Shown one piece after another: positions 1 to 64,000 of a stretch of 64,000 nucleotides of DNA. Positions within the stretch are counted from its first letter, which is position 1. Every line of letters starts with the position of its first letter. Made by a program: the position numbers and the translations under genes. The DNA lies in contig DASPGH010000095.1 of the NCBI GenBank assembly GCA_035620735.1, positions 3,484 to 67,483 on the forward strand. Reading direction: 5' to 3'. Source of the DNA: Acidimicrobiia bacterium (GTDB lineage Bacteria > Actinomycetota > Acidimicrobiia > Spongiisociales > ZC4RG35). The notes beneath the pieces were generated by a model. The model ran no database searches. It was not told where the DNA came from and worked only from the letters and a program-made list of their open reading frames with translations.

Positions 1-2365
1 TCTTGAGACCCGCCTTCATGGCATCTGTCACCTTCTCGGTGGCCTCGGTCCAGATCTCGATCAACTCCTGACGACGCTCGTCGTCGGTGACAACGCCTTT
101 GGCGAACAGATTCTGCACCTTCTCGGCCCGCTCCTCGTACTCGGCGAGGATCTCAGCCTTGTCGGCCGGGGTCCTCACGTCGTCGAGGGCGATGGTGAGA
201 CCGGCACGGGTGGCGAACTGGAAGCCCAGCTCCTTGATCCCGTCGAGAGTCGCGGCCACGGCCGAACGCGGATAGCGCTCGATGATGGTCTCGATGAGCA
301 GTTTGATGTCGCTCTTGATCACCGCCGAGTTGATGTAGGGGAAGTCCTCGGGGAAGGCAGTGTTCAGCAGGGCACGACCCAACGTGGTGTCGGTCAGGGC
401 CTTGGGGTCGACCGGCTCGTCGTTGATCAGCTTCTTGAGGGTCTGCTTCAGGTCGGTGTGCGTCTCCGGGTCACCACCCAGCTCGCCGAGTCGGAGCCTG
501 ATGGGAGCGTGGAGTGACAATTCCCCGATCTCGTAGGCCATCAGAGCCTCGTCGATATCGGCGAAGGTGCGCCCGGCGCCCTTGGCGTCTTCGACGCACT
601 CTGACAGATAGAAGATGCCGATGACCATGTCCTGAGACGGTGTCACGATCGGCCGACCTGAGGCGGGTGACAGCACGTTGTTCGACGACAGCATGAGCAC
701 CCGGGCCTCGGCCTGTGCCTCAGCGGACAGTGGCAGGTGGACCGCCATCTGGTCACCGTCGAAGTCGGCATTGAATGCCTCACAGACGAGGGGATGGATC
801 TGGATTGCCTTGCCCTCGACGAGCACTGGCTCAAACGCCTGGATCCCAAGACGGTGCAGCGTCGGAGCACGGTTGAGGAGCACCGGATGCTCCTGGATGA
901 CGTCACTGAGCACATCCCAGACCTGGGGACGCTGACGCTCCACCATCCGCTTCGCAGCTTTGATGTTCTGGGCGAGGTCGAGATCGACCAGACGTTTCAT
1001 GACGAAGGGCTTGAACAGCTCGAGGGCCATGATCTTGGGAAGACCGCACTGGTGCAACTTGAGCTGCGGTCCCACCACGATCACCGATCGACCTGAGTAG
1101 TCGACCCGCTTGCCGAGCAGGTTCTGGCGGAACCGACCCTGTTTCCCCTTGAGCATGTCTGACAACGACTTGAGAGCGCGGTTTCCCGGCCCGGTCACCG
1201 CACGGCCCCGGCGCCCATTGTCGAACAGTGCGTCGACGGCCTCCTGAAGCATGCGCTTTTCGTTGTTGACGATTATCTCGGGGGCACCGAGGTCCAACAG
1301 CCTCTTGAGACGGTTGTTCCTGTTGATCACCCTGCGGTAGAGATCATTCAGGTCGGATGTGGCGAATCGGCCACCATCGAGCTGCACCATCGGGCGCAGG
1401 TCCGGTGGGATGACCGGGACGGTCTCGAGGATCATGTCCTCGGGACGGTTCTGACCCTCCCAGAAGGGCTTGACCACCTTCATCCGCTGGGTGGCGCGCT
1501 GACGACGCTGCTGTGAGGAGCCGTTGAGGTTCTCTTCGAGCTTGTCCATCTCGGCGTCGAGATCCAGCGCGGTCAGCAGGGTCTTGACCGCCTCGGCGCC
1601 CATGCCTCCCTCGAAGTAGTCGGCGTAACGGAAGTAGATCTCGCGCCAGAGCTGCTCGGACTCGATGAGCTGCTTGGGGCCCATGGTGCGGAACGTGCTG
1701 AACGCCTCCTCGATCAACTCGATCTCGCGATTGGTGCGCTCTTCGCGCTCCTTGATCTCCTTCTCTACTTCCTTGCGGCGGGCGTTGATCTCCTGAGTCT
1801 TTGCACCGCCCTCCTCCATGCGCTCGAGCTCGTCCTCGAGTGCTTCGAGACGGACCTCGTGCCACTCCTTGAACTCGCTCTTCACCACTTCGATCTCGTC
1901 GCCCATAGCTTCCTCGAGCTCAGGCAGGTCCTTCTGGCGGGACTCGTCGTTGACCGAGGTGACGATGTAGCTGGCGAAGTAGATGACCTTCTCCAACTCC
2001 TTCGGCGACATGTCGAGGAGATAGCCGAGACGGCTGGGCACACCCTTGAAGAACCAGATGTGAGTCACGGGAGCGGCGAGCTCGATATGGCCCATGCGTT
2101 CGCGACGCACCTTGGAGCGAGTTACCTCGACACCACAGCGTTCGCAGATGATCCCCTTGTAGCGGATCCTCTTGTACTTGCCGCAATAGCACTCCCAGTC
2201 CCGCTGAGGACCGAAGATGCGCTCGTCGAAGAGACCCTCCTTCTCGGGACGGAGGGTTCTGTAATTGATCGTCTCCGGCTTCTTCACCTCTCCGTATGAC
2301 CAAGCGCGAACCTGGTCGTTGGAGGCGAGGCCGATTCTCAGTTCATCGAATATCTGGGCAGGCAT
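1..2365 (-). CDS. rpoC: DNA-directed RNA polymerase subunit beta' (N-terminal ~788 codons; 3' end runs off the window)
   Basis: Hand translation from ATG at 2365 gives [81 protein letters not shown]..., the canonical beta' N-terminus with its zinc-finger motif. It lies directly downstream of rpoB. There is no stop before position 1, which is why it is absent from the ORF track. Confidence 0.95.
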
Positions 2366-2547
2366 ATTTCTATCGGCGGACTTTGGTCGAGGGTCTCCTC
2401 GCGTCCACACTCATCTCCTTCCGGGGATCAACCTCACTCGGGCGGCTCACGGTGGATCCGACGCCCAGACAGACGCCGGTCCGCCGAGGCTGCCGCTCGG
2501 TAGCTACGTAATCCTTTGAATCTGCGAGCACTCTTGACAACAAACCG

Positions 2548-5500
2548 CTATTCCGAGTCAGGACGCTCGGGGCGGCTGAGGTCGATGCCGAGGGTCTCCA
2601 CCGACCGGTAGGTGTCTTCCTCGAGCTCACGGAGCTCGACTTCCTCACCGGCTGAGAGCATCTCGACGTTGAGACCGAGGCTCTGCATCTCCTTCACCAG
2701 CACCCGGAACGACTCCGGGATCCCCGGCTCGGGGATGTTGTCGCCCTTGACTATTGCCTCGTAGACCTTGACCCGTCCCTGAACGTCGTCGGATTTGATG
2801 GTGAGCAGCTCCTGGAGGGCATAAGCGGCGCCATACGCCTCGAGTGCCCACACCTCCATCTCACCGAATCGCTGCCCTCCGAACTGAGCCTTACCACCAA
2901 GGGGCTGTTGGGTGATCATGCTGTAGGGGCCGGTCGACCGGGCGTGGATCTTCTCATCGACGAGGTGGACCAGTTTCAGCATGTAGATGTAACCCACGGT
3001 CACCGCGGTGTCGAAGGGCTCGCCGGTGCGACCGTCGTAGAGGACTGCTTTTCCGTCCTCACCTACGAGCTGATCGCCATCCCTGTTGGGGAGGGCGTTG
3101 GCGATGACCTTCATGATCTCGTCCTCGCGGGCGCCGTCGAAGACCGGCGTTGCCGTCTTGGTCCAGGGCTTGGCGCCCGGGGCCGCCGGTGACGCACCGG
3201 TGAACTCCTGCCAACCCTGTGCTGCAGCCCATCCGAGATGAGTCTCCAGCACCTGACCGAGGTTCATGCGACTGGGCACACCAAGCGGGGAGAGGATGAT
3301 GTCCACCGGAGTGCCGTCCGCCAGGAAGGGCATCTCCTCTTCGGGCAGCACCTTGGAAATCACTCCCTTGTTGCCGTGACGTCCGGCCAGCTTGTCACCT
3401 TCGGAGATCTTGCGTTGGGTGGCGACATAGATTCGGACCAGTTCGTTGACACCGGGGCTGAGGTCGAATCCGTCCTCGCGCTTGAACACCTTGACGGCGA
3501 TCACCTTGCCGGTCTCACCGTGCGGCACCTTGAGTGACGTGTCACGAACCTCGCGCGCCTTCTCTCCGAAAATGGCCCTGAGCAGACGCTCCTCCGGGGT
3601 CAACTCGGTCTCACCCTTGGGCGTGACCTTCCCGACCAGGTAGTCACCAGGACCGACCTCGGCCCCGACCCGGATGATGCCCTCGTCGTCGAGGTTGGCC
3701 AGGACCTCCTCGGGGACATTGGGGATATCCCGGGTGATCTCCTCGGCACCAAGCTTGGTGTCGCGGGCATCGATCTCGTGCTCCTCGATATGAATCGAGG
3801 TCAGGACGTCGTCCTTGACGAGACGCTCCGAGATGATGATGGCGTCCTCGAAGTTGTGGCCCTGCCACGGCATGAAGGCGACCAGGAGGTTGCGGCCGAG
3901 CGCGAGCTCGCCCGCCTCGGTCGACGGGCCATCGGCAAGGACGTCACCCACTTTGACCTTGTCGCCGGCCGAGACGACCGGCTTTTGGTTCATGCAGGTG
4001 CCCTGGTTCGATCGTTTGAACTTGTCGAGGGTGAACGTGTGCTTCTTGTTGGCACTTTTCTCCTTGACCACGATCTCATCGCCGGTCACCTCGACGACTT
4101 CGCCTTCGACCGGAGACACGATCATGTCACCGGAGTCCTGAGCGGCACGAGCCTCGACACCGGTTCCAACAAGCGGTGACTCGGCCGTCAGCAGTGGCAC
4201 AGCCTGACGCTGCATGTTCGAGCCCATAAGGGCGCGATTGGCGTCATCGTGCTCAAGGAATGGGATGAGTGAGGTGGAAACCGAGACGATCTGCTTCGGG
4301 GAGACGTCCATGTAGTCAACGAGCTTGGCCTCCACCGTCTCGACCTCGGCTCCGCGGCGAACCAACACCCGCTTGTTGACGAAGGAGCCGTCGTCGTCGA
4401 GGGGGGCGTTGGCCTGCGCGATGACATAGCGCTCCTCCTCGGTGGCCGTGAGGTAGTCGACCTTGTCGGAGACCTTCCCGTCCTCCACCTTCCGATAGGG
4501 GGTCTCGATGAACCCGAAGTCGTTGACCCGGGCGTAGCAGGCCAGTGAGCCGATGAGTCCGATGTTCGGGCCTTCCGGTGTCTCGATCGGGCACATGCGT
4601 CCGTAGTGAGACGGGTGGACGTCGCGTACCTCGAACCCCGCCCGCTCACGGCTGAGGCCCCCGGGGCCCAAGGCGTTGAGCCGTCGACGATGGGTGAGCC
4701 CCGCCAGGGGGTTGGGTTGATCCATGAATTGGCTGAGTTGGCTGGTGCCGAAGAACTCCTTGATCGCGGCCGTGACGGGCCTGATGTTGATCAGACTCTG
4801 TGGTGTGATCGCATCGGGGTCCTGGGTAGTCATCCGCTCACGGACCACACGCTCGAGACGGGTCAAACCGACCCGAACCTGGTTCTGCACCAACTCACCC
4901 ACGGTGCGGATGCGACGGTTGCCAAAGTGGTCGATGTCATCGGTCGAGATCGAGATCTCGTTGCCCTGGTGCGTCTTCATGGTGCCCTGGCCGGCGTGGA
5001 GGGCCACCAGGTATCTGATGGCGTCGAGGATGTCCTCGTCGCGCAGCATCTGCAGACCCTCGGCGCGATAGTCCTTGGGTGCGTCCTCGCCGAACTTCTG
5101 AGCGATCTTGTAGCGTCCGACTCTCGTCAGGTCGTAGCGCTTGGCGTTGCGGAACAGAGTCTGGATGAGACCGCGCGCCGACTCCACCGTGGTCGGCTCG
5201 CCGGGTCGGAGCTTGCGGTACAGGTCGAGAAGCGCCTCTTCCTTGTCGGCGTTGGTGTCCTTCTCGATCGTGTTCTTGATCGACTCGGCGTGGCCGAACA
5301 TCTCGAGGATCTCTTCGTCTGTCTCCGCGATGCCGAGAGCCTTGATGAAGGCAGTCACGTACTGACGACGCTTGCGGTCGACACGAACACCGATGGTGTC
5401 TTTCTTGTCTGTGTCGAATTCGAGCCAGGCTCCACGGCCGGGAATGATCTTCCCGGAGTAGATCATCTTGTCCGACGTCTTGTCCTTCGTGACGTCGTAG

Positions 5501-5916
5501 TAGATGCCCGGCGAGCGGACCAACTGGGAGACGATGACTCTCTCGGTGCCGTTGATGACGAAGACGCCCTTGTCGGTCATGATCGGGAAATCACCGAGGA
5601 AGACCTGCTGCTCTTTGATCTCACCGGTCCCCCGGTTCATGAACCGGGCGGTGACGAATAGGGGTTGGGCGTAGTTGGCATCTCTCTCTTGTGCCTCCTC
5701 CAGGGTCATCTGGGGCTCGCCGAACCGGTGGTCGGTGAGCTCGAGGGCGAGGGAGCCGGTGAAATCCTCGATAGGGCTTATCTCTTCGAAGATCTCTCGA
5801 AGACCTTCATCGAGAAACCATTGAAAGGATTCATGCTGGACAGCCAGCAGGTTGGGTAGCGGCAGAACCTCGGGGATCTTCCCGAAGGAGAATCGCTCAG
5901 CCACGCGCGAAGTCAA
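2548..5916 (-). CDS. rpoB: DNA-directed RNA polymerase subunit beta
   Basis: 1122-aa ORF with hallmark beta-subunit motifs ([53 protein letters not shown]) in the conserved rpoB-rpoC order. Confidence 0.97.
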
Positions 5917-6225
5917 GGGGTGCCTCCTTGAGGTGGTGGATGGTCAGGGGGTAACGCAAGAAAGGACATGTTAGCACCCGCGCGAACATGTCCCCAATCG
6001 GGTCTTTGAGTTGTCGAAGCGACCCGGCATCTTACGCGATCCGGGGCGATCCGGAGCCCGAGGGCTCGTCGGTCACTCTATCGTATGTGCGCGAAATGCG
6101 TCAAGGGTCTCCGTCAACGCCGGGCGCGAATCCGTCATCGGAACCAACAGGTGGAGACGGCGCCGACATAGATCCTCACCGGAGATCCGAGGTTGTCGTC
6201 GTGCGCCACATAGCATGTTGCGCTC

Positions 6226-7890
6226 GTGGCCAGGCATCGGGATAGAACAAACGGCTGGCTGTGGGTCCTCCCCGCGCTGCTCATACCTGTGGTCGTCGCC
6301 TCTGTTGCATGGACCGCCCATGTGTCCAGTGAGGGCAGGACGGTGGCACCCAACGTGACGTTTGCAGGGCTCGACATCTCTGGATTGAGCCCGAGCGGTG
6401 TGGCCGAGCACGTCCGGGATCGCGAGCTCGATTTGTTGAGCACACCAGTGATCGTCGACCTCGGAGAGCGACGGGTGGTCATGACCGCCGACGAGGTCGG
6501 CTACGACTACCTCTACAACGAGACCGTCACCGAGGTCGTCTCGGCCCGACATGGCGACGGTGCCTGGACTGAGTTCGTGGCCTGGGCGGCCACCCCGTTC
6601 TCCACGATTTCGATCGAGGACCGTTACGTACTCGACGAGGACGACGCCCGTGACAGGCTGTCCCGCGATGACTTCGTCCTGGCCGACCCGGTCGAACCAT
6701 CGATCGCTATGGGCGATTCGATGGTCGAACTCGAGCCCGGTGTCGATGGGGTGGGTATCGATGTCGACGCATTGATCGACACCCTCGCGATTGCCGACGT
6801 GGCGAGCGGTGTCGTCGACGTGGAAGCCGAACTGGTGCCGATCGCCCCCAACGTATCCGACGACGTCGCTACGGAAGTAGTCGAAGACATCAATGTGCTG
6901 ACTCGTCCCGGGTTCCTCGCCATTGCCGGCGACCGGTCCGCCCACCTGACCCCGGAGCAGGTTCGAAGCCACCTCCAGTCCACCACCGACGATGAGATGA
7001 GGATCTCACTCGACATGTCTGGCTTTCAAGAGACACTGGAGGCCAGATTCCCCGAGCCCATAGGTGAGTTGGTCCCACCTGAGCTCGAGGTGGTCGACGG
7101 TGAGGTCGTCATGGTGTCCGCAGGTGAGCCACCTCAGGTCTGTTGCTCCCGGGAATCCGTGGAGAGGGCAGCGATGGACTATCTCAGCGGTGGCCCGTCA
7201 TGGCACGTGATCGAGACCAGGACCTCGACCGAGGAGCCGCACATCGCCTGGGCCAACGGGACGAATGTGACACAGCCAGTGGCCCAATTCACCACATATC
7301 ACGCTTGCTGTGAGAACAGAGTGGTCAACATCCAGACGATCGCCGACAAGCTGACCGGCAAATATCTCATCCCCGGAGAGACCCTCTCCCTCAACGAGTT
7401 CGTCGGGCCCCGGACCAGTGAGAAGGGTTACGTGCCGGCCGGCGCCATCCGGGGCGGGCACATGACAGATGAGGTCGGCGGTGGTGTGTCACAGTTCGTC
7501 ACCACCATCTTCAACGCCGCCTTCTTCGCCGGTCTGGATCTGGACGAATACCAGAGCCACTCGGTCTACTTCTCCCGTTATCCATTCGGGAGGGAGGCCA
7601 CACTCTCGGTCCCGGGCCCGGACCTGGTGATCACAAACAACACCGACCATCCAGTGCTCATCTGGCCCACCTACACGCCCACCTCGATCACAGTGACCTT
7701 CTACTCCACCCCCAACGTCGAGGTCGAGGAACTCGATCAACGGGTCTCGTTCCGCAACCAATGCCGGCACTCGCAGATCGATCGGCAGCGGACCTTCTCC
7801 GACGGCCGGGTCGTGGTCGACACGATCGTGGCCAACTATCGACCGGGCGACGGTCTCGACTGCAGCGGGAATGTGATTCCGGAGCGCTGA
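6226..7890 (+). CDS. VanW-domain protein with N-terminal membrane anchor
   Basis: GTG start, followed by a TM helix (WLWVLPALLIPVVVASVAW). The C-terminal region (YVPAGAIRGGHMTDEVGGGVSQFVTTIFNAAFFAGLD..YQSHSVYFSRYPFGREATL) matches my recollection of the VanW family. Confidence 0.75.
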   Translation: MARHRDRTNGWLWVLPALLIPVVVASVAWTAHVSSEGRTVAPNVTFAGLDISGLSPSGVAEHVRDRELDLLSTPVIVDLGERRVVMTADEVGYDYLYNETVTEVVSARHGDGAWTEFVAWAATPFSTISIEDRYVLDEDDARDRLSRDDFVLADPVEPSIAMGDSMVELEPGVDGVGIDVDALIDTLAIADVASGVVDVEAELVPIAPNVSDDVATEVVEDINVLTRPGFLAIAGDRSAHLTPEQVRSHLQSTTDDEMRISLDMSGFQETLEARFPEPIGELVPPELEVVDGEVVMVSAGEPPQVCCSRESVERAAMDYLSGGPSWHVIETRTSTEEPHIAWANGTNVTQPVAQFTTYHACCENRVVNIQTIADKLTGKYLIPGETLSLNEFVGPRTSEKGYVPAGAIRGGHMTDEVGGGVSQFVTTIFNAAFFAGLDLDEYQSHSVYFSRYPFGREATLSVPGPDLVITNNTDHPVLIWPTYTPTSITVTFYSTPNVEVEELDQRVSFRNQCRHSQIDRQRTFSDGRVVVDTIVANYRPGDGLDCSGNVIPER

Positions 7891-7942
7891 GTCGTGAGTC
7901 CGCGCTGATCGAGCCGAGCCGACCCGGCGCTCTAGCCCTGAA

Positions 7943-8827
7943 TCAGGAGAGATCGAGAACCGCTCGTAGCGTGGTCTCCCCGATTCGCTCCATCGACGGG
8001 TTGTCCGCCGAGCTGGCGACATAGGCGAGACCGAGCGAGATCGCCCACCCCCTGGCCCGAAGACGCAGCGAATCCCCCGACGGGCCGTAGGCCTCCCAAA
8101 ACCCATCCTGAAAGTCTGACGCCAGGCTCCAGGCGACGGCCAGATCGGTTGCAGGATCCCCCGCCGTGATGTCACCAAAGTCGATAACACCCGCCAGGAC
8201 TCGGTCGGCGACGAGGAGGTTCTGGGGGTGAAGATCGCCGTGGATCCAAACCGGAGATCCCTCGAATAGATCTGCGGATAGCGCTTCGGCCCACAACCGG
8301 GCGAGACGTCCTCGGGCTCGCCGGTCGGCGACGGCATCGAGTCGTTGCCGGGTCGCCGCGTCCCGGTCGGTGAGGGGCCCACCGCGATACGGGTTGGCCG
8401 GCGCCTCGGACGGAGCCACCTGATGGAGTTGCTTCAGGAAATCGCCGATCTGCTCCGAGCAACGGGCAACGTCGAAGGCGGTCACCTCACCGGCGGGCTG
8501 CCCGGGAATGAAGGGGGTGATGAGCCAGCGCCATGGATAGCGGTCCATGGGCTCACCGACGAACTCGGGCGTGGGGACGGGAAGGGGCAGATCGGGAGCG
8601 AGCTCTGGAAGCCATCTCGCCTCATTCTCGATCAACCCGGCTGCGATGGCTCGTCTCGGCAAACGGGCGACGTGGTCGTCGCCGATGCGAAATGAGAAGT
8701 TGTCCCAGCCAAAAGCCAAGGGGCGTATCTCCAACCGGGCTAGATCGGGTCGCTGGGCATCGAGAAGGACGCGAACGAGCCCGACGTCGACCTCGATGTC
8801 GGCAGCCGGCATCTTCTGACGCGACAC
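7943..8827 (-). CDS. aminoglycoside/choline-kinase-type phosphotransferase (APH family)
   Basis: Brenner/APH catalytic motifs IHGDLHPQNLLV and VIDFGDITAGDPATDLA. Confidence 0.8.
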   Translation of the reverse strand: MSRQKMPAADIEVDVGLVRVLLDAQRPDLARLEIRPLAFGWDNFSFRIGDDHVARLPRRAIAAGLIENEARWLPELAPDLPLPVPTPEFVGEPMDRYPWRWLITPFIPGQPAGEVTAFDVARCSEQIGDFLKQLHQVAPSEAPANPYRGGPLTDRDAATRQRLDAVADRRARGRLARLWAEALSADLFEGSPVWIHGDLHPQNLLVADRVLAGVIDFGDITAGDPATDLAVAWSLASDFQDGFWEAYGPSGDSLRLRARGWAISLGLAYVASSADNPSMERIGETTLRAVLDLS

Positions 8828-8830
8828 CGA

Positions 8831-8977
8831 TCAGTCTGCCATCGCGGTCAGACCCTCAACGACCGGATCGTCCCCGAAGCCGAGCACATTGAAGACGATC
8901 AGCACAAGGGCGAAGACCACCGCAGCGATGATGAGCCCCATGACCCAGGCTGGGACTCGCTTGCTGTGACGCGCCAT
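8831..8977 (-). CDS. small single-pass membrane protein (48 aa)
   Basis: ATG at 8977 gives MARHSKRVPAWVMGLIIAAVVFALVLIVFNVLGFGDDPVVEGLTAMAD. It sits between the cupin and APH genes with 3-22 nt gaps. The longer 94-aa ORF start is unlikely. Confidence 0.4.
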   Translation of the reverse strand: MARHSKRVPAWVMGLIIAAVVFALVLIVFNVLGFGDDPVVEGLTAMAD

Positions 8978-8999
8978 TGGCGCGCACTCTAGGGCCGGT

Positions 9000-9323
9000 C
9001 TAGCCGGTCCCGGTCTTGGCCCCGCAGAAGATCGCCCAGACCGCGAAATCGGGAGTGAAGTCCTCGAACTGGTGTGGGGTCCCACCCGGGGCGAAGATGA
9101 GATCTCCGGGCCCAAAGGGCTCTCTTTCGCCCTCCATCGAGAAAAAACCCGACCCGTTCAAAACCACATAGAACTCGTCCTGGTCGTGTGCTTTCTGGTC
9201 ATCTGTCTCGTGAGGGGCATACATCCCCGCACTGAGTTCGCCGTGGCTGAAGACTTCCGCGTATCTCTCATCGCTGGCTAATGACGCCAGCGCCATCTTG
9301 TATGACAACACTTGCTGGCTCAT
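9000..9323 (-). CDS. cupin-domain protein
   Basis: 107-aa ORF with a cupin-like beta-barrel motif (HDQDEFYVVLNGSG...GDLIFAPGGTPHQFEDF). Confidence 0.65.
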   Translation of the reverse strand: MSQQVLSYKMALASLASDERYAEVFSHGELSAGMYAPHETDDQKAHDQDEFYVVLNGSGFFSMEGEREPFGPGDLIFAPGGTPHQFEDFTPDFAVWAIFCGAKTGTG

Positions 9324-9357
9324 CGAGACGATGGTACCGGCATCTGAGACGACAGCG

Positions 9358-9386
9358 CCCCGGTCGTCTTCGCGTTGCGACCGGGG
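9358..9386 (-). terminator. hairpin downstream of hsp20 (possible terminator)
   Basis: Perfect 9-bp inverted repeat ccccggtcg / cgaccgggg with an 11-nt loop, 19 nt after the hsp20 stop. There is no clear U-tract. Confidence 0.4.
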
Positions 9387-9404
9387 ACGCCGTCGTGTGC
9401 AGTA

Positions 9405-9818
9405 CTAGGCCTCGATGGCCTCCGGTGTGGAGTTGACCGTGATCTTGCGGGCCTTGGCGGTCTCCGCGATCGGGATCACGAGGGTGAGCACTCCGTGGTC
9501 GTAGCCGGCCTCGATGGCGTCCGTGTCGAGACTCTCACCGAGGAAGAACTGCCTCGAGAAAGTGCCGGTGGGACGCTCACTGAGAAGAACCTGGTCTTCG
9601 GAGCCGGCGTCCCATTTCCGCTCGGCCGAGACGGTCAGGGTGTTCTTCTCGACTTCGACGTCGACCGAATCGGGGTCTACACCCGGAAGGTCGATGTGGA
9701 GATAGAACCGATCATCTCGGCGATAAGCGTCAGCGGGCATGAAGTTGGTGCGACCATTTCCCCAGGCCTGACGGGAGAGCCGATCGAAGTCGGAGAATGG
9801 GTCGAAACGCATGAGCAT
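9405..9818 (-). CDS. Hsp20/alpha-crystallin small heat-shock protein
   Basis: Alpha-crystallin domain (DAYRRDDRFYLHIDLPGVDPDSVDVEVEKNTLTVSAER...GVLTLVIPIAE). The start was refined to ATG 9818 (MLMRFDPF), preceded by AAAGGAGGA 8 nt upstream. Confidence 0.9.
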   Translation of the reverse strand: MLMRFDPFSDFDRLSRQAWGNGRTNFMPADAYRRDDRFYLHIDLPGVDPDSVDVEVEKNTLTVSAERKWDAGSEDQVLLSERPTGTFSRQFFLGESLDTDAIEAGYDHGVLTLVIPIAETAKARKITVNSTPEAIEA

Positions 9819-9868
9819 GGTGCTTGTCCTCCTTTTACAGAACAAAGGCTGCGATGATTTTGCTTTCT

Positions 9869-9903
9869 ATTATGAAGCATGAAATCTGATATGTCAAATA
9901 TCA
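9869..9903 (-). promoter_or_regulatory. hsp20 promoter (-35 TTGACA, 17-nt spacer, -10 CATAAT) overlapped by palindrome TGATAT-N5-ATATCA
   Basis: Read on the minus strand, TTGACA lies at 9897..9892 and CATAAT at 9874..9869. The palindrome tgatatgtcaaatatca at 9887..9903 covers the -35. The site sits in a strikingly AT-rich 140-nt divergent intergenic region. Confidence 0.55.
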
Positions 9904-9986
9904 AATTTGATCATAGCAGCTCAGGCAGCATGAGATCGCCGGCGGCCTCACATGCCCGGCTCGACGCATCTTCTAACCTCTGAGCC

Positions 9987-10448
9987 GTGGCGAAACGCAG
10001 TGACAAGCGAAAGACCATCGGTTGGAGAGAGTGGGTTTCGCTCCCCGATCTCGGTGTCAAAGAACTCAAGGCCAAAGTCGACACCGGGGCAGACAACTCA
10101 TCGCTCCATGCTTTCGATCTCGAGCGTTTCGAGGAGAACGGACGTCAGATGGTGCGCTTCGACGTCCACCCCCATCAACGCAAGCGAAGACCGTCGATCC
10201 CGTGTGTGGCCGAGGTCGTGGGTGAGCGTATGGTGAAGAATCCAGGCGGACGCGCCGAGCGGAGACCGGTCATCCGGACGACACTCGTCGTTGCCGGTGA
10301 GGAGTTCGAGGCTCTGATAAATCTGACGACGAGGGACGAGATGACATTTCGCATGCTGCTCGGCAGGAGAACAGTTAGAGAGAACTTCGTCGTCGACCCG
10401 GGTCGAAGCTATCTCTGGGAACGGCCGACGAGGTCGGTGCCCGAGTGA
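9987..10448 (+). CDS. retropepsin-like aspartic endopeptidase (RimB-like; formerly annotated 'ATP-dependent zinc protease')
   Basis: The motif [28 protein letters not shown] is typical of the family found next to rimK. The stop overlaps the rimK start (10445). Confidence 0.7.
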
Positions 10449-11320
10449 AGCTTGCCATCCTCTCTCGGGGAGCGTCGCTCTACTCGACCGCGCGTCTCAA
10501 GGAGGCGGCGCTCGACCGCGGTCACGAAGTCGCGATCGTCGACTACCTGCGCTGCTACATGGACATAACCGCTCGCCGCCCCAAGGTGCTCTACAAAGGT
10601 GAGGAGGTCAGACCCCACGCCGTGATCCCTCGTATCGGAGCGTCATACACGTTCTATGGGGCAGCGGTCGTCCGCCAGTTCGAGATGGCGGACGTCTTCA
10701 CCCTCAACAGCTCGGACGGGATCAGCCGCTCCCGGGACAAGCTCCGCTCGATGCAGATCCTCTCCCGGTCCGGTGTCGGGCTCCCCACGACGAGCTTTGC
10801 CCACTCCATTCAGGACATCGATGGACTCCTCGACGTGGTGGGTGGGACCCCCGTCGTCGTGAAGCTGCTCGAGGGCACGCAGGGTCTCGGCGTGGTCCTG
10901 GCGGAGACCAAGAAGGCCGCTGAGTCGGTGATTGGCGCCTTCAGACAACTCGACGCCAACATCCTGGTCCAGCAATTCATCAAGGAGGCGGGTGGCGCCG
11001 ACATCCGCGCCTTCGTCGTCGGTGGCAAGGTTGTCGCCGCCATGCGACGTCAGGGCGCCCCCGGTGACTTTCGCTCCAACCTCCACCGTGGCGGCCGGGC
11101 CGAGGTGATCAAGCTGAACCCGTCCGAGAGATCGACCGCAGTTCGGGCCGCCAAGAGCATGGGTCTCTCGGTGGCGGGTGTAGATCTCTTGCAGTCCGAC
11201 GAGGGCCCGATGGTGCTCGAGGTGAACTCGTCACCAGGCCTGGAAGGCATCGAGGGCGCCAGCGGCATCGACATCGCCGACCTGATACTCGAGTACATCG
11301 AAGACAACGTTGGTACCTGA
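10445..11320 (+). CDS. rimK: RimK-family ATP-grasp alpha-L-glutamate ligase (ribosomal protein S6 glutamyl ligase type)
   Basis: 291 aa with an ATP-grasp fold signature ([18 protein letters not shown]...[24 protein letters not shown]...NLHRGG...[24 protein letters not shown]). Confidence 0.9.
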
Positions 11321-12308
11321 GAAAATAAATGAGCCCATCACGGTGGGCGACGTCACCGTGAGACCGGGTAGGAAGGTGCAGATCGAGCTCCCTTTTGCCC
11401 GTGTCGTCACCGGCGCCACGGAGACGTTGCCGGTCAAGGTGATCAACGGTCGATCGGCAGGACCCAACATCTGGCTGTCGGCCGCCATACATGGTGACGA
11501 GCTGAACGGCATTCAGATCATCCGCCGGGTCATCAAAGACCTCGACGCCAAGAATCTCCGCGGAGCGGTGATCGCGGTGCCTATCGTCAACCCCCTCGGC
11601 TTCATCAACGAGTCGCGATACCTGCCCGACAGACGGGACCTCAACCGGTCGTTCCCGGGGTCTGCGCGAGGGTCGACTGCCTCTCGTCTCGCCCACCTCT
11701 TCATGGAACAGGTCGTGGGCCAGTGCACGGTGGGGATCGACCTGCACACCGCCAGCAACCATCGGATCAACCACCCACAGATACGGGCCAATCTCGATGA
11801 TCCGACCACTCTGAAGCTGGCACGAGCCTTCGGCGCTCCATTCTCCATCCACGCCCGGATGCGTGACGGTTCGTTGCGTCAGGCGGCGGCGGAGTGGGGA
11901 AAGACCACGCTCCTCTACGAGGCGGGCCAGGCACACCGCTTCGACGACGACGCCGTCGAGGCAGGCGTCGTCGGAGTAATGCGGACACTGCGCTCCATGG
12001 GGATGATCGACGCTCGTCTGCCTCGTGCCCAACCCACCCGGCTGATACGCCGCACCCGCTGGGTCAGGGCGCGCCGCGGTGGGATCGCGGACATCGAAGT
12101 GAGACTGGGTGAGAAAGTGCAGAGAGGCGACCGGGTGGCCTCGATCGCCGACGCCTTCGGCATGCACCCAACGCAGGTGAAAGCCACCGAGTCGGGATGG
12201 GTGATTGCGATGTCACTCCGCCCCCTGGTCAATTCGGGCGACTCGCTGATCCACATCGGTGCGCTCAGTGGTCCCGACCGCGACGAGCCGGCCGAGAAGA
12301 AGCGCTGA
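11310..12308 (+). CDS. succinylglutamate desuccinylase/aspartoacylase (AstE/AspA, M14-like) family protein
   Basis: The zinc-binding region [11 protein letters not shown] and overall length fit the family. The TTG start overlaps the rimK stop. Confidence 0.75.
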
Positions 12309-12309
12309 G

Positions 12310-12585
12310 CTAGCTGGCGCGCTTGGTCTCCTCGAGCCATCGACGACGCAACTTCCTGCGCTCCTTGGCGGTGTGGCCGCCCCAGATTCCCTCATTCTGG
12401 TTCGTGACGATGGCCCATGTGAGACACTCGTCGGCAACGGGACACCCCGAACAGATGGCTTTAGCCTTGACGATCCCGCCCAAGTCCTCTTTTTCGGGAA
12501 AGAAGCTGACCTCGTCCTGGACCTCGAGACAGGCAGCCGCTTCCCGCCACGGAATAACTGTCAGATCTATCACTTTCAGCCCCAA
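12310..12585 (-). CDS. WhiB-family (Wbl) Fe-S transcriptional regulator
   Basis: Four-Cys pattern (AACL ... CSGCPVADEC) followed by GIWGG and a basic tail, as in WhiB-like proteins. Confidence 0.9.
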   Translation of the reverse strand: MGLKVIDLTVIPWREAAACLEVQDEVSFFPEKEDLGGIVKAKAICSGCPVADECLTWAIVTNQNEGIWGGHTAKERRKLRRRWLEETKRAS

Positions 12586-12763
12586 TATTCATCGGGCACA
12601 GGTAAACGCAGAGTCAAGGATTTTCGTTCCCGCCCTCGCCGGCCCATACCGCAAGCCACGCATCATCCACCATTCGTTACGCACGAGACATGGGGATTGG
12701 TTCCGGAACATCACGGCCCATAGATAGACCGCGGAACGGCTTCGGTCCAGGGTAAGTGCGGTC

Positions 12764-13999
12764 CTAGCTCGTATATGGCTCGGGGACCGCTCCCGGACCA
12801 AGACGTCCGAGCTCGGCGCGCGCCACTGAGCGACGATGGACCTCGTCGGGTCCGTCGGCGATTCGCAGCCAGCGCCCCATGGAGTAGAAACCGGCGAGGG
12901 GCCAGTCTTCGGTGAACCCCGCAGCACCAAACAGCTGCATGGCGTCGTCGGCGATTCTGGTCAAGAGGTTGGGTGCAGCCACCTTGATGGCAGCGATCTC
13001 CGTGCGGGCCCCCTTGGTGCCGATGTTGTCGATCATCCAAGCGGTCTTCAGGACCAGGAGACGCACCTGCTCGATCTGGATTCGGGCGTCGGCGATCCAC
13101 TCCCTGATGACACCCTGTTCCGACAGAGGTTTGCCGAAAGCGGTACGAGCCTGAGAGCGTTGGACCATCAGGTCGAGGCATCGCTCGGACGCACCGATGG
13201 CACGCATGCAGTGATGGATTCTCCCCGGGCCGAGCCTGGCCTGAGCGATGGCGAAGCCACCGCCCTCCTCACCCAGGAGATTCGTGGCGGGAACCCGCAC
13301 CCCGTCAAAGAGGATCTGAGGATGGCCGCCGCGGTCCTGGTACCCGAACACTGTCGGCTCCCGCTCGACCACGACACCGGGAGCGTCCATGGGAACGATG
13401 ACCATCGACTGCATGCGATGACGCTCCGCGTCGGGGTTGGTGACTCCCATGACGATCGAGAGCTTGCATCTCTCCGACGCCGCTCCCGAGCTGAACCACT
13501 TACGACCGGTGATCACATAGTCATCGCCGTCCCGCTCGATCCGGGTGCGAATGTTCGTCGCGTCCGAGCTGGCCACATCGGGCTCGGTCATCGAGAAACA
13601 CGATCTGATCTCTCCCTCCAGCAGAGGGTGCAACCACACCTCCTTCTGCTCCGGAGTGCCGAACATGTGGAGGATCTCCATGTTCCCGGTGTCCGGAGCC
13701 GAGCAGTTGATCGCTTCCGGGGCGATCTCCGGGCTTCGACCGGTGATCTCAGCCAGCGGGGCGTATTCGAGGACCGAGAGACCCCCACCTTCGTCGGGGT
13801 CGGGCAGGAAGAGGTTCCACAAACCACGACTGCGCGCCTCTTTCTTCAAGTCATCGAGCACAGCGGGGTAGTGATGTGGGTTGCCGGCCTCCTCCATCTG
13901 CTGGTGGTAGACATGCTCCGCGGGGAACACATGGCTGTCCATGAAATCCGAGAGACGAGACCGGTAGTCCTCAACTTTGTTGCCGTACGCGAAATCCAT
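12764..13999 (-). CDS. acyl-CoA dehydrogenase
   Basis: ACAD motifs are present (CFSMTEP..ASSDATN, ITGRKWFSSGA, and the C-terminal QLFGAAGFTED...RIADGPDEVH). The start was trimmed to ATG 13999 (MDFAYGNKVEDY). The 75 extra N-terminal codons in the ORF track are Arg/Pro/Ser-rich read-through overlapping the M50 gene. Confidence 0.9.
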   Translation of the reverse strand: MDFAYGNKVEDYRSRLSDFMDSHVFPAEHVYHQQMEEAGNPHHYPAVLDDLKKEARSRGLWNLFLPDPDEGGGLSVLEYAPLAEITGRSPEIAPEAINCSAPDTGNMEILHMFGTPEQKEVWLHPLLEGEIRSCFSMTEPDVASSDATNIRTRIERDGDDYVITGRKWFSSGAASERCKLSIVMGVTNPDAERHRMQSMVIVPMDAPGVVVEREPTVFGYQDRGGHPQILFDGVRVPATNLLGEEGGGFAIAQARLGPGRIHHCMRAIGASERCLDLMVQRSQARTAFGKPLSEQGVIREWIADARIQIEQVRLLVLKTAWMIDNIGTKGARTEIAAIKVAAPNLLTRIADDAMQLFGAAGFTEDWPLAGFYSMGRWLRIADGPDEVHRRSVARAELGRLGPGAVPEPYTS

Positions 14000-14012
14000 G
14001 AGGTGAAAGAAC

Positions 14013-14762
14013 CTAGTTGTCGTCGGTCTCGGAGGGACCGGCCGGAGGGTTTTCGTCGACCCCCTCATCCTCCTCCGTGACCTCGGGCTCGTCGTAGGAG
14101 AGCGTCGGGATACCGGTCGGCGGCCGTTGGGTCTCCTGACTCGTGGCGAACTCGGAGAGCAAGAGCCAACCGGCGAGAACCGCAATGAAGACGAGACGTT
14201 GCCAGATTGCGAAAGCGAGGGCACCGGCTGCAGTGGCGACGAAGATCACCTTCGCGATCGCCTCGCCCCTGACCGGAGCCACCTTCTCCAAAAGCGTCTC
14301 GAGAAGGTGCCCACCGTCGAGGGGGCGAATCGGCAGCCAGTTGAGCAGCCCCCAGAACACGTTGACATAGATGGTGCTGTTGAGAATGAAGCCGGTGAGC
14401 GAGCCGTACGGGCCGAACGCGGAGGCTAAGGCCCAAACGAGGCCACCAAAAGCCAACCCTGTTGCCGACCCGGCTGCCGCGATCAATGCTCGACGCCCCG
14501 GGGTGATCTCACCTCCCGGCACGTTCCACCGCGTCAACCCGCCGAGACCGTTGAGCTCGATCGCCACGTCGGAGCCGAAGCTCCGAGCGGTCAAAGCGTG
14601 ACCCAGTTCGTGGATCAGTATCGAAACGAAGACGATCACGATCCAGGCGATGGTGAACTCCGTGTTGTTGACGCCGGCGAAGCCGATGAGGGCGGCGATG
14701 ATCAAGAACGATGTCCGGACGGTGACCGGCATGCCGAACAGACGAAAGCGCAGCACCGGCAC
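14013..14762 (-). CDS. site-2 protease family (peptidase M50) membrane metalloprotease
   Basis: HELGH zinc motif inside a TM helix (ILIHELGHALTARSFG), multiple TM segments and an LDGG-type motif (PIRPLDGGHLL). Confidence 0.8.
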   Translation of the reverse strand: MPVLRFRLFGMPVTVRTSFLIIAALIGFAGVNNTEFTIAWIVIVFVSILIHELGHALTARSFGSDVAIELNGLGGLTRWNVPGGEITPGRRALIAAAGSATGLAFGGLVWALASAFGPYGSLTGFILNSTIYVNVFWGLLNWLPIRPLDGGHLLETLLEKVAPVRGEAIAKVIFVATAAGALAFAIWQRLVFIAVLAGWLLLSEFATSQETQRPPTGIPTLSYDEPEVTEEDEGVDENPPAGPSETDDN

Positions 14763-14788
14763 ATCTTGGCACCGGTACCCTGCTTCGC

Positions 14789-16135
14789 ATGCATGATGAC
14801 CTCAGAGCCGCGGTGGCGGCTGACATGCCCCGTCTGAAAGACCTCTTGTCCACGTTGATCCGGATGAAGTCGGTCAGCGCCGACGGCTACGACCCCGCCG
14901 CGGTGCGAGAAGTAGCCGAGACCATCGTCGCGATGCTCGGCCAAGCCGGCTTCTCCAATGCCCAACTTCTGGAGTCGTCGAACGGGCACCCCACGGTATT
15001 CGCCGAGATCCCTCCACCCGAGGGTGCACCGACGGTCCTTCTCTACGCACACTACGACGTGCAGCCACCCGGGCCGATCGAGGAGTGGGAATCGGGACCA
15101 TTCGAGCCTCTCGAAAAGAACGGTCGCATCTACGGGCGGGGAGCCAGTGACGACAAGGCGGGCATCGTCATGCACCTGGGAGCGATCGCCGCACATGGCG
15201 GCGAGCCTCCTGTAGGCGTGCAGCTGTTTCTGGAGGGTGAGGAAGAGGCAGGTTCGATCGGTCTTCCCGAGATCCTCGAGAAACACTCCGATCTGCTCGA
15301 CCCCGATGTGATCGTCATCGGCGACGGGGGCAACTGGGATGAGGGAACACCGGCGTACATCTCGTCCCTGCGTGGGGTCGTGGGGCTCAAGCTCGAGTTG
15401 AGGACGCTGAGATCTGCGGTGCACTCGGGCCAGTACGGCGGTGTCGTGCCCGACGCACTCATGGCTCTCGCCAGACTCCTGGCAACCCTCCACGACGACA
15501 AAGGGAACGTCGCCATAGCCGGGCTGGTCTCAGGGGCGCTGGAAGACGTCCCGGAAGTGTCCGAGCAAAGAGCACGCACCGAGACCGGAGCGGTCGACGG
15601 TCTCGAATTGATCGGCGAGGGATCCATCCCTTCCCGGCTCTGGTCACGACCGGCGGTGTCTGTCCTCGCCATCGATGCCCCCTCGACCGCAGAGGCCATC
15701 AATCAGCTCGTGCCTGTGGCCCGGGCCAAGGTGAGCATGCGCATTCCGCCCGGACAGGACGCCGATGCCGCTCTTCAGATCCTCAAGAACCATCTGATGG
15801 CAAACGTGCCCTGGGGTGCTGAGCTCTCTTTCTTCTACGAGGAGAAGGGCGAGGCCACGGTCCTCGGCTCTGACAACTTCGCCGTCGACATCTGGCGCGA
15901 GGCCTTCCACGAGGCTTTCGGCACTGAGGCGGTCGAGATGGGTGCCGGCGGCTCGATCCCGTTCATCGCCACCTTCAGCGAGATGTTCCCCGACGCCCCG
16001 ATCCTTGTGGTGGGAGCGGCCGACCCGTCGAGCGCCTTCCACGCACCGAACGAGAGCCAGAGCATCGCCGATCTGGAGAAGGCGACCCTCACGGAGGCGA
16101 TCGCGCTGAGACTGCTTGCCGAGCGAGACGTCTGA
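14789..16135 (+). CDS. M20-family dipeptidase/metallohydrolase
   Basis: 448 aa with M20 motifs (LLYAHYDVQPP, GRGASDDKAG, LEGEEEAGS). Confidence 0.85.
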   Translation: MHDDLRAAVAADMPRLKDLLSTLIRMKSVSADGYDPAAVREVAETIVAMLGQAGFSNAQLLESSNGHPTVFAEIPPPEGAPTVLLYAHYDVQPPGPIEEWESGPFEPLEKNGRIYGRGASDDKAGIVMHLGAIAAHGGEPPVGVQLFLEGEEEAGSIGLPEILEKHSDLLDPDVIVIGDGGNWDEGTPAYISSLRGVVGLKLELRTLRSAVHSGQYGGVVPDALMALARLLATLHDDKGNVAIAGLVSGALEDVPEVSEQRARTETGAVDGLELIGEGSIPSRLWSRPAVSVLAIDAPSTAEAINQLVPVARAKVSMRIPPGQDADAALQILKNHLMANVPWGAELSFFYEEKGEATVLGSDNFAVDIWREAFHEAFGTEAVEMGAGGSIPFIATFSEMFPDAPILVVGAADPSSAFHAPNESQSIADLEKATLTEAIALRLLAERDV

Positions 16136-16181
16136 GCCGGCCGTTGTCTGTGCACCATGTCTCGGAAACCGCTACGTGATG

Positions 16182-16670
16182 CTATAGCAACGCTTGTCTG
16201 GAGCCCTTGAAGCCCAGCTGGCGCCACGCTTCGTAAACGACGATGGCGGCGGAGTTGGAGAGGTTGATCGAGCGAACGCCGGAGATCATGGGCAGACGCA
16301 GTCGGCGTGTGATCCAGGGCATCTGTCTCACCTCGTCGGGCAAGCCGACCGATTCAGGGCCGAAAAGGAAGGCATCACCTTCGCTATAGCTCTCTTCGGT
16401 GTAGAGCCGCTCCCCGTCGACAGTGAGGGCGAATACCCGCGCCGGCGCGGTCGTCATCAACCAGCTCTCGAGATCGGGATGCACCGTCACCGCCGCCTTG
16501 TCCCGGTAGTCCAGGCCCGCCCGGCGCAGCTTGGCGTCTTCCATCTCGAACCCGAGAGGCTCGATCAGATGGAGCCGGCAACCCGTTACCGCGGCCAGAC
16601 GCATGGCATTGCCGGTGTTGGGGGGTATCTCAGGGGTGAAGAAGACCATATCGAACATCGGGTCGGTCAA
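16182..16670 (-). CDS. trmL: tRNA (cytidine/uridine-2'-O-)-methyltransferase TrmL (SpoU/TrmH class)
   Basis: [29 protein letters not shown] and the C-terminal [18 protein letters not shown] are typical TrmL motifs. The start overlaps the nucS stop by 4 nt. Confidence 0.9.
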
Positions 16671-17335
16671 CGAAGATCGAACAGACGGAGCTCGGTGTCC
16701 TCCGCCTCTCGGAGACCGTCGTAGTCGACCTCGATCGCCACGACGCCTCTCGACTCGGCGAGCACTCTCGCCTGGGGCGTTATCGACTGGGCGGAGAGGA
16801 TGCCCCGCACCGGGGCTAGCCGGGGGTCGTGGTTCAGCCTCTCGATGTAGCGGACCAGTTGCTCCACCCCGTCGATGTCCCCCCGCCGCTTCACCTCGAT
16901 GGCCACGGTCGAGCCGTTGCGGTCGGCGCAGAGGAGATCGACGGGCCCGATATCGGTCGGATACTCACGACGGATCAGGCTGAGACCCTCCTCGAGGATG
17001 CTGGGTGTTGCGGCGAGAATCTCCTGCAAGTGGGTCTCGACCCCATCCTTGATCAACCCGGGATCGTCTCCGAGTTCGTGGGTGACGTCCTCGAGAACCT
17101 CATGAATCCAGATGGTGAGCCGCTCTGTCTTCGAGTTGGTCACCTCCCAGCGATCCTCGTGAACCTCCACGATGTTGGGGGCGATCATCCAATTCAAAGG
17201 CTTAGAAGCGTTGCCATCGGAGTGGATGGCGAGAGTCCCATCAGCCTTTACCATGATCAGCCGAGTGGCCTCGGGGAGATGCGCCGTGAGGCGACCCGAG
17301 TAATCGACGGTGCAGCGAGCGATGACCAGTCTCAT
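16667..17335 (-). CDS. nucS: endonuclease NucS (EndoMS, non-canonical mismatch repair)
   Basis: 222 aa. [41 protein letters not shown]... and the C-terminal PD-(D/E)xK region ([20 protein letters not shown]) match NucS. Confidence 0.93.
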
Positions 17336-17551
17336 ATGGCTTGAGTCGGCGAGGGTAACTCACTGCCAACCCTCCGTCCGAGCGTGCAGCTGCCACCTTA
17401 AGACAGGCCACACGTTCTTCTGGCAATTCGTGAGTAACACCTAGCTGCCCAGGTAGCGCATGTTGCCGGTTATCGCGCAAGTGATCCGGTCATCTTCGCT
17501 GTCTGGCGACGCCGCGTCATGCGCTGTCTGAATCGCTATCCCGGTGGTGAA

Positions 17552-18166
17552 TCAGACGCTCGAGGTTGTCGAGTTGTTCCGTCTCCGAGAAGCCGCCAGG
17601 GCCATCCAACGAGATGCCAAGGGGACGACCAGAGGTGGAATGAAGTAGAGAATTGCCGGCGCATAAGAGTCAATAAAGCGTGAAAGATCTGCTCCGACTT
17701 GCACCATGCCGTATAGAACCCCAAAGGTCACGGCCCAGACGGGAATGGAAAGGAGGGCTGTGAGGAACGGTGCGGAGCGTTTGAACAGCGCAAGCGCCGC
17801 ACCGATACCGATGGCAGCACCCACTGGAATTCCCACAAGCAGACCGTAAAAGAGCGCCGCTCCAAGACGATTGAACCCACTGAGATCTGTGGAACTGAGC
17901 AACATCCACGGTGCAACGTACAAGCCGACGAATCCACCCAACCAAGCTCCGACCAACGCCAACAGGTAGCCCGACTTGCGGGTTCCCCGGTATGCCGTTC
18001 GAATGACACGTTCGACCCCTCCACGGTCGTGTGAGCTTCTCTGATTGCGCCGCACCAACAAATGTTGGCCGCGACCCCCGCTCGAATCTACTGACCAGAG
18101 ACGGACGGTCCCGATCACCTGAAATGGCGCGTGGTCGCTCGGACAAGAACCGTCCGGGATCGGCAC
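17552..18166 (-). CDS. hypothetical multi-pass membrane protein (start uncertain)
   Basis: At least 4 hydrophobic helices (YLLALVGAWLGGFVGLYVAPW, LGAALFYGLLVGIPVGAAIGIGAALAL, FLTALLSIPVWAVTFGVLYGMV, ILYFIPPLVVPL). The DNA is visibly lower in GC than its surroundings. An internal GTG/TTG start near 18060 is equally possible. Confidence 0.45.
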   Translation of the reverse strand: MPIPDGSCPSDHAPFQVIGTVRLWSVDSSGGRGQHLLVRRNQRSSHDRGGVERVIRTAYRGTRKSGYLLALVGAWLGGFVGLYVAPWMLLSSTDLSGFNRLGAALFYGLLVGIPVGAAIGIGAALALFKRSAPFLTALLSIPVWAVTFGVLYGMVQVGADLSRFIDSYAPAILYFIPPLVVPLASRWMALAASRRRNNSTTSSV

Positions 18167-18199
18167 TTTGGCGTGCGCACCTCGTCGTATTGTTTATCG

Positions 18200-18397
18200 A
18201 TGAGTTCTTCGACCACTGCTCGACCGGACGACTTTGAGCCAGGTGACAAAGTGCGACCTAAATCGGGTGAGTTCGTCGAGTACGTCGGTGAGGTCGTCGA
18301 GGTGCGCCGGAAAATTGTCATCGTGGACTACGAAGTCTTTGGGCGTGGAGTGCCGGTCGAACACCATCCGGGCGACCTCGTCAAAGTGGTCAGCTAG
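18200..18397 (+). CDS. stand-alone KOW-like (NusG C-terminal-domain-like) small protein, 65 aa
   Basis: The ATG at 18200 gives MSSSTTARPDDFEPGDKVRPKSGEFVEYVGEVVEVRRKIVIVDYEVFGRGVPVEHHPGDLVKVVS. The pattern GD.V....G.F....G.V.EV......V.V..FGR..PVE......V resembles the NusG KOW domain. Confidence 0.4.
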   Translation: MSSSTTARPDDFEPGDKVRPKSGEFVEYVGEVVEVRRKIVIVDYEVFGRGVPVEHHPGDLVKVVS

Positions 18398-19940
18398 CGC
18401 AGATCACACTGTTCTTGAGCGATATGGCTCTCTTCGCCAATCGGCCCGGTATCGGCATGCCTGAAGAGTGGGTTCCTGTCAACTGGGTGTTTCCCCTGGT
18501 CGGGTTCAGGCTCGAGGCGCGGCTAGCTGCGACCGGGTGCGGTCGTGGTGGGTATCTGTGTTTGTTGACGGTTGCGGTCGCCGGCACCTGGTACCGCTAG
18601 TGCGGTGTGCAGCACTCTGGGGTGTGCTTGGACATGCCTCCGCCACGCCCTCGTTGGGAGGTGTGGCATGGTGCTTTTCGGCCTAGGTCAGAGCTGGGCT
18701 CAATCACATGAGTCGGCCACGCCAACGTATGGGGGCCATGCCGATACCGAGCTCGCAGTCATCTGACCGCGTCCGCCAGTCACGTGGCCTCGGGCGGAGC
18801 GAGGCTCCGGATCTCACCGTCACGTAGCCCGTAGTAGACCAGCGTGAGGAGTTTGCGGGCCGCAGCCACTCTCCCTTTGTTGCGGCCTCGTCGTTCAGAA
18901 ACTCTCTGGTAGTGGGCTCTGATGTGGTCGTCGCCGTGGTTCTTGGAGATGGCTTCGATCGCCGCCCACCGGACCAGGGGTGGGCCTTGTTTGGTGATCG
19001 ACCCTCGATGGACCGTGGTGTCCGACTCCCGGTGTCTCGGCGTCAGCCCGGCCCAGGAGCAGACGGCTTTGGCTGAGCGGAACCGTTCGACGTCGCCAAG
19101 CTCAGCACAGAAGATGGCAGCGAGCACCGGACCCACTCCGTTGAGCTGTTGGATCACCTGATACCCCTCATGCCCTTCGAATTCGTCGGCGATGCGGGAG
19201 TCGAGTCTGGTGATCTCGTTGTCGTAGGTCTTGATCAACCGTCGCAGCGACCGGACCCTGGTCTCGTAGGCGTCGGCCATCTCCGTCTCGTCCAACCAGG
19301 CGTTGCCACCGGGACCCCACAGGTGGTTGATCGGCGGTCGTAGTCCTTCTTTGCCCAACACGGCATGCACCTGAGCTTTCAGCCCCGCTCGCAGCTGGGA
19401 CAGTTTGCGGCGGTAGCGGACCAGCTCCCTCTGATACCGGATCCCTTCAGGAGCTATCCAGCTTTCGGGCAGTCGCCCCATCCGCAACAGGTCGGCCAAC
19501 AGTCGAGCGTCGATGCGGTCGTTCTTGACCCTCCGGTTCTCAAACCCCTTGATCCCAAGAGGATGCGCCAAATCCACGTTGCCTCCCGCTTCGGCGATCA
19601 CATCCGCAGCCCAATACCACCCCCACGTCGCCTCCAACACCACCTCGGGAGCCGGACCCGCCTCCTCGATCTCCAACCCAAGAGTCAATGGGTCGTTGTC
19701 AATGCGCTTGGTCCACAGTTCGGTGCCATCCGAATCCACCACCACGATCACCGACCGGCGACGGTGCAGATCCACACCCACGTAACGTGTCATCCGGGGC
19801 CTCCTTGTCTCGACGAATGACAAGGCCCGAGTCTCGTCTCGGGTCAAAGAGCAGGGAGGTCCCCGCTCTTCATGGCATCACATATGTTCCTGGGCGCCTC
19901 GTAGGCTGGACTCGTGTCTGGTCTGTTCCCTACTCCTGAT
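18398..19940 (-). mobile_element. IS110-family insertion sequence (IS1111-like layout); ends not defined
   Basis: A DEDD-type transposase gene has only ~120-150 nt of upstream flank and ~380 nt of non-coding downstream flank. The unit exactly fills the gap between the KOW ORF stop (18397) and the glyoxalase start (19941). A candidate imperfect inverted repeat lies at 18457..18478 and 19852..19878 (shared ATGCC / TGAAGAG / GGG / CCTG blocks). Confidence 0.6.
18780..19793 (-). CDS. IS110-family transposase/recombinase
   Basis: The N-terminal RuvC-like DEDD domain starts MTRYVGVDLHRRRSVIVVVD. The C-terminal IS116/IS110/IS902 domain includes LQQLNGVGPVLAAIFCAELGDVERF.SAKAVCSWAGLTPRHRESD. The start was refined to ATG 19793. 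Confidence 0.9.
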   Translation of the reverse strand: MTRYVGVDLHRRRSVIVVVDSDGTELWTKRIDNDPLTLGLEIEEAGPAPEVVLEATWGWYWAADVIAEAGGNVDLAHPLGIKGFENRRVKNDRIDARLLADLLRMGRLPESWIAPEGIRYQRELVRYRRKLSQLRAGLKAQVHAVLGKEGLRPPINHLWGPGGNAWLDETEMADAYETRVRSLRRLIKTYDNEITRLDSRIADEFEGHEGYQVIQQLNGVGPVLAAIFCAELGDVERFRSAKAVCSWAGLTPRHRESDTTVHRGSITKQGPPLVRWAAIEAISKNHGDDHIRAHYQRVSERRGRNKGRVAAARKLLTLVYYGLRDGEIRSLAPPEAT

Positions 19941-20315
19941 ATGGCCCTGACTCACATCCTGGTCGTCTCAGATGTTCCTGCTTCGAACCGTTGGTACCAA
20001 GATGTTCTGGGTGCCGAGCCGTATCGCGAATACGGAACCTCTGCCGTTCTCTCCTTCAATGGAGCGTGGTTTCTCCTAGTTGAAGGGGGCGATCCGACAC
20101 CGGACAAACCCGAAGTCGAATTCCTGCCACCCGATGCTCGGAAGGTCACTCATTCGTTCACGGTCCGCGTCCAGGACTGTCAGGCCAGCTACGACACCCT
20201 CAGAGGGCGGGGTGCTGACTTTCTGGCTCCTCCCTACGACTGGGGTGGTGAGATCCGCTGCTTCTTCGCCGACCCCGACGGGCACCTTTGGGAGATCAGC
20301 CAACTCGTCGCCTGA
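19941..20315 (+). CDS. VOC/glyoxalase-family protein
   Basis: MALTHILVVSDVPASNRWYQDVLGAE...FADPDGHLWEI is a typical vicinal-oxygen-chelate fold signature. ATG 19941 is preferred over GTG 19914. Confidence 0.75.
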   Translation: MALTHILVVSDVPASNRWYQDVLGAEPYREYGTSAVLSFNGAWFLLVEGGDPTPDKPEVEFLPPDARKVTHSFTVRVQDCQASYDTLRGRGADFLAPPYDWGGEIRCFFADPDGHLWEISQLVA

Positions 20316-20359
20316 CAGGCACACATAACGGCACCCATGCGTGCTATTCACGAGTCACC

Positions 20360-20635
20360 TTAGATCAGGCTGACGCCGAATCCGAGGCCCATCAGGCCGA
20401 GGCCGAGAGCAAAACGTAACTCGGCATCAGGACGGCGTTCTCCGGTTCGGAGGCCACTCAGCATCGCATGCGCTGAAGGGATGTAGTCACCTCCGTGGAG
20501 AACGCGGGTCCTCGCGGGCGTGTCGCCGACAGTTACGTGCCAGACGGCTCGGTGTCGGCGGATCGGAGAAACCAGCACCGCTGAGCCACTGCCCAAAAGA
20601 GCCAGACCCAGCAACAGGTGGTTCAGGTCGTTCAC
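20360..20635 (-). CDS. small hypothetical membrane protein
   Basis: 91-aa ORF with N- and C-terminal hydrophobic helices (LLLGLALLGSGSAVLV; FALGLGLMGLGFGVSLI). I recognise no family. Confidence 0.35.
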   Translation of the reverse strand: MNDLNHLLLGLALLGSGSAVLVSPIRRHRAVWHVTVGDTPARTRVLHGGDYIPSAHAMLSGLRTGERRPDAELRFALGLGLMGLGFGVSLI

Positions 20636-20775
20636 CCCATCAACCTACGCGGCGGAAGTTCGCCCAGATAACGCCCCTCCCGCCAATCCGAGCAGATCGG
20701 CACATATCGCGTGAGCTGAGCAGCGCTCGGGATTCAACGATTTCGGATCACAGATTCTTTAGTTCACTTCGATCG

Positions 20776-21291
20776 TCAGCCTGTCCGGCCGTTCGCCCGA
20801 GCCCGTTCGGCCAGACCCGACAGCATTGGTCTCGTGGTGGCCCAATCGACAAAGTCTCCGAAGGCGACGATCAATGAACGACGCCACCCTTCCGACCGGA
20901 TTGCACCCCGAAATCGCAGGTGGACTTCGGTCGACTGTGACCCGGTGGTCGTAAGGATGATGGCCCAGGTGAATCGAGTGCCAAATCTCTCTGTCACATA
21001 CACGATGTGCTGCGTCGGATGCACCGATACGACCTCTAGGTAGTCGTTGCGGCCGCCGTAGTCGGGGACACGTTCCCCTACAGTCAGACTCTGGTACTCG
21101 GAGCAGATCGTTCGGAGGGCGCGCATCCGCTGTGGTAGCCAGCGCTCGAGTTTCCACGGCAGATACCAGCCGGCCCGATTCTTTCCCAACTGGACAAGCC
21201 ACGGCCAGACATGGTCGACGTGAGTGTCGATGACCGCCTTCCGATCGTAGACCATCGGGACGTCAGGGAGGATTTCGTCACCTGGGAACAT
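20776..21291 (-). CDS. SRPBCC-superfamily (polyketide cyclase/dehydrase-like) protein
   Basis: 171 aa. The pattern I.T.VDHVWPWLVQLG..RAGWY and its size are consistent with SRPBCC ligand-binding proteins. Confidence 0.6.
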   Translation of the reverse strand: MFPGDEILPDVPMVYDRKAVIDTHVDHVWPWLVQLGKNRAGWYLPWKLERWLPQRMRALRTICSEYQSLTVGERVPDYGGRNDYLEVVSVHPTQHIVYVTERFGTRFTWAIILTTTGSQSTEVHLRFRGAIRSEGWRRSLIVAFGDFVDWATTRPMLSGLAERARANGRTG

Positions 21292-21300
21292 CGCCGCAGA

Positions 21301-21438
21301 GAGTATGAGCTTGACGCCGCTCTACCTGAGAGGTGCGACGCAAATAACTCGCCGAACGAGGCACGCGCCGAAGCCGATCACACCACGACGAGTGAGATCA
21401 TCCGGGAAGCCTTGCGCCGCTTCCTCGACGTGGCGTAG
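21301..21438 (+). pseudogene. remnant of a ribbon-helix-helix (CopG/VapB-type) antitoxin-like gene
   Basis: The in-frame peptide ...EYELDAALPERCDANNSPNEARAEADHTTTSEIIREALRRFLDVA* has the SE(L/I)IREALRR(Y/F)L helix typical of RHH proteins. It has no plausible start that does not overlap the SRPBCC gene, and no toxin gene follows. Confidence 0.3.
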
Positions 21439-21603
21439 CACCCGCGGCCACCAGCGCAGAACAACCGATCTCGACCGATAACCCTCGCGTCGCCGACCCG
21501 CCCGAGATCGGCACTTCCAGGGTCAGGTCTCCGGGCGTGAACCACGACCGATCAGGTCACCAATGCCTCAAATCGGATCGGTGCTTGATGAGAGGTCGCT
21601 CTA

Positions 21604-21750
21604 TCAGTTCAGCGGTTTGGAGGCGCTGCCATCGGAGTGAATCGCCGGGGTCCCGTCGGCCTTGACCATGATGAGGCGGGTTGCTTCAGGCAGGTGTGCG
21701 GTCAACCGTCCCACGTAGTCCACTGTGAAGCGTGCGATCATCAGCCTCAT
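21604..21750 (-). pseudogene. nucS: nucS 5' fragment (48 codons then TGA)
   Basis: The encoded [48 protein letters not shown] is 43/48 identical to residues 1-48 of the intact NucS at 16667..17335. By my hand alignment about 105/144 nt are identical, with differences mainly in third positions. Its ATG overlaps the TGA of the upstream MFS gene (ATGA). Confidence 0.85.
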
Positions 21751-22940
21751 AGCTCGGCCTCCCTCGAGTCGGCGACAGTACTTCCGGCGGGGACCTTGTA
21801 GGCAAGAAGGCCAGCAATTGTCAGCAGCCCAGCCGATGCCAGCCACCCGGGTGCATAGGTCCCCAGAGCGTCCACCGAATAGCCCATTATCGGAGGGCCG
21901 ATGGCCAGACCGAGCAGAAAACCAAAGAGCACCAGGCCCGTCCCCTTGCCCACCAAACCATGCGGTGAAAAATCCATCACGGCCAGCATGCCGACTGCGT
22001 TCCAGGCCACCGCTCCACCCCCGAGCAGCAGCGCGGCGGGAATCATCACCCAACCGGCGACCACATCGATGCTCGCCAGCCAGAGCAGAAGAGCGGTGCC
22101 AGTTGTCATCCTCGAGAGGATGCGCAGCGTGCGGCCATGACCCATCGACCTCTCGGAGAGACGTGGCCAGTAGAGACGGGCCACGATGCCGGCGAGGCCC
22201 ACTATCGAGATCAGCCATCCGGCGGCTGACTCCGACCAACCCATGTCCTCGTTGGCGAATAGCGGGATGAACCCGATCATGGCCTGGCTGGCCAGCCCGG
22301 AGACGAAGCCGTAGAGGGCGATCCAGCGCACAGGTGTGGGTGTCCGACCGGTCACCCGCCCCTCGGCCCGCTCGGCGTGCGTCTTCGGATCGCGATGGCC
22401 CATCATGGCGATCAGCCCCGAGATCGGCATCGTGAGGAAGATGAGGAGCGCGACACGCCACGACCACCAGCCCGCGAACAGGGGAAGGAAAGTCCCACCC
22501 AGAAACGTCCCTATCTGAACGCCGGACTGCTTGATACCGGTTATCACCCCGCGCTCACCGGGAGCGGTGTTGTCGACGATCAGGGCGTTGGTCGAAGGGT
22601 TGCCCCAACCGTTGGGAAAGCCGGCGAGGATCGTGGCACCGACGAGCAACCCGTAGGTGGGGCTCAGCGCCATCGCGGTCAGAGTCACTCCCCCGCCGAT
22701 CAACGTGCCGACCACCGATCTGACCGCACCGAGACGATCGGTCAGACGACCGAAGAGGGGGGAAGCCAGAGCCCCGATCAGACCCGAGGCGGTCACCAGA
22801 AACCCGACCTGGGCTCGGCTGATGTCGAACTCGTCGATCAGTTGGGCGGCGAGCACACTGGCCACGATGATGGGGAAAGTGGAGGTGGCCATCGCAGCGG
22901 CCGTGACCGCGCCCAGCCCCGCACGAGAGAACGACCGCAT
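21747..22940 (-). CDS. MFS transporter
   Basis: About 12 TM helices with an MFS loop motif ([11 protein letters not shown]). The start was trimmed to ATG 22940 ([12 protein letters not shown]). Confidence 0.85.
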
Positions 22941-22965
22941 CACTCGCGAAGGTAGTAGCGAACCG

Positions 22966-23385
22966 TCAGGTGGTCGCCGGGTCCCTCGTTGGGCGGGAGA
23001 ACACGAACCAGATGGCGTAGATGCCCACGGCAGCAAGCACCAGTCTCACCCAGAGCAGATCCGTGAGGAAGATGCCGGACACGAGGAGCGACGCCGTGAT
23101 GGCGACGGCGGCGATCCACTTCATGCGCATGGTCAGTCCGTGGTCGCGATAGCCCCTGATGATCCTGCCGAAGTAAGGGTGGTTGACCATCCAGCCGTAC
23201 ATGCGATCGGACGACATCGAGAAGAAGAACGCCGCCAGCAAAACCAGGTCGAAAGTGGGAATCCCGGGAAGCCAGCTGAAGGCCAGCAAGGCCAGACTGA
23301 TCAGGCCGAGAACGAAGTACAGGGCCCGCACGATCGGGCTGCGAGCTTTGCGGGGCGCGGTCGTCTCGACGGACTGGGCCATCAC
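22966..23385 (-). CDS. YbaN-family (DUF454) inner-membrane protein
   Basis: 139 aa. LGLISLALLAFSWLPGIPTFDLVLLAAFFFSMSSDRMYGWMVNHPYFG..I matches the YbaN pattern. Confidence 0.7.
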   Translation of the reverse strand: MMAQSVETTAPRKARSPIVRALYFVLGLISLALLAFSWLPGIPTFDLVLLAAFFFSMSSDRMYGWMVNHPYFGRIIRGYRDHGLTMRMKWIAAVAITASLLVSGIFLTDLLWVRLVLAAVGIYAIWFVFSRPTRDPATT

Positions 23386-23488
23386 GTTGGAAAGCTATCT
23401 ACCGTGGTTCCCGACGGCGAGTCGGCAAACGGGAGCGACTACCTTCGCGACCAGATAGCAACCTGCAACAGTCGAAGGGGAGTACAGC

Positions 23489-24517
23489 GTGCCCATCGCC
23501 ACGCCCGAGAAATACAGAGAGATGCTCGACGCGGCAAGGTCCGGTCGATATGCCCTGCCCGCCATCAACAGTACGTCGTCGTCCACCATCCTCGCCGCCC
23601 TCGAGGGATTCACCGAGGCAGGGTCGGACGGCATCATCCAGTTCTCATACGGCGCCGGAGAGTTCGCCTCCGGCCAGTCGAACCAGGACATGGCTCTCGG
23701 CGCCCGCGCCCTGGCCGAATTCGCCCATGTCGTGGCCGATCAATATCCAGTGAATATCGCCCTCCACACCGACCACTGCCCGCCCGACCGGGTCGACGGC
23801 TTCCTCAGACCGCTGCTGAAGGTGAGCGAACAGCGAGTGGCCGATGGCGACGACCCGCTGTTTCAGAGTCACATGCTCGACGCCTCGAGCCTCCCGATGG
23901 AGGAGAATCTCGGTCTCGCGGACGAACTTCTGGACAGATGTGCCGCGCTGGACATCGTCCTCGAGCTGGAGATTGGCATCGTCGGTGGTGTCGAGGACGC
24001 CAGCGACCATTCCGAGGTCGATAGGTCGAAGCTATACACGTCTCCGGATGACATGGTGAGGGTCTCCGAAGTGCTGGGCACGTTCGATCGAGGCCGATAT
24101 CTGTTGGCCGCGGTCTTTGGCAACGTGCATGGCGTCTACAAGCCCGGCTCGGTGCAACTCGACCCGACGATCCTTCGCTTCGGGCAGGAGGCGGTGGCGA
24201 ATCGGTTCGGCGAGGAAGCACGCCACTATCTGGTCTTTCACGGGGGTAGCGGCTCGACACTCGATGAAATCCACGAGACCCTGGACTATGGGGTCGTCAA
24301 GATGAATGTCGACACGGACTGCCAATACGCCTACACCCGTCCCATAGTCGACCACATGTTCTCGAACTACGACGGGGTCCTCAAGGTCGACGGCGAGGTT
24401 GGGGACAAAAAGCTCTACGACCCCCGCTCCTACATGAAGGCGGCGGAGAAAGGGATGGCGGCGCGTGTCGTCGAGGCGTGCCAGATGTTGAAGTCGGACG
24501 GAAATAGCATCCGCTGA
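23489..24517 (+). CDS. fba: class II fructose-bisphosphate aldolase
   Basis: MPIATPEKYREMLDAA....YALPAIN, HTDHC and FHGGSGS motifs; 342 aa. Confidence 0.93.
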   Translation: MPIATPEKYREMLDAARSGRYALPAINSTSSSTILAALEGFTEAGSDGIIQFSYGAGEFASGQSNQDMALGARALAEFAHVVADQYPVNIALHTDHCPPDRVDGFLRPLLKVSEQRVADGDDPLFQSHMLDASSLPMEENLGLADELLDRCAALDIVLELEIGIVGGVEDASDHSEVDRSKLYTSPDDMVRVSEVLGTFDRGRYLLAAVFGNVHGVYKPGSVQLDPTILRFGQEAVANRFGEEARHYLVFHGGSGSTLDEIHETLDYGVVKMNVDTDCQYAYTRPIVDHMFSNYDGVLKVDGEVGDKKLYDPRSYMKAAEKGMAARVVEACQMLKSDGNSIR

Positions 24518-24519
24518 CC

Positions 24520-25866
24520 ATGGACTCCCGACATCGGACCTGGGCGACCTCGGAGAGGTTTGTCCCCAAGAACTTCATCCGGCCATTCGTCCGGTTCAGC
24601 CAGATCGAAGCTTCATCCGGCATCGTTCTCCTGATCGCGGCGATAGCCGCTCTGATCTGGGCGAACAGCGCCTGGTCCGACACCTACTTCTCGATCCTCG
24701 AAGAGCACATCACCATCGAGTTCTTCGGGTTCCACCTCGACGAATCGGTGCTACACCTCATCAACGACGCCTTGATGGCGATCTTCTTCTTCGTCGTCGG
24801 CCTGGAGATCAAACGCGAGCTGGTGCTCGGCGACCTGCGCGACCCTAAGGCGGCGGCTCTCCCGGTCATGGCCGCGTTGGGGGGGATGGTGCTGCCCGCA
24901 CTCATCTACTTCTCTATCAATGCGGGGACGGCCGCCAGTCACGGTTGGGGGATCCCGATGGCAACCGACATCGCCTTCGCGGTTGGAATCGTCGCCCTGT
25001 TGGGGTCCAGGGTGCCATCCGGAGCCAAGCTCTTCCTGCTCGCCGTTGCCATCGCAGATGACATCGGCGCCATCGCAGTGATCGCCATCTTCTACACCTC
25101 GGAGTTGAACGGCGCATATTTCGCCGCCGCCGTCGCCGGTCTTCTGATCGTGTGGATCGCGAACAAGGTCAACATCAGGGCAATGTGGTTCTATGTGCCG
25201 GTTGCCATCGTCATCTGGTACTTCACACTCGAATCGGGGATCCATGCCACTCTCGCCGGCGTTGCTCTCGGTTTCCTCACCCCCGCCTACCCCTACTACG
25301 AGCCCCAGGAGTTCGACCAGCGCGCCCGCGCAATCCTCGATCAGTACCCGGCCAATGACATCACCGACGTTCATGCCCAGGAGCACGCCGACCACGAAGT
25401 GCTGCTCCTCTCGGAGATCGCTCAGGAGTCGGTCGCTCCCTTGACCCGGATGGAGCACAGGCTGGTTGCCTGGTCTTCCTTCGTCATCGTGCCACTGTTC
25501 GCCTTGGCCAATGCAGGTGTCGACTTCAGGGGGGTCAGCCTCACCGAAGCACTGACCTCACGTGTCGCCCTCGGAGTGTCGCTCGGCCTGGTTGTCGGCA
25601 AGCTCGTTGGGATCTCTCTGGCTTCGTACGGTGCGGTCAGACTCGGGTTGGGCAAGCTCCCACCGGGCACGTCCTGGAGTCATGTGTTCGGGCTGGCCGC
25701 TGTCGCCGGAATCGGGTTCACTGTATCGCTCTTCGTGGCAGGTCTCGCCTTCGAGGATCCGGTGTTCACCGATTACTCCAAGGTCGGCATCTTCAGTGGT
25801 TCGCTCATCGCCGGTCTCATCGGTGCCTTCTTCCTGAGCAGAGCACGTCCCCGGAGCCGGTCATGA
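24520..25866 (+). CDS. nhaA: Na+/H+ antiporter NhaA
   Basis: The NhaA signature is present (INDALMAIFFFVVGLEIKRE, WGIPMATDIAFA, AIADDIGAI). The protein is 448 aa with 11-12 TM helices. Confidence 0.93.
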   Translation: MDSRHRTWATSERFVPKNFIRPFVRFSQIEASSGIVLLIAAIAALIWANSAWSDTYFSILEEHITIEFFGFHLDESVLHLINDALMAIFFFVVGLEIKRELVLGDLRDPKAAALPVMAALGGMVLPALIYFSINAGTAASHGWGIPMATDIAFAVGIVALLGSRVPSGAKLFLLAVAIADDIGAIAVIAIFYTSELNGAYFAAAVAGLLIVWIANKVNIRAMWFYVPVAIVIWYFTLESGIHATLAGVALGFLTPAYPYYEPQEFDQRARAILDQYPANDITDVHAQEHADHEVLLLSEIAQESVAPLTRMEHRLVAWSSFVIVPLFALANAGVDFRGVSLTEALTSRVALGVSLGLVVGKLVGISLASYGAVRLGLGKLPPGTSWSHVFGLAAVAGIGFTVSLFVAGLAFEDPVFTDYSKVGIFSGSLIAGLIGAFFLSRARPRSRS

Positions 25867-26033
25867 ACGGTCCGCCGGACACGATCACATGCGTCGAGTG
25901 CGGCGGCGTTGCCCACCTGAGCAGCTATCTCCCCGACGACGAGCCTCTCGAGGACGGTCACCCGATCGCCTACACCTGCGAGGACTGCAACCATCGCCAC
26001 GATCTGATCTGGGTGGAAGACGACGACGATTGA
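25863..26033 (+). CDS. 56-aa zinc-ribbon-like protein (below ORF-track size cut-off)
   Basis: Hand translation gives MNGPPDTITCVECGGVAHLSSYLPDDEPLEDGHPIAYTCEDCNHRHDLIWVEDDDD*. It has two CxxC pairs, and its ATG overlaps the nhaA TGA (ATGA). Confidence 0.4.
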   Translation: MNGPPDTITCVECGGVAHLSSYLPDDEPLEDGHPIAYTCEDCNHRHDLIWVEDDDD

Positions 26034-26049
26034 ACCGAAGGGGGAGGAC

Positions 26050-26219
26050 TACCTCAGACCCCCAACGCGAGACCGCGCCCCTCACGAGCCCCCTCCATCC
26101 GCCCAAGGGTGAACGTTCATTGCAGCCATGACTGAGGGGGACGACCCCCCTCAAGCCCCCCGGCGGGAAACCGCCCCCTCACTAGACCGGTTGATCCGCC
26201 CAACGGTGAACGTTTATTG
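26050..26219. repeat. degenerate ~97-nt tandem direct duplication spanning the 3' end of the 5'-3' exonuclease gene
   Basis: 26071..26122 versus 26168..26219 share 39/52 identities by hand alignment, with the last 26 nt at 24/26 (ccgcccaaGggtgaacgttCattg vs ccgcccaaCggtgaacgttTattg). The second copy contains the gene's last codons (NVHRWAD) and its stop. Confidence 0.55.
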
Positions 26220-27069
26220 AGTCGGGGTCGAAACCCATCTCCGCGCAGAAGGAGCGGAAGCGGTCTTGGGGGACACCCCTCCACTCCAGATCGGAAAGCT
26301 CTTGTTCTATCGGCACGTCCAGCCGCAACGTGGTGAGCTCCCGGTAGAGATACACCTGTTCCTGATGTTCGGCGAGAGTGGCGGCCAGTTTCTCGGCTCC
26401 GCGGACTGATACCCCCCAGTCGCCGGGATCGGCCGGTATCAACTCCAGGCGGGGAAACTCGGCGAGAACGGTTGCGCTCGACTTGGCACCCCAGCCCGGG
26501 AGACCGGGCACGCCGTCGGCGGTGTCACCGACCAGTGCCAAATAGTCGGGAATCGACTCGGGGTGGATCCCAAACTTCTCGACTACACCCTCCTCGTCGA
26601 CGATCTTCTGCTCGCGCCGGTTGTAGGTGACTATCTTGTCACCGACGACGACCTGGCTCATGTCCTTGTCAGGGCTGCAGATGACCACCTGCTCCACGTC
26701 GTCGACCCAACGAACCGCAGCCGCAGCCAGAGCATCGTCCGCCTCGAACTCGATGTTCCGCCACACCACGACCCCGATCGCCTCGAGAGCATCCTCGGCG
26801 AAAGGAAACTGACGGAGGAGCTCCTCCTCCATACCTACAGAAGACTTGTATGCGAGGAACATCTCGTTACGAAACGACTCGATGACAGTGTCGAAGCTGG
26901 CGGCGAGATGCGTCACCCCGGGTTCGCGTAGGAGGGCCAGAGTCGACTCGAGAATGCCGAGTGTTGCCCTGACGTCATGGCCATCGGGGGCGATGACAGT
27001 GTCCTTGCGCCCGTAGTGGGCGCGGAACAACTCGTAGGTACCATCGAGCAGGTGGAGACGCACGAGCAT
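26182..27069 (-). CDS. 5'-3' exonuclease (FEN / Pol I N-terminal-domain-like)
   Basis: 295 aa with a PIN-like 5' nuclease and H3TH region (LLDGTYELFRA, FEADDALAAAA, LVGDTADGVPGLPGWGAKSSA). Confidence 0.85.
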   Translation of the reverse strand: MLVRLHLLDGTYELFRAHYGRKDTVIAPDGHDVRATLGILESTLALLREPGVTHLAASFDTVIESFRNEMFLAYKSSVGMEEELLRQFPFAEDALEAIGVVVWRNIEFEADDALAAAAVRWVDDVEQVVICSPDKDMSQVVVGDKIVTYNRREQKIVDEEGVVEKFGIHPESIPDYLALVGDTADGVPGLPGWGAKSSATVLAEFPRLELIPADPGDWGVSVRGAEKLAATLAEHQEQVYLYRELTTLRLDVPIEQELSDLEWRGVPQDRFRSFCAEMGFDPDSINVHRWADQPV

Positions 27070-27408
27070 GATCCTACGTCAGACGAGCCGACTGACCCCT
27101 GGACGACATTCCAGGAGGAGTTCCACGAGCTCGGCGACCAGCTGAAGGACACCTACCGAAAGGTCGCATCGGAGGAGGGGCCCAGCGAGTCGGAGATCAA
27201 GGACGCCTTCGGCACCCTGGCCAGCGCATGGAGCCGGGTCGCCGACTCGGTCTCCTCCGCCCTGCAGGACCCTGTGGTGCGTCAACGGCTCAAGGATGCC
27301 GGCAGCGCCTTTGCCACCGCGGTCGGGAGGACCATCTCCGACCTGGGCGACGAGCTCCGCGATTCCGACACCTGGAAGCCGACATCTCCCGGCAACGAGG
27401 AGGAATAG
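27052..27408 (+). CDS. hypothetical acidic protein (start uncertain, GTG 27052 proposed)
   Basis: The ORF is in frame from 26977, but its first 30 codons overlap the divergent exonuclease gene. No family recognised. Confidence 0.3.
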   Translation: METHEHDPTSDEPTDPWTTFQEEFHELGDQLKDTYRKVASEEGPSESEIKDAFGTLASAWSRVADSVSSALQDPVVRQRLKDAGSAFATAVGRTISDLGDELRDSDTWKPTSPGNEEE

Positions 27409-27415
27409 GCCTCCG

Positions 27416-28219
27416 ATGCATCCGCTGATCAGCGCAGAGAAGCTCGCCACTGTCATGGACGACGTCCAGATCTGCGACATCCGTTGGGACCTCACCGATC
27501 CCACGAAGGGCAGACAGACATACCGCCAGGGCCATATTCCTGGCGCTGTTTTCGTCGACCTCGACTCCGATCTCTCCGCGCCACCCGGCAGGAGCGGCCG
27601 TCATCCGCTTCCCAGCATCGAGGAGTTCGCGGCGACACTGGGAAGACTCGGCATCGATCCCGCAACAAGGGTGGTGACCTACGACGACGTCTCGGGCCAG
27701 ATCGCAGCGAGACTCTGGTGGATGCTTCGCTCGATCGGCCACGAGGAGGTACAGGTGCTCGACGGTGGTTTGGGGGCATGGGTAGACCGGGGCGGATCTC
27801 TCGCCACTGGCGATGTCACGCCGGAGCCCACCAGGTATCCGGTGCCGGCCGGGTTCACCGGGACCGTCAGTCACGACGATCTGGGCGGCCGCACCATCAT
27901 CGACGCGCGGGCAGGGGAGCGATACCGGGGAGAGCACGAGCCGGTCGACCCCAAGGCAGGCCATATCCCGGGTGCGATCAACATACCAACGTCAGTGAAC
28001 CTCGATCACACCGGGCGCTTTCTGTCGTCCCGGGCTCTCTCCGAGGTCTACGACGAGGTCGCCGACGACGTCGCGGTCTCGTGCGGGAGCGGAGTGAATG
28101 CTTGCCACGACGCCCTGGCAATGGTGTTGGCCGGGCGGGCGATGCCCGAGGTATACGTCGGCTCGTTCTCCGAGTGGTCACGCCGTGACAAGCCCGTGGC
28201 GACGGGGCCGCACCCTTGA
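27416..28219 (+). CDS. tandem-rhodanese sulfurtransferase (thiosulfate/3-mercaptopyruvate sulfurtransferase type)
   Basis: MHPLISAEKLA...DIRWDL...Y..GHIPGAVFVDLD, plus a second domain with the active-site loop VSCGSGVNAC. The start was refined to ATG 27416. Confidence 0.87.
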   Translation: MHPLISAEKLATVMDDVQICDIRWDLTDPTKGRQTYRQGHIPGAVFVDLDSDLSAPPGRSGRHPLPSIEEFAATLGRLGIDPATRVVTYDDVSGQIAARLWWMLRSIGHEEVQVLDGGLGAWVDRGGSLATGDVTPEPTRYPVPAGFTGTVSHDDLGGRTIIDARAGERYRGEHEPVDPKAGHIPGAINIPTSVNLDHTGRFLSSRALSEVYDEVADDVAVSCGSGVNACHDALAMVLAGRAMPEVYVGSFSEWSRRDKPVATGPHP

Positions 28220-29175
28220 TCAGTCGGCGCGCAATCGAAGCGATCGAGGTCTCCGATGTCGACGATCTCCTCCGGGTCGTCGACGGTCTTTGCAAGAACT
28301 CGCACTGGGACGAGTTGGTCGAGCTGAAGCAGCGTTGCGGTGAGGCGGTGGGCCGCGGCAAGCAGCTGTGGGGAGTCGAGGAGCACATTCGCTACCGACT
28401 CGCCCTCGAGGCGCCGGGTCCGTGGGCCGGGGCGGCCCTGAACGAAGGTGTGGCTCGTTTCGCCCTGGGACCCCTTCCCGAGGTGGCTGCCTCTACGAAG
28501 ACGTGGGCCCAACTGGAGCCCTATCTCGACGACGGGCCCTGGCGGGCGGTGACGGCGGCAGAACGCGTCGTGCGCGGCGAAGTCGCCGGGCCGATCGCCG
28601 ACCTGCCTGACCAGTTGATGGACTGGGAGCCGAGCTATCAGCTGGCCACCTACAAGTCGGACAAGGTGGAGACTCCCTCTCCCGCTCCTGTGGAGGTATC
28701 CGCGGTATCGCTGCCGGACGTGCGCCCTGAAACCATTGACGATCCGCAATCGGAGGGTGCCTTGTTCGACCTCATCCAACCTTGGGTCACAGAGTCCAAC
28801 GGGCGCTACGAGGTGGCGACGGTCGAGGGCGATTCGCCTGCTGCGATCCGAGCGCTCGGGTTGAGTCGTGCCCGACTCGGTGAGATGGCCCCCCAGCTTG
28901 CCTTGAGCTGGATGGGATGGGCCGGTGCCTCGGGTGGGGCCCACGGGAGACGACGAGGGGCGGCGGCGGGCCGGTACGGAGCGTGGTGGACAGTCGCCAC
29001 TCTCAGTGACCTCGACTGGCCCCCGGATCCTGAGGAGATCGGCGATGCCGCAGGGCGGCTCGACTACCACTGGTTCGACGACGGGTCCCCCGGAACTGGT
29101 TGGGAGCTGCGCATGGCTATCTCGGACCGGACATCCGGTTTGGCTTGGGCGATCGCAGCAACCGATTCCGTCTGA
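28216..29175 (+). CDS. conserved hypothetical protein
   Basis: 319-aa ORF with coding-like composition. Its TTG start overlaps the sulfurtransferase stop (TTGA). I recognise no domain. Confidence 0.55.
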   Translation: MISRRAIEAIEVSDVDDLLRVVDGLCKNSHWDELVELKQRCGEAVGRGKQLWGVEEHIRYRLALEAPGPWAGAALNEGVARFALGPLPEVAASTKTWAQLEPYLDDGPWRAVTAAERVVRGEVAGPIADLPDQLMDWEPSYQLATYKSDKVETPSPAPVEVSAVSLPDVRPETIDDPQSEGALFDLIQPWVTESNGRYEVATVEGDSPAAIRALGLSRARLGEMAPQLALSWMGWAGASGGAHGRRRGAAAGRYGAWWTVATLSDLDWPPDPEEIGDAAGRLDYHWFDDGSPGTGWELRMAISDRTSGLAWAIAATDSV

Positions 29176-29219
29176 GCCGCGAACTGACCCGGTCGAGTCC
29201 TGGGCTCGAGGCCGATCCG

Positions 29220-30758
29220 TCAGGCGGTGACAGTCACCACCCTGGTGTGCCAGCCTGTGGCCCCGTCGGGTGCGGGTGGCACCACCTCGGAGGTTTGCGT
29301 GTTGCCCTCGCCGTCGGTGGCCCGACAGCGGAGCTGGTGGCGCCCGGGATCGGTGACGCTCCAGTCGACCTTCCATTGGACCCAGGCGTTGTCGGACAGC
29401 GGCTCTGACAGCTCGGCTTCGACCCAGTCGGCCTGGTCACCCAACTGGACCTCCACTCTCTGAATTCCCCGCGTCGGTGCCCACGCCACCCCGGCGACCA
29501 CATGGTCACCGACTGCGATGGAGTTGTCAGCGGTGGGGGTGTCGATGCGTGATTGTGTCTTGATCGGCGCCTCCTTGGCCCACCCCCGGGGCACCCAGTA
29601 GGCATCGAAACCGTCCCAGGTCGTCAATTCGATCTCTGACAGCCACTTCGTCGCCGACACATACCCGTAGAGACCTGCCACGACCAGACGTGCCGGGAAT
29701 CCGTGCTCGAAAGGCAGCGCCTCACCGTTCATCCCGACGGCGACCAAAGCCTCACGGCCGTCGTATGCAGCCTCGACCGGGAAACCAACCGTGAATGCGT
29801 CGACGGAGCGGCCCACGATCTGTTCGGCTTTGTCCTGCACTCCAGCCCGGTCGAGGATTTCCGTGAGCGGAACGCCGAGCCACCTCGCATTGCCAACCAG
29901 ACCGCCGCCCACCTGATTGGAGACACACGAGAGAGTGACGTCGCGTTCGATCATCCGCATGTCGAGGAGGTCGACAAAGTCGATGGTGTACGGCTGATCG
30001 ACCAACCCGGTGATGCTGAGAGTCCACTCCAACAGGTTTATGCGAGGGATCGACAGCGCAGTGTCGATGCGATAGAAGTCTTCGTTGGGGACCAGGATCT
30101 GCGCCAGACCGTCGATCTCGAAGTCGGCAGCCTCGGGAACCGCCGGGAGCGGCTCGGCGGCGCTGGGCAGCGCCACCTCGTCCCGACCCGCCACCGCCCT
30201 CTTGGCCCGCTCGATCAGGAGACGACCGAAGGTGCCGGCTAGAGCCGCCACTCCGAGCACGGCACCAGCGCCGATGAGAAACTTGCGCTTCGAAGTGTCG
30301 CTGGAGGCCTCCTCATCAATCGCAGAGATGTTGTAGAGCATGCGCAGGCTGGCCAAACCGGCGACAACCGCCAGCGCGGCCGGTATCAGGGCATCCAAGA
30401 AGGTGACCTGGGGGTCGACGAGTGCGGCGAGGACCGCCACGACTCCGAATCCGGTGAACACAGTGACGGCTATCCAGAACCGGGTGCGAGCCACCAGCCC
30501 CACGACCGCCCCGATGAGCACGGTGACCACGGCAATGCTGATGAGAAGGACAAGTTTGTCGTTGGTCCCGAAGACCGCGATCGCCCATTCCTTCACCGGG
30601 GTGGGCACGTTGTCGATCACCCAGTTGCCCAGCCCCTCGACGAGAGAGGGCGCATCGGCGATCAGCCCGGCGATCAGCTCGGAGATCCCGAGAGCGATGC
30701 CGGCCGAGAGGGCGCCGGCCAGCGAGTCACGAACGCGAGTTGTCATCACGAGAGTCAC
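29220..30758 (-). CDS. molybdopterin-dependent oxidoreductase (sulfite-oxidase family) with N-terminal multi-TM domain
   Basis: The N-terminal ~190 aa are hydrophobic helices. They are followed by an oxidoreductase molybdopterin-binding domain (VTLSCVSNQVGG..GNARWLGVPL) and an Ig-like dimerisation domain. Confidence 0.82.
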   Translation of the reverse strand: MTLVMTTRVRDSLAGALSAGIALGISELIAGLIADAPSLVEGLGNWVIDNVPTPVKEWAIAVFGTNDKLVLLISIAVVTVLIGAVVGLVARTRFWIAVTVFTGFGVVAVLAALVDPQVTFLDALIPAALAVVAGLASLRMLYNISAIDEEASSDTSKRKFLIGAGAVLGVAALAGTFGRLLIERAKRAVAGRDEVALPSAAEPLPAVPEAADFEIDGLAQILVPNEDFYRIDTALSIPRINLLEWTLSITGLVDQPYTIDFVDLLDMRMIERDVTLSCVSNQVGGGLVGNARWLGVPLTEILDRAGVQDKAEQIVGRSVDAFTVGFPVEAAYDGREALVAVGMNGEALPFEHGFPARLVVAGLYGYVSATKWLSEIELTTWDGFDAYWVPRGWAKEAPIKTQSRIDTPTADNSIAVGDHVVAGVAWAPTRGIQRVEVQLGDQADWVEAELSEPLSDNAWVQWKVDWSVTDPGRHQLRCRATDGEGNTQTSEVVPPAPDGATGWHTRVVTVTA

Positions 30759-30813
30759 GGTAGGTGTCGGCCCGCTAAGGAATCGTAAATCCGATGGTCA
30801 TTAGATTCTGACC

Positions 30814-31797
30814 ATGCAGTTTGGAGCATTCGTACCGCAAGGCTGGAGGATCACCCTCTCCGGCATACCTATCGATCAGCACTGGCCGACCATGCTCGGC
30901 GTGGCCAAGGACATCGAGAGCCTCGGCTACGACTCACTCTGGGTCTACGACCACTTCCACACGGTGCCAGAGCCGACACAAGAAGTGACCTACGAGGCGT
31001 GGACGATGATGGCCGCCCTCGCCGCCACCACCGACACGGTCCGGCTCGGTCAGATGTGCACCTGCAACACCTACCGGCCTCCGTCATATCTGGCGAAGGT
31101 GGCCGCATCGATCGATGTCATATCCAACGGACGGCTGGAGATGGGCATCGGCGCGGGCTGGTACGAGCACGAGCACGACGGCTACGGCTACGAGTTCAAG
31201 TCACCGGCCGGACGTCTCGGGATGCTCCGCGAAGGTGTCGAGATCATGAAGGCGATGTGGACCCAGGACGTAGTCGACTACGAGGGCCAGTACTACAAGC
31301 TCGAGGGGGCGATCTGTCAGCCCAAGGGCATGCAGCAACCGCACATCCCATTCTGGATCGCGGGCGGCGGCGAACAGATCACACTCAACATCGCCGCCCG
31401 ATATGCCCGGTACACCAATTTCAGTGCTGGTGACCTGCAGGTGTTCAAGGAGAAGTCCGAGATACTGCGGGGTCATTGCGAGGACGTCGGCACCGACTTC
31501 GACGGAATCACACGCTCGGTCAACTTCGACATCCTCTGCGCTTCGTCCGAAACCGAACTGGCGGATAAGAAGAAGTGGTATCGAAGCCACATGGAGAAGT
31601 ACGTGTCCGAGCGTGGCGCCGAGCGGTTCGCCCGGATGTACGAGCGCAGCTCGGGAACACCAGAGCAGATCATCGAGAGGATGCGGGCCTTGGAGGAGGC
31701 GGGGATGGGTTACGCCATCGTCAACTTCGCAGATGTCGCTTACGACCGCAGCAGTCTCGAGTTGTTCGCTAAAGAAGTGATTCCGGCGTTCTCGTGA
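30814..31797 (+). CDS. LLM-class (luciferase-like) F420-dependent oxidoreductase
   Basis: MQFGAFVPQGW...DSLWVYDHF...GRLEMGIGAGWYEHEH..YGYEF is a typical LLM/F420 pattern. Confidence 0.85.
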   Translation: MQFGAFVPQGWRITLSGIPIDQHWPTMLGVAKDIESLGYDSLWVYDHFHTVPEPTQEVTYEAWTMMAALAATTDTVRLGQMCTCNTYRPPSYLAKVAASIDVISNGRLEMGIGAGWYEHEHDGYGYEFKSPAGRLGMLREGVEIMKAMWTQDVVDYEGQYYKLEGAICQPKGMQQPHIPFWIAGGGEQITLNIAARYARYTNFSAGDLQVFKEKSEILRGHCEDVGTDFDGITRSVNFDILCASSETELADKKKWYRSHMEKYVSERGAERFARMYERSSGTPEQIIERMRALEEAGMGYAIVNFADVAYDRSSLELFAKEVIPAFS

Positions 31798-32399
31798 TGG
31801 AGGTCGTCGTCGGAGAGGACGGGGTGGCCCGGTGCTGGTGGGGTGTCGAGCCCGAGATCTATCGCGACTACCACGACAACGAATGGGGTAGGCCCATCAC
31901 CGAAGATCGTCTCCTTTTCGAAAAGCTCTGCCTCGAGGGATTCCAGGCCGGTCTTTCGTGGCTGACCATCCTCCGCAAGAGGGAGAACTTTCGAAATGCA
32001 TTCGACGGCTTCGAGCCGGAGAGAGTTGCCGCATACGACGACTCCGACGTGAAGAGACTGCTCGCCGACGCCGGCATCGTCCGGCACGAGGGAAAGATCA
32101 GATCGACGGTCAACAATGCCGGCCGTGCACTCGACCTGGCCGACGAGCATGGGTCCCTGCGAAGCTACTTCTGGTCCTGGGCCCCGGATCCCGGACCAGC
32201 GCCGATCGAGATCCCCGCCGTCACCGAGACATCGACGGCATTGTCGAAGGATCTCAAGAAGCGAGGCTGGACCTTTGTCGGGCCCACCACCGTGTACGCA
32301 TTCATGCAGGCGATGGGGTTGGTGAACGACCACCTGGAGGGGTGTCATGTCCGCGATCTGAGTGAAGCCCAGCGCCGATCTATAACCTCCACATCGTGA
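31794..32399 (+). CDS. tag: DNA-3-methyladenine glycosylase I
   Basis: CWW...YRDYHDNEWGRP...LFE.LCLEGFQAGLSWLTILRKRENFR.AF matches the Tag signature. It overlaps both neighbouring genes by 4 nt. Confidence 0.9.
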   Translation: MMEVVVGEDGVARCWWGVEPEIYRDYHDNEWGRPITEDRLLFEKLCLEGFQAGLSWLTILRKRENFRNAFDGFEPERVAAYDDSDVKRLLADAGIVRHEGKIRSTVNNAGRALDLADEHGSLRSYFWSWAPDPGPAPIEIPAVTETSTALSKDLKKRGWTFVGPTTVYAFMQAMGLVNDHLEGCHVRDLSEAQRRSITSTS

Positions 32400-33535
32400 T
32401 CGAGCGTCCCGAATTCACCATCGGAATCGAAGAGGAGTACCTCGTCGTCGATCGGGAGACCCGCGACCTCTTCAAAGAGCCGCCACAGGAGATGTGGGAT
32501 TCGCTCGGGGAGGTCCTCGGCTCGCAAGTGACCACCGAGTTCCTCCAGGCCCAGATCGAAGTCGGCACGAAGGTGTGCGCCAAAGTCTCCGAGGCCAGAG
32601 AGGACCTGGCCACGCTACGGCGCGACCTCTCCAAAGTAGTCAGTGAGTACGGCGCCGCCATCATCGCCTCCTCGACACACCCCTTCGCCAACTGGGCTCA
32701 GCAGCTGACGACCCAGGACCCCCGATACATCAGACTCCAGGCCGACTATCAGCAAGTGGCTCGGCAATTGGTGATTTGTGGGATGCACGTCCACGTCGGG
32801 ATCGACGCCGACCATCTGCGCATCGACCTGATGAACCAGGTCAAGTACTTCCTTCCCCACCTTCTCGCCCTCAGCACCTCCTCGCCATTCTGGGACGGCG
32901 TGCTCACCGGTCTCCACGCTTACCGCCTGGTGATCTTCCAGAACCTCCCCCGCACCGGTATCCCCGAGGAGTTCATGTCGTGGAGCGAGTACCAGCGATA
33001 TGTGGACATCCTGGTCGACGCCGGGCTCATCGAAGACGCCACCAAGCTGTGGTGGGACATCCGCCCATCCAACCGCTATCCCACACTGGAGATGCGGGTG
33101 AGTGATGTTTGCACCCGTCTCGATGACGCCATGACCGTGGCGGCGTTATATCAATGCCTGCTCGGCTTCCTCTACCGCTTGCGTCGTCACAACCAGAGGT
33201 GGCGGACGTACGCGCCCGGCATCATCGAGGAGAACATCTGGCGAGCCCAGCGTTATGGCACGGGTGGAACGCTCGTCGACTTCGGCAAGGGAACGCTCGT
33301 CCCCTTCGCCGACCTATTGGAGGAGATGATCGAGCTGGTTGCCCAGGACGCCGTGGAGTTCGACGTTCGAGACGAGATCCGTCACGCCCGGACCATCGTC
33401 AAGGAAGGCACCAGCGCCGATCGCCAGATCTCGGCTTACGAGACCGCCATCGCCGACGGCGCCGAGGAGCATGAAGCCCATCAGGCTGTCGTCGATGAGT
33501 TGATCGTGGACACGCTCTACGGAATCGAGGTCTAG
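32396..33535 (+). CDS. carboxylate-amine ligase, YbdK/GCS2 family
   Basis: FTIGIEEEYLVVD..TRDL, CGMHVHVGI and STSSPFW are hallmarks of glutamate-cysteine ligase family 2. Confidence 0.9.
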   Translation: MIERPEFTIGIEEEYLVVDRETRDLFKEPPQEMWDSLGEVLGSQVTTEFLQAQIEVGTKVCAKVSEAREDLATLRRDLSKVVSEYGAAIIASSTHPFANWAQQLTTQDPRYIRLQADYQQVARQLVICGMHVHVGIDADHLRIDLMNQVKYFLPHLLALSTSSPFWDGVLTGLHAYRLVIFQNLPRTGIPEEFMSWSEYQRYVDILVDAGLIEDATKLWWDIRPSNRYPTLEMRVSDVCTRLDDAMTVAALYQCLLGFLYRLRRHNQRWRTYAPGIIEENIWRAQRYGTGGTLVDFGKGTLVPFADLLEEMIELVAQDAVEFDVRDEIRHARTIVKEGTSADRQISAYETAIADGAEEHEAHQAVVDELIVDTLYGIEV

Positions 33536-33585
33536 GTCACGACCACAGTTAGCGTCGGGAGCTCGCCTACCAGGAGCCCCCCGTC

Positions 33586-34377
33586 GTGACTGCACGCCCG
33601 ATCCGCATCGCCCTCCAACTTCAGCCCCAGCACGCCGAATACTCAGAGATCAGAGACGCCGTGATTCGAGGAGAGGAAATGGGTGTCGATGTCATCTTCA
33701 ACTGGGACCACTTCTTCCCGCTCTATGGAGAGCCCGACGGGAAGCACTTCGAATGCTGGACGATGTTGGGATCTTGGGCCGAGTTCACCGATCGTGTCGA
33801 GATCGGAGCGTTGGTCACGTGCAACAGCTACCGAAATCCTGAACTGCTCGCCGACATGGCCCGGACCGTCGACCACGCCTCGGAAGGACGGCTCATCCTG
33901 GGAATCGGCGCCGGGTGGTTCGAACGTGACTACGACGAGTACGGATACGAGTTCGGGACTCCAGGATCGAGGCTCGCCGACCTGAAACAGGCCCTGCCCC
34001 GGATCGAGGCGCGCTTCGAGAAGCTCAACCCGCCGCCCACTCGAGAGATCCCGGTGCTGATCGGTGGTGGCGGCGAGAAGAAGACATTGCGCTACACAGC
34101 CGAGTACGCCGACATCTGGCACGGTTTCGGTCAGCCGGACGTGATCCGACACAAGAACGATGTTCTGGACGACCATTGCGCAGACATCGGCCGGGACCCG
34201 TCGGAGATCGAGCGCTCCTGTGGCGCCAGCGTCCGCAGGCTGGAGTTGGGTGATGCGCTCGTCGAAGCGGGAGCATCGATGATCACCCTCGGTTTCGACG
34301 GAGATACCCACTTTGACTTTGGTCCGGTCTCCGATTGGCTCGGCTGGAAGGACGACCGCAACGCCTCAACTGTTTGA
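33586..34377 (+). CDS. LLM-class F420-dependent oxidoreductase
   Basis: NWDHFFP...GRLILGIGAGWFERDYDEYGYEFG is the LLM pattern; 263 aa. Confidence 0.82.
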   Translation: MTARPIRIALQLQPQHAEYSEIRDAVIRGEEMGVDVIFNWDHFFPLYGEPDGKHFECWTMLGSWAEFTDRVEIGALVTCNSYRNPELLADMARTVDHASEGRLILGIGAGWFERDYDEYGYEFGTPGSRLADLKQALPRIEARFEKLNPPPTREIPVLIGGGGEKKTLRYTAEYADIWHGFGQPDVIRHKNDVLDDHCADIGRDPSEIERSCGASVRRLELGDALVEAGASMITLGFDGDTHFDFGPVSDWLGWKDDRNASTV

Positions 34378-34407
34378 CCACCCGGGCTCGGGTTAAAGTG
34401 CCCGACC

Positions 34408-35586
34408 GTGAGTGATGTTCAGACCGCCGGCGCCGCCATGGGCGTGCCACCCGAGCTGGTGCAGCGATCGGCGGCGGCCCGAGCTGCGGTCGATGGCACC
34501 TCGGTGGACGACATCCTCGCCGCGTGGGCGGGCGATGCCCCTCCCCCGGCGCCGTCGGCCCCGTCTCAGAGCGAACTGCCTCCGGATGAGGCCGTAGAAC
34601 AAGCTCCGTCATCTGAGACGGAACCCGAGCCGGCCGCCGCTGCCGTTGCGGTCATCGAGCAGCCCGAAGTAGTCGCTCCGGCAGATGCCGAAATCGAGGT
34701 CGAGGCCGAACCGGAGCTGGAGCCGGTTGCCATGTCGACCCGGGTCAAGACCGCCGTGCGCATCGGAGCGTGGACCGGTGCTGCCCTGGGTGTCGTCGGA
34801 TTCCTGGTCGCCACCGTGTTCTGGGCTCCCAACGCCACCATCGAGACTGATGGGGCCCCCATTGTCCAAGTCGAGCCGACCGCCATACTCATCGGCATCG
34901 CCCTGGTCAGCGTGGTATTTGGCGCCATCGTGGCCGGGATGTCCCGGGCTGTCACTGCCTGGACCGACCCGGCGATGCAGTTGTCGGGCTCCAAGACGAC
35001 GACCGCCTGGCTCGGCGCAGCGATCGGACTCGTACTCGGTCTGGCGGCAGGCGCCACGCTCAACGGCTTCGGGACTCCGGTCGAGGGCTCTGACCCAGCG
35101 ATGGTGCAGCTACCGGTGCTGGCGACACTGTTCGTGATGATCATCGGCGGAGCCCTGCTCGGCGCCCTCACCGCCCTCGTCCCCCAGCTCATCGGGGTAC
35201 CGGTGGCGGTCGACGATTCCGACACCGAAGAGGTCGCCACTGTCAAGAAGCGGCTGGGAAATGCAATGAGCATCCCGGTGGCGGGTCTGCTGCTGCTGCT
35301 CCTGCTCGTGTTGCCGTTTGCCTACGCATTGATCCAGTCGAACCATCTCGCTCCGGGCATCGGCGGCGCCGTCGTCGCCATCGTCGCCGCCGGCGGAATC
35401 CTCGGATTCTCGGCGCTGGCAGGGAACAAACCCGAGATGCGAATCTCGTTCAGCGATGTTGTATGGGCCCTCGTCGGCATCGGGGCGGTCCTCATCATCG
35501 TGATCTCCGTCCTCCTCTACACAGGCAACGAGGAACACACAGAGGAGCCCGCAACCGGCGAGACAGCCGCAGTCCTCGTTCTCTAG
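34408..35586 (+). CDS. hypothetical membrane protein with acidic/Pro-Ala-rich N-terminal region
   Basis: 392 aa. An N-terminal soluble low-complexity segment of ~110 aa is followed by about 6 TM helices. No family recognised. Confidence 0.55.
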   Translation: MSDVQTAGAAMGVPPELVQRSAAARAAVDGTSVDDILAAWAGDAPPPAPSAPSQSELPPDEAVEQAPSSETEPEPAAAAVAVIEQPEVVAPADAEIEVEAEPELEPVAMSTRVKTAVRIGAWTGAALGVVGFLVATVFWAPNATIETDGAPIVQVEPTAILIGIALVSVVFGAIVAGMSRAVTAWTDPAMQLSGSKTTTAWLGAAIGLVLGLAAGATLNGFGTPVEGSDPAMVQLPVLATLFVMIIGGALLGALTALVPQLIGVPVAVDDSDTEEVATVKKRLGNAMSIPVAGLLLLLLLVLPFAYALIQSNHLAPGIGGAVVAIVAAGGILGFSALAGNKPEMRISFSDVVWALVGIGAVLIIVISVLLYTGNEEHTEEPATGETAAVLVL

Positions 35587-35595
35587 GGGACTGCT

Positions 35596-36558
35596 TCAGC
35601 CGAGCGCTCCGGCATTTATCGCCTCCGAGCTGTCCCCCGTGGTCAGCAAGACCTTTATCTTCTCGGCCACCTCGGTGGCGACACCCACCTGCGCTTCGGC
35701 CGTGGAGGCACCAAGGTGAGGAGTAAGCACCAGATTCGGCGCCTCTCGCAGCGGACTGTCCGCCTGTAGCGGCTCGTCGACGAAGACATCGAGGGCGGCG
35801 CCGGCGATCTCCCCGGCACTGAGCGCCTCGGCGAGAGCTTGCTCGTCGACAACGCCGCCACGGGAAGCGTTGACCACGAAGGCGGTCGACTTCATCCGCT
35901 CAAATGCGTCCCGGCCGCATATCCCACGGGTCTCCTCGGTGAGCGGGACGTGGATCGAGATGAAATCGCCGATGTCGAGCACCTCATCGAGGGTGACCAG
36001 CTGTACCCCGAGATCGTCGGCGCGCTCCTCGGTGAGATATGGGTCGTAGACAACCACACCCATCCCGAATGCCTGGCAGCGGAGCGCAACCTCACCTCCG
36101 ATCCGCCCGGCGCCGATCAGCCCGAGGGTCTTTCCCCTCAGCTCGACACCTTTGAAAGCTGCCCGGTCCCACTCCCCCCGGCGCACCGATGCCTCCGCAG
36201 CGGGGATCTTGCGGGCGACCGAGATGAGGAGGGCCATAGTGAGCTCGGCGGCGGCAATCGTGTTGGCACCAGGTGCGTTGAACACCGCGACCCCACGTTC
36301 GGAGGCGGCGACGATGTCGACGTTGTCGACGCCGACGCCGGCACGACCGACAGCGCGCAGCTGCGTGCCCCGCTCCATCAAGTCCCTGGTCACCTTGGTG
36401 GCGCTGCGGACGATCAGAGCATCTGCAACGGCCAAGGCGGCCATGAACTCCTCGGTGGTCGAGTCGTCCACAGAGGCAACGTGAAACGTCTCGTCATCGA
36501 CGATGGGGTGGAGTCCGGAGAGGGCCACCTTGTCGGTGACCAGCACCCTATAGGTCAT
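35596..36558 (-). CDS. D-3-phosphoglycerate dehydrogenase-type 2-hydroxyacid dehydrogenase (short form)
   Basis: Rossmann motif GLIGAGRIGGEVA and catalytic region (NASRGGVVDE, TPHLGAST). It overlaps the upstream class V aminotransferase gene by 4 nt. Confidence 0.82.
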   Translation of the reverse strand: MTYRVLVTDKVALSGLHPIVDDETFHVASVDDSTTEEFMAALAVADALIVRSATKVTRDLMERGTQLRAVGRAGVGVDNVDIVAASERGVAVFNAPGANTIAAAELTMALLISVARKIPAAEASVRRGEWDRAAFKGVELRGKTLGLIGAGRIGGEVALRCQAFGMGVVVYDPYLTEERADDLGVQLVTLDEVLDIGDFISIHVPLTEETRGICGRDAFERMKSTAFVVNASRGGVVDEQALAEALSAGEIAGAALDVFVDEPLQADSPLREAPNLVLTPHLGASTAEAQVGVATEVAEKIKVLLTTGDSSEAINAGALG

Positions 36559-37643
36559 GACATGACGTCGGTGAGTACCTCGAGCAGCTCTTCGAGCTCG
36601 ACCATCGTGTGGTCGCCCATGTGCCCGATCCGGATTGTGGAGTCTTTGAGGGGCCCATAGCCCCCGCCGATGACCCAGCCTCTGTCGAACATCCCGGAGA
36701 CGATCTCACGAGATCTGTCGGTGGCAACGCACGTAACCGTCGGCGACCGGTGACCCTCGGCGGCGAAGACTTCGATCTCTTGACCCTGGCCTTGCATCTC
36801 CTCCACCCACTTGAACGTCCGCGCCTGCATGTCGAGATGGCGTTGCCAACGGGCCGCCATGCCCTCCTCGGCGATGAGCTTCAGTTGGTAATCGAGGGCG
36901 TAGAGAAGCGAGATGGCCGGGGTGGCCGGTGTCTGATGCTCGGTGATCTGTTCGTGAAGCATCTCGAGATCGAAGTACCAACCTTTGTCGGGGATCTTGG
37001 CCGAACGCTCCAGGATCGCCTCGTCGGCCACGCCAAAGGCGAGGCCCGGTGGCAGTGCCAGGGCCTTCTGCGAGCCGGTGAGGATGAAGTCGACACCCCA
37101 GTCATCGGTCCAGGTCTCCACACCGCCGATGCCGGTCACCGAGTCGACCAGGAGCAAAGTATCCGTGTGCTCGTTGACGACACTCGTTATGGCCTGGAGA
37201 TCCTGCAGCGCCCCGGTAGAGGTCTCCGATTGAGAGAGCGTCACCGCGTCATAGTCGGCCTGACGGAGCCTGTGGTCGAGCTCGTCGGCTTCGTGGGCAT
37301 GGCCCCACTCGACCTCCCACACATCGACAGTCTTCCCACTCGCCCGGGCAATATCGGCGAACCGCTTGGAGAATGCCCCGTTGACCAGACTGAGCACCCT
37401 CCCGTCGAGAACACCGTTACGGACGCATGCCTCCATCAGACCCGTAGCCGACGAAGTGGAGACGATGACCGGGCGGGTCGTGGCGAACACAGGCTCGAGA
37501 CCGGTCTGAATCGAGGTGAGGAGATCGACGATGGCCTCGCCCCTGTGTCCGATCATCGGGCCGTTCTGAGCCTCGAGAACGTCTGGGTGGACTTCGGTTG
37601 GGCCGGGTAGGAAGAACCGCCCCGGCTTGAGTGGCTGACTCAT
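36555..37643 (-). CDS. class V pyridoxal-phosphate aminotransferase (serine-glyoxylate / phosphoserine aminotransferase type)
   Basis: 362 aa. FLPGPTEV...HRG.., SETSTG and the PLP-lysine region ILTGSQKAL are consistent with aminotransferase class V. Confidence 0.82.
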   Translation of the reverse strand: MSQPLKPGRFFLPGPTEVHPDVLEAQNGPMIGHRGEAIVDLLTSIQTGLEPVFATTRPVIVSTSSATGLMEACVRNGVLDGRVLSLVNGAFSKRFADIARASGKTVDVWEVEWGHAHEADELDHRLRQADYDAVTLSQSETSTGALQDLQAITSVVNEHTDTLLLVDSVTGIGGVETWTDDWGVDFILTGSQKALALPPGLAFGVADEAILERSAKIPDKGWYFDLEMLHEQITEHQTPATPAISLLYALDYQLKLIAEEGMAARWQRHLDMQARTFKWVEEMQGQGQEIEVFAAEGHRSPTVTCVATDRSREIVSGMFDRGWVIGGGYGPLKDSTIRIGHMGDHTMVELEELLEVLTDVMS

Positions 37644-37795
37644 CGAGTTGTTTCTACCAGGGTGCTTCCAGATGGCGAAGACCGGAAGTCCGCCCCCGGG
37701 GCGTTGCGCGAGGTCTGCTTGGCCTGGTTCCTTGGAGCACGGTGGGGACGTTCCTTGGGGCGAAGGTGGGGGTTCGGCGTGGCGGCGAGGTGCTC

Positions 37796-37859
37796 GTTCT
37801 CAAGGCGCTGGACCTCGCTCAGCCCAGGACTGTTCTCAGGGCGCTGGACCTCGCTCAGC
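37796..37859. repeat. two tandem copies of a 28-nt motif (period 36 nt) in the ctaF / aminotransferase intergenic region
   Basis: gttctcaAggcgctggacctcgctcagc at 37796..37823 and gttctcaGggcgctggacctcgctcagc at 37832..37859 differ by 1 mismatch. Confidence 0.7.
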
Positions 37860-37898
37860 GAAGTCTGCAACCCTGGGTCTCAGTGAAGCGTGGTTGGG

Positions 37899-38228
37899 TC
37901 AACCCCTGATCGCCACCACACCGAGGGCGGCGAGGACGACTAGGTAGAGGGAGCAGGCGAGAACGAAGCCAGCCGTGAAGAATCGGCTGATCATCGGTTT
38001 CTCGTAACGAACGTGCATGAACCAGCCCACCACGACCAGAAACTTCACCGCAGACAGGCCAAGCAGCATGATGGCGTTGAAGATGCCGAGACCGAGGGCG
38101 TGGTCGATGTAGAAGAGGGAGACCTCGATGGCGGTGAGCACGGCGAGAAGCCCGGCGATCTTCCAGTACTGGGCCGGAGTGGGGTGGTGATCGTGCTGAC
38201 CGGGTTGATCGTGCTGCTCGGATGTCAT
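37899..38228 (-). CDS. ctaF: cytochrome c oxidase subunit IV (prokaryotic COX4/CtaF-QoxD type)
   Basis: 109 aa with 3 TM helices. YWKIAGLLAVLTAIEVSLFY and AVKFLVVVGWFMHVRYE are typical. It is the last gene of the cta operon. Confidence 0.72.
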   Translation of the reverse strand: MTSEQHDQPGQHDHHPTPAQYWKIAGLLAVLTAIEVSLFYIDHALGLGIFNAIMLLGLSAVKFLVVVGWFMHVRYEKPMISRFFTAGFVLACSLYLVVLAALGVVAIRG

Positions 38229-38294
38229 GAGACGTGCGGGTAGATACGGGGATGGCTACTCATGAGATTACGGGTAGGTAAGGCGGACAGTTCA

Positions 38295-38915
38295 TCAGAC
38301 AGGCACCGAGAGCAGATAGACCACGGTGAAGATGACGATCCAGATTATGTCGACGAAGTGCCAGTAGAGACCGACCAACTCGAGATTGAGACCGTGCTTC
38401 TCGCTCAGGCCGCCGCGACGCCGGGAGATACCCCAGAGGGAGAGGAGCATGATGACCCCGATGGCGACGTGGGTTCCGTGAAAACCGGTGAGGACGTAGA
38501 AAGCGGAGGCTGCGGGGTTGGTCGACAGCGTCATGTCGTACTCGACGATGAACTCGGTGAACTCGAACACCTGCCCACCGAGGAAGACCGCACCCAGAGC
38601 GGCGGTGGCGAAGAGCCAGGTGCGAGCCCCGTTCTGATCGTTGCGGGTCAGCGCGTTGTGGGCGAGCACCATTGTCAGCGACGACATGAGCAGCACAAAG
38701 GAGCTGACCGAGGTGAACGGGATGTCGTAGATCTCCGCCGGGTAGACGCCCTCGAAACCGGTGCGGTTGGAATAGAGCAGATAGTTGCTGATCAGGGCGC
38801 CGAAGAAGAGAAACTCCGAGCTGAGGAAGACCCACATTCCCAGCTTGCGGTTTTCGATGCCGGTCGACTCGTGCTCGGGGTGGCCCACCGCTGCGTCGTG
38901 AGCGAGATCACTCAT
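38295..38915 (-). CDS. ctaE: cytochrome c oxidase subunit III
   Basis: Heme-copper oxidase subunit III pattern (LGMWVFLSSEFLFFGALI, FYVLTGFHGTHVAIGVI, GLYWHFVDIIWI). The start was refined to ATG 38915, with GGAGG 7 nt upstream. Confidence 0.9.
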   Translation of the reverse strand: MSDLAHDAAVGHPEHESTGIENRKLGMWVFLSSEFLFFGALISNYLLYSNRTGFEGVYPAEIYDIPFTSVSSFVLLMSSLTMVLAHNALTRNDQNGARTWLFATAALGAVFLGGQVFEFTEFIVEYDMTLSTNPAASAFYVLTGFHGTHVAIGVIMLLSLWGISRRRGGLSEKHGLNLELVGLYWHFVDIIWIVIFTVVYLLSVPV

Positions 38916-41013
38916 CCGACACCTCCATTTCACCATCCACGAGCGAAGACACGTCGGCGTCAGCCGAGGACGCGTCGCCCGGTTCGATGATCTCTTCGTC
39001 GAACTCGTCGACGTCGTGGCCGGGCTCGTGATCCATGGGCTCTTCCAGCGGCTCGATGGCCCAACCGATGAGCGCCGAAAGTGAGATGAGCGCCCCTATA
39101 CCTATCAGCACCTTGCCCCAGGTGGTCGTGTGGTAGATGATCCCGTAGAAGATCAGAGGCAGCCCCGACGCCATGATGATCGGGAAATAGGACGGTGCCG
39201 GGAGATGGATCGGGTGTCTCGGGTTGAGACCGTCGTACTCGAGGTCGGCGATGATCTGGTCTGCTTCTGGTAGGCGGACGGCGCGTCCCTCCTCGTCCTC
39301 TTCGTACTTCAGGTGCCAGAAATGATCCAGCCGCGTCACTTCGGGGGGCGTGGCGAAGTTGTACTCCGGAGTCGGGTTGGGGATCGTCCACTCGATGGTC
39401 CGTGCGTCCCACGGATCGAGACCGGACAGCTCGCCGTGACGTCGGCTGTGATACCAGTTGTACATGAACACGGCGATCGAGACGGCGATGATGAACGCAC
39501 CGACGGTCACCGCGACGTTCCATGTCTCCAGACCGGTCTCGGGCGCGTACTTCCACGTGCGGCGGACCATGCCCTGGAGGCCAAGCCAGTGCATCGGGGC
39601 AAAGGTCAGGTTGAACCCGATGAACTGGAGCCAGAAATGCGTCTTTCCCAGACCCGGGTTCATGACGCGACCCGTGAGCTTGGGGAACCAGTAGTAGAGA
39701 CCGGCGAAGATCCCAAACACCGCGCCACCGAAAAGGACATAGTGGAAGTGGGCGACGATGTAGTAGGTATCGGTCTGCTGCCAGTCGGAGGGGACGATCG
39801 AATGGGTGACGCCGGAGAGACCGCCAATCGTGAACATCGCCACGAAGCCGGACGCAAACAGCATGGGTGTCGAGAGTTTGATGCGTCCGCCCCACATCGT
39901 CCCCATCCAGTTGAAGATCTTGATGCCGGTCGGGATGGCGATGGTCATGGTGGCCAATCCGAAGGCGGCCTGCGCCACCGGGGTGATGCCTGACGCGAAC
40001 ATGTGATGGGCCCAGACCCCGAACCCGAGAAAGGCAATCGCTGCACCGGCAAAGACGACCGCCGAATACCCGAACAAAGGCTTACGACTGAATACGGGCA
40101 ACACCTCCGAGACGATGCCCATCGCCGGCAGGATCAGGATGTAGACCTCGGGATGACCGAACAACCAGAAGAGGTGCTGCCACAGGATGGGGTCACCACC
40201 CCCGACCGGGGCGAAGAAGAGAGTCCCGAACTGGCGATCGAACGTGACCATGAACAGGGCCACGGCAATGATCGGCAACGAGAACAGGAGGAGGAATGCC
40301 ACAACCGTCGACATCCAGGCGAAGACCGGCATCCTGAGCAGACGCATGCCTTTGGCCCGCATGTTGAACACGGTGACTATGAAGTTGATCGAAGAGATCA
40401 ACGAGGCCAGCCCGAGAATCTGCAATCCCAGGGCCCAGTAGTCCATGGCGGTGCCTGGTGAATAGAGAGGCCCGGCGTTGGGCTGATATCCGAACCATCC
40501 ACCGTCGGGCGATGTCGCCAGGAAGTTGAACGACCCCGGACCCCCTCCAGCGGCGAGATTACCGGGTATCCCACCCGGCGACACGGGAGGAACGGACGTG
40601 CCGAAGATGAAGGTGCTGTAGAGGAAGATCCCACCGAAGAAGAAGATCCACCACGAGAGGGCATTGAGACGGGGGAAGGCGACGTCCCTGGCCCCGATCA
40701 GCAACGGCAGGAGATAGTTCATGAAGGCGGCGCCAACCGGCATCACGAAGAGGAAGATCATCGTCGTTCCATGCATCGTGAACAGGGCGTTGTAGGCACC
40801 CGCAGTCAGGAACTCGGAGTTGGCCGAGGCCAACTGGATGCGAAGGAGGAGGGCCTCGACACCCCCGACGATGAAGAACGTGAAGGCGGCGTAGCCGTAC
40901 ATGATGCCGATCTTCTTGTGATCGACAGTGGTGATCCATCCCCACAACCCCGAGGTCGATCTGGGACGACGGAATATCGTCGTGATCGTCGGGCGTTCAG
41001 CGGTGGCTGTCAT
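38908..41013 (-). CDS. ctaD: cytochrome c oxidase subunit I with ~138-aa C-terminal 2-TM extension
   Basis: Canonical subunit I motifs are present (WITTVDHKKIGIMY, GHPEVYILILP, WAHHMF, HFHYVLFGG). It is 701 aa versus the ~540-580 I recall for a typical subunit I. The extension maps to about 38908..39324. Confidence 0.95.
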   Translation of the reverse strand: MTATAERPTITTIFRRPRSTSGLWGWITTVDHKKIGIMYGYAAFTFFIVGGVEALLLRIQLASANSEFLTAGAYNALFTMHGTTMIFLFVMPVGAAFMNYLLPLLIGARDVAFPRLNALSWWIFFFGGIFLYSTFIFGTSVPPVSPGGIPGNLAAGGGPGSFNFLATSPDGGWFGYQPNAGPLYSPGTAMDYWALGLQILGLASLISSINFIVTVFNMRAKGMRLLRMPVFAWMSTVVAFLLLFSLPIIAVALFMVTFDRQFGTLFFAPVGGGDPILWQHLFWLFGHPEVYILILPAMGIVSEVLPVFSRKPLFGYSAVVFAGAAIAFLGFGVWAHHMFASGITPVAQAAFGLATMTIAIPTGIKIFNWMGTMWGGRIKLSTPMLFASGFVAMFTIGGLSGVTHSIVPSDWQQTDTYYIVAHFHYVLFGGAVFGIFAGLYYWFPKLTGRVMNPGLGKTHFWLQFIGFNLTFAPMHWLGLQGMVRRTWKYAPETGLETWNVAVTVGAFIIAVSIAVFMYNWYHSRRHGELSGLDPWDARTIEWTIPNPTPEYNFATPPEVTRLDHFWHLKYEEDEEGRAVRLPEADQIIADLEYDGLNPRHPIHLPAPSYFPIIMASGLPLIFYGIIYHTTTWGKVLIGIGALISLSALIGWAIEPLEEPMDHEPGHDVDEFDEEIIEPGDASSADADVSSLVDGEMEVSDE

Positions 41014-42077
41014 TCGTTCCCATCCAACCAGACGATAAGCGCGTCGATCTCCGCCTCGGTCAGACCCAGATCTGGCATAAAGCTCCCCGGCTTCACCTCC
41101 GGTGGGTTGGCCAGCCAGCGTTTGAGTGCCGCATCGTGACTCTCACCCTCCTCGGGGAGAATGGCGCCGGCGAAGACATCTCTCGACGCGAAGTGAGTCA
41201 GATCAGGGCCGTTGAAGGCGTCCGGCGGAACGATGTTGGAGGCCTCGGCGTCGTCGAATCGCACGGTGTGACACTGGATGCAGCCCTTGTTGAGAAACGC
41301 CTGATAACCCTCGTATCCGGGGTCGCCCTCCACAGGGAGAGTCGTCGGTGCCTGCTGGTCGGCCACCCACGCATCGAAGTCGGCCTGGCTCACCGCCTGG
41401 ACCCTCGTTCTCATCAGGGAGTGTGACAAACCACAGAACTCGGCGCAATGACCCCAGAACTCGCCCGGCTCGTTGGCCTCGAGACGTAGCGTGGTGGTTT
41501 GACCTGGTATCAGGTAGCGCTTGCCGTTCAGGGCGGGAACCCAGAAGTTGTGGATGACATCGTCTGAGGTCATCTGAGCACAGACCTCCTGGCCCGCCGG
41601 GATCACCATGACGTTGGCTGTGTCGACCTCCTGTTCGGGATAGTGGAACTCGAACCACCATTGGTGACCGATCACCTCCACCTCCATCGCGTCGGGACTG
41701 CATTCCGTCAGCTCGAAGATGGACGAAACGGTGGGAACCGCGATGCCGGCAAGGATCAGAGCGGGTATGACCGTCCACACGACTTCCAGCTTCGGGCTTC
41801 CGTGGAGCTGTTTTGGCTCTTTCTGATCTCCCTTGCCCTTGTCCCGGAAGAACACGAGGATGACGACGAGACCGGCCATCACGAGAACGAAGACACCCGT
41901 GGCGATCCAGAACACCAGCCAGAACAGGCTGTCGATCTTCTCAGCAAAAGGCCCGCTGGGCTCGAAAGTGGTCAGAGGCTGGTCCTGTCCGGCATCGAGG
42001 AAGGCGCATGCGCTGAGAAGAAGAGATGAGCCGACAAGCGCGGTGAGTCGGGTCAAACGTCGGCGGATCGGGGCCAT
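41010..42077 (-). CDS. ctaC: cytochrome c oxidase subunit II with fused C-terminal cytochrome c domain (caa3 type)
   Basis: CuA site (HNFWVPALNGK...CAEFCGLSHSLM) plus the heme-c motif CIQCH. An N-terminal signal/lipobox-like LLLSAC is present. Confidence 0.92.
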   Translation of the reverse strand: MAPIRRRLTRLTALVGSSLLLSACAFLDAGQDQPLTTFEPSGPFAEKIDSLFWLVFWIATGVFVLVMAGLVVILVFFRDKGKGDQKEPKQLHGSPKLEVVWTVIPALILAGIAVPTVSSIFELTECSPDAMEVEVIGHQWWFEFHYPEQEVDTANVMVIPAGQEVCAQMTSDDVIHNFWVPALNGKRYLIPGQTTTLRLEANEPGEFWGHCAEFCGLSHSLMRTRVQAVSQADFDAWVADQQAPTTLPVEGDPGYEGYQAFLNKGCIQCHTVRFDDAEASNIVPPDAFNGPDLTHFASRDVFAGAILPEEGESHDAALKRWLANPPEVKPGSFMPDLGLTEAEIDALIVWLDGNE

Positions 42078-42157
42078 CGGGTGGGCATCTTACGGAGATT
42101 GAGAATCAGCAACCAACTTCACCAACGGGCGATCGAAACGGGGTCAACCAATCCACC

Positions 42158-42802
42158 GTGCGGCCTCGAACACGGATCATGAGAGAGCTTCCGATGTTCC
42201 CACTGGGCAACCCGCTGCTGCCAGGGATGGTCTTGCCACTCCGTCTCTTCGAGCCACGCTATCTGCAGCTCTACGCCGACATCATCGACAGCACCCGCGA
42301 GTTCGGTGTCGTCCTCATCGAACGGGGCATTGAATCGAGAGACGATGCAGCCACATTCGATGTGGGATGCGTCGCAAGCATCGTCGGGTCGGGAATCAAC
42401 GATGACGGCACCGTTGGTCTCATAACCGTTGGACGTCGCCGCATCCGAGTGGACAAATGGCTCGAGTCCGACCCCTACCCCCGGGCGTTGGTCACCGACC
42501 TCGACGACGAGCCGCTCTCCGACCGGGGGCTGAACTCCGTCCGGGCCGCCGCCCATCGGATACCCGATCTCCTGAATACGGCCGCGAAGCTCGACTCCGA
42601 GGTGAGCACCGAAGTTCCCGAGCTCGCCGCCGATCCCGTGGTCGCCATTTATCAGATCGCGCAGATGTCGGGCCTGCAATCGCTGGATCTACAGAAGATC
42701 CTCGAGACACCCGACGCCGACACGCGCGCCGCGCTCGTCGAAGCGAAGGTCGAGGAGACTCTGGAATTGATTCGGCTCCAGCTCGAGGTCGGTGAGGGAT
42801 AG
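42158..42802 (+). CDS. LON-N (Lon protease substrate-binding) domain protein
   Basis: LPMFPLGNPLLPGMVLPLRLFEPRYLQLY is the classic Lon N-terminal domain opening. The true start may be ATG 42179. Confidence 0.8.
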   Translation: MRPRTRIMRELPMFPLGNPLLPGMVLPLRLFEPRYLQLYADIIDSTREFGVVLIERGIESRDDAATFDVGCVASIVGSGINDDGTVGLITVGRRRIRVDKWLESDPYPRALVTDLDDEPLSDRGLNSVRAAAHRIPDLLNTAAKLDSEVSTEVPELAADPVVAIYQIAQMSGLQSLDLQKILETPDADTRAALVEAKVEETLELIRLQLEVGEG

Positions 42803-42813
42803 GGGCATCCGCC

Positions 42814-44016
42814 TCACCCTGGTTTGGTCGGTGCGACTTCGATTTCCGACCACTGTTTTCGCTCGAGCAGAAGCGACACACCGACTCCAAAGAGGATCGC
42901 CCAAAAGAACCTGCCCAAACCGAGCAGCTGCAGCTCCGAGACCGCCACGGCGAATGCGACGACAGGTCCGAGGATCAGCGGACCTCGCGTCACTTCGGCT
43001 AGAGCGCGGGTGAGAATGGTGAGGGCGGCAAGCCCCACTACTGCATCGAGGAGAGCCTCCGGGATGAACTCGAGCAGCTGGATGGCGAAACCCGCAGACA
43101 GTGCCACCAGAACACTGGCACCTGCGGCGATGTGAGCCGCCCAATGTCTGCCCTCGTGGCCGCCTGCATCGGGACCGGCGACCAACGCCGATGCGGGCAG
43201 CGATAAGGACACGCCCATCGGCCCGAATGCCGAGCCCAACATCGTTCCGGCGCCGCTCACAAAGGAGAGCGCTCGCTCTGGCGGATCGAAGTCCTGGGAG
43301 CGGAGATAGACGAGCGAAGGGGCGTTGGCCTGGAGGGTTATGAAGATCACCAGGACCGGGGTGGCCGTCACCAGCGCCTCGAAAGTGAAATCCGGGGCGG
43401 TCAGCGTGACCTGTGGCCATGCCAGGTCGGGCGCCGGTCCCATCTCCGAACTGACCAGGGCGACTATCACCCCGACCACCAGGGCCGACAGGAGGGCTGG
43501 AACCCGCTGACCGAGAAACGCCGCGCTGAGGAAATATGCCAGGAACGTGGAGCCCACCAGCAGTGTCGACGCTCCGAGAGAGGTGATCGACTCGGAGAGG
43601 AGCGGGTCGAGGATCGCCCCGGCCAGCAGGCCATAGACGATCGGTGAGGGCAAGAGCTGGGCCAGCCGATGGGTGAGACCTGTAAGACCGAGGAGAAGGA
43701 CGAAGGCCCCGGCGACGACGGTTGCGCCAACGAGCTCGGACCAACTCAGCTCACCCCCGAGCGACAGGACGAATATGAGGATGAAGATGTTGCCGGTGAT
43801 CGGTATCGGCTGTCGATACCTGATTGTCAGAATGATCGTGAGAACCGCCGGCAGACCCCACACAGCGAAGATCCAGGCAGACGTCTCGGCGGCCGTCAGC
43901 CCTGACCCGGCCGCGGCATCGAGCGGGATTGCGACGACCGCCACGTAGACCGCTGAGAGTGAAAGACCGGCCGCCAGAGGTCTCAGAAATCGTCGATAAC
44001 CGGTTCCCTCCACCAC
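42814..44016 (-). CDS. polytopic secondary transporter, BenE-family-like
   Basis: 400 aa with about 12 TM helices. The opening region (LTAAETSAWIFAVWGLPAVLTIILTIRYRQPIPI) resembles benzoate membrane transport protein family members as I recall them. The family call is tentative. Confidence 0.5.
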   Translation of the reverse strand: MVEGTGYRRFLRPLAAGLSLSAVYVAVVAIPLDAAAGSGLTAAETSAWIFAVWGLPAVLTIILTIRYRQPIPITGNIFILIFVLSLGGELSWSELVGATVVAGAFVLLLGLTGLTHRLAQLLPSPIVYGLLAGAILDPLLSESITSLGASTLLVGSTFLAYFLSAAFLGQRVPALLSALVVGVIVALVSSEMGPAPDLAWPQVTLTAPDFTFEALVTATPVLVIFITLQANAPSLVYLRSQDFDPPERALSFVSGAGTMLGSAFGPMGVSLSLPASALVAGPDAGGHEGRHWAAHIAAGASVLVALSAGFAIQLLEFIPEALLDAVVGLAALTILTRALAEVTRGPLILGPVVAFAVAVSELQLLGLGRFFWAILFGVGVSLLLERKQWSEIEVAPTKPG

Positions 44017-44053
44017 ATGTTCAGACTAGGGACTACGTGGTGCCGCGCCGCGG

Positions 44054-44782
44054 TCAGCGCGAAATCAGATCGATCGCAGCTTCCACGTCGGAATCGGAGA
44101 CCGCCCCTTCGAAGACGGCGGCCACCATGCCGGACGGGTCGATGGCATATAGCCAGGGCTGTGAGATCAGACCCCATTGCTCGACGTCGGCCGAGAGCTC
44201 CGGGTCGGCCTCTTCTTCGACATCGGAGTTGGCGAAAACATCGACCACTCGGAACGTGACCCCGCGCTCGTCGGCGAAGGATTGCGCTTGATCGATCATC
44301 GGACGACAGGCCTGCGACGGGCACCGTTGAGGGCTCGCGAAAACGACCAACAGTGGACCACTCACCTCCTCTCCCTCGATGGGCGGAGCGGATTCGCCGG
44401 CGGTCACCTGGAAGGGATTCTCGACTGAGATGAAGCCGGCCGGCGGAGTCTCGCCGTGTGTTCCCCCATCGACGGTCAGCTGATAGGTCTCGGCTTCCGG
44501 AATCTCGACGACGAACGCATATGCGGGTTGTGTGTCGGGGACCACCCAGACGAGCTCACCCGGATAGACCCCCAAAGGCGAGCCGTTTTCGTCCCGCAGG
44601 GTGCCGGACGGGACGGTGTCGAGAGCCAGGAGCTGGCCCTCCCCGTTCCTCAGCTCGACCAGGATCCTCTGCTCACCGGTCCCGATGGTGCTGAGGGTCG
44701 AGATCACTTTTGCAGAAAAGGAGGGCCCTGCGCTGCAGGCGACGACCGCCAACATTGCAACAGCCGCAAAGACTCTGTTCAA
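44054..44782 (-). CDS. thioredoxin-fold lipoprotein (C-x4-C motif), translationally coupled to ctaB
   Basis: The proposed TTG start at 44782 overlaps the ctaB stop (TTGA) and gives the lipoprotein signal (M)NRVFAAVAMLAVVACS. The C-terminal region LLVVFASPQRCPSQACRPMID is thioredoxin-like. The 658-aa ORF in the track is a chimeric read-through. Confidence 0.6.
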   Translation of the reverse strand: MNRVFAAVAMLAVVACSAGPSFSAKVISTLSTIGTGEQRILVELRNGEGQLLALDTVPSGTLRDENGSPLGVYPGELVWVVPDTQPAYAFVVEIPEAETYQLTVDGGTHGETPPAGFISVENPFQVTAGESAPPIEGEEVSGPLLVVFASPQRCPSQACRPMIDQAQSFADERGVTFRVVDVFANSDVEEEADPELSADVEQWGLISQPWLYAIDPSGMVAAVFEGAVSDSDVEAAIDLISR

Positions 44783-45678
44783 AGAAGAACGTCCAGCATC
44801 ACAGAGGCAAAGAGTGCGGACAGATAGACCGTCGACGTCGTGAACAGCCGCATTGCCTGATCGGGGTGGCGCACCACCCGCCAGGTGTCCCACAGGAACC
44901 ATCCACCGAGGGTCGTGGCTGCGACCAGGTAGATCCAGGACATTCCACCGAGAGGGACGAGCAGGAGCGAAACCCCGACCATCAGACCGGTGTAGAGAAG
45001 CATCCGCCTGGTGGTGGCCTCGACGCCCGCCACAACCGGGAGCATCGGCACACCTGCCGCGGCGTAGTCGTCCCGATAGCGCAGAGCCAGTGCCCAGAAG
45101 TGCGGTGGAGTCCAGTAGAAGACGACGAGAAAGAGCACCCACGCCGGCAACCCAAGCGAGCCCGTTACCGCAGCCCAGCCAACCAGGGTGGGGGCGGCAC
45201 CGGCGGCGCCACCGATCACGATGTTCTGCACCGTCGAGCGCTTGAGTCGTCTCGTGTAGACGAACACGTAGAAGAGCAATGCGGCCGTGGCGATCGACGC
45301 CGCCAACAGATTGGCGAACACGGTCAACCAGACAAACCCGGCCACCCCGAGGACGACACCGAACACGAACGCATTTCGCGGCGCCACTTCGTGACGAGCC
45401 AGAGGCCGTGATCGTGTGCGACGCATCATCTCGTCGATGTCGCGGTCGTAGAACATGTTCAGCGCATTGGCGCCACCCGCGGAGAGCGCTCCCCCGATCA
45501 GAGTCGCCACCACGAGCCATGTCCCGGGCCACCTGCCTGCGGCGAGGACCATCGATGGGATAGTGGTGATCAGCAGTAACTCGATTATGCGGGGCTTGGT
45601 CAACGCCACATACGCTCCGAGCCGCGATCGCGGCCCGGCCGTTGCTTCGACGACGACGGGTTTGTGGAGCTCGGTCAT
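44779..45678 (-). CDS. ctaB: protoheme IX farnesyltransferase (heme O synthase)
   Basis: UbiA-family motifs are present (ALTKPRIIELLL, NMFYDRDIDEMMRRTRSRPL, YWTPPHFWALAL). Confidence 0.92.
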   Translation of the reverse strand: MTELHKPVVVEATAGPRSRLGAYVALTKPRIIELLLITTIPSMVLAAGRWPGTWLVVATLIGGALSAGGANALNMFYDRDIDEMMRRTRSRPLARHEVAPRNAFVFGVVLGVAGFVWLTVFANLLAASIATAALLFYVFVYTRRLKRSTVQNIVIGGAAGAAPTLVGWAAVTGSLGLPAWVLFLVVFYWTPPHFWALALRYRDDYAAAGVPMLPVVAGVEATTRRMLLYTGLMVGVSLLLVPLGGMSWIYLVAATTLGGWFLWDTWRVVRHPDQAMRLFTTSTVYLSALFASVMLDVLL

Positions 45679-45769
45679 CCTGACGACATGGGGAACGTCT
45701 CAGACGATATACGCCAACACGGTCAAGCAACAGACGGTCATCGCCTCCACGCCCTCCTAATCTCGCCGC

Positions 45770-48277
45770 ATGCGCTGGGTGAAACGCATCGGCCTCTTCA
45801 TCCTGGTGCTCGTGCTTGGCGCCGTCGCCTTCGCCATCTACACGGTTCGCAACTCCTTCCCCCAGGTCGAGGGCACGATTCAGGTCGACGGCTTGGTCGA
45901 CGAGGTGGAGGTCCTGCGGGACGACCTCGGCGTCCCCCACATCTATGCCGCGAACTCTCACGATCTTTTCTTCGCGCAAGGCTTCACCCACGCCCAGGAC
46001 CGCTTCTACCAGATGGACTTCTGGCGCCACATCGGGGCCGGGAGACTGTCGGAGATGTTCGGTTCTTCCCAGGTGGAGACCGACATGTTCCTCCGGTCCC
46101 TGGGATGGGAGACGCTGGCAGAGGAGGAGTGGGCATCGATGCAGTCACCCTCCCGGGACATCCTCCAGTCGTATGCAGATGGTGTCAACGCTTATCTCGA
46201 TACCCACTCCGGGTCAGAATTGAGCCTGGAGTACGCCATCCTCCCGCTGCAGAACCCGGAGTACGAGATCAATCCCTGGTCCCCGGTGAACACGTTGACT
46301 TGGGCCAAGGTGATGTCGTGGGACTTGAGTTCGAACATGTCGGAGGAGATCTCCCGGGCGGTGCTCGGCAAGACCCTGCCACTCGACCAGGTGGAACAGC
46401 TCTATCCAGCATTCCCCGAGGATCATCCTGTTGTCGTCGAAGACGCCACGTCGGCCACTGAGCAGAGAGAGACCGTGTCGATTCCCGACGAGGCACTCAC
46501 CGATCTCGTCTCTGCCGGGTCTGCCGCAGATCGGCTCTGGGAGCTCACCGGGGGAGGCTTCGAAGGAATCGGCTCCAACAACTGGGTTCTGTCCGGGGAG
46601 CTGACCGAGTCCGGGATGCCGCTCCTGGCCAACGACACCCATCTGGCCAATCAGATGCCTTCCATCTGGTACGCGAACGGTCTCCATTGCACCGAGGACT
46701 CCCAGGACTGCCCTCATCAACTCGTGGGTTTCAGTTTCGCCGGCACTCCAGGCGTCGTGATCGGGCACAACGGTCACCATGCGTGGGGCGTCACTACAGA
46801 GGCGGCGGATACACAGGACCTCTTCGTCGAACGGGTGAACCCTGAGGACCCCGGCCAATACGAGGTCGACGGCTCCTGGGTCGGCTTCGATTTGAGAGAG
46901 GAGACCATCGAAGTGGGCGGTGGCGACGATGTCACCTACGAGGTTCGCAGCACCCGGCACGGGCCAGTGATCTCCGAGACCTACTTCGATGACGGTGTCT
47001 TCGACGGCTCGACGACCGTCGAGACCCCGGACGACTACGTCGTGGCTCTCGGCTGGCAGAGCCTGGAGACCTCGACACTCGTGGATGCCATCATCGGCAT
47101 CAACCTCGCAACCTCATATGAGGAATTCCGGGAAGCGGTCGGCCTTTGGGACATCGCGGCGCAAAACGTCGTATATGCCGATGTGGAAGGGAACATCGCG
47201 TACCACTCCACCGGTGAGATCCCCGTTCGGGCCACCGGCGACGGTCGCTATCCCGTGCCGGGATGGACATTGGAGTACGACTGGGAAGGGACCGTGCCCT
47301 TCGACCAGATGCCGGCGATGCTCAACCCTCCGGCCGGATACATCGAATCGGCGAACCAGCCCGTCCACCGCCCCGGCTCGACCCCCCTGATAGGGATCGA
47401 CGGGGCACACGGCTACAGGGCCAGGCGAATCGGGCAGATGATCGAGGAGAGCGACGCCCACAACGTCGAGACGATGCAGACGATGCAGTTCGATGCGCGA
47501 GATGGGGGGGCCGAGTGGCTTGTCCCCTATCTGCTCGAAGTCGACGCAACCGGCGATGAAGAGTTGGCCGACACCCGGCTCAGGCTGGAGGGCTGGTCGG
47601 GCGGTGGATCGGCTTTCCAGAACGAGGCGCGATCGACCGGAGCCGCTATCTATCAAGTGATCTGGCGGCAGACGCTCGCTCTCACTTTCCACGACGACCT
47701 CCCTGAGGACGAATGGCCTCAAGGTGGCAGTCGATGGTTCGAGGTCGTTCGTGGTCTGCTCGAAGAACCCGAAGACCCGTTCTGGGACGACTCGAGGACC
47801 GTCGAAGTCGAAACCCGCGACGACATCCTGAGACGGGCCATGAGGCTGGGGCGGAGGGAACTGGCCGGACTGCTGGGCGATGACCCTCAGAACTGGTCCT
47901 GGGGCGCACTTCATATCGCCCGGTTCGAGAACCAGACACTCGGGCAATCCGGCATCGGCCCCATCGAGTGGCTCTTCAACCGCACCGCGCCGGCGCGGGT
48001 GGGCGGGACTGAATCGGTCGTGAATGCGGTGGGTTGGAATCCAATCGAGTCCTATGAGGTGAACTGGGTGCCGGCCCAGCGCATGATCGTTGACCTGGGC
48101 GACCTCGATGCCTCGACTTTCATCCACACCACCGGCCAGTCGGGCCACGCCTTCGCCGCGAACTACCAATCGATGCTGGAGATGTGGACGGACGGTGAGC
48201 AGGGGCCGATGCCTTTCAGTCGCGGCGCCGTCGAAGACATCACCGTCGACACAGTCATCCTGGCCCCAACCGGCTGA
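45770..48277 (+). CDS. penicillin acylase-family Ntn hydrolase (penicillin/AHL acylase type)
   Basis: 835 aa with an N-terminal TM/signal. It has GVPHIYA..DLFFAQGF.HAQDRF.QMD and the processing-site region GSNNWV (nucleophilic Ser). Confidence 0.9.
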   Translation: MRWVKRIGLFILVLVLGAVAFAIYTVRNSFPQVEGTIQVDGLVDEVEVLRDDLGVPHIYAANSHDLFFAQGFTHAQDRFYQMDFWRHIGAGRLSEMFGSSQVETDMFLRSLGWETLAEEEWASMQSPSRDILQSYADGVNAYLDTHSGSELSLEYAILPLQNPEYEINPWSPVNTLTWAKVMSWDLSSNMSEEISRAVLGKTLPLDQVEQLYPAFPEDHPVVVEDATSATEQRETVSIPDEALTDLVSAGSAADRLWELTGGGFEGIGSNNWVLSGELTESGMPLLANDTHLANQMPSIWYANGLHCTEDSQDCPHQLVGFSFAGTPGVVIGHNGHHAWGVTTEAADTQDLFVERVNPEDPGQYEVDGSWVGFDLREETIEVGGGDDVTYEVRSTRHGPVISETYFDDGVFDGSTTVETPDDYVVALGWQSLETSTLVDAIIGINLATSYEEFREAVGLWDIAAQNVVYADVEGNIAYHSTGEIPVRATGDGRYPVPGWTLEYDWEGTVPFDQMPAMLNPPAGYIESANQPVHRPGSTPLIGIDGAHGYRARRIGQMIEESDAHNVETMQTMQFDARDGGAEWLVPYLLEVDATGDEELADTRLRLEGWSGGGSAFQNEARSTGAAIYQVIWRQTLALTFHDDLPEDEWPQGGSRWFEVVRGLLEEPEDPFWDDSRTVEVETRDDILRRAMRLGRRELAGLLGDDPQNWSWGALHIARFENQTLGQSGIGPIEWLFNRTAPARVGGTESVVNAVGWNPIESYEVNWVPAQRMIVDLGDLDASTFIHTTGQSGHAFAANYQSMLEMWTDGEQGPMPFSRGAVEDITVDTVILAPTG

Positions 48278-48278
48278 T

Positions 48279-49181
48279 TCAGTCGGCGAGAAAAGCAATC
48301 AACTCGTCGGCCACCTGGTCGGCGTGTGTCCAGACCATCTCGTGACCAGCCCCATGGATCTCCACGAGCCTTGCTCCCGGGATGGCCGCCGCCAGATCTC
48401 GTTGCCACTGCGGCGGAACCAGAAAGTCACTGGAAGGGAACAACACAAGCGTCGGCACGTCGAGCCTGCCTATCCACTCCCTCGAGTCAAAGCGAAGCAG
48501 AGCGAATGTCGCCTGCGCACCACTCTCGATGCTGCGCCGCTGCGTCTCCCGCCACATCCAACGGGCGTGTCTCGGCTCGACTGCGTGACGGGCGATGAGA
48601 TAGCCACTCCTCACCTCCGGGGTGCCCACACCGGTGAGACGCTCCCACCCCCGGGCCAGGAACGCGCCGATGCGGCGCGCCCACCGGTAAGCCCGGGCGT
48701 GGTTGGCAAAGGTGGCTAGAAGGGCGAGTTTGCGGACACGCCCGGGATGACGCCGTGCGAACGACTGGGCGATGAGGCCCCCCATCGAGTACCCGACGAC
48801 ATCGACTTGCCCGACGCCGAGCTCATCGAGAACTCCGGCGAAGTCGTCGGCATCGTCCTCGACCTCGAAACGGGTGTCTCCCATTGCCGAGAGCCCGTGG
48901 CCGCGGTGATCGATCATGATCACCCGCCGCGCGACGGCGAGCTTCGGGGCCACCTGATACCACTCGGTGAGTGAGGCTCCGGCCAGACCATGGACGAGGA
49001 GGATGGGCACGCCTGCGGAGGGGCCCATCTCCCGCACCAAGTACTCCTCGTCACCCACGAAGACTGTGCGTCCGGCGACACGCAGGGGGTGCTCCTGGGG
49101 AGGATCGAAACGAGGCTCCAACCGGGGCCCGAATGCTCGCCAGGCCACCGCACCGGCGATCGCCCATTTCCACCACTTCAC
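48279..49181 (-). CDS. alpha/beta-fold hydrolase
   Basis: HGLAGAS oxyanion region, nucleophile elbow GYSMGG and a C-terminal GAGHE. The GTG start at 49181 overlaps the stop of the upstream gene (GTGA). Confidence 0.8.
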   Translation of the reverse strand: MKWWKWAIAGAVAWRAFGPRLEPRFDPPQEHPLRVAGRTVFVGDEEYLVREMGPSAGVPILLVHGLAGASLTEWYQVAPKLAVARRVIMIDHRGHGLSAMGDTRFEVEDDADDFAGVLDELGVGQVDVVGYSMGGLIAQSFARRHPGRVRKLALLATFANHARAYRWARRIGAFLARGWERLTGVGTPEVRSGYLIARHAVEPRHARWMWRETQRRSIESGAQATFALLRFDSREWIGRLDVPTLVLFPSSDFLVPPQWQRDLAAAIPGARLVEIHGAGHEMVWTHADQVADELIAFLAD

Positions 49182-49603
49182 GAAGCGAGATCCCCGACTG
49201 CGAACGAAAGCTCTTCGACCGGCATCCCTCCGATCAGATGCTCTTCGATGACGCGGTCCAGTTTTGCCATGTCGAGATCGGCGTACCAGGTCCCTTCCGG
49301 GTAGACAACCGCGATACAACCCTGCTCACATATTCGGAGACAGTCAGCTTTGGTTCGCAGCACTGTTCCGGTGCCGGGCACAACCGGGCTCGGGTCGAAG
49401 TTCACGTCGCCCTGCCACTTGGGGGGCGCGGAGGCGGCGTCGAGTTGCTTGAGCCTGTTCTTGAGATGAGCCCAGAGCGCATTGGTCTGTTCCCGGGGAG
49501 CGCATTTCGGGTTCGTTTGATCGGCGCACAGGAAGATATGACGCCTCACCCTCGGGATGGAGAGGGCTTCGGCGATGTTCTCGAGACGCTCCTTGTTGTC
49601 CAC
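49178..49603 (-). CDS. thioredoxin-like [2Fe-2S] ferredoxin-family protein
   Basis: The Cys pattern HIFLCADQTNPKC ... CLRICEQGCIAVVYPEGTWY resembles the TRX-like ferredoxin family. The call is tentative. Confidence 0.55.
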   Translation of the reverse strand: MDNKERLENIAEALSIPRVRRHIFLCADQTNPKCAPREQTNALWAHLKNRLKQLDAASAPPKWQGDVNFDPSPVVPGTGTVLRTKADCLRICEQGCIAVVYPEGTWYADLDMAKLDRVIEEHLIGGMPVEELSFAVGDLAS

Positions 49604-49703
49604 GTCGACCAGTTAAGTCGTGACCGGCGAATCGGCGAACCTCGGATTTGTCAGCATCGCTCGCCGACTCTCGACCCGAGTACGCCCGTGGTTGAAGTCG
49701 CAC

Positions 49704-50726
49704 CTACCTGAGTCTGATCGAGGTCCCCTCGGTCACAACCCCGATCACGACCGCGCGGGGCACGGCCGCGACATACCCCGGCGCGCTCTGTGGCGGCAGG
49801 GCGACCAACAACCCGCCAGACGTCTGTGCATCTATCAGAGGCTTCCAGGCCATGTCCTCGACTTCAGTGACCACGTCGTCCTGAATGGACTCGAGGTTCC
49901 GCTGCGACCCACCCGCCCACATCCCTTGTTCCAAGAGCCCCATGACCCCCGTCAGGACCGGGACGGAGCCCACTTCGATCTCAGCTCCGACACCGGACGC
50001 TCGGCAGACCTCGCGAAGATGCCCGAGCAGCCCGAACCCGGTCACATCCGTTGCTGCGGTGGCGTCGTTATCGACGAGTGCGGAACCGGCGACTTCATTG
50101 AGCTGCGCCATCAGCTCGATAGCCTCCTCGGCCAGGGAGGGCGGGCATATGCCACGTTTGATGGCGGTGGTGATGATCCCCATCCCCAACGGCTTGGTGA
50201 GCACGAGGACATCGCCAGGAGCGGCACCGGAGTTGGTCACTACCCGTTCGGCGGGTGCGATGCCGGTGACCGAGAATCCGTAGGTGGGCTCGGGGCTGTC
50301 TATCGAGTGCCCGCCCACGACCGTGCACCGAGCCTCGGCCATCACCGACATACCTCCGTCAACCACTTCTGAGGCGACTTCGAACGAGAGCTCTTCTCGT
50401 GGCCACGCCAGGTACTGAAGTGCCGTCAGCGGGGTGCCCCCCATGGCGTAGACGTCGGAGAGGGCGTTGGCGGCGGCGATGCGTCCCCAGTCCTGCGGAG
50501 AGTCGACCACCGGCGTGAAGATGTCCATGGTCTGAATGAGGGCGCGACCATCTCCCAGGGAATAAACCCCGGCATCGTCTCCGGTCGCCACGCCCACCAT
50601 CAGGTCGGGGTGGGTGGAGGCTGGATGCATTTGCACGGGACCCAGGACCTGGGCCAGCTCGGCAGGCCCGAGCTTGCAGGCTCAGCCGGCGCCGTGGCTG
50701 TATCTGGTGAGACGCGTCTCGGTCAC
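49704..50726 (-). CDS. selD: selenide, water dikinase SelD, selenocysteine-containing (in-frame TGA at 50682..50684)
   Basis: The ORF track starts at GTG 50636. Extending the frame by hand gives (M)TETRLTRYSHGAG-TGA-ACKLGPAELAQVLGPVQMHP.... This aligns with the E. coli SelD sequence as I recall it, [24 protein letters not shown], so the TGA falls on the catalytic Cys17 position. The GTG start at 50726 follows an in-frame stop. Total length is 340 residues. Confidence 0.85.
50651..50669 (-). promoter_or_regulatory. candidate bacterial SECIS hairpin for selD
   Basis: On the mRNA strand, GGGCC-ugccgagcu-GGCCC begins 12 nt after the UGA. Flanking bases can extend the stem with a bulge. Confidence 0.4.
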
Positions 50727-50861
50727 GACGACGAGGTTAAGCCGGAACCGAACTCATCGTCTCACACCCCTAGGGACCATGGGCCCACGGGAATGTGACA
50801 AAGGACGGGGGCGCGGCTCTCGTCTCACATCGAACATTGAGAGGTAGACGAAAGGAGAGCT

Positions 50862-51317
50862 TTGATCGACTCGCACGACTACCGCGTCGAGATCGTCGGT
50901 TCCGGTGAGAAGACAGGGTTTCTCACAGCCACCGTCGACTCGCTACCCGAGATCTATGTCGCCTCGCCACCGGAATTCGGTGGTCCAGAGAAAGTCTGGA
51001 GCCCCGAGCACCTCTTCGTGGCCTCGATCGCATCTTGCCTCATGACCACTTTCCGCTCCATCGCGGCTCGCTCCGGTGTCGATGTCCTCGACTACACCGA
51101 TGAGGCCGTGGGCCGTCTCCGGCGTGGCGACGACGGTCTCTATTCGATCGAATCCGTGGTGCTGCGCCCCTCGATAGTCATCTCGTCCGACTCCAAAATG
51201 GAGCGGGCGCAACGTCTCATCGAGAAGGCGGAGCAAGTCTGTCTGATCAGCCGCTCGATCCGCTCCGAAGTGATACTCGACGCCAGCATCATGCAGGCGC
51301 AACCGGTTGGTCTGTAG
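50862..51317 (+). CDS. OsmC/Ohr-family peroxiredoxin-like protein
   Basis: PEFGGPEKVWSPEHLFVASIASCLMTTF and the second Cys region AEQVCLISRS fit the OsmC family. The TTG start is preceded by AGGAG. Confidence 0.82.
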   Translation: MIDSHDYRVEIVGSGEKTGFLTATVDSLPEIYVASPPEFGGPEKVWSPEHLFVASIASCLMTTFRSIAARSGVDVLDYTDEAVGRLRRGDDGLYSIESVVLRPSIVISSDSKMERAQRLIEKAEQVCLISRSIRSEVILDASIMQAQPVGL

Positions 51318-51380
51318 CCCGTCCAGGCCCTCAGACGATCTGCGGTAGGTCGGGGGAGACGCTTAATCTGACGTCTTCCC

Positions 51381-51860
51381 ATGACCGAAAGCCCTACCTT
51401 TCTCACGCCCGCTGCGCTCGAGAAGCTCCAGCACGAGCTGGAGCATCTCAAGACGCTCGGACGGGCCGAGATCGAGGACCGCATTGCCGAGGCCCGGTCC
51501 CATGGCGACCTGCGGGAGAACGCCGACTACGACGCGGCGAAAAACGATCAGGGCCTCATGGAAGCCCGGATCCGAAAACTGGAGCATCTCATCAACACGG
51601 CCGAAGTGCGTGAGGTGGCGGACACCGGAAAGGTCGAGATCGGCTCGGTCGTCACGGTCGTCGACTCTGATGGGGACGAGATGGAGTATTTCGTCGCCCC
51701 GCAGGAGAACAAAGTCTCCGGGCTCTTCCTGGCCTCTCCATCCAGCCCCCTCGGCGCTGCGCTCATCGGGCGCGCAATCGGCGACGAAGTCGAGTATCTG
51801 GCACCGGCGGGCACCATGACCGTCCAGATCACGGCGGTCCGACCTTACGAGGGCTCATAG
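51381..51860 (+). CDS. greA: transcription elongation factor GreA
   Basis: LT..ALEKLQ.ELE.LK...R.EI..RI.EARSHGDLRENADYDAAK..Q is the classic GreA coiled coil; 159 aa. Confidence 0.93.
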   Translation: MTESPTFLTPAALEKLQHELEHLKTLGRAEIEDRIAEARSHGDLRENADYDAAKNDQGLMEARIRKLEHLINTAEVREVADTGKVEIGSVVTVVDSDGDEMEYFVAPQENKVSGLFLASPSSPLGAALIGRAIGDEVEYLAPAGTMTVQITAVRPYEGS

Positions 51861-51904
51861 GCGTTGTAGCCTGACGCCGGTCCGTCGCCACCCCGGGGTC
51901 AAAC

Positions 51905-53308
51905 TTGAAACTTCGTCTCAGAAGCCCGCGCCAACTGGCCCATCAACTCCTGGCTGTAGCGCGCCGTGACCACGATCAGGTAGCCGACTATCTCGACGCA
52001 AATCGCGAGGAATGGGAGGCGCTCGCCCTCGCTGCGCCCAGCGACGCCGCAGACATAATCGAGCAGCTCGACGAAGAAGATGCCATCGAACTCCTCTCCG
52101 AGCTGCCACCGGCCGACGCGGCCGAGATCCTCGAAGAGATCGCCCCGGAGCTCGCCGCCGAGCTGATCGAGAAATTCCCCCTACCTGAACTCGCAGCGGC
52201 GCTCAACGAGATGACCAGTGAGGCCGCCGCAGACCTGATTGGGGAGCTCGACGAGGAGGTCACCGAAGACGTTCTGGCCGCGATGGCGGACGAAGCCGAG
52301 GACGAAGTCAGAGATTTGCTCGTCTTCCCACACGACAGCGCCGGTGGTCTGATGACGACCGACATTGCCGCGCTGCCGCTCGGGCTCACCACCGGTGAGG
52401 CGATCGAACGCATTCGTCAGCTTCACGAGGAGTACGAGGATCTCTCCTACGTGTACGTCGTCGACGAGGACGACCGGCTTCAAGGAGTCATCTCGTTCCG
52501 CGACCTGGTATTCAGGCGCCCCGGGGCACCGTTGGCAGATGTCATGGTTCCGGACCCGGTGTCGGTCGACACCATGACCGACCGCGAGGAGGTCGGTGAG
52601 ATCGCCCAGCGCTACCACCTCTTCGGGGTCCCCGTCACCGACGGTGCGGGACGTCTGGTGGGGATGGTCACGACCGACGCCGTGATCGAGGCGATCCAGG
52701 ACGAGGCCACCGAGGACTTCGCCGCAGCCGTCGGCGCCGGCGTCGCCGAGACCGTGTACACGAACGTGACCGCATCGTTTCGGATGCGGCTCCCCTGGCT
52801 CGCCCTCAATCTGGTCCTGGCCCTGGTTGTCGCCTTCGTCATCGAACAGCAGACCGGTGTGATAGGCCGGGAGCCTGTCCTGGCCGCATTGATGCCCGTG
52901 GTCGCCCTGCTCGGAGGCAACGGGGGAAACCAGAGCCTGGCGGTGATGATCCGCTCGCTGGCCTCCGACGACGTGCCGTCTGCCCAGGTGCCCGGCATCC
53001 TCATCCGTCAGCTCGGTGTGGGCGTGCTGAACGGAGCGGTCCTCGGAGTGCTGGCGGGGTTTGTTTGCTGGCTACTCATCAGCTCGGGGCTCTTCGAGAC
53101 GAACTCCGACATTCTCACCGTGTCCCTCGTGGTGGCCATCTCCGCCCTAAGCGTTCTGGTTATCGGAGCCGTGGTTGGCGGCGGCATCCCAGTTCTGCTT
53201 CGTCGGTTTGGGCTCGACCCGGCCCTGGCCTCATCCATCTTCCTGACGCTGATCACCGACACGGTCGGCTTCGGGGGGTTCCTCCTCCTCGCCGGTTGGC
53301 TGCTGTGA
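51905..53308 (+). CDS. mgtE: magnesium transporter MgtE
   Basis: An acidic MgtE N-domain, tandem CBS domains (MTTDIAALP..; VVDEDDRLQGVISFRDL) and a C-terminal TM domain (GGNGGNQS, ITDTVGF). The TTG start is uncertain. Confidence 0.9.
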   Translation: MKLRLRSPRQLAHQLLAVARRDHDQVADYLDANREEWEALALAAPSDAADIIEQLDEEDAIELLSELPPADAAEILEEIAPELAAELIEKFPLPELAAALNEMTSEAAADLIGELDEEVTEDVLAAMADEAEDEVRDLLVFPHDSAGGLMTTDIAALPLGLTTGEAIERIRQLHEEYEDLSYVYVVDEDDRLQGVISFRDLVFRRPGAPLADVMVPDPVSVDTMTDREEVGEIAQRYHLFGVPVTDGAGRLVGMVTTDAVIEAIQDEATEDFAAAVGAGVAETVYTNVTASFRMRLPWLALNLVLALVVAFVIEQQTGVIGREPVLAALMPVVALLGGNGGNQSLAVMIRSLASDDVPSAQVPGILIRQLGVGVLNGAVLGVLAGFVCWLLISSGLFETNSDILTVSLVVAISALSVLVIGAVVGGGIPVLLRRFGLDPALASSIFLTLITDTVGFGGFLLLAGWLL

Positions 53309-53370
53309 GGTGGCGCTAGAAGCTGAGCTGTGTTGCCCGGATAGGTGACAGACCTCCCGGATGTGTGGCG

Positions 53371-53889
53371 TCAGCTTCCTATGGCACCACCGGGAAACTC
53401 GGAGAATGGGCCACGGAACTCGATGCGGTCACGTCCGATGAGGGTGACGAAGTGGTCACTCTCGATCACGGCAATCTGCTCGTCGGTGCGGTCGGCCTCG
53501 GCTACCTGATACGCCTCGGCGGCCTCGACACTGTCGAAGATCTCGGCTCCGTACAGCCCACTGTCCGTCTCGAGGAGCTCGACGACGAACTGGGTCAGAT
53601 CGACGTCGGTGTAGGCACCTTCCGGAATCACGTAGTAGCGCTCTTCGCCGTTGTCGTTGGGGAAGCGGGCAACCACCTCGTAGTCGGTGACGGTCTGACC
53701 CACGAGGGTCGTGGATGGCGAGCTGCTGCCATCTCCGTCGTCGGAGGACTCCGCTGTGGTCGTTGTGGCAGGTGCATTGGTGCCACCCGTGATGATCGTC
53801 GAGTCGGTGCTCAACTCGGGCTCGTCACCGCTACAGGCCACGAGAGCGACGGCGACGACGACGATGACGGCGATCGATCGGCTCTTCAT
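53371..53889 (-). CDS. hypothetical lipoprotein
   Basis: ATG 53889 gives MKSRSIAVIVVVAVALVACSGDEP (signal plus lipobox). The rest of the protein has no recognised family. Confidence 0.5.
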   Translation of the reverse strand: MKSRSIAVIVVVAVALVACSGDEPELSTDSTIITGGTNAPATTTTAESSDDGDGSSSPSTTLVGQTVTDYEVVARFPNDNGEERYYVIPEGAYTDVDLTQFVVELLETDSGLYGAEIFDSVEAAEAYQVAEADRTDEQIAVIESDHFVTLIGRDRIEFRGPFSEFPGGAIGS

Positions 53890-53951
53890 AGGCACTGAAC
53901 GAAACGCTAGCGCCGATCGGTTCCCTAGTCCCGTCATCGACCCCCGACGGG

Positions 53952-54761
53952 TCATCGATGTGTGCGTCGGGCAAAACCCCTGCCCAGGAGTTGAGTGACG
54001 GGCCCGGGCTCCCATTTCATAGCGCCGACCGATTTCACCGGTTGGACCTCACGGATCGTGGACAGAGCCATCACCTCGGTGGCTTCCCGCAATCTGTCGA
54101 GAGCCCAGCGACCTTCGGCAATCGGGATCGCTTCTTCCCTGGCCAGGTCGAGAACCACCCTCCTCGTGATCGAATCGAGGATTCCCAACTCGAGTCCGGG
54201 TGTCTCCACGACCCCGTCCACGACCCAGGCGACCGAGAATGTCGGACCCTCCAACACCATGTTGTCGGGTGTGAGGAGAAGGGCGTCGTCAAATCCCTCC
54301 ATCCTGGCTCGACGCACCGCAGCCATGTTCGGGCCATAGGAAATGAGCTTGGCTCCGGCCAGATCCCAATCAACCCCGGCCGGGTGCCACGGAGCGACCA
54401 CCGGGAAGAGCCTCGCCGGGCCTTCGGGAACTTCCCAACCATGACCGAAGACGATCACATTGGGGGGAGCCTCGACGCCGGGGACACTGGCGCCGCGGGT
54501 CACCACGACCCGAACTGCCCCGGTGCCCACCTCGGCCGCCGTCTTCTCGATCCAGGATGCCAGCTCGGCTCGCTCAGGTAGATCGATCTGCAATGCCGTC
54601 GCACTGGCCTGGAGACGTTCGATGTGATCGTCCAGAGCGAAGACCTCTCCGTCGTAGGACTTCAAGACCTCGAAGCACCCGTCGCCACGCAGCACCGAGG
54701 AGTCAGTGACCGGTATGAGCCCCTCTGAGGGAGCCCCGTTTATGAGGACCTCGGTGATCAC
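53952..54761 (-). CDS. class IV aminotransferase (branched-chain amino acid aminotransferase / ADC lyase fold)
   Basis: RGDGCFEVLKSY.G..F.LD.H..RL and the C-terminal region fit fold-type IV PLP enzymes. The GTG start at 54761 overlaps the nadE stop (GTGA). Confidence 0.78.
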   Translation of the reverse strand: MITEVLINGAPSEGLIPVTDSSVLRGDGCFEVLKSYDGEVFALDDHIERLQASATALQIDLPERAELASWIEKTAAEVGTGAVRVVVTRGASVPGVEAPPNVIVFGHGWEVPEGPARLFPVVAPWHPAGVDWDLAGAKLISYGPNMAAVRRARMEGFDDALLLTPDNMVLEGPTFSVAWVVDGVVETPGLELGILDSITRRVVLDLAREEAIPIAEGRWALDRLREATEVMALSTIREVQPVKSVGAMKWEPGPVTQLLGRGFARRTHR

Positions 54762-56416
54762 CGCAGACGCGGCCGGTAGTGATTGGTGATCGGAAGACGC
54801 CGGTCCTTGCCGAACGCCTTGGTCGTGATCTTCACCCCGGGAGCCGCCTGACGGCGCTTGTACTCGTTGCGATCGACCAGACGACAAACCGAGGCGACGA
54901 TGTCGGGGGCATATCCGTCTTCGACGATCTCCTCGACGCCCATGTCACGCTCGATATATCGCTCCAGGATGGCGTCGAGGATCTCGTAGGGAGGCAATGA
55001 GTCGGAATCCCGCTGATTGGGTCGAAGCTCCGCGGATGGCGGTTTGTCGATCGTGTTCTGCGGGATCACCTCATCTCCTTTGTTGAGCCACCTGGCCAGC
55101 TCGTAGACGATCCCTTTGAAGACGTCCTTCAAGACCGAGTAGCCCCCGACCATATCCCCGTACAGGGTGGCGTACCCCGCAGCCATCTCGCTCTTGTTGC
55201 CCGTCGCCAGGACCATGGGCCCGAACTTGTTGGACAGCGCCATGAGAGTCGCCCCACGGGAGCGCGCCTGGAGGTTTTCCTCCGCCACGCCGAACTCCGT
55301 CCCCTGGAACAAGTTCGTCAGCGACTCGAGATGTGCTTCGTATACCCCGTCGATCGGAACGAGGTCGAATCGAATACCCAGGCTCTCGGCGAGGCTGCGG
55401 GCGTCATCGATGGAATGCTGGGAGGAGAAGCGGGACGGCATCGAGACTCCCCACACCGACTCCGGCCCCAGGGCACCGGTGGCGATGGCGGCTGTGACCG
55501 CGGAGTCGATGCCACCGGACAATCCGATGATCACGGAGTCGAATCCGTTCTTCCCGCAGTAGTCGGAGAGACCTGTGGTCAGCGCTCGATAGACCTCTTC
55601 GATCGGCTCGAGAAGGGGAACGACCCTTCTCGGCTCGGCGCTCTCCCCCGTCACGGGGACGTCGACGACGAAGAAGTCCTCTTCGAACTGGGGTGAGCGA
55701 TGGAGGACGGTGCCGTCGGGAGCGATGACAACCGAGGCTCCGTCGAAAACGAGCTCGTCCTGCCCGCCGATCAGGTTGAGGTAGACAACCGCTGCGTCAC
55801 CGGCGCGGGCCCTGGCGGCCAGCATCTCCTCCCTCTCGGCTGCCTTTCCCCGGTGAAAGGGCGAGGCGTTGATGTTGAGGAGGATCTCGGCGCCGTTGCG
55901 CGCCTGCTGGGACGGAGGCCCGTCATCGAGCCAAATGTCCTCACACACCGACACCCCCACAGGGACGCCGGCCATCTCCCACACCCGGCCCGGGTCATCA
56001 CCCACCACGAAGTAGCGGTCTTCGTCGAACACCCCGTAATTGGGGAGATGGATCTTGTGGTACACCCCGATGATCTCGCCCCCAGCGAGCACCGCAGCAG
56101 CGTTGGCGACCTCCCGCGACTCGGCGTCCCTGGCGTTGGCTCCTGGACCGGATGCGAAGTCGAGGAAACCGACCACCGTGGTCATCTCACCAGACCGGTG
56201 AGCGAGACGACGGAGGGTCGCGATGTTCGCCACCACGAAATCGCGACGCAGCACGAGGTCCTCGGGCGGATACCCAGGAATCGCCAGCTCAGGCAGCAAC
56301 AGCACGTCAGCACCGGCTGCAGCGGCGCGGTCCATGGCCGCGGCGATGATCTCCTCGTTACCGTCCAGATCTCCGACGGTGAGATTGACTTGGGCCCCGG
56401 CGACCTTGAGAGGCAT
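54758..56416 (-). CDS. nadE: glutamine-dependent NAD+ synthetase
   Basis: An N-terminal nitrilase/CN-hydrolase domain (LLLPELAIPGYPPEDL) plus an NAD synthetase domain (GLSGGIDSAV, NKSE.A.GY.T.YGD). The start was refined to ATG 56416 (MPLKVAGAQ). Confidence 0.92.
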   Translation of the reverse strand: MPLKVAGAQVNLTVGDLDGNEEIIAAAMDRAAAAGADVLLLPELAIPGYPPEDLVLRRDFVVANIATLRRLAHRSGEMTTVVGFLDFASGPGANARDAESREVANAAAVLAGGEIIGVYHKIHLPNYGVFDEDRYFVVGDDPGRVWEMAGVPVGVSVCEDIWLDDGPPSQQARNGAEILLNINASPFHRGKAAEREEMLAARARAGDAAVVYLNLIGGQDELVFDGASVVIAPDGTVLHRSPQFEEDFFVVDVPVTGESAEPRRVVPLLEPIEEVYRALTTGLSDYCGKNGFDSVIIGLSGGIDSAVTAAIATGALGPESVWGVSMPSRFSSQHSIDDARSLAESLGIRFDLVPIDGVYEAHLESLTNLFQGTEFGVAEENLQARSRGATLMALSNKFGPMVLATGNKSEMAAGYATLYGDMVGGYSVLKDVFKGIVYELARWLNKGDEVIPQNTIDKPPSAELRPNQRDSDSLPPYEILDAILERYIERDMGVEEIVEDGYAPDIVASVCRLVDRNEYKRRQAAPGVKITTKAFGKDRRLPITNHYRPRLR

Positions 56417-56443
56417 GCCAACACGATACGCCTCCACCCCACA

Positions 56444-59050
56444 ATGGCCGATGTCATAGCCTGTGGCGTCGTGGCCAGACTCGACAACGCCATCACAAGT
56501 TTGCGACGCATCAGCCCTCCCCTCGCCGATGCGTTGACCAAGAACCCTGAACTCCTCGACGGCGCCAAGCCCGAAGACAGCGTCAGCAGACGCGTGCTGG
56601 CGACCCTCATCTCGACGGCTCTTGCCGATCTCGAGGGCGCCGGTCTGGAGAAGACCACCGCATCTCTCTCAATGGCCATGGACCGGATCGTCTCCGACTC
56701 GCTCGACGCCGCCATCGACCAGGTTGCCGATCGTCACCCGATCGCTCCCGAGATCGGGTTCTCAGTCATCGCCATGGGAAAGTGGGGTGCTCGCGAGCTC
56801 AACTACTACTCCGATATCGACCTCGTGTTCGTCCATGAGGCCGACGGTCAGGAGGAGGCGGCCGCCCACGCCGCAGCACTGGCAATCGCCAGCCGGCTGT
56901 TGTCCGACCTGTCGGCTCCCACCTTCGACGGTCCGACACTCAACGTCGATGCCGATCTCCGCCCCGAGGGAACGATGGGTCCCCTCTCCCGAAGCCTGAC
57001 CGGTTACGCGGGCTACTACCAGCGTTGGGGTGAGGCGTGGGAGTTGCAGGCATTGCTCAAGGCGAGGGCGGTCGCCGGTGACCCCGAGCTCGGGTCGCGG
57101 TTTCGAGCCCTGGCCGATCGGATCATCTGGGAGGAGGGCCTCGACGTCGATGCCTTGCGCAGCATCCGGGCCCTGAAGTCCCGCGCCGAGGAGGGCGCCA
57201 GCTCCAACGACATCAAGCGATCGCGCGGGGGAATCAGGGACATCGAGTTCTCAGTCCAGATCCTGCAACTGGTCCACGGACGGGTCGATCCAGATCTGCG
57301 GGTTACTTCGACACTCGACGCAATCGCCGCCCTGACCGGGAACGGCTACATCGCCGAGGATGAGTCGAGACGGATGGCGGACGCCTACCGCTTCCTGCGG
57401 GACGTCGAACATCGTCTTCAGCTGCGCAGTCTTCGCCAGACTCACACTCTTCCGAAGGATCAAGAGGGTCGGGAGGTGTTGGGTCGCTCACTGGGGTTCC
57501 AGGTCGACCCCGCTGCCCAGTTCGACGCACGGTTGGCGGAGGTGAGGGAGAACGCCCGTGATCTTCACGAGAGGCTCTACTTCCGACCGATTCTCGACGC
57601 ATTGGTGGGGCTCGAGGACGCCCGTCTCGACCCGGCCGGCGCCGCGGTTCGCCTCGAGGCCCTCGGATTCCGCAATCCGAGAGCGGCCACCCAGGCGGTC
57701 GCGGATTTGATGTCCGGCCTGAGTCGTCGTTCCCGTGTGATGCACCAGGTATTGCCGTTGATGCTCGATTGGCTTTCGCAATCTCCGGATCCCGACCTCG
57801 GCCTGGCCCAGCTCCGTCTGCTACTGGCTCACTCGCCGGACCACTCGGTGCTGATCACGCTCCTCCAGAACAACCCGGTGGTCGGTGAGCGTCTCTGCAC
57901 TCTGCTCGGCACCGGCAGGTTGATCGGGGAGCTCATGGACCGCATCCCCGAATTCATCCCCCGTCTCGCCGACGACACGCTGCTCGCCCACATTCGGTCC
58001 CGCGACGACGCCAGCCGCCGGCTGCTCCAGGTTCTGGAGGCGAGACCGGCGCTGGAGGCGAAGATCGGTACCATCCGCCGGTTCGTTCGTCGTCGCAAAC
58101 TGAGAATCGCGGCTCGGGACGTCCTCGGCCTTGCCCCACCCGAAGCAACCTTGGAGGCCCTGTCCGACAGCGCCGACGCCGCCGTCTCCGGTGCGATGGA
58201 ACTGATTGCGCGACCCGAGGACGTGTTTGGGGTCATCGCCATGGGTCGTTGGGGGGGTCGGGAGCTCTCGTACGGGTCGGACATCGACGTCATGTACATC
58301 CACGGTGACGAGCTCAACCTGAGAGGGATCGAACTCGCCATCGAGTTGGGGAGAGTCCTCTCCGAGCCCAGTCGCCACGGCGACGCTTACAGCATCGACG
58401 CCGACCTGAGACCCGAGGGACGCAAAGGACCCCTCTCCCGCTCCCTTGCCTCGTATCGCCGCTACTACGAGGAGTGGGTGGAGCCATGGGAGCTGCTTGC
58501 CCTGGTCAAGGCGCGTCCGGTTGCCGGCAACCAGAGCCTTCTCGATTCCTACTTCGAGGCGATCGAGCCTGTCGTCTGGCGTGAGACCCTTCCTCGCGAC
58601 ATCGTCACCGCCATCCGCGCCATCAAGGCACGGGTCGAATCCGAGCGCATTCCCGCGGACGAGGACCCGGATTTTCACCTCAAGCTCGGGCCAGGCGGTT
58701 TGAGCGACATCGAGTTCCTGACCCAGTTGCTTCAGCTTCGCCATGGCGGGGCAAATCCCGGGTTGCGGGTGACCGGCACCTTCGCCGCACTGTCTGCTCT
58801 GCGTGATCACGGTCTGCTCACCGCCACGGACTACAACTCCCTGCACGACTCCTACTTGTTCTGCACCAGGGTCAGGCTGCGTCTCCATCTGCAGAGTGGG
58901 CGGCCATCCGATTCGCTCCCCACCGATCAGGAGGCAACTGGAAGGCTTGCCGCCTCTCTCGGGTTCGATCGCACCGGAGAGCTGCGCGAGCAGTACATGC
59001 GTTACACACGTAGGGCGAGACGCACCTTCGAATCGCTCTTTTTCGACTAG
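56444..59050 (+). CDS. glnE: bifunctional glutamine synthetase adenylyltransferase/adenylyl-removing enzyme
   Basis: Two nucleotidyltransferase repeats are present (VIAMGKWGARELNYYSDIDLVFVH and VIAMGRWGGRELSYGSDIDVMYIH), each followed by D.DLRPEG. The real start is ATG 56444. The first 248 codons of the 1116-aa track ORF are antisense to nadE. Confidence 0.9.
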   Translation: MADVIACGVVARLDNAITSLRRISPPLADALTKNPELLDGAKPEDSVSRRVLATLISTALADLEGAGLEKTTASLSMAMDRIVSDSLDAAIDQVADRHPIAPEIGFSVIAMGKWGARELNYYSDIDLVFVHEADGQEEAAAHAAALAIASRLLSDLSAPTFDGPTLNVDADLRPEGTMGPLSRSLTGYAGYYQRWGEAWELQALLKARAVAGDPELGSRFRALADRIIWEEGLDVDALRSIRALKSRAEEGASSNDIKRSRGGIRDIEFSVQILQLVHGRVDPDLRVTSTLDAIAALTGNGYIAEDESRRMADAYRFLRDVEHRLQLRSLRQTHTLPKDQEGREVLGRSLGFQVDPAAQFDARLAEVRENARDLHERLYFRPILDALVGLEDARLDPAGAAVRLEALGFRNPRAATQAVADLMSGLSRRSRVMHQVLPLMLDWLSQSPDPDLGLAQLRLLLAHSPDHSVLITLLQNNPVVGERLCTLLGTGRLIGELMDRIPEFIPRLADDTLLAHIRSRDDASRRLLQVLEARPALEAKIGTIRRFVRRRKLRIAARDVLGLAPPEATLEALSDSADAAVSGAMELIARPEDVFGVIAMGRWGGRELSYGSDIDVMYIHGDELNLRGIELAIELGRVLSEPSRHGDAYSIDADLRPEGRKGPLSRSLASYRRYYEEWVEPWELLALVKARPVAGNQSLLDSYFEAIEPVVWRETLPRDIVTAIRAIKARVESERIPADEDPDFHLKLGPGGLSDIEFLTQLLQLRHGGANPGLRVTGTFAALSALRDHGLLTATDYNSLHDSYLFCTRVRLRLHLQSGRPSDSLPTDQEATGRLAASLGFDRTGELREQYMRYTRRARRTFESLFFD

Positions 59051-59075
59051 GCAGGCTGGGTTAGTCTCCGAGGAC

Positions 59076-60236
59076 ATGCCTGCCCCGGAGGATCTGGCCG
59101 GGCTAGTGGAGGCGGTCGCACCAGACGCAGTCGATTTGCGACGTCGACTCCACGCGGTGCCCGAGCCGGCGCATAACGAAGTCCTGACGACGAACCTCGT
59201 TCGCGCCGCATTGGAAGAAGCAGGGATCGTGTTTCAGGGCCGCGGTGACAGGACCGGTGGTTGGGTGGATATCGGTCCCGACCCCCGCGTGGGATTCCGC
59301 GCCGACCTGGACGCTCTCCCGATACACGAGCCCGAGGACAACGCTCCCCGCTCCGGGCACGAGGGATGGATGCACGCGTGCGGCCACGACGCCCACACCG
59401 CCATTGCGGTTGGCATCGCGCTGGGATTGAACCGTCTCGAGCTCGAGCATGGAGTCAGAGTCATCTTCCAACCCGGCGAAGAGGCAAACCCCGGCGGGGC
59501 GATCGAGCTGGTCTCCGAGGGTGTCGTCGACGACGTGGAAGCATTGCTCGCCTTCCATGTCGACCCGGCACTGCGCGTCGGGCGCATCGGGGCGCGCTCG
59601 GGGCCCATCACCGGCAGCGCCGACAGTCTGACCATCGTCGTCCACGGCCCGGGTGGGCACACCTCCAGACCGCATCGCACAGTCGACCTCGTCGAAGCCG
59701 CCTCTCGGGTGGTCACCGAACTCCCCGTTGCCGTCCGTCGCTCCATCGACGCCCGCACGCCGATCGTCACGGTCTTCGGGTACATCCACGGAGGTGACGC
59801 ACCCAACGTGATCCCCACCGAGGTGACGATCAAGGGGACTGTCCGCACGCTCGACCTGGAGGTCTGGGAGGCTCTCCCCGGAATCATCGAAAAGGCGCTG
59901 GGTTCGATTCTCGACATATCAGGCGCCGGCTACGCCGTCGACTACCACCAGGGCATACCCCCGGTGGTGAACGACGACGACGTCGTCGAGTCTGCCTCGA
60001 GAGCCATCAGCCGGGAGCTGGGGCCCGGGTGTGTCGTGGGCACCGAGCAGTCGATGGGTGGCGAGGACTTCGCCAATTACCTGTCGGTCACACGCGGGGC
60101 ACTCCTCCGTCTGGGAGCGGCGTCCGGCGGTGGCGATCTCCACTCGGCAGGATTCCAGGTCAACGAGGCGGCAATCCCGGTGGGCATCCACGCCGGGCTG
60201 AGCGCCCTCCTGGGTTTGGCTCAGTCCTACGGTTGA
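59076..60236 (+). CDS. M20D-family amidohydrolase (N-acyl-amino acid amidohydrolase type)
   Basis: LRR.LH..PE, HACGHDAHTA, FQPGEE and GGEDF motifs. The start was refined to ATG 59076. Confidence 0.87.
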   Translation: MPAPEDLAGLVEAVAPDAVDLRRRLHAVPEPAHNEVLTTNLVRAALEEAGIVFQGRGDRTGGWVDIGPDPRVGFRADLDALPIHEPEDNAPRSGHEGWMHACGHDAHTAIAVGIALGLNRLELEHGVRVIFQPGEEANPGGAIELVSEGVVDDVEALLAFHVDPALRVGRIGARSGPITGSADSLTIVVHGPGGHTSRPHRTVDLVEAASRVVTELPVAVRRSIDARTPIVTVFGYIHGGDAPNVIPTEVTIKGTVRTLDLEVWEALPGIIEKALGSILDISGAGYAVDYHQGIPPVVNDDDVVESASRAISRELGPGCVVGTEQSMGGEDFANYLSVTRGALLRLGAASGGGDLHSAGFQVNEAAIPVGIHAGLSALLGLAQSYG

Positions 60237-60311
60237 TCGTTCGGTGTTGCTGCCCCCGGGCACGACGTTGCGAAATTCGCTACGCGTTGCCCGCGGGCAT
60301 CGTGGCTGGGA

Positions 60312-61322
60312 TCAGACCCTGCCGACTGCTTCGGCAACCGCCCGTACTTCGTTCATCAGTTGGGCGAACTGATCCGGAAGAAGGGCTTGCGCTCCGTCCA
60401 CCAGGGCGGAGGGCGGATCGTGATGAACGTCAATGAGAAGCCCGTCGGCACCTGCGGCCACCCCCGCCCTGGCCAGTGGGGCTACCAGATCGCTCCTCCC
60501 GGAGGCGTGGGACGGATCGACCATCACCGGGAGATGGGTGAGAGACTTGGCCAACGGCACCGCGGTGAGGTCGAGCATGTTTCGCACCGCGGCGTCGAAG
60601 CTGCGCACACCGCGCTCCACCAGGACGATGTCGGTGTTCCCCTCCCGGTAGACGTACTCAGCAGCGTCGATCCACTCGGCGACGGTGGCGGCGCGTCCCC
60701 GTTTCAAAAGGACCGGCTTCGACGACCGTCCGACCTCTCGAAGCAATGCATGGTTGGACATGTTCCTCGTGCCGATCCGCAGCATGTCGGCGTAGGAAGC
60801 GACGAGATCGACCTCGCGCGGGTCGAGGACCTCGGCAACGACGGGAAGACCTGTCACCTCTCGAGCCTCGGCCAGCATCTCCAACCCGGCCTTGCCCAGC
60901 CCCTGGAAGGAGTACGGCGAGGTTCTCGGTTTGAAGGCGTCACCACGGAGGATGTCTGCCCCGGCGTCACGAACAGCGCGGGCCACGGTCATCAGCTGAT
61001 CTCGGCCCTCCACCGCGCACGGCCCCGCGATGACTGTCGGCTGGCCGGAGCCGATGAGGACCTCCCCGACGCCGACCACGGTGTCGTCGGAGCGGTGCTC
61101 CCGTCCTACGAGACGGCCTCCGGGCACCGTCGATAGGACTCGGTCGACTCCGGGGAACGACTCCCAGGGCGCCTCCTGCTCGAGCCGGGCCTCCACAGAG
61201 CCGCTGACCACGATGCGCCCGTCCCTAACGGACACATTGACTTCGGCCCCTCGTGCACGGAGACGCTCGGCGACTTCGGCGACTTCGGTGTCGGTCGCGT
61301 CTGGAAGCATCACGATGTTCAT
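60312..61322 (-). CDS. 3-deoxy-7-phosphoheptulonate (DAHP) synthase, type I-beta with N-terminal regulatory domain
   Basis: The core matches the KDO8P/DAHP I-beta pattern ([41 protein letters not shown]). It is preceded by an ~80-aa ferredoxin-like/ACT-like domain. Confidence 0.88.
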
Positions 61323-61389
61323 GTCGGCCCGATCAGGCTAGCCCTGCCCGGGCTCTGCAATTCCTCTCGCAGTTACCATCGTCGAAAGC

Positions 61390-62112
61390 GTGCAGAAGCA
61401 AGAGCGACAACCGAGGGGATACACGCCACACATCGGGGAGACACGTCAGTATTGGCGTGACATCATCCTCGGAGTCAACGACGGCCTGGTTTCGATCTTT
61501 CTTCTCGTCGTCGGTGTCGTCAGCGGTGGACTCGATCGTCAGCAGGCCCTGCTCACCGCAATCGCCGGAGCCATCGCCGGTGCCGTCTCCATGGCCGCCG
61601 GTGAGTATCTGGCGACCAAGTCCCAAGACGAGGTGTTGGAAGCCGAGATCACCCTGGAGCGAACCCACATCGAGAATTTCCGAGACGTCGAGATCGATCA
61701 GCTGCGTGGGTTCTTCGACGAGATGGGTGTGGAACCCGAGCACATCGAAGGTGTCATGGCGGGGTTCGCCGACAACGACGAGGCTCTGCTCAACGCCATG
61801 GCGGCTCTCGAGTTCGGCATCGTCGACTCGGAGCGACGATCTCCCTATAGGGCGATGGTGATGTCGGGTGGTCTCTTTGTTCTCGGATCGATGCCGTCGG
61901 TCGCGCCATTCGCCCTGGCCGGATCTGCAACCGCAGCCCTGGTCTGGGCGACGACTCTCTCACTCGTCGGACTCTTCGCGGTTGGTGTCGTCAAGGCCTA
62001 TGTCGCCAAGACCCATTGGCTTCGCTCCGGCATGGAGAACCTGATCGTCGCCGGGATCGGTGGCGGGGCCGCCTGGGGCATTGGCCGTCTCTTCGAAGCC
62101 ACCGTCTCCTGA
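61390..62112 (+). CDS. VIT1/CCC1-family iron/manganese transporter
   Basis: WRDIILGVNDGLVSIFLLVVGV and GAISMAAGEYLATKSQ are VIT-family motifs; 240 aa. Confidence 0.87.
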   Translation: MQKQERQPRGYTPHIGETRQYWRDIILGVNDGLVSIFLLVVGVVSGGLDRQQALLTAIAGAIAGAVSMAAGEYLATKSQDEVLEAEITLERTHIENFRDVEIDQLRGFFDEMGVEPEHIEGVMAGFADNDEALLNAMAALEFGIVDSERRSPYRAMVMSGGLFVLGSMPSVAPFALAGSATAALVWATTLSLVGLFAVGVVKAYVAKTHWLRSGMENLIVAGIGGGAAWGIGRLFEATVS

Positions 62113-62172
62113 GGGTCAACTGCTGTTCACGAAGTCATAAAACCCGGTTCATCGTGGGGAAACACTCCTGTA

Positions 62173-62213
62173 GCTAACATGCGCTTGCAATTGTTAGCAC
62201 TTAGCTGTATGCT
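62173..62213 (+). promoter_or_regulatory. candidate promoter (TTGCAA-17 nt-TATGCT) and overlapping 7-bp inverted repeat upstream of the XRE gene
   Basis: -35 TTGCAA at 62185..62190 and -10 TATGCT at 62208..62213, with the ATG at 62222. The transcript would therefore be leaderless or nearly so. The inverted repeat gctaaca (62173..62179) / tgttagc (62192..62198) straddles the -35. Confidence 0.45.
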
Positions 62214-62221
62214 TACTAAAG

Positions 62222-62587
62222 ATGAACGAGAGCAAGCACGGAGACCTGGGCGAGTTCATCCGAGCCCAGCGAGAGCGGGCGAACCTCTCCCTAAGACGAC
62301 TGGCTGAGAGCGCGGGTATCTCGAATCCGTATCTCAGCCAGATCGAGCGGGGGATTCGCAAGCCCTCGGCCGAGATTCTGAAGAATCTCTCCCGTGCCCT
62401 CGAGATCTCGTCCAACACCCTGTACCGCAGGGCGGGCCTGATCGACGAGGAGCTGCCCCCGATGTCGGTCTTCGAGGCGATCGAGAACGACGACCGACTC
62501 ACCGGGGAGCACAAGAAGGTGCTGCTCGACATGTACCGGGCGTTGGTCCGGACCGAAGATGAGTCGTCAGAAGAAGAACAGGAGTAG
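62222..62587 (+). CDS. XRE-family helix-turn-helix transcriptional regulator (Rv0474-like)
   Basis: HTH_3 core FIRAQRERANLSLRRLAESAGISNPYLSQIERGIRKPSAEIL. It lies immediately upstream of an HbhA-like gene, as in mycobacteria. Confidence 0.85.
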   Translation: MNESKHGDLGEFIRAQRERANLSLRRLAESAGISNPYLSQIERGIRKPSAEILKNLSRALEISSNTLYRRAGLIDEELPPMSVFEAIENDDRLTGEHKKVLLDMYRALVRTEDESSEEEQE

Positions 62588-62594
62588 ACAAGAC

Positions 62595-63113
62595 ATGCAG
62601 GCAAAGAACGTTCTGTACGCAGCGGTCGGCGCACCCGTCGTAGCCGCTCGCAAGGTGACCGATCAGGTCAACGAGCTCAGGGGCCGGGTCTCAAAGGAGA
62701 CTGCCTCCTACAGCGAAGCCGCCAACAAGGCGATCGACGGCTGGGCCGCCGAGGGCGAGAAGGTCGTCTCCCGCATCAGCGAAGGCAAGGTGGTCGAGGA
62801 GATCTCCCAGAAGGTCGATCTCGATCAGGCCAAGGAGCAAGTCGGCAAGCTGCGCGATCAGCTCGAGGACATGCTCGCCACCTGGCGCAGCTCGTTCCGT
62901 CCCGAGAAGGCTGCTGATGTCGCCAAGGCTCATGCCGACCAGACCGAGCCGGCTGACAAGACAGCCGCCAAGCCGGCCGCCAAGAAGAGCCCGGCCAAGA
63001 GGCCGGCAAACAAGACTTCTGCAGCCAAGACGTCGACCGCCAAGAGCGGTTCGACGGCCTCGGCTGCGAAGACGAGCACAGCGAAGTCGGGGTCCAAGAC
63101 CAAGGCTTCCTGA
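62595..63113 (+). CDS. HbhA-like coiled-coil protein with Lys/Ala/Thr-rich C-terminal repeats
   Basis: An N-terminal hydrophobic stretch (VLYAAVGAPVVAARKV), a central coiled coil and a C-terminal tail AAKPAAKKSPAKRPANKTSAAKTSTAKSG.... This architecture matches heparin-binding hemagglutinin-type proteins. ATG 62595 is preferred over the start at 62559. Confidence 0.6.
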   Translation: MQAKNVLYAAVGAPVVAARKVTDQVNELRGRVSKETASYSEAANKAIDGWAAEGEKVVSRISEGKVVEEISQKVDLDQAKEQVGKLRDQLEDMLATWRSSFRPEKAADVAKAHADQTEPADKTAAKPAAKKSPAKRPANKTSAAKTSTAKSGSTASAAKTSTAKSGSKTKAS

Positions 63114-63130
63114 GCTCACTCCTCCTCACA

Positions 63131-63165
63131 GAAGAAAAGGGGCCCCTCGGGGCCTCTTTTCTTAT
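63131..63165 (+). terminator. intrinsic terminator hairpin (potentially bidirectional)
   Basis: gaagaaaaggggcc-cctcgg-ggcctcttttcttat is a GC stem flanked by an A-run upstream and a T-run downstream. It sits 18 nt after the stop of the HbhA-like gene, facing a convergent gene. Confidence 0.65.
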
Positions 63166-63275
63166 CGATTATGGAGTATGGGCACTTCGTGCCTTGAGGT
63201 ATCAAGTACCGGGACAGCAACGTCGTGGCGTTTGTAACGGTTCTTCATTCCTCATACTTCATACCTGCATACGTT

Positions 63276-63680
63276 CTACTGATTGATCGATGGTTCCAGG
63301 TCGCCGGCGGAATTTATCCAACCTTCCACCATTGCCTCTGTGGGCAGACGATCCACCACCCTCTGCGAGCCGTTCATCCCGATGATCTTGGCCAGCAACG
63401 CCGTGGGGTTGCGACGTCGAAGATCGCGGATGGTGTCGACACCAGCCTCCACGAGGAGCATGGCGTACTCGGCCCCGACACCGCGCACCCGCAGCAGGTC
63501 GGCATGGTGCACCCAGAGCTGTAGGTCTCTGGGGCTGAGCCCGGTGTCTTTCGAGAGCTGTGTCCGGCCCCGCCGGGTTGCAGCACACTCGGCGAGTGCC
63601 TTGGAGGTTCGAATCCCGGCTTTGCGCAATTTCGTCGCCTGCCGGTGATCGATTCCAGCTACTTGATCGATCCGAGCCAT
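63276..63680 (-). CDS. DUF4332-type helix-hairpin-helix protein
   Basis: Repeated HhH-like segments (IDQVAGIDHRQATKLRKAGIRT; LLRVRGVGAEYAMLLVEAGVDT) match what I recall of DUF4332. Confidence 0.65.
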   Translation of the reverse strand: MARIDQVAGIDHRQATKLRKAGIRTSKALAECAATRRGRTQLSKDTGLSPRDLQLWVHHADLLRVRGVGAEYAMLLVEAGVDTIRDLRRRNPTALLAKIIGMNGSQRVVDRLPTEAMVEGWINSAGDLEPSINQ

Positions 63681-63741
63681 CTCACCCTTCTGTCTGCCGA
63701 ACGATCAATGAACGAATATAGACAACGCGACCCATACCGAA

Positions 63742-63990
63742 TCAGGCTGAGTGCCGCGGACGAAGCTCGGCGACATCTGCCTCCGTATCCACGTCCCTCG
63801 GACCGGTGTCGGCGAACCAGACTTCATTGACCCACTCGGGGTGTGCCTGCCACAGACGCCGGGCGCCCTCGTCGCCCTCCAGGGACATGAGTCGCCCCCA
63901 GAGCGAGCGGTCGACAATCACCGGGTTCCCCCAGTTGTACCGGTACTTGGGAAGGGTCACGGGGCGGCCCTCCTTTGCATGAGAGGCCAT
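63742..63990 (-). CDS. hypothetical protein (may start beyond the window)
   Basis: 82-aa ORF. The frame stays open for the remaining 10 nt to the window edge. No family recognised. Confidence 0.35.
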   Translation of the reverse strand: MASHAKEGRPVTLPKYRYNWGNPVIVDRSLWGRLMSLEGDEGARRLWQAHPEWVNEVWFADTGPRDVDTEADVAELRPRHSA

Positions 63991-64000
63991 CAGGATGTCG

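Follow-up and report, generated by a model that had tools for sequence, protein, structure and literature searches.

A 4.3-kb insert within the nucS gene of an Acidimicrobiia bacterium, probably one of a family of small recombinase-free cassettes

Results

Organization of the nucS locus

On the minus strand of the 64-kb window (the whole stretch of DNA analyzed here) lie, in order, a DUF454 gene, an MFS transporter gene, a 5' stub of nucS, an insert, the intact nucS gene and a trmL-like gene, the last of which marks the downstream limit of the native nucS locus (Table 1). NucS/EndoMS is the actinobacterial mismatch-repair nuclease, and its loss leads to hypermutation and raised homeologous recombination. 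The product of the intact gene covered the NucS_N and NucS_C profiles almost end to end, which assigns it to the NucS/EndoMS family, and its N-terminus is common to 108 related intact proteins.

Table 1. Features of the nucS locus and its insert, in window coordinates.
Feature	Position	Strand	Basis
trmL-like SpoU methylase, host, coupled to nucS	16182..16670	-	Pfam SpoU_methylase; synteny kept in relatives
nucS, intact (rebuilt), 222 aa	16667..17335	-	Pfam NucS_N, E = 2e-24; NucS_C, E = 2e-36
Surrogate first 49 codons of rebuilt nucS, probably element-derived	17189..17335	-	39/144 nt differ from stub
Up block, conserved, upstream of rebuilt nucS	17336..17533	-	Homologous regions in relatives
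204-aa predicted membrane ORF, no known family, GC3 0.62	17552..18166	-	ORF, Pfam scan
88-aa ORF	18131..18397	+	Pfam KOW, E = 0.42, below cut-off
IS110-family insertion sequence, discrete, 1.44 kb	18446..19881	-	Pfam DEDD_Tnp_IS110, Transposase_20; ends by comparison with the L096 copy
Glyoxalase/VOC-superfamily gene	19914..20315	+	Pfam Glyoxalase, E = 3e-13
91-aa ORF, no known family	20360..20635	-	ORF, Pfam scan
171-aa ORF, family unknown	20776..21291	-	No Pfam match at E <= 1
RHH (antitoxin-like) remnant, truncated	21211..21438	+	Pfam RHH_1, E = 0.0013, C-terminal half of profile only
Tail, conserved, non-coding, opens with in-frame TAG	21493..21603	-	Alignments
nucS 5' stub, 48 codons and TGA, then TAG	21604..21750	-	ORF, alignment
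MFS transporter, host	21747..23036	-	ORF; Pfam MFS_1, E = 4e-55
DUF454 gene	22966..23385	-	Pfam

A reading made from the sequence alone had proposed that residues 1-48 of NucS are encoded twice in the same orientation. Our repeat search and alignment bore this out: the largest direct repeat in the 15.5-23.5 kb region paired 17179-17336 with 21594-21751 at 72% identity, and codons 1-48 of nucS are present at 17192-17335 and at 21607-21750, with 105/144 nt and 43/48 aa identical. The recount agreed with the earlier hand count, including its statement that most differences fall in third codon positions; the 39 differences were distributed over codon positions 1, 2 and 3 as 4, 4 and 31 (binomial p = 4e-9 against an expectation of 1/3), in line with the view that these are two long-diverged alleles rather than a recent local duplication. 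No third copy of nucS was found within the 64-kb window. The start codon of the stub overlaps the TGA stop codon of the MFS gene as ATGA, and the ORF coordinates confirmed the coupling that had been described. The same 4-nt overlap with the MFS gene is found on intact nucS in relatives with an empty site, which upholds the suggestion that the stub is the original 5' end of the host gene. None of the 108 related intact NucS proteins carries the stub residues F8, V13, P35 or S42. In the window, the host gene's own 5' end has been left behind as the stub and is decaying; the same stub was found in contig L095, which is 99.6% identical to the window and comes from another data set. As previously described, 216 nt of non-coding DNA (17336-17551) precede the intact gene.

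Cargo of the insert and the nested IS110 element

The claim of a lower GC content within the segment held when GC3 was calculated, with values of 0.62-0.71 for the cargo ORFs vs. 0.76-0.87 for the flanking core genes. Among the annotations proposed for the cargo, the IS110 transposase and the glyoxalase were confirmed; the KOW assignment fell below the Pfam cut-off and the SRPBCC assignment found no Pfam support. The putative ribbon-helix-helix remnant was matched by the RHH_1 profile in its C-terminal half only, and in L092 a full RHH gene occupies the equivalent position beside the tail. A homolog of the 171-aa ORF, with 27% identity, was observed in the L109 cassette. No tRNA gene was found in the window, and a tRNA was thus rejected as the insertion target.

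The transposase noted earlier within the segment is indeed present, as part of a discrete nested insertion sequence. Its gene starts with an ATG at 19793 and stops at 18780, followed by a non-coding 3' end of ~330 nt, and its product comprises an N-terminal DEDD (RuvC-like) domain and a C-terminal Transposase_20 domain (Pfam E = 2e-18 and 2e-19). The ends of the element were set by an 85%-identical copy at 977-2407 of L096 that lies in different flanking DNA. With both domains and discrete ends, 18446-19881 belongs to the IS110 family; it occurs once in the window and is a separate insertion sequence, probably a later and independent invader of the cargo.

Occupied and empty sites

The comparators were all metagenome assemblies. 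In the closest relative with an empty site, L111 (~80% nt identity), the DNA on either side of the site is collinear with the window and 17336-21603 is absent, and nt 1-145 of the L111 nucS align to the stub and to the intact 5' end alike. The inference that DNA was inserted in nucS near codon 48, bringing its own 5' end and upstream region, is thereby corroborated, and L111 and other relatives provide the uninterrupted, MFS-coupled nucS locus that the sequence-only reading had proposed to look for among the closest genomes. For occupied L096 and empty L111-L115, the flanks are 97-100% identical, the assignment to the same species being drawn from ~600 nt. The stub region of L096 coincides with the empty site as far as CAACTGG, where it passes into the tail; its intact copy corresponds to the empty site from ~nt 54 on, the first 53 nt and the upstream region being foreign, and the two copies share a perfect repeat of 94 nt. 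In a tree of codons 2-46, the L096 stub grouped with the intact gene of L111 with 100% bootstrap support. A nucleotide phylogeny of the two copies of the window was set aside since 135 nt are too few, and only the L096/L111 pairing is decisive.

The nearest matches of the surrogate 5' end of the window were the L085 stub (88.9%), the L096 intact copy (87.4%) and the L006 intact copy (85.9%), the last two being linked to an up block. These matches come from otherwise more distant genomes, and the remainder of nucS is closest to L111. A foreign origin of the surrogate 5' end is supported by the codon positions of its differences from the stub and by the N-terminal alleles described below.

The junction AAYTGG followed by TAGAGC, at codon 48/49, was found together with the tail in 11 Acidimicrobiia lineages (window/L095, L096, L092, L094, L006, L085, L090, L097, L098-L106, L108 and L109). 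Six of these, counting the window, display the order MFS, stub, cargo and rebuilt nucS, and in these six the stub holds the same 4-nt MFS overlap as the intact nucS of the empty-site relatives. The left junction, ending in AAYTGG at codon 49, is the same in all 11 lineages, whereas on the right the point at which foreign sequence gives way to host sequence is variable: in L096 it follows nt 53 and in L109 nt 59-70, and foreign sequence reaches nt 128-143 in L006, L094 and the window, the overall range being nt 54 to beyond nt 143. The 13-nt run shared by the two copies (17212-17224 and 21627-21639) is real and corresponds to nt 111-123 of the gene; its proposed role as a crossover core was rejected, given the junction at codon 49 throughout and the fact that the run represents the conserved I-H-S-D-G codons. 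Five complete inserts measured 4.27, 3.27, 2.9, 1.36 and 0.97 kb, and the cargo (1-4.3 kb) is unrelated between lineages.

The stub of the window carries the N-terminal allele of MFS-coupled intact genes, with M4, and with V13 where those genes have A13. The M4/A13 allele accompanies MFS coupling, and the V4/S13 allele, that of the rebuilt gene, accompanies the up block. Third positions accounted for 31/39 of the differences between stub and intact copy in the window, 21/22 in L006 and 22/28 in L094, and frameshifts are present in other stubs. The relatives nearest to the window by nucS and flanking genes (L111-L113 and L004) are empty, whereas the more distant L006, a single-contig chromosome of 2.6 Mb with the same architecture, and L094 are occupied. 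In L090, a fragment of the module flanks cargo outside any nucS locus. The L006 and L085 stubs possess an up block of their own with no older stub or tail upstream, which repeated insertion in its simple form does not fully explain. Two short NucS_N proteins were considered as further stubs and discarded: P0012 (L118) is a frameshifted full-length gene, and P0021 (L107) looks like a broken gene outside this stub family.

Conserved non-coding modules

All 11 lineages keep the first ~45 nt of the tail (21559-21603), and 8 of them also the ~40 nt that follow; a distal motif, GAAGTGCCGATCTCGG, lies at 21502-21517. The tail occurs only beside stubs and is missing in stub-less relatives, and it was found once per species-representative genome, every time at nucS. 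Several identities were considered for it and rejected. A known or structured RNA was disfavored both by Rfam, which returned only a chance snoRNA match (E = 0.68) for 16000-23500, and by RNAalifold, which gave -4.3 kcal/mol and essentially no covariation on eight tails. In our own reading of the alignments, the differences lacked the period-3 pattern of a coding remnant, and no nucS similarity was noticed past codon 49 that would make the tail a diverged continuation of the gene. A genome-wide repeat was dismissed because the distal motif occurs twice in the window, as expected by chance, and the tail once per genome. The inverted repeat CGCTC-N8-GAGCG at the junction was likewise rejected as a recombinase core, being perfect in 2 of 11 lineages and devoid of covariation.

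The up block, ~70-200 nt in length, precedes each rebuilt nucS that was observed. It contains the motif AACCGGCAACATGCGCTA at 17454-17471 and the box GTTACCCTCGCC at 17348-17359, a candidate -10 element. Homologs lie 5' of the intact copy in L006, L094, L096, L109 and L116 and 5' of the stubs in L006 and L085, and are missing in the empty-site relatives. The up block is the upstream region that the element brought to the rebuilt nucS, and it may serve as a promoter; in consensus scans for promoters and terminators, neither up block nor tail scored above shuffled sequence. The divergence of both modules is roughly that of the host genes (75-91%).

Search for a recombinase and for free forms

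Besides the nested IS110 element, no recombinase was identified by Pfam in the tested cargo ORFs of the window and four other loci, nor among the Pfam matches of the called genes on the compared contigs, and a tblastn search of the 64-kb window for a tyrosine integrase was negative; the earlier statement that the segment contains neither a tyrosine nor a serine integrase is consistent with these searches. When 10 cargo sets were compared all against all, the only proteins in common were IS110 and an ORF with 27% identity. Neither pattern scans of viral contigs nor BLAST of the whole module against plasmids and phages gave a match, and the viral, plasmid, phage and species-representative genome collections alike yielded no excised circle, no free attP and no autonomous relative. 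None of the compared contigs was circular or had terminal overlaps. A tyrosine integrase adjoins the partial module of L090, yet so do a tRNA-Ser gene and iteron-like repeats, and the enzyme looks like part of a separate element.

Discussion

The recurrence of an integrase-less arrangement with unrelated cargo points to an undescribed insertion system. The insertion point lies directly after codon 49 of nucS; the promoter-proximal 49 codons of the host gene were cut off and now form the stub that precedes the tail, and the surrogate 5' end of the cassette is fused to the remaining host gene, so that NucS is full length and the coupling to MFS is lost. Read in nucS orientation, a cassette consists of the tail, which opens with a stop codon, the lineage-specific cargo, and the up block with nucS codons 1-49. 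We consider it probable that 17336-21603 of the window is one of a family of small (~1-4.3 kb) recombinase-less cassettes that enter nucS in a clade of Acidimicrobiia by Campbell-type recombination. The sequence-only reading had suggested a single decayed element; that part gives way to membership in a family of small cassettes, all of which lack a recombinase.

By this Campbell-type mechanism, a cassette would both enter and leave through recombination between its own nucS fragment and the chromosomal gene. Host homologous recombination has somewhat under an even chance of being the agent; a site-specific recombinase encoded elsewhere, acting at or next to AAYTGG, is a serious if smaller prospect, and the remaining weight falls to something else. 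Each of the two named agents meets with difficulties. Repeats of 72-85% identity are a poor RecA substrate, the more so in a NucS-proficient cell, and homologous recombination alone leaves both the fixed left junction and the conserved tail and up block unexplained. Site-specific recombination, for its part, gives no reason to expect the perfect repeat of 94 nt in L096. As a broader and more tentative proposal, which we hold to be possible but rather doubtful, the inserts would represent a new class of non-autonomous chromosomal cassettes whose shared backbone is only ~250-450 bp (up block, first 49 nucS codons, stop codon and tail), with no element-encoded enzyme. Such cassettes would enter and leave nucS, a non-canonical mismatch-repair gene, within its most conserved stretch, mobilized either by host homologous recombination that uses the nucS fragment as a 'portable homology arm' or by a host recombinase that has so far had no link to mobile DNA.

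A single ancestral insertion, in which nothing is mobile, would explain part of the same data and is in our judgment unlikely. The insert would have been inherited vertically, its cargo turned over by indels and by flank-mediated exchange between strains, and empty sites would have arisen by precise deletion between the nucS repeats. An identical left junction and tail in 11 lineages are most simply derived from one origin, the absence of a recombinase and the host-like divergence of tail and up block are in keeping with it, as is the presence of one tail per species-representative genome, always at nucS, and in L096 a deletion with its endpoints in the perfect 94-nt repeat would restore exactly the empty L111 allele. 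Yet a stub that had been dead since the ancestor should be badly degraded, and most stubs differ almost only synonymously; the non-coding tail is likewise far better kept than neutral DNA would be at such divergence. Vertical inheritance also fits poorly with empty sites in the nearest relatives of the window and occupied ones farther away, with surrogate 5' ends that are closer than the rest of the gene to copies in otherwise distant genomes, and with the L090 module fragment that flanks cargo outside any nucS locus. That the nucS 5' end was duplicated in tandem on the spot and then decayed, or that the pattern is an assembly artefact, is effectively refuted. Such a reading would account for direct repeats 4.4 kb apart, but the 31 third-position changes among 39 indicate that each copy was functional and under selection during the divergence, and the same architecture recurs in independent assemblies, including the L006 chromosome and L095.

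It might also be argued that the whole 4.3-kb island was integrated by the IS110-family DEDD recombinase (18780-19793), directed to nucS by a guide ('bridge') RNA, since this enzyme is the sole recombinase inside the insert and a second cassette, that of L096, holds the related copy. We regard this as highly improbable: the homology between the two copies ends at 18446 and 19881 with unrelated DNA on either side, the complete inserts of L006, L094 and L109 are devoid of IS110, and Rfam detected no RNA family in the region.

The closest precedents for the Campbell-type cassettes proposed here are the elements that target dusA and prfC, which are integrase-bearing. Elements at dusA, e.g., IMEVchUSA3, bring a new promoter and a new 35-residue N-terminus with 61% identity, and SXT likewise supplies prfC with a promoter and an N-terminal coding segment (PMC8409611). 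Like the dusA and SXT/R391 prfC elements, the nucS cassettes insert in the 5' coding region and leave the target gene functional, and both the comparison of occupied and empty sites and the codon-position pattern indicate that a replacement 5' end and upstream region were supplied. The known elements, however, are 20-100 kb in size and encode their own tyrosine integrase and a directionality factor next to att, whereas the nucS inserts measure 1-4.3 kb, have no protein in common, target a different gene and show no element-encoded tyrosine or serine recombinase in the searches described above.

CIMEs (cis-mobilizable elements), which are att-flanked islands devoid of recombination and conjugation genes, resemble the nucS cassettes in that direct repeats of the target flank the cargo and no integrase is encoded, so that any mobility would have to come in trans; here the direct repeats are nt 1-147 of nucS, and integration and transfer genes are lacking. 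By definition, a CIME derives from a related ICE or IME that shares its att sites, and depends on it, whereas no autonomous relative with tail or up block was found in the viral, plasmid, phage and genome collections. Integron cassettes share with the nucS cassettes their small size, down to one gene, unrelated cargo, a common non-coding module and the use of one site. Unlike integron cassettes, the nucS module contains a functional gene fragment and each nucS locus has at most one tail instead of an array; neither intI nor attI is nearby, the neighbors being DUF454, MFS, trmL, an M20 peptidase and an M50 peptidase, and RNAalifold on eight tails revealed no attC-like hairpin. The topology of the nucS locus, a truncated and a complete copy with a vector between them, is exactly that of a Campbell-type suicide-vector insertion by a circle with a promoter and a 5' fragment, although insertion-duplication with a 5' gene fragment is a laboratory construct. 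We know of no natural element family that is built on the principle of a single crossover with a 5' fragment.

In this widespread and uncultured class, accessory genes appear to land repeatedly, and at a precise position, in the 5' end of nucS. Our literature search found no description of nucS as an attachment, island-integration or insertion target, in agreement with the earlier remark that none was known. A surrogate 5' end that preserves the target has so far been documented for large integrase-bearing elements (dusA, prfC); the nucS cassettes are unusually small, down to one gene, and without a common protein, yet the target is kept. If their mechanism is recombinase-free or driven by a host enzyme, the known routes by which bacteria gain cassettes would be widened. 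If the inserts do form a new cassette class, insertion could re-wire nucS expression because nucS polices homeologous recombination and mutation rate, the stub peptide may affect NucS, and gene gain would be tied to transient changes in genome stability.

The stub together with the tail offers an easy marker for such islets. The duplicated 147 nt seem to break short-read assemblies, and contigs L085, L092 and L116 end there.

The nucS 5′ end is encoded twice

The sequence-only reading held that the 5′ end of nucS occurs twice in the window, and this was confirmed: the stranded 5′ fragment (the stub) and the corresponding part of the intact gene agree at 105 of 144 nt and 43 of 48 residues, and a repeat search returned them as the largest direct repeat of the region. 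The 13-nt identical run common to both copies, the 216-nt gap preceding the intact gene and the overlap of the stub start with the stop of the upstream MFS gene also proved real. Third codon positions account for 31 of the 39 differences (p = 4e-9), indicating that the copies diverged while both were selected as functional genes; the alignment is that of long-diverged copies, not of a recent local duplication. No third nucS copy was found within the 64-kb window.

Features of the nucS locus and its insert in the window
Feature	Position	Strand	Remark
SpoU/TrmL methylase	16182-16670	minus	
Full-length nucS	16667-17335	minus	
Insert	17336-21603		4.27 kb, between stub and full-length nucS
204-aa membrane ORF			in insert
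IS110-family element	18446-19881		in insert
88-aa ORF			in insert; KOW E = 0.42
Glyoxalase			in insert; Pfam
91-aa ORF			in insert
171-aa ORF			in insert; no Pfam family
RHH remnant	21211-21438		in insert; truncated
nucS fragment (stub)	21604-21750	minus	48 codons
MFS transporter	21747-23036	minus	stop overlaps stub ATG
DUF454	22966-23385	minus	

Comparison with empty sites

The genomes nearest to the window are uncultured Acidimicrobiia with NucS approximately 80% identical. Five related loci (L001, L003, L005, L008 and L010) have the order DUF454-MFS-nucS-trmL-M20-M50-acyl-CoA dehydrogenase with the MFS gene abutting nucS, and L004 has the same order but a short gap preceding nucS; none of the six contains a stub. 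A closer relative, L111, shares approximately 80% nucleotide identity with the window over 12 kb and has an uninterrupted locus. The two are collinear on both sides, the left alignment stopping at window position 21605 and the right one beginning at 17334, and these alignments overlap at nt 1–145 of the L111 nucS. By this comparison, the window is an L111-type locus to which 17336–21603 was added, with nt 1–147 of nucS doubled.

The origin of each 5′ end was traced using L096, an occupied contig whose flanking DNA is 97–100% identical to that of the empty L111–L115; these would belong to one species or very close relatives, a call based on ~600 nt. In a base-by-base alignment, L096 and the empty allele agree over the stub region, from the 3′ part of the MFS gene to ...AAACCGCTCAACTGG; L096 then turns into a conserved non-coding sequence (the tail), whereas the empty allele goes on as ATGATCGCT. 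The intact L096 gene has no similarity to the empty allele 5′ of the start codon, differs from it at about 12 positions in nt 1–54 and is otherwise identical except for two SNPs. In a tree of codons 2–46, the L096 stub and the intact L111 gene pair at 100% bootstrap. Alignment and tree together show that, as the sequence-only reading had proposed, the stub is the original 5′ end of the host gene and the insert brought its own nucS 5′ end, the rebuilt L096 gene being foreign up to ~nt 54 and of host sequence afterwards.

Within the clade of the window, MFS-coupled intact nucS genes start with an M4/A13 N-terminus, a type to which the L096 (M4/A13) and window (M4/V13) stubs also belong; nucS genes behind the conserved DNA preceding rebuilt copies (the up block) start with a distinct one. 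Codons 2–46 of the rebuilt window gene are nearest to sequences whose genomes are otherwise more distant, namely the L085 stub (88.9%) and two intact copies linked to an up block, those of L096 (87.4%) and L006 (85.9%). Codons 50–220 cluster with L111 and L116 (93% bootstrap). Separate trees thus displayed the anticipated discontinuity, which at 135 nt is supportive rather than decisive.

Recurrence of the arrangement

Further cases were sought by DNA pattern scans and by a protein-level search queried with the 49-residue stub, which returned 49 short NucS_N-only proteins whose contigs were then compared. Every comparator is a metagenome assembly, and several of the contigs terminate at or near the nucS repeat. 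The arrangement was found in 11 lineages: the window with L095 (from the same population, at 99.6% identity), L096, L092/L093, L094, L006, L085, L090 (a partial case), L097, L098–L106 (nine samples), L108 and L109. In L006, a MAG chromosome assembled as one 2.6-Mb contig, a 49-codon stub and 2.9 kb of differing cargo precede an intact nucS.

In all 11 lineages the fragment stops at codon 48 or 49; then come TAG and a non-coding stretch common to them all (AAYTGG|TAGAGCGACCTCTCATCAAGCACCGATCCGTTTTGAGGCA). Every lineage keeps the initial ~45 nt of this tail, and eight keep the ~40 nt after that. The up block (~70–200 nt) precedes the intact gene in all six cases with upstream DNA (window, L006, L094, L096, L109 and L116). 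Neither element is present in empty-site relatives, and in all four occupied species-representative genomes the tail occurs exactly once, at nucS. The 4-nt overlap of stub and MFS gene, kept in six lineages (window, L092, L096, L098, L108 and L109), is that of intact nucS in empty-site relatives.

Four residues of the window stub (F8, V13, P35 and S42) occur in none of 108 related intact NucS proteins. Such residues number zero to three in other stubs, some of which have frameshifts (L094 and L098) or a lost stop codon (P0009, a short NucS protein), and L090 keeps codons 32–49 only; the stub peptide is therefore not under strong selection.

Cargo

Besides the window, complete inserts were obtained from L096 (3.27 kb), L006 (2.9 kb), L109 (1.36 kb) and L094 (0.97 kb). 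L006 contains two membrane proteins, a PadR regulator and one large unannotated ORF, at a guess cupin-like; L094 contains a lone membrane ORF, possibly frameshifted. An all-against-all comparison of 10 cargo sets revealed only two shared items, the IS110 element of the window and L096 and a 27%-identical ORF of the window and L109, leaving non-coding DNA and the nucS fragment as the sole backbone common to the cassettes. Consistent with the sequence-only reading, no tyrosine or serine recombinase is encoded in the window cargo or any other examined. Its labels for the IS110, glyoxalase and RHH genes held, and those of SRPBCC (the 171-aa ORF) and KOW (the 88-aa ORF) were not supported. GC3 of the window cargo (0.62–0.71) lies below that of flanking core genes (0.76–0.87).

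The IS110 homology between the window and L096 (85% identity) spans 19881 to 18446 and ends abruptly, with unrelated DNA on either side. These limits define a discrete IS of 1.44 kb that occurs once in the window; its 5′ end is short, and its non-coding 3′ end extends for ~330 nt. Given these limits and its absence from the L006, L094 and L109 inserts, the element was rejected as the integrase of the island; it is a secondary invader. Its right end (...GGCATGCCGATACCGG) resembles a motif, GAAGTGCCGATCTCGG, found only twice in the window, in the distal tail (21502–21517) and at the start of the 204-aa ORF (18154–18169), and a related IS in L096 (977–2407) lies near a similar motif. This motif may be the IS110 target, and the long 3′ end could encode a guide RNA.

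Toxin-antitoxin-like genes are apparently present in several cassettes (L092, L108 and the window). At L092 10250–10911 a Pfam-supported RHH gene adjoins an ORF read by eye as putatively PemK/MazF-like, and at L108 6717–7806 a pair was similarly read as putative antitoxin-like and PIN-like ORFs. The RHH gene directly adjoins the tail in both L092 and the window.

Possible routes of insertion

A circle ordered up block-nucS(1–49)-tail-cargo that recombined once with the chromosomal nucS 5′ end would produce the observed topology. The evidence divides between host homologous recombination and a site-specific enzyme acting in trans as the agent. The lack of a recombinase in every member, the long homology (at least 147 nt of coding and ~25 nt of upstream sequence) and a variable switch from foreign to host sequence, located after nt 53 in L096, after nt 59–70 in L109 and as far as nt 128–143 in L006, L094 and the window, argue for the host machinery. 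The 94-nt perfect repeat of L096 would be expected if stub and intact gene had recombined to excise the cassette, which then re-inserted in a conspecific naive cell, but is equally expected from gene conversion. An enzyme in trans would better account for a left junction that is base-exact in 11 lineages and includes an in-frame stop, for the conservation of tail and up block far beyond neutral expectation at such divergence, and for repeats whose 72–85% identity makes them a poor RecA substrate. Within the 64-kb window, the part of the source genome that the analysis covered, no responsible enzyme was identified, and viral contigs, plasmids, phages, species-representative genomes and the compared contigs yielded no excised form or autonomous relative.

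The main rival to repeated insertion is a purely vertical history, in which one ancient event was followed by cargo turnover and precise losses. It accounts for the single junction, yet fits poorly with the well-preserved stubs, the phylogenetic interleaving of occupied and empty genomes, and the module fragment that flanks cargo outside nucS in L090.

Elements that enter a housekeeping gene within its 5′ coding region and supply it with a promoter and N-terminus are known at dusA and, in the case of SXT, at prfC (PMC8409611). Such elements are of large size and carry genes for an integrase and a directionality factor; the nucS cassettes, in contrast, were tested for an integrase and lack one. 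In structure they come closest to CIMEs and integron cassettes. Unlike CIMEs, no parental element was found for them, and unlike integron cassettes they have neither an intI/attI platform nor an attC-like hairpin. A literature search turned up no relevant account of nucS serving as an attachment site or as a site of island integration. Insertion of the nucS cassettes is target-restoring integration, possibly by a novel recombination mechanism.

Additional features of the module

A box, GGTTACCCTCGCC, with TACCCT inside, lies 12–25 nt 5′ of the nucS start in most relatives (L001–L010), in some cases inside the terminal part of the MFS coding region, and at 17348–17359 and 21772–21783 in the window. 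It may be a −10 element of a near-leaderless nucS transcript; we infer a promoter role for the up block and this box.

The junction CGCTCAACTGGTAGAGCG of L092 and L096 (e.g., L096 286–303) forms a perfect 5-bp inverted repeat with an 8-nt spacer in these two lineages; the repeat is imperfect in the other nine and may be due to chance. A further copy of the up-block motif (AACCGGCATTCTGCGCTA...), the third in L006, lies in mid-cargo at 8361–8420 as an orphan, with no nucS fragment behind it, which suggests that the L006 insert is two fused cassettes.

In L090, nucS codons 32–49 and the tail are followed ~5 kb on by a piece of the up block (features at 519–656, 5793–5867, 6869–7044 and 7387–8500). 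Between these pieces, and away from any nucS locus, lie membrane genes and a two-component system. A tyrosine integrase, a tRNA-Ser and ~14 iteron-like 12-nt repeats in tandem are found alongside; another island may have captured a cassette here. In L117 (4482–4915), which belongs to another Acidimicrobiia clade, an unrelated sequence interrupts nucS one codon further on (...AACTGGATG|TAGGCCTCGAAC), the contig ending 281 nt past the cut, and this may represent another type of insertion at the site.
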